Assembly: GCF_000143415.4 (NCBI RefSeq)
Contig: NW_003314470.1
Coordinates: forward strand, 26,858 to 34,055
Length of the DNA stretch: 7,198 nt
Direction of reading: 5' to 3'
From: Selaginella moellendorffii
Taxonomy: Eukaryota; Plantae; Lycopodiophyta
Shown in pieces: positions 1 through 7,198 of the stretch. The notes beneath the pieces are model-generated. The model searched no databases. It worked only from the letters and a program-made list of their open reading frames with translations, and was not told the origin of the DNA. The translations under genes were made by a program, and so were the position numbers. Numbering within the stretch: position 1 is the first letter of the stretch; the number at the start of each line of letters is the position of its first letter.

Positions 1-5
1 AAAAG

Positions 6-44
<39 letters not shown>
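1..44. repeat. A/T homopolymer (poly-T on the element A sense strand)
   Basis: All A except one G at position 5. Confidence 0.95.
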
Positions 45-46
<2 letters not shown>

Positions 47-618
47 AACACACGCTTTGGGCTTTCACCCCAAGCCTCCCTTAGTATCAGGAGTTAGTCT
101 CTAGGACAAGCTTGAAACTTACTAAATATGGAATGTCCCTAGATTGCGAATTTGGACACGGGACGAACACCATTGTGTTTAGGACGATCTCTACATTCCG
201 TAGATATGCCAAATGAGCAAATCTGGACACTTTCCATAAATAGCATTTGGGACCGAAATGAGACTAACACAAAGGGTATGATAGTGAGGGTGTTTGGCAG
301 CACGGTAAACTATCATCCGGCGATATTGAGGGACCAATCTCAATACGCGAGGGTTCTTGTCAAGCCAGTGCAAGACAGAGCAAAAGAGAATTAACAAGCC
401 GGGCCGAGTATGCTCAGCTAAATAGACACTTAGGAATTCCTTCCTTATGCTCATCTGGCCAAGTACAGATGCTAAGCCCAGTTTACTAACACTTGAACAA
501 GAAGGACTAATAAAGGGTTCAGCAATACTGACCTCCTGCCATCATGGCAGTAAGGTAAGAGTGTCCGTAAAGACTAGTCGACATGTAACTTTTGATACCC
601 GAAGTCACATTCGCGACA
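1..618 (-). repeat. 3' LTR of element A (partial, runs off the window)
   Basis: Starts TGT immediately after the PPT on the minus strand. Positions 51-71 are the exact reverse complement of 1595-1615 in the LTR of B. Confidence 0.65.
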
Positions 619-630
619 CTCTCCCCCCCT
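619..630 (-). other. Polypurine tract (PPT) of element A
   Basis: Minus strand AGGGGGGGAGAG directly followed by TGTCGCG. Confidence 0.75.
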
Positions 631-1292
631 AGGGAAGATCGACGTCCTCGTCGATGCACACTCGAGTCTAGAATACCGCCAAGGAAACAACTCTAGAAAA
701 AGTTCACGGTATTCACACTATGTGAGAAATGCACCAACTTAAATGAGTTAAAGGGAACCTCTGTGTCTAATGCGGATGCACTACCAGCTCAGACACCTTC
801 CGGCCGTCGCCGACAAGGAAATGACCAACGGAGTTAGCCACCCTTGCTGCTCTAGTTGTCATCCAGCTTACAAAAGTGTGATATGCCCTGCCCCAGAGAC
901 ATAGAGAGAGGAGCCAGGGGCCCCAACCCTCCTGAGCAAAGAAACCAAACCCGTCGGTAAGGTTTAGATAGACTACTATAAACATGCAGTTAGAGTTGTT
1001 TACACGGTCACGCCCTTTCAACGGAATAAGGAACATCGACAGAGAGGCGGGTTATGTGACCAGTCTACAGTAGCTACCCCATGACTAGAGATTTCAACAT
1101 GCACACGAAGTGCCGAAGCCAGTCTGCCTATACTGGCCCAAGTTCAAAGATCAATAGATGGACAATATCAAAGTCATAGACAATGATATCTTAAAGTCTT
1201 AATTATCAGTGTGTAAGGAACCAACTCGCCGAGGTGTCGTAGGCTAAAGGAACCCCGAAAGCATGACCAAAATGACAAAGAGTTCATTGGAT

Positions 1293-1578
1293 GGGACCAA
1301 GTCGAAGATCGAGTCCAAGACCGACTCTAGGACCGAGTTCGAGATCGAGTTCGGAATTGAGTCCGAGACCGAATCGGGGACCGAGTTCGAGTCCGAGTTC
1401 GAGACCGAGTTCGAGACGGAGTCCGAGATCCGAAATCGGGTCCGAGACCGAGTCCGAGGTCGAGTCCGAGGTCGGGTCCGAGATCGGGTCCGAGATCGAG
1501 TCCGAGATCGAGTCCGAAACCGAATCTGAAGTCGGATCCGAAATTGGGTCCAAGATCGAGCCAGAGACTAAGTCCAAA
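1293..1578 (+). repeat. Degenerate 12-bp (2 x 6 bp) CpG-rich tandem array inside the LTR, consensus approximately GAGTCCGAGATC / GAGTTCGAGACC
   Basis: Read directly, e.g. gagttcgagaccgagttcgagacggagtccgagatc; roughly two dozen units. It generates the low-complexity ORFs at 1263-1584. Confidence 0.92.
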
Positions 1579-1623
1579 TACTAATACGGGTCAAGGGGTG
1601 AAAGCCCAAAGCGTGCGTCTCCC

Positions 1624-1642
1624 GGGGGGGGGGGGGGGGGGG
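1624..1642 (+). repeat. G19 homopolymer
   Basis: 19 consecutive G shortly before the assembly gap; the length may be unreliable. Confidence 0.85.
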
Positions 1643-1661
1643 CTTCCGGTTCCAAAAGTAT

Positions 1662-1823
1662 NNNNNNNNNNNNNNNNNNNNNNNNNNNNNNNNNNNNNNN
1701 NNNNNNNNNNNNNNNNNNNNNNNNNNNNNNNNNNNNNNNNNNNNNNNNNNNNNNNNNNNNNNNNNNNNNNNNNNNNNNNNNNNNNNNNNNNNNNNNNNNN
1801 NNNNNNNNNNNNNNNNNNNNNNN
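1662..1823. other. Assembly gap (162 N)
   Basis: Run of N. Confidence 1.
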
Positions 1824-2325
1824 CTCCCACTCCCGAAAGGGAAACCGATTGCGGTGCTCCCGGCTCATGTGGAGTGGTGCCCCACTTGAGTACCATGCGG
1901 CTCATTGGTCCTCGCCCTTCCTAGGGGCTTGGGCCTTCCTTCGGGATGGAAGTGGGGGGCGAGAGGTACCCATACCGGGCCGCTAGGCCACGGTGTTTCG
2001 CCCCGGCGTCCCGAAGCAAGTGTTGCACCCAAGACTTGGGATTTAGAGGGTCCCATGATCAAGTCTTGTGGTACCAAAGGATGTTAGGAACCTGGAAGCT
2101 TGGTGTGCTTGGCTGCTTGTGCTTGCGGGGAGTGTAGCCGAACCTTAAGTCCAGTCTAACCCAGGGAGGGGGATTGGGAGTGATTTGGGAATCCGTGGAT
2201 GGATGGCTAACACTCCGTTGCTTGTGCAGTGAGTAGCTGAGACCAAGTAGGAGCTGGTACCATAGGCGAGAACCTTGGCAAGGGAACTTAGCAAAAGCCA
2301 AGGCGGTGTTGGACGGATAGACGAG

Positions 2326-2391
2326 GTAAGCTGGCAAATTGGAAAGGAAAAATTTGTGGCTTACAATTTGGTATCGGAGCCTTTTCCTCAG
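2326..2391 (+). other. Candidate 66-nt spliceosomal leader intron spanning the U5 end and PBS
   Basis: Donor GAG|GTAAGC at 2326; acceptor CTTTTCCTCAG| at 2391 (alternative TTCTAG at 2397); lies 33 nt before the gag ATG. No reading-frame constraint is available to confirm it. Confidence 0.5.
2369..2381 (+). other. Primer binding site for plant initiator tRNA-Met
   Basis: TGGTATCGGAGCC versus the canonical plant TGGTATCAGAGCC (12/13; the difference allows a G:U pair), 3 nt after the LTR-terminal CA. Confidence 0.92.
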
Positions 2392-2424
2392 TTCTAGCGA
2401 AGGATAGAGGCGGATTGCTGGGAG

Positions 2425-3600
2425 ATGGCAAGGGTAGGGCGTAAGCGAACCCAGGCGGAGACGGAACCTCCGCTAGAGCTGGAGCCTCCGGTTGAACAAG
2501 AGGCTATGGATGAGGAATCCTTGCATGAGGAGGACTCCAGTGAGGAAACTTCCAAATAGGAGTCCGGTGGCGAGGTTCGGTCGTCCAAGGCTCGATTGGA
2601 CGTGCTAGAAGGACAGTTGGCACAGACCAATGCCCTGCTGGAGACTCTCGTATGCAAGTTAAAGCGTGACGAGAAGCGGAAGAAAAAGCGAAAGACTGCG
2701 GATGCTGGCAGCGCAGAAGGTGCGGACCCTTCGGCAGGGACTGAGGCAAAACCAGACAAGGTCGAACAGACCGAAGTGGAATCAGTGCCTCAGGCAGTTC
2801 CCAAGTACAAACCAAAGCCCCCACCGGTGTTCAAGGGAGTGAACGACTATAAGGTTGTGGAGGATTGGTTTTACGATATGGAGGACTACTTCCGAGCGTT
2901 GCGGTTACCGGGCTCGGAGAAGGTCCCATGTGCAAAACCATACTTGGCAGATAATGCCAAGTCTTGGTGGAGAATAACGGAGGCCAACGAAGGACCGGTG
3001 GCCACCTGGGACATGATGAAGGCGAGGATCCGTGCAACATACGTTCCTCCGAATGCCACTCTGCATCTGAGAGATGAGCTGAGTAGGCTGAAGCAGACTG
3101 GAACCATCCAGGAATATGTGAATGGGTTCATGGCAAAGAGGATACTTGTCATGGACATGGGGATATGGATGCGTTCCATGCCTTTATATCAAGTTTGCAA
3201 ACCTGGGCTCGCGGTGAGGTGATGCGCTGGAACCCGACCAACTACAAGGAAGCGTTGGATGCGGCCATCAAGGTGCATTTCAACGATAACCTGCGAAAGG
3301 GGAACACGACGGGGTCGGGATCCACGTTTCACAAAGGGGCCAAACCGAGGGGAACATATAGCAAGGGGAAATTCAAGAAGAGTTTCTCTAAGAATGAGTC
3401 CTCGGGGTTCCGGAAAGGCAAATCTGGTGGCCAGTGAGCGAGTACGTGGGGGAGTCAAGCGAAAAAAGACAAACCCACGGATAAGAAGGCCAAGTCGTAT
3501 AGCAGCGTGGGAAACAACGTATGCTACAACTGCGGCGAAGCGGGACACTTCTCGAGGGAATGTCCCTACCCGAAGAAGGCCAGAGCCAATATGGCCATCA
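2425..3600 (+). pseudogene. gag: Gag region (retrotransposon capsid-like domain plus CCHC zinc knuckle at 3522-3563)
   Basis: PPVFKG...VEDWFYDMEDYF...AKSWW...TWDMMK...LKQTGTIQEY, and CYNCGEAGHFSREC (CX2CX4HX4C). Boundaries approximate. Confidence 0.9.
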
Positions 3601-3695
3601 AGTCGGGTGAAGTCCAAACTGAGGTATGTGATCCAGTCCCTAACTCAAAGTTACTCATTACACGAGCAACTTTGGTAGAGAGTCGTTCGCGACAT

Positions 3696-3983
3696 CTACT
3701 AGCCCTCCGAGGGAAGCTCGGAGGTAGCTTTGTTAAGATCCTTATTAACACAGGTGCTTCGGATAATTTTGTGGCTGCAGACATAGTCCGGCAAGCCGGA
3801 CTAACGGTGCAGCAGCTAGGCGAACCAAGGACTATAGAGTTTGTTTAGGGTAGCCAAAGCACCGATGAGGTACTTCGACAAGCGAGAGTTGAAGTGGGGA
3901 CATGGAAAGTGGACATGGATTTCACCGTCTTGGACATGGCGGGATTTGACGTGATCTTCGGAATGGATTGGTTTAATCGGTTC
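3696..3983 (+). pseudogene. Retropepsin-type aspartic protease domain (inactivated)
   Basis: ILINTGASDNFV (D[ST]G motif with D changed to N at 3747) and DVIFGMDW; interrupted by TAG at 3846. Boundaries approximate. Confidence 0.88.
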
Positions 3984-4289
3984 GTGGTAGCCCTGCATGG
4001 ACAACGTAGGAACCTTGTGGTATTGGCGAATGCCCAAGGAAGAAGATCTAGGGTGGAGGCCCAGGATCTAAAGGTAGGGCAAAGCAAGGCCAAAGAGTCA
4101 TGCTTAAACCTGGTGTCCACGAGAGGACAACTCACTAGAGGAACTAAGGTAGCCTTTTTGTGCTTACTCTCGGTGAAGAGTGACAAAAAGACAAGAACGG
4201 AAGAAGTACCTTTAGTGATCCAGCAGGTGCTGGACCAATTCCAGGATACCATGCCGGAGGAGCTACCGGCGGGGTTGCCCCCCGCACGA

Positions 4290-5180
4290 CCGATAGAACA
4301 TAAGATTGAGCTGGTCGAGGGTGCTGAGGCGGTGGTTTGTCCACCCTATCAATTGAACGAAAAAGAACTCAAGGAGCTCAAGAGCCAACTCGAGGAGTTG
4401 GTGGACAAAGGGTATGTTAGGTTGAGCAAGTTGCCGTATGGGGCGCCGGTGCTATTTGTGAAAAAGAAAGATGGATCTATGCGCATGTGCATAGACTACC
4501 GGTTGCTCAACAAGTATACCAAGAAGAATAAGTACCCTTTGCCAAGGATCGAGGACCTGTTCGATAGGTTGGGAAAGGCAAAATACTTCTCGAGGATTGA
4601 CCTAAGGTCAGGATACTACCAGATCAGGGTAGCCGAGGAAGATGTCGAGAAGACAACCTGTCGAACGAGGTATGGGAGCTTTGAGTTTCTGGTGATGCCC
4701 TTTGGGCTGTGCAATGCGCCGGCAACGTTTTCGGCGTTGATGAACCACATATTTGTACCCTATCTGGATCACTTCGTGGTCGTCTATATCGATGATATCC
4801 TGATCTATAGCGAGACACTAGAGGAGCATGCCGAACACTTGGCGAAGGTGTTTGAGAAACTAAGGGAACACAAACTGTATGCTAAAGAGAGCAAATGTGA
4901 CTTTGCTCAACAAGAGGTAAAGTTTCTCGGGCATGTGGTGGGCCAGGACGGGCTCAAGGTGGATCCGGAGAAGGTCCAAGCGATCCAGGAATGGGAGCGA
5001 CCTTCAAATGTACATGAGTTGAGGGCGTTCTTGGGGCTATGCAACTACTATCGAAAGTTTATCAGACACTATTCGAGAGTAGCCCTGCCCTTAACGGACC
5101 AAACCGGAAAAGGGAAGATGGTATGGACAGCGGAATGCGAGGCGGCATTCGTCCACCTCAAAGGGAAGTTGAGGAAGGCT
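4290..5180 (+). CDS. pol: Reverse transcriptase domain
   Basis: [54 protein letters not shown] (4785-4796), [18 protein letters not shown]. Boundaries approximate. Confidence 0.97.
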
Positions 5181-5199
5181 CCGGTGTTGGCATTACCAG

Positions 5200-5560
5200 A
5201 TTTTGGTAAGGACTTTGAGGTAGACACGGATGCTTCGGACTTTGCGTTGGGCGCAGTTTTGAAGCAAGACAACCATCCAGTAGCGTTCTTCTCGAAGAAG
5301 TTGGACAAGGCTCAACGGAAGTGGCCTGCCCACGAGAAGGAATTGTTTGCGGTGGTCAAGGCGCTCAAGGAGTGGCGACACTACCTTGGGAGACACTTCA
5401 AGGTTTACACGGACAATGTGGCAACGAAACACTTCTTGTCACAGCTCGACCTGAGAGGGAAACAAGGTCGGTGGGCCAATGCCTTGGCCGAGTTTGATTG
5501 CGAGATTCTGTACAAGCCTGGGAAGAGCAACATCGTGGCAGATGCGCTAAGTCGAAAAGT
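5200..5560 (+). CDS. pol: RNase H domain (Ty3/gypsy type)
   Basis: [34 protein letters not shown]. Boundaries approximate. Confidence 0.95.
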
Positions 5561-5759
5561 GAGCTTGAGGTTGGCGATATTCAGCGCAACAGCAACCTTC
5601 TGGGACGATGTGCGGACAGCATATGAGAACGATGGTCTAGCACAAGAAGTGTTGTTGAGGAATCTGGAGGCGCGGGCAGCTCACCAGAGAGGTGAGCTGC
5701 CAACGGAAGAGAAAACGGGCTATGCGGAACACAACGGACTCATTTATTACAAGCAAACG

Positions 5760-6930
5760 AGGGTATATGTTCCAGAAGGGGGACTAAGGAAGGTAGCCTT
5801 AGAAGAGTGTCATGACGGACCTCTTGCGGGACACGGCGGAGTGCCCAAGACGATGGGCTTACTCAAGAGGAAGTACCATTGGCCAGATATGGCTAAGGAC
5901 GTCCAAGACTATGTAAAGACATGTCCAACATGTCAGCAAGTCAAAGCCGTGACTAAGGCTAGTGGGGGCTTGTTGCAAAGCATCCCAATTCCAGATCGTC
6001 CGTGGAAATGTCTTACGATGGACTTCATCACGGGACTACCCCCAAGTGAGGGGTTCGATGCGATATTCGTGGTGGTGGATCGATTTTCGAAGATGGCACA
6101 TTTCATACCCACCACAACGGAAGTGGATGCGGAAGGTGTGGCGAAGCTGTTCTTCGAACAAGTGGTTCGAGTGCGGGGAAGGCCAGAAGAGATTATCTCA
6201 GATCGAGATAAGATATTCACTAGTAGGTTCTGGAGGACCCTCCTGGAACAGTATCGCACCAAGTTGAAATTCAGCACAGCCTATCACCCACAGACAGGTA
6301 TGGGGTATTAAGTCAAGTTTGGTGGTCCTAACACTTCTTGACAGACGGACAAACGGAAAGGGTGAATAGGCAGCTAGAGGATTATTTGCGATGCTATGTC
6401 TCGGGAGACCAGACCGATTGGGTAAGTCATTTGGGACTTGCGGAAATGTGTTATAGCAACTCACCACATTCGAGTATCGGGGTGAGTCCATGGGAAGTCA
6501 TCAATGGGCGAGCTATTGAAGGTCCTGTGGAACTCGGCGTGGCCGAGTATCATGGAGAGTTACCCGCAGTGGAGGCATTCACGGCGGAAAGACTCAACAT
6601 TTGGAATCTAGTGAGGGATTCCCTGGAACGGGCTCAACAAAGGCAAACCAAGTACGCGAACCTAAAGCGCCGGGATGTAGAGTTCCAAGCTGGGGAGAAG
6701 GTGTGGCTGAACACCAAGAACCTCAGGCTACCAAGTGGGATCAGCCGAAAGTTGACCCAAAGGTAAAAATGCATGTATTCCTGTAAATGAATTGATCTTG
6801 AGTTCCTTAAGCAGGTTCGCGAGGCCTTACGAGATTGAGGCACGAATCGGTAAAGTGGCTTACCGACTCTGACTTCCTCGAGAGATGGGGAAGATGCACC
6901 CAGTGTTCCATGTGAACTTACTCAAGCCGT
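5760..6930 (+). CDS. pol: Integrase (HHCC, DDE core, GPY/F region) in three putative exons
   Basis: [11 protein letters not shown]...CPTCQ. Catalytic D at 6021 (TMDFITGLP), D at 6201 (ISDRD), E at 6356 (DGQTER). KLTQRFARPY...AYRL...HPVFHV is read after splicing. Confidence 0.93.
6298..6344 (+). other. Putative spliceosomal intron 1 in integrase (47 nt, phase 1)
   Basis: CAG|GTATGG donor, CTAAC branch motif (6328-6332), TTCTTGACAG| acceptor. Removal gives CAC CCA CAG ACA G/AC GGA CAA ACG GAA = HPQTDGQTE and restores D-35-E. Contains in-frame TAA at 6309. Confidence 0.85.
6763..6814 (+). other. Putative spliceosomal intron 2 in integrase (52 nt, phase 2)
   Basis: AAG|GTAAAA donor and TAAGCAG|G acceptor; AT-rich (17/52 G+C). 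Removal gives [23 protein letters not shown], in frame with ORF 6885. Contains in-frame TAA at 6764. Confidence 0.85.
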
Positions 6931-6995
6931 ACTTTGAGGATCCGCTTCGCAAGGACCAAGTAAGACCTTTACCTGAGGTTATCCAAGGGGAAGAG

Positions 6996-7142
6996 GAATA
7001 CGAAGTCGAGGCCATACTCAATGCGCGCAAGAGCAAGCGACAAGGACGCGTGGTGAGAGAGTTCCATGTGAAGTGGAAAGGATTTCCACACTGCGAAGCA
7101 ACATGGGAACCGAAGGAGAACCTAGCGAAATGTCCGCTTCTA
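6996..7142 (+). CDS. Chromodomain at the integrase C-terminus (aromatic-cage type)
   Basis: EYEVEAIL...EFHVKWKGFPHCEATWEPKENL; the three cage aromatics (Y of YEVE, W and F of KWKGF) are present. Confidence 0.93.
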
Positions 7143-7198
7143 TGAGTACAATATTGCTCGAGCTGCACTGCCGTCTTCCGCCCTCCCCGGCCCACCCC

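Follow-up and report, generated by a model that had tools for sequence, protein, structure and literature searches.

In the window, a stretch of 7,198 nucleotides from Selaginella moellendorffii, a decayed Ty3/gypsy chromovirus was found to contain a 66-nt intron which removes the end of the 5′ LTR together with the whole tRNA priming site (PBS), and there is very little doubt that this intron is real. The reading preferred here, held with moderate confidence, is that the splice divides the RNA of the element into a spliced pool which makes protein and an unspliced pool which is copied, and that two predicted introns of the integrase region would thereby be inherited. The features around the intron are as follows.

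2326..2391, + strand: GT-AG intron of 66 nt, comprising the LTR's last 40 nucleotides, the spacer and all of the PBS
2323..2331, + strand: 5′ splice site GAG/GTAAGC, matching AG/GTAAGT in 7 of 8 positions
2360..2365, + strand: LTR terminus CTTACA (integration end), within which A2363, 28 nt away from the acceptor, is a candidate branch point
2369..2381, + strand: PBS of the initiator-Met tRNA type, with a 12-nt motif match at 2369-2380 which we take to be that of a Met-type PBS
2381..2391, + strand: pyrimidine tract and CAG acceptor, CTTTTCCTCAG, the acceptor used in the spliced contigs
2326..2364, + strand: predicted hairpin, in which the donor hexamer 2326-2331 pairs with 2359-2364

The splice was observed in the sequencing runs X15 and X16, each of which was found to contain a single contig across the region (1/1 at depth 7.9 and 1/1 at depth 8.9, respectively), and in both contigs exactly the 66 nucleotides 2326-2391, with GT..AG ends, were skipped. 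The single contig of X17 (1/1) was found to be unspliced across the same interval, and the skip joint was present in 0 of the 4,766 contigs of the DNA run X1. The proposal of the initial annotation that 2326-2391 is spliced was thus borne out, and the interval was found to have the properties of a U2-type intron, its GT-AG ends being removed exactly in transcripts and kept in DNA. X15 and X16 are two samples of one study and X17 belongs to another; all three are called RNA-type by inference, with no RNA label on record, and X15 and X16 come from a sample other than that of X1. The contigs of X15-X17 and the 4,766 contigs of X1 were compared on 2270-2450 only, the alignments to the element covered 7 of the 24 listed runs, and contig assemblies of this kind give neither the strand nor the splice fraction. 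If collinear, the spliced contigs extend to about 3150-3320 in gag, short of the integrase. The unspliced contig of X17 was found to contain three letters which are rare in X1 (0.5% or less), and may represent read-through from one old copy and not the template pool.

In three raw RNA runs, of each of which about 12% was covered, only 62, 27 and 43 reads were found on the element, with a depth of 0 at 2364-2903 and no joint. In all three, + strand reads at 1834-2190 were traced to a single diverged fragment of the LTR, on either side of which the runs share unrelated flanking sequence; these reads belong to a host transcript carrying a piece of the LTR of the element. One diverged contig of the 4,766 of X1 (depth 146) was found to be without a net 65 nucleotides at 2303-2391, one base off the exact splice; a retrocopy, now dead, for which spliced RNA served as template in trans could account for it, as could a chance deletion.

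The donor, the LTR end, the PBS and the acceptor were found exactly at the coordinates at which they had been annotated. The donor GT occupies 2326-2327, 40 nucleotides inside the LTR end, and the LTR end is separated from the PBS motif by a spacer of 3 nucleotides. The CTTACA region was found to contain the only YTNAY match of the intron 2326-2391, so that its use as a branch site is a prediction. A second YAG was found at 2397, just beyond the acceptor at 2391, and its use was not seen in the spliced contigs of X15 and X16. Among the three introns of the element, the PBS intron was found to contain the best donor (7/8, vs 6/8 and 6/8 in the two integrase introns) as well as the best pyrimidine tract (9/12, vs 7/12 and 6/12). 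In block-wise dinucleotide shuffles of 1824-7145 (n = 500), a strict donor AG/GTRAG placed 40-80 nt before a pyrimidine-rich YAG was found in 21 of 500 shuffles, and a loose donor GTRAG under the same acceptor rule in 224 of 500; the sequence alone is therefore only moderate evidence for the intron. A role of the intron in upstream open reading frames or in the gag frame was considered and rejected, the intron being without an ATG and its length divisible by 3, and each of the 7 ATG frames which lie upstream of it in 1824-2325 having ended by 2232.

The splice sites of 2326-2391 are family-wide. In the X1 DNA, no variant reaching 3% of the depth was found at 2324-2330 or 2387-2391, in agreement with the expectation that the GT and AG would be kept across copies; this invariance was not above the background. 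CpG sites were found to vary in 12 of 12 cases and other sites in 9 of 114, and all 10 signal sites would be invariant by chance with P = 0.44, for which reason the invariance was rejected as a proof of selection. Non-CpG variants were found at 8 of 64 sites inside the intron vs 1 of 50 beside it (one-sided P = 0.038). The two variants which fall on the splice signals preserve them, that at 2331 (11%, depth-weighted) shifting the donor to the consensus and that at 2386 remaining a pyrimidine. In a diverged lineage of 11 X1 contigs, a different sequence was found behind the PBS, yet a pyrimidine-rich run ends in YAG at nearly the same place. The placement of the variants, with the signals kept, and the YAG of the diverged lineage are taken as two weaker signs in favour of function.

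The contigs with loose ends at 2342 and 2380, which may belong to one diverged lineage, share the LTR end and the PBS and differ in the flank on one side or the other. Upstream of 2342, 12 X1 contigs were found to diverge, with only a non-consensus GT near the donor position; an atypical-donor class considered for this lineage was not confirmed, its motif giving 0 matches in the 10 papers listed. The lineage could be SM2-Galahad or another sister family, in which case the order of origin of the PBS intron and the integrase introns could be read from it.

A single decayed chromovirus was found to fill 1213 to about 7129 on the + strand, in the order 5′ LTR, Met-type PBS, gag, CCHC knuckle, protease, RT, RNase H, integrase and chromodomain. 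Its features outside the PBS region are as follows.

1213..2365, + strand: 5′ LTR of 1,153 nt including 162 N, TGTAAG...CTTACA with a 6-bp inverted repeat
1624..1642, + strand: 19-G tract within the LTR
2425..6297, + strand: gag, CCHC, PR, RT, RH and the N-terminal part of the integrase, disrupted in the present copy
6298..6344, + strand: predicted integrase intron A, 47 nt, GT..CTAAC..AG
6345..6762, + strand: middle integrase exon, 418 nt, with the catalytic Glu at 6356
6763..6814, + strand: predicted integrase intron B, 52 nt, GT..TTGAT..AG
6815..7129, + strand: last exon with the SH3-like tail and the chromodomain, containing a stop at 6870 in the present copy

The order PR-RT-RH-IN was recovered with Pfam, as expected of a Ty3/gypsy chromovirus, followed by the presence of a chromodomain behind the integrase (PF00385, E 3.5e-15). 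Aromatic residues were found to be kept at cage-like positions of the chromodomain (6873-7142), which is presumably of the group I type, and its chromo box contains a His, consistent with the substitutions reported for SM1-Galahad. Stop codons at 2557, 3846 and 6870, together with a frame break near 3160 in gag, disrupt the present copy, which departs from the family sequence near 7129, a point behind which 40 DNA contigs diverge. Neither a PPT nor a 3′ LTR was found in the window 3′ of the integrase, and the 5′ LTR is the sole LTR in the window. The 3′ end of the LTR at 2365 is backed by 45 and 49 DNA contigs which diverge directly behind 2365, and the 5′ end at 1213 was placed from the inverted repeat and the LTR lengths of 1076/1146 bp given in the available text of PMC3350952. 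A degenerate array of 12-nt repeats was found within the LTR at 1286-1584, 5′ of the G tract. At 48-114, adjoining an A run at the start of the window, an inverted copy of LTR 1551-1618 was found (24 nt at 96%, 34 nt at 76%), which is probably another related LTR piece on the - strand.

The family was found to be large, with 76,533 contigs of the DNA run X1 on the element, a summed depth of about 1e6 vs 108-277 for single contigs (a depth which is not a copy number), and an LTR depth of about twice the internal depth. Most of its variation in X1 consists of C>T and G>A substitutions. The run X20, from a second organism, was found to contain 0.07 of the words. The best homologues in protein searches were 40-54% identical (best 54% in one search and 48% in another, with none passing in a third); neither a close relative nor a protein of a family member that is spliced or free of introns was among the matches. 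Among metagenome contigs, 0 matches were found to a DNA pattern of the LTR end and the PBS.

By its architecture, the element is likely to be SM1-Galahad of S. moellendorffii (PMC3350952, Novikov et al. 2012). As described in the available text of that paper, SM1-Galahad has LTRs of 1076/1146 bp with TG..CA ends and G tracts of 11-25, a 13-bp Met PBS, and a 3,885-bp ORF without chromodomain followed by short ORFs of 316 and 309 bp, the last of which contains the chromodomain; it is present in hundreds of copies, among which no intact one was found. The present element was likewise found to contain an LTR of more than 1 kb (1,153 nt, of which 162 are N) which includes a tract of 19 G, a Met PBS and the order CCHC-PR-RT-RH-IN. 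The stretch which opens at ATG 2425 and closes with the codon preceding the stop of intron A measures 3,884 nt, in a copy with one frame break, vs the published 3,885 bp. Two downstream pieces were found here, with the chromodomain in the last, in exons of 418 and more than 315 nt vs published ORFs of 316 and 309 bp; the middle exon, at 418 nt, is longer than the second ORF, at 316 bp. The short ORFs of SM1-Galahad would here be read as exons, and the paper (PMC3350952) was found to contain 0 matches for 'intron' or 'splic'. The published reconstruction, drawn from many copies, ends where read-through into intron A stops here, and was counted in favour of the two-pool reading. The sister family SM2-Galahad differs, having one uninterrupted ORF in the available description (PMC3350952). 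Families annotated without an intact copy, as SM1-Galahad was, may be intron-bearing elements which were misread and missed by ORF-based pipelines.

The integrase introns were predicted against 172 fetched intron-less homologues, from which the offsets were measured. For intron A, the offset was exactly 47 nt in 152 of the 153 homologues with matches on both sides; for intron B, the modal offset was 52 nt (44 of 139 homologues), and all 139 offsets were found in one phase. Both introns were found to interrupt conserved codons exactly, with GT-AG ends. Intron A separates the second catalytic Asp from the catalytic Glu, and the D-D(35)-E spacing fits only without it. Read-through into intron A meets a stop at 6309, ahead of the catalytic Glu, so that RNA which keeps A is unable to give active integrase; the earlier claim that unspliced RNA makes no active integrase agrees with this, since such RNA cannot encode the Glu. 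No joint was found at the integrase junctions in the three raw RNA runs, the depth there being about 1 or less. In the X1 DNA, no removal of A or B was found among the best-supported 15 of at least 120 joints (lowest depth 260), nor in the 4 indel rows that reach 2%, and in that material the search for intron-less integrase copies proposed in the initial annotation gave none. Within this scope, the family DNA keeps both integrase introns, a point which is partly shown. Metagenome and viral contigs gave 0 and 0 matches, respectively, to an intron-at-A pattern in its TAT-codon form. A direct repeat of 5 nt flanks intron A (6293-6297 and 6340-6344), and a repeated AG/GT junction motif flanks intron B (6761-6764 and 6813-6816), as expected from insertion into a proto-splice site or from target duplication.

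The donor hexamer of the PBS intron was found to be the exact reverse complement of 2359-2364, which contains the LTR end and the only YTNAY branch candidate. In RNA folding, the pair probability was at least 0.99 in three contexts. With a 53-nt window selected once the hairpin was already known, the local fold scored z = -3.6 (0 of 200 shuffles); in wider windows of 121-141 nt it was not significant (z of -1.5 to +0.6). Three variants at 7-16% were found to break pairs of the upper stem. From the folding model, the hairpin may be a candidate switch for splicing; it also offers a route by which the donor could have arisen as a by-product.

The two-pool reading joins these observations with the rules of reverse transcription. 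Both the 66-nt splice and an unspliced contig were observed. Priming by tRNA requires the PBS, at which minus-strand synthesis begins (PMC7197481, as far as its available text describes), and an intron spliced from the template disappears from the new copy (PMC12786077, likewise). In RNA with intron A, translation ends ahead of the catalytic Glu and so leaves out the SH3-like tail and the chromodomain too, and both integrase introns appear to persist in the family DNA. The spliced, PBS-less form would then be the mRNA for the full integrase and could not be copied, and the unspliced RNA would be the template. The model needs a coupling between the splices, because RNA with the PBS and without A or B would found an intron-less line. 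As the 5′-most intron, with the best donor and pyrimidine tract, the PBS intron fits an order in which it is removed first, and it would usually be gone before the integrase introns are removed. The predicted hairpin, by hiding the donor and the branch site, would let some molecules escape splicing and become templates.

The explanation of intron persistence by two such pools, put forward in the initial annotation, is supported in part, by the splice itself, by the introns kept in the listed DNA joints and by the lack of the Glu in the product of unspliced RNA. It is weakened by Ogre, which keeps an obligatory intron with no PBS intron described in the available texts, so that a PBS intron may not be required for retention. 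Also counted against the model were its two contigs of depth 8-9 from one study, the invariance at background level, the variants which break the hairpin, and the precedents of Ogre and BARE1. More tentatively, and with rather less confidence than the division into pools, the 66-nt intron may be a structure-gated replication licence, in which the donor hexamer would act in one of two ways: bound by U1, it would yield an mRNA that lacks the PBS and goes on to lose its integrase introns; paired with the LTR end, it would leave the template unspliced. Such a licence would lift the rule of intron loss and could have let the family gain host-type introns in the integrase core, and PBS-excising introns may recur in other LTR elements.

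A less likely account is that of a leader intron kept for some other reason, such as mRNA export or expression, protection by U1 against premature polyadenylation within the 5′ LTR, or elimination of a site at the PBS which small RNAs target. A separate gate, e.g., a distinct uncapped or Gag-captured RNA which escapes all splicing, would then keep the integrase introns, and the loss of the PBS would be a side effect or a fail-safe. In the available texts, BARE1 packages a separately initiated, unspliced RNA (PMC3735527), the foamy-virus donor suppresses 5′ polyadenylation (PMC3694450), and miR845 and tRNA fragments target the PBS (PMC7197481); BARE1, with its start site and capping, and Ogre, with its obligatory intron (PMC6317226), make a gate independent of a PBS intron a live rival. 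However, the intron is of minimal size and encloses just the LTR end and the PBS, no upstream ORF is altered by it (all 7 ATG frames having stopped by 2232), and the readable LTR was found to contain no AATAAA or ATTAAA.

A cryptic splice without a role, confined to transcripts of one or a few loci, is improbable. The donor would in that case be a by-product of a U5 hairpin, the partner of CTTAC reading GTAAG, as suggested by its exact complementarity to the LTR end, and the frequency of loose pairs in the shuffles, the background level of invariance, the single study and the cryptic intron spliced in Tf2 of S. pombe (PMC7175516, in its available text) are consistent with it. Against this, the spliced form was the only contig in X15 and in X16, the acceptor-like run persists in the diverged lineage, strict pairs arose in few shuffles, and the two integrase introns require some route of retention. 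A genomic deletion in the sampled plant is very unlikely, since the ends are exactly GT..AG, the undeleted form would dominate in DNA, yet X15 and X16 hold the skipped form only, and the joint is absent from the 4,766 X1 DNA contigs, even though X15 and X16 have no RNA record and come from a sample other than X1, the joint ends share a 2-nt AG repeat and one X1 contig is without nearly the same interval (net 65 nt).

The founding assay for retrotransposition relies on the disappearance of introns during reverse transcription. Plant LTR elements are generally intron-less, with Ogre and EVADE-type cases as exceptions in the available text of PMC12786077. A family with two tiny introns in its integrase core which splices out its own priming site would be a simple and testable answer to the division of one transcript between translation and replication. 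In the literature searched, with most subscription journals and Repbase reports outside the search, no report was found that Galahad elements contain introns or that any LTR retrotransposon has an intron which excises its PBS, and nothing closer than the systems below was found in the available texts of PMC2864245, PMC12130899, PMC7175516 and PMC12789967.

Among the more distant systems, Penelope-like elements were found to retain introns, one of which, in Chlamys-3_cRei, is a leader intron that crosses the terminal-repeat boundary, but they belong to another class without tRNA priming, and the significance of the retention is called unknown in the available text of PMC8557442. Spliced LTR-contained transcripts of maize likewise contain canonical introns in plant LTR sequence, whereas those introns are long (mean 1,303 bp) and lie in non-coding RNAs within the LTR, with 0 matches for PBS in the available text (PMC13192763).

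In Ogre of legumes (Ty3/gypsy), a retained intron must be spliced for the full polyprotein and is spliced in a subset of transcripts; it is a single intron between the GAG-PROT and RT ORFs, in contrast to the two tiny integrase introns here, and no PBS-removing intron is mentioned in the available texts (PMC6317226, PMC12786077). BARE1 of barley (Ty1/copia) has separate RNA pools for translation and reverse transcription, its spliced RNA not being copied. However, its pools are split by two TATA boxes, capping and the R region, and its 104-nt intron lies in gag and yields Gag only, whereas the splice here removes the PBS and leaves the whole gag-pol (PMC3735527, in its available text). No match to a TATA motif was found in the readable part of the present LTR, which includes 162 N.

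In foamy viruses, the major splice donor lies in the LTR's R region, 5′ of U5 and the PBS, and RNA structure controls the access of U1 to it (PMC3694450 and PMC7828637, in their available texts); the position of the pol splice donor had been given correctly in the initial annotation, the major donor being placed in R in PMC3694450. From this position of the donor, the spliced pol mRNA would be without the PBS. Foamy viruses differ in their long alternative introns, which give subgenomic pol and env mRNAs, and in having no host-type integrase introns in those descriptions. By analogy, the present element would reach two pools like those of BARE1 by a route like that of foamy viruses, with the donor in the LTR, while being a member of neither group.

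Follow-up and report, generated by a model that had tools for sequence, protein, structure and literature searches.

A chromodomain Ty3/gypsy retrotransposon of Selaginella moellendorffii with probable introns in its integrase and across its primer binding site

The window (the whole stretch of DNA that was analysed, 7,198 nt) contains a copy of a Ty3/gypsy LTR retrotransposon interrupted by four introns, which are very probably real, spliced and family-wide. Two of them lie inside integrase motifs, while the first spans the end of the 5' LTR and the primer binding site (PBS), so that its removal deletes the PBS. We favour this gate at the PBS, with a probability of about 0.6, as the main reason why the introns have been retained. 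The picture as a whole, of an LTR retrotransposon with a host-gene-like four-intron structure and its own PBS in intron 1, in which splicing bars the message from being copied, genome and message are separate, integrase comes from spliced RNA only, and pol introns can be gained and fixed across hundreds of copies, has in our judgement an even chance of being correct.

Architecture and identity of the element

The plus strand of the window carries, as recognised by Pfam, the gag, zinc knuckle, protease, reverse transcriptase (RT), RNase H, integrase and chromodomain of a Ty3/gypsy element. They are arranged in the chromovirus order gag-PR-RT-RH-IN followed by a C-terminal chromodomain, and the LTR ends in CA at 2365 ahead of the PBS at 2369-2381.

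1235..2365, plus strand: 5' LTR, its end shown and its start placed across an assembly gap (1662-1823)
2326..2391, plus strand: intron 1, 66 nt, GTAAGC..CTCAG, in the leader
2369..2381, plus strand: PBS of presumed tRNA-Met type (TGGTATCGGAGCC), 13 nt, 3 nt behind the LTR end
2425..3623, plus strand: gag, from the first ATG after the leader, with Retrotrans_gag and a zinc knuckle at about 3516-3566
3624..3780, plus strand: intron 2, 157 nt, GTATGT..TGCAG
3781..6297, plus strand: rest of the protease, RT, RNase H, integrase zinc domain and integrase core up to HPQT (Pfam)
about 4458-4937, plus strand: RT (Pfam)
about 5124-5495, plus strand: RNase H (Pfam)
6298..6344, plus strand: intron 3, 47 nt, phase 1, splitting HPQT-D-GQTE of the integrase core
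6345..6762, plus strand: integrase exon with the catalytic Glu (6356-6358), from the homolog alignment
6763..6814, plus strand: intron 4, 52 nt, phase 2, GTAAAA..AGCAG
6815..7129, plus strand: final integrase exon, carrying a group I chromodomain (at about 6999-7129; Pfam Chromo)

Four sequencing runs were aligned to positions 1830-7198: X1 (DNA), X15 (RNA by guess), and X22 and X23 (raw RNA). The 3' end of the 5' LTR was set at 2365, behind which 37 X1 contigs diverge into unlike sequence (agreement 0.38), and X1 depth over 1830-2366 is about twice that of the internal part of the element, in support of an LTR. The LTR terminates in TTACA, and taking the TG at 1235 as its start gives a length of 1131 nt, within the published range of 1076-1146. 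It contains a poly-G tract of 19 G (1624-1642), 742 nt upstream of its end, and directly before this tract, in the probable U3 (1286-1584), a degenerate tandem repeat of 6 and 12 nt with GAGTCC/GAGATC units. The integrase catalytic D residues at 6021 and 6201 lie upstream of intron 3, and the alignment of the Ty3 Gag-Pol chain 7q5b to the element ends at HPQT, where intron 3 begins.

The copy in the window is dead: it has in-frame stops at 2557 and 3435 (gag), 3846 (pol) and 6870 (last integrase exon), a one-base frameshift near 3158 in gag, and it departs from the family sequence after 7129, where 37 X1 contigs and X15 continue differently. No 3' LTR of the element is present within the window, the copy ending at 7129; the sequence at 7130-7198 is unlike the family continuation in X1 and X15, the window copy being truncated or joined to other DNA. 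Copy differences between the window and X1 (1830-7198) comprise 164 C>T and 190 G>A among 533 places, and a dominance of these two classes is expected from methylation-driven decay. On the minus strand of positions 1-630, a polypurine tract (AGGGGGGGAGAG, 619-630) is followed by TGTCGCG, which is likely the 3' LTR of another, oppositely oriented LTR element. Part of that LTR (48-114) resembles the LTR of the present element at 1551-1618, with arms 96% and 76% complementary, and the opposite element may belong to a related family.

What the window contains is a degenerate member of a chromodomain Ty3/gypsy family present in many copies, and it likely belongs to SM1-Galahad of S. moellendorffii (Novikov et al. 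2012, PMC3350952), an assignment based on the lengths of the ORFs, the poly-G of the LTR, the PBS and the RT tree, in which numbers and not sequences were compared. According to the accessible text of that paper, SM1-Galahad belongs to a Galadriel-related clade and has hundreds of copies that are about 95% alike; in its consensus, built from several copies, the LTRs exceed 1 kb and include a poly-G of 11-25 bp, the PBS (13 bp) is of the tRNA-Met type, and a 3885-bp ORF ending in the core integrase without a chromodomain is followed by two short ones, of 316 bp and of 309 bp, the second of which encodes a group I chromodomain. The sister family SM2-Galahad, from the same genome, is described there with one unbroken 4731-bp ORF, and no intact SM1-Galahad copy was found by the describers, as far as that text goes. 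In the window, the long ORF, read from the ATG at 2425 as far as the stop within intron 3, measures 3884 nt (this copy being frameshifted), the unspliced exon 6345..6762 yields an ORF of 318 nt from ATG 6446 to TAA 6764 inside intron 4, 2 nt apart from the published 316, and the chromodomain ORF starts at 6885 in a copy that ends at 7129. The poly-G of 19 and the PBS of 13 nt also agree; the PBS is presumably of the tRNA-Met type, in line with the 13-bp PBS of PMC3350952. The stops inside introns 3 and 4 would account for the 3885-bp ORF and the two short ORFs of the consensus. In the main text of PMC3350952, which treats the pieces as separate ORFs, neither 'intron' nor 'splic' occurs. The family has probably already been named, and its split ORFs, in print without the intron reading, were probably misread.

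In a tree of RT-RH sequences the element comes out as sister (SH-aLRT 98) to seed-plant elements that have a single ORF, from Melia, Camellia, Cinchona and Vitis, a position that agrees with the accessible text of PMC3350952 on Galahad and Galadriel; the tree was obtained by a quick method from 30 rows, 3 chosen rows having been dropped for short alignment, and the sister rows carry no clade label. A second tree gave the same seed-plant grouping. Protein searches found no members of the family (best RT-RH identity 62%), and no relative was confirmed by protein pattern among 12 viral and 75 prokaryote stretches. One protein, P0169, matches SM2-Galahad in length (1577 aa) but groups elsewhere in the trees, and the match was put down to coincidence. 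Galahad and Selaginella are named together in only two papers of the full-text literature searched.

Four introns and their exact removal

The original prediction held that a 47-nt GT...CTAAC...CAG insert splits the HPQT-D-GQTER motif of the integrase core, and this insert proved to be real. Intron 3 starts with GTATGG, ends with GACAG and has CTAAC at 6328, 17 nt from its end. Among 268 fetched homologs, 219 had an alignment reaching both exon ends, and 216 of these are continuous, with exactly one residue (the split codon) between the exon ends, so that the 47-nt segment is an insertion and not divergence. Without it, E6356 lies 36 codons after D6201 with 35 residues between them, i.e. the D,D-35-E spacing; the predicted spacing therefore stands, while the phrase '35 residues after' misstated the distance. 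If intron 3 is retained, the pol frame stops at the in-frame TAA 6309-6311, before the catalytic Glu, as had been claimed, and on this reading of the sequence integrase activity would depend on splicing. Viral contigs, scanned with patterns that each fixed one codon choice, gave no match to an intron placed identically in the integrase. Two metagenome matches to such a pattern (L001 and L002) were rejected as chance hits in unrelated genes, neither matching the element: L001, which may be importin-like, is an unbroken eukaryotic coding sequence, and L002 is bacterial.

Four contigs of X15 were aligned, three of which tile 2214-7129 and skip four stretches (raw skips 2324-2389, 3622-3778, 6293-6339 and 6761-6812) with contiguous contig coordinates; contig 12, for example, is composed of the pieces 4545-6292, 6340-6760 and 6813-7129. 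For each skip, sliding yields a single possible GT..AG cut on the sense strand of the element, at 2326-2391 (contig 10), 3624-3780 (contig 11), and 6298-6344 and 6763-6814 (both contig 12), and in these contigs the removal of intron 3 is exact to the base, as originally proposed. A random gap of 47 nt can be slid to GT..AG at 33 of 4553 positions, and gaps of the other three lengths at 48 of 4534, 55 of 4443 and 48 of 4548; at about 1 in 100 per gap, four of four by chance would have a probability of about 1e-8. The exact removal of four introns is likely, seen in one run and in three separate contigs rather than in one proven molecule.

Piece by piece, X15 and the window differ by 2-7%, so that X15 comes from another copy of the family. 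It is probably RNA: it has 4 long contigs compared with 73,653 contigs in the DNA run X1, and in the bin of intron 2 its depth is 0.95, compared with 7.7 in the adjacent sequence, whereas the depth of X1 stays even (940,082, compared with 1,049,954 and 969,894). The joint foreseen for expressed copies was accordingly found, in contigs and not in reads, in what is probably an expressed copy, 3-5% different from that of the window. Were X15 a processed genomic copy, that copy would still have been made from spliced RNA. From X22 and X23 (about 12% of each run), 61 and 26 reads were aligned, mostly to the LTR at 1834-2190, too few falling over the integrase. In X22, X23 and X15 alike, this piece is flanked at both ends by one and the same foreign sequence, on one strand, and is an LTR fragment within a steadily expressed host transcript.

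The earlier analysis had dealt with one intron, and neither the three further introns nor the already published split ORFs figured in it. Intron 1 precedes the first ATG and takes in the final 40 nt of the LTR (U5), the 3-nt spacer and the whole PBS. Its donor agrees with AG|GTAAGT at 7 of 8 positions, among the top 3 of the 283 GT sites in the element; its 3' end is not a copy of the upstream exon, the feature of self-regenerating LTR introns, and can be slid by 2 nt only. Folding of the leader (2214-2450) was no better than that of shuffled sequences (z -0.84). Intron 2 is coding when retained, encoding the front half of the protease with the position of the active-site motif, and is colinear with the zinc knuckle-protease stretch of homologous polyproteins; protease Pfam matches in this region fall below the cut-off. 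When it is removed, the frame meets TAG at 3784-3786 and Gag ends at about 400 codons. Intron 4 splits the KL..RF.GPY motif in the C-terminal part of the integrase, has an in-frame TAA at 6764-6766, and lies at a site where 51 of 58 homologs are continuous. Of introns 1, 3 and 4, for which T-richness was computed, introns 3 and 4 rank in the top 4% and 2% of windows, and the two are of similar short length. U2-type features (GT..AG ends, a branch-like motif, a T-rich body) are present, the branch-like motifs being weak in introns 2 and 4. As regards an origin as introners (transposon-derived introns), which may be bounded by target-site duplications, the flank repeats of introns 3 and 4 reach only 5 nt (GACAG) and 4 nt (AGGT), which is largely expected from the splice consensus.

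Occurrence in the family and explanations for intron retention

That the inserts are family-wide and not private is most likely. Eleven X1 DNA contigs match intron 3 from 6328 on, i.e. its 3' half, with a different stretch before it, and the consensus of SM1-Galahad, if the identity is right, is itself broken at introns 3 and 4, which would place these introns in most copies; on the question whether the insert is shared, raised with the original prediction, DNA contigs and the ORF length of a published multi-copy consensus indicate that it probably is. Of the 81 joints in X1, the 15 with the best support (depth 222 or more, against a summed depth of about 1e6) include none of the four, some joints being uncounted. 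In the 179-nt bins with introns 3 and 4, X1 depth is 21% and 13% below the mean of the neighbours; total absence of the introns would lower these bins by 22% and 29%, and the other bins range from 0.74 to 1.37 million. These dips lie within the bin-to-bin noise, yet they may be compatible with some intronless share. Eighteen of 25 pol differences between the window and X15 fall at third codon positions (among 40 of 570 entries, ending at 5731), and the exons after intron 3 differ from X15 by 3.6% and 2.8%, with no gaps, compared with 3.4% for RT-IN before intron 3. The third-position bias, together with exons after intron 3 that are no more diverged, argues that the family was under constraint.

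In the model that we prefer, three RNAs would be made from one promoter. The unspliced genomic RNA would keep U5 and the PBS, and would be packaged and copied, passing all introns to new insertions; if translated, it would yield Gag-PR-RT-RH and an integrase cut before the catalytic Glu. An RNA without introns 1, 3 and 4 but with intron 2, a predicted form, would be the sole source of the whole integrase and the chromodomain, and the fully spliced RNA would give Gag alone (about 400 codons). Pieces of the fully spliced RNA dominate X15, and the Gag-Pol isoform retaining intron 2 was not observed there, which counts against the model. So does the long 3' UTR, containing two junctions, that the fully spliced RNA would carry: by the argument of PMC5580714 (accessible text), such an RNA is likely a target of decay. 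The model supposes that intron 1, with its strong donor, is spliced first and is removed whenever introns 3 and 4 are: since the PBS lies within intron 1, an RNA that has lost this intron could not be primed, and it is the unspliced RNA that would be copied. The gate is leaky, as an RNA that keeps intron 1 but loses introns 3 and 4 would found an intact intronless lineage, and the unbroken ORF described for SM2-Galahad (PMC3350952, accessible text) indicates that an intronless state is viable, which counts against the gate.

It is very improbable that the insert is private to the window copy or a minor branch, with X15 representing the ordinary element without introns, either as DNA or as transcripts of copies that lack them. 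Such a reading can draw on the X1 dips and on the status of X15 as RNA by guess only; however, X15 also lacks the PBS, the LTR end and the front of the protease, all of which a transposing copy needs, the sequence of intron 2 is at full depth in X1 DNA, X1 contigs carry variants of intron 3 with no strong DNA joint, and the published consensus is split, judged by length, at the same two places (PMC3350952, accessible text). Somewhat less remote, but still improbable, is a family that is integrase-defective, in which two inserts broke the integrase, the enzyme is borrowed from a sister such as SM2-Galahad, and the host splices stray transcripts with no role in transposition. The decayed window copy, the dominant form in X15, which encodes no Pol, and, in the accessible text of PMC3350952, the failure of the describers to find an intact copy and the unbroken sister family in the same genome would all fit. 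Against this stand two independent inserts, both GT..AG, which restore the frame exactly and are skipped exactly, and downstream exons in which reading frame, motifs and chromodomain are preserved and divergence is no faster than in RT.

A further explanation, which we regard as unlikely but worth weighing, accepts the introns as real, family-wide and spliced, and has them kept otherwise than by the gate, the position of intron 1 over the PBS being a by-product. The genomic RNA might form a separate pool that escapes splicing entirely, through another start site or Gag-bound export, or intronless copies might arise and be outcompeted, introns being of help to expression or in evading silencing. 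The intron evidence is the same as for the gate, and Ogre and EVADE keep their intron by partial splicing, with no PBS-removing intron described for them in the accessible texts. On the other side, the donor of intron 1 ranks among the top three in the element, the cut of this intron removes exactly the LTR end and the PBS, and no alternative start or export signal was found in support of this explanation. We retain the gate at the PBS as the preferred reading.

Relation to known intron-bearing retroelements

That an intron disappears when an element transposes is the classic demonstration of retrotransposition. For a family that has succeeded with two integrase introns, some rule must prevent the copying of spliced RNA, and a PBS located within intron 1 offers a simple and testable one. 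Foamy viruses have an enzyme mRNA distinct from the genomic RNA, as in the proposed model; their Pol is made from a spliced mRNA that has lost gag but in which pol is uninterrupted. In retroviruses, it is the missing packaging signal that excludes spliced RNAs, and introns within integrase are not known to play this part.

Plant LTR elements are generally without introns except for Ogre and EVADE, according to the accessible part of a 2025 review (PMC12786077). In EVADE and other Ty1/copia elements (PMC5580714, PMC12786077, accessible texts), an intron lies over the protease and its removal leads to a frameshift stop and Gag alone, much as for intron 2. These elements have one intron, coding when retained, so that the genomic RNA is the Gag-Pol mRNA, whereas here Pol itself would need splicing; moreover, their splicing is coupled to early termination (PMC5580714), while the spliced RNA here runs on into pol. 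Conserved splicing of the EVADE type was not found in Arabidopsis Ty3/gypsy elements, in the part of PMC5580714 available. In Ogre (PMC6317226, PMC12786077, accessible texts), as here, a Ty3/gypsy polyprotein gene is interrupted by a non-coding intron, which has to be spliced out for the whole polyprotein and is kept in genomic copies; it is a single intron of about 270 bp between PR and RT, in contrast to two host-sized introns inside integrase motifs and a PBS-removing leader intron. In Penelope-like elements and Chlamys-3_cRei (PMC8557442, accessible text), introns are retained, and a 5' UTR intron spans the boundary of terminal repeat and body, like intron 1, but these are not LTR elements and have neither tRNA priming nor a DDE integrase, and the reason for retention is stated there as unknown. 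From partial sources, env is spliced in Athila, and maize LTR elements have internal introns, the accessible text making no mention of PBS or integrase; in the accessible parts of PMC9940879 and PMC2864245, introns of such elements are not mentioned. The searchable full-text literature yielded no LTR element that has introns in the integrase or an intron over the PBS; a prior annotation may exist in subscription papers or repeat databases. By its integrase introns and its intron over the PBS, the present element is an intron-bearing LTR element that differs from the known ones.

If the proposed reading is true, it shows how a retroelement separates genome from message, with integrase placed under splicing control. 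It would also offer a datable intron gain inside an element, the sister family SM2-Galahad being described as unbroken, and the split pol ORFs found in repeat libraries may represent introns and not decay.
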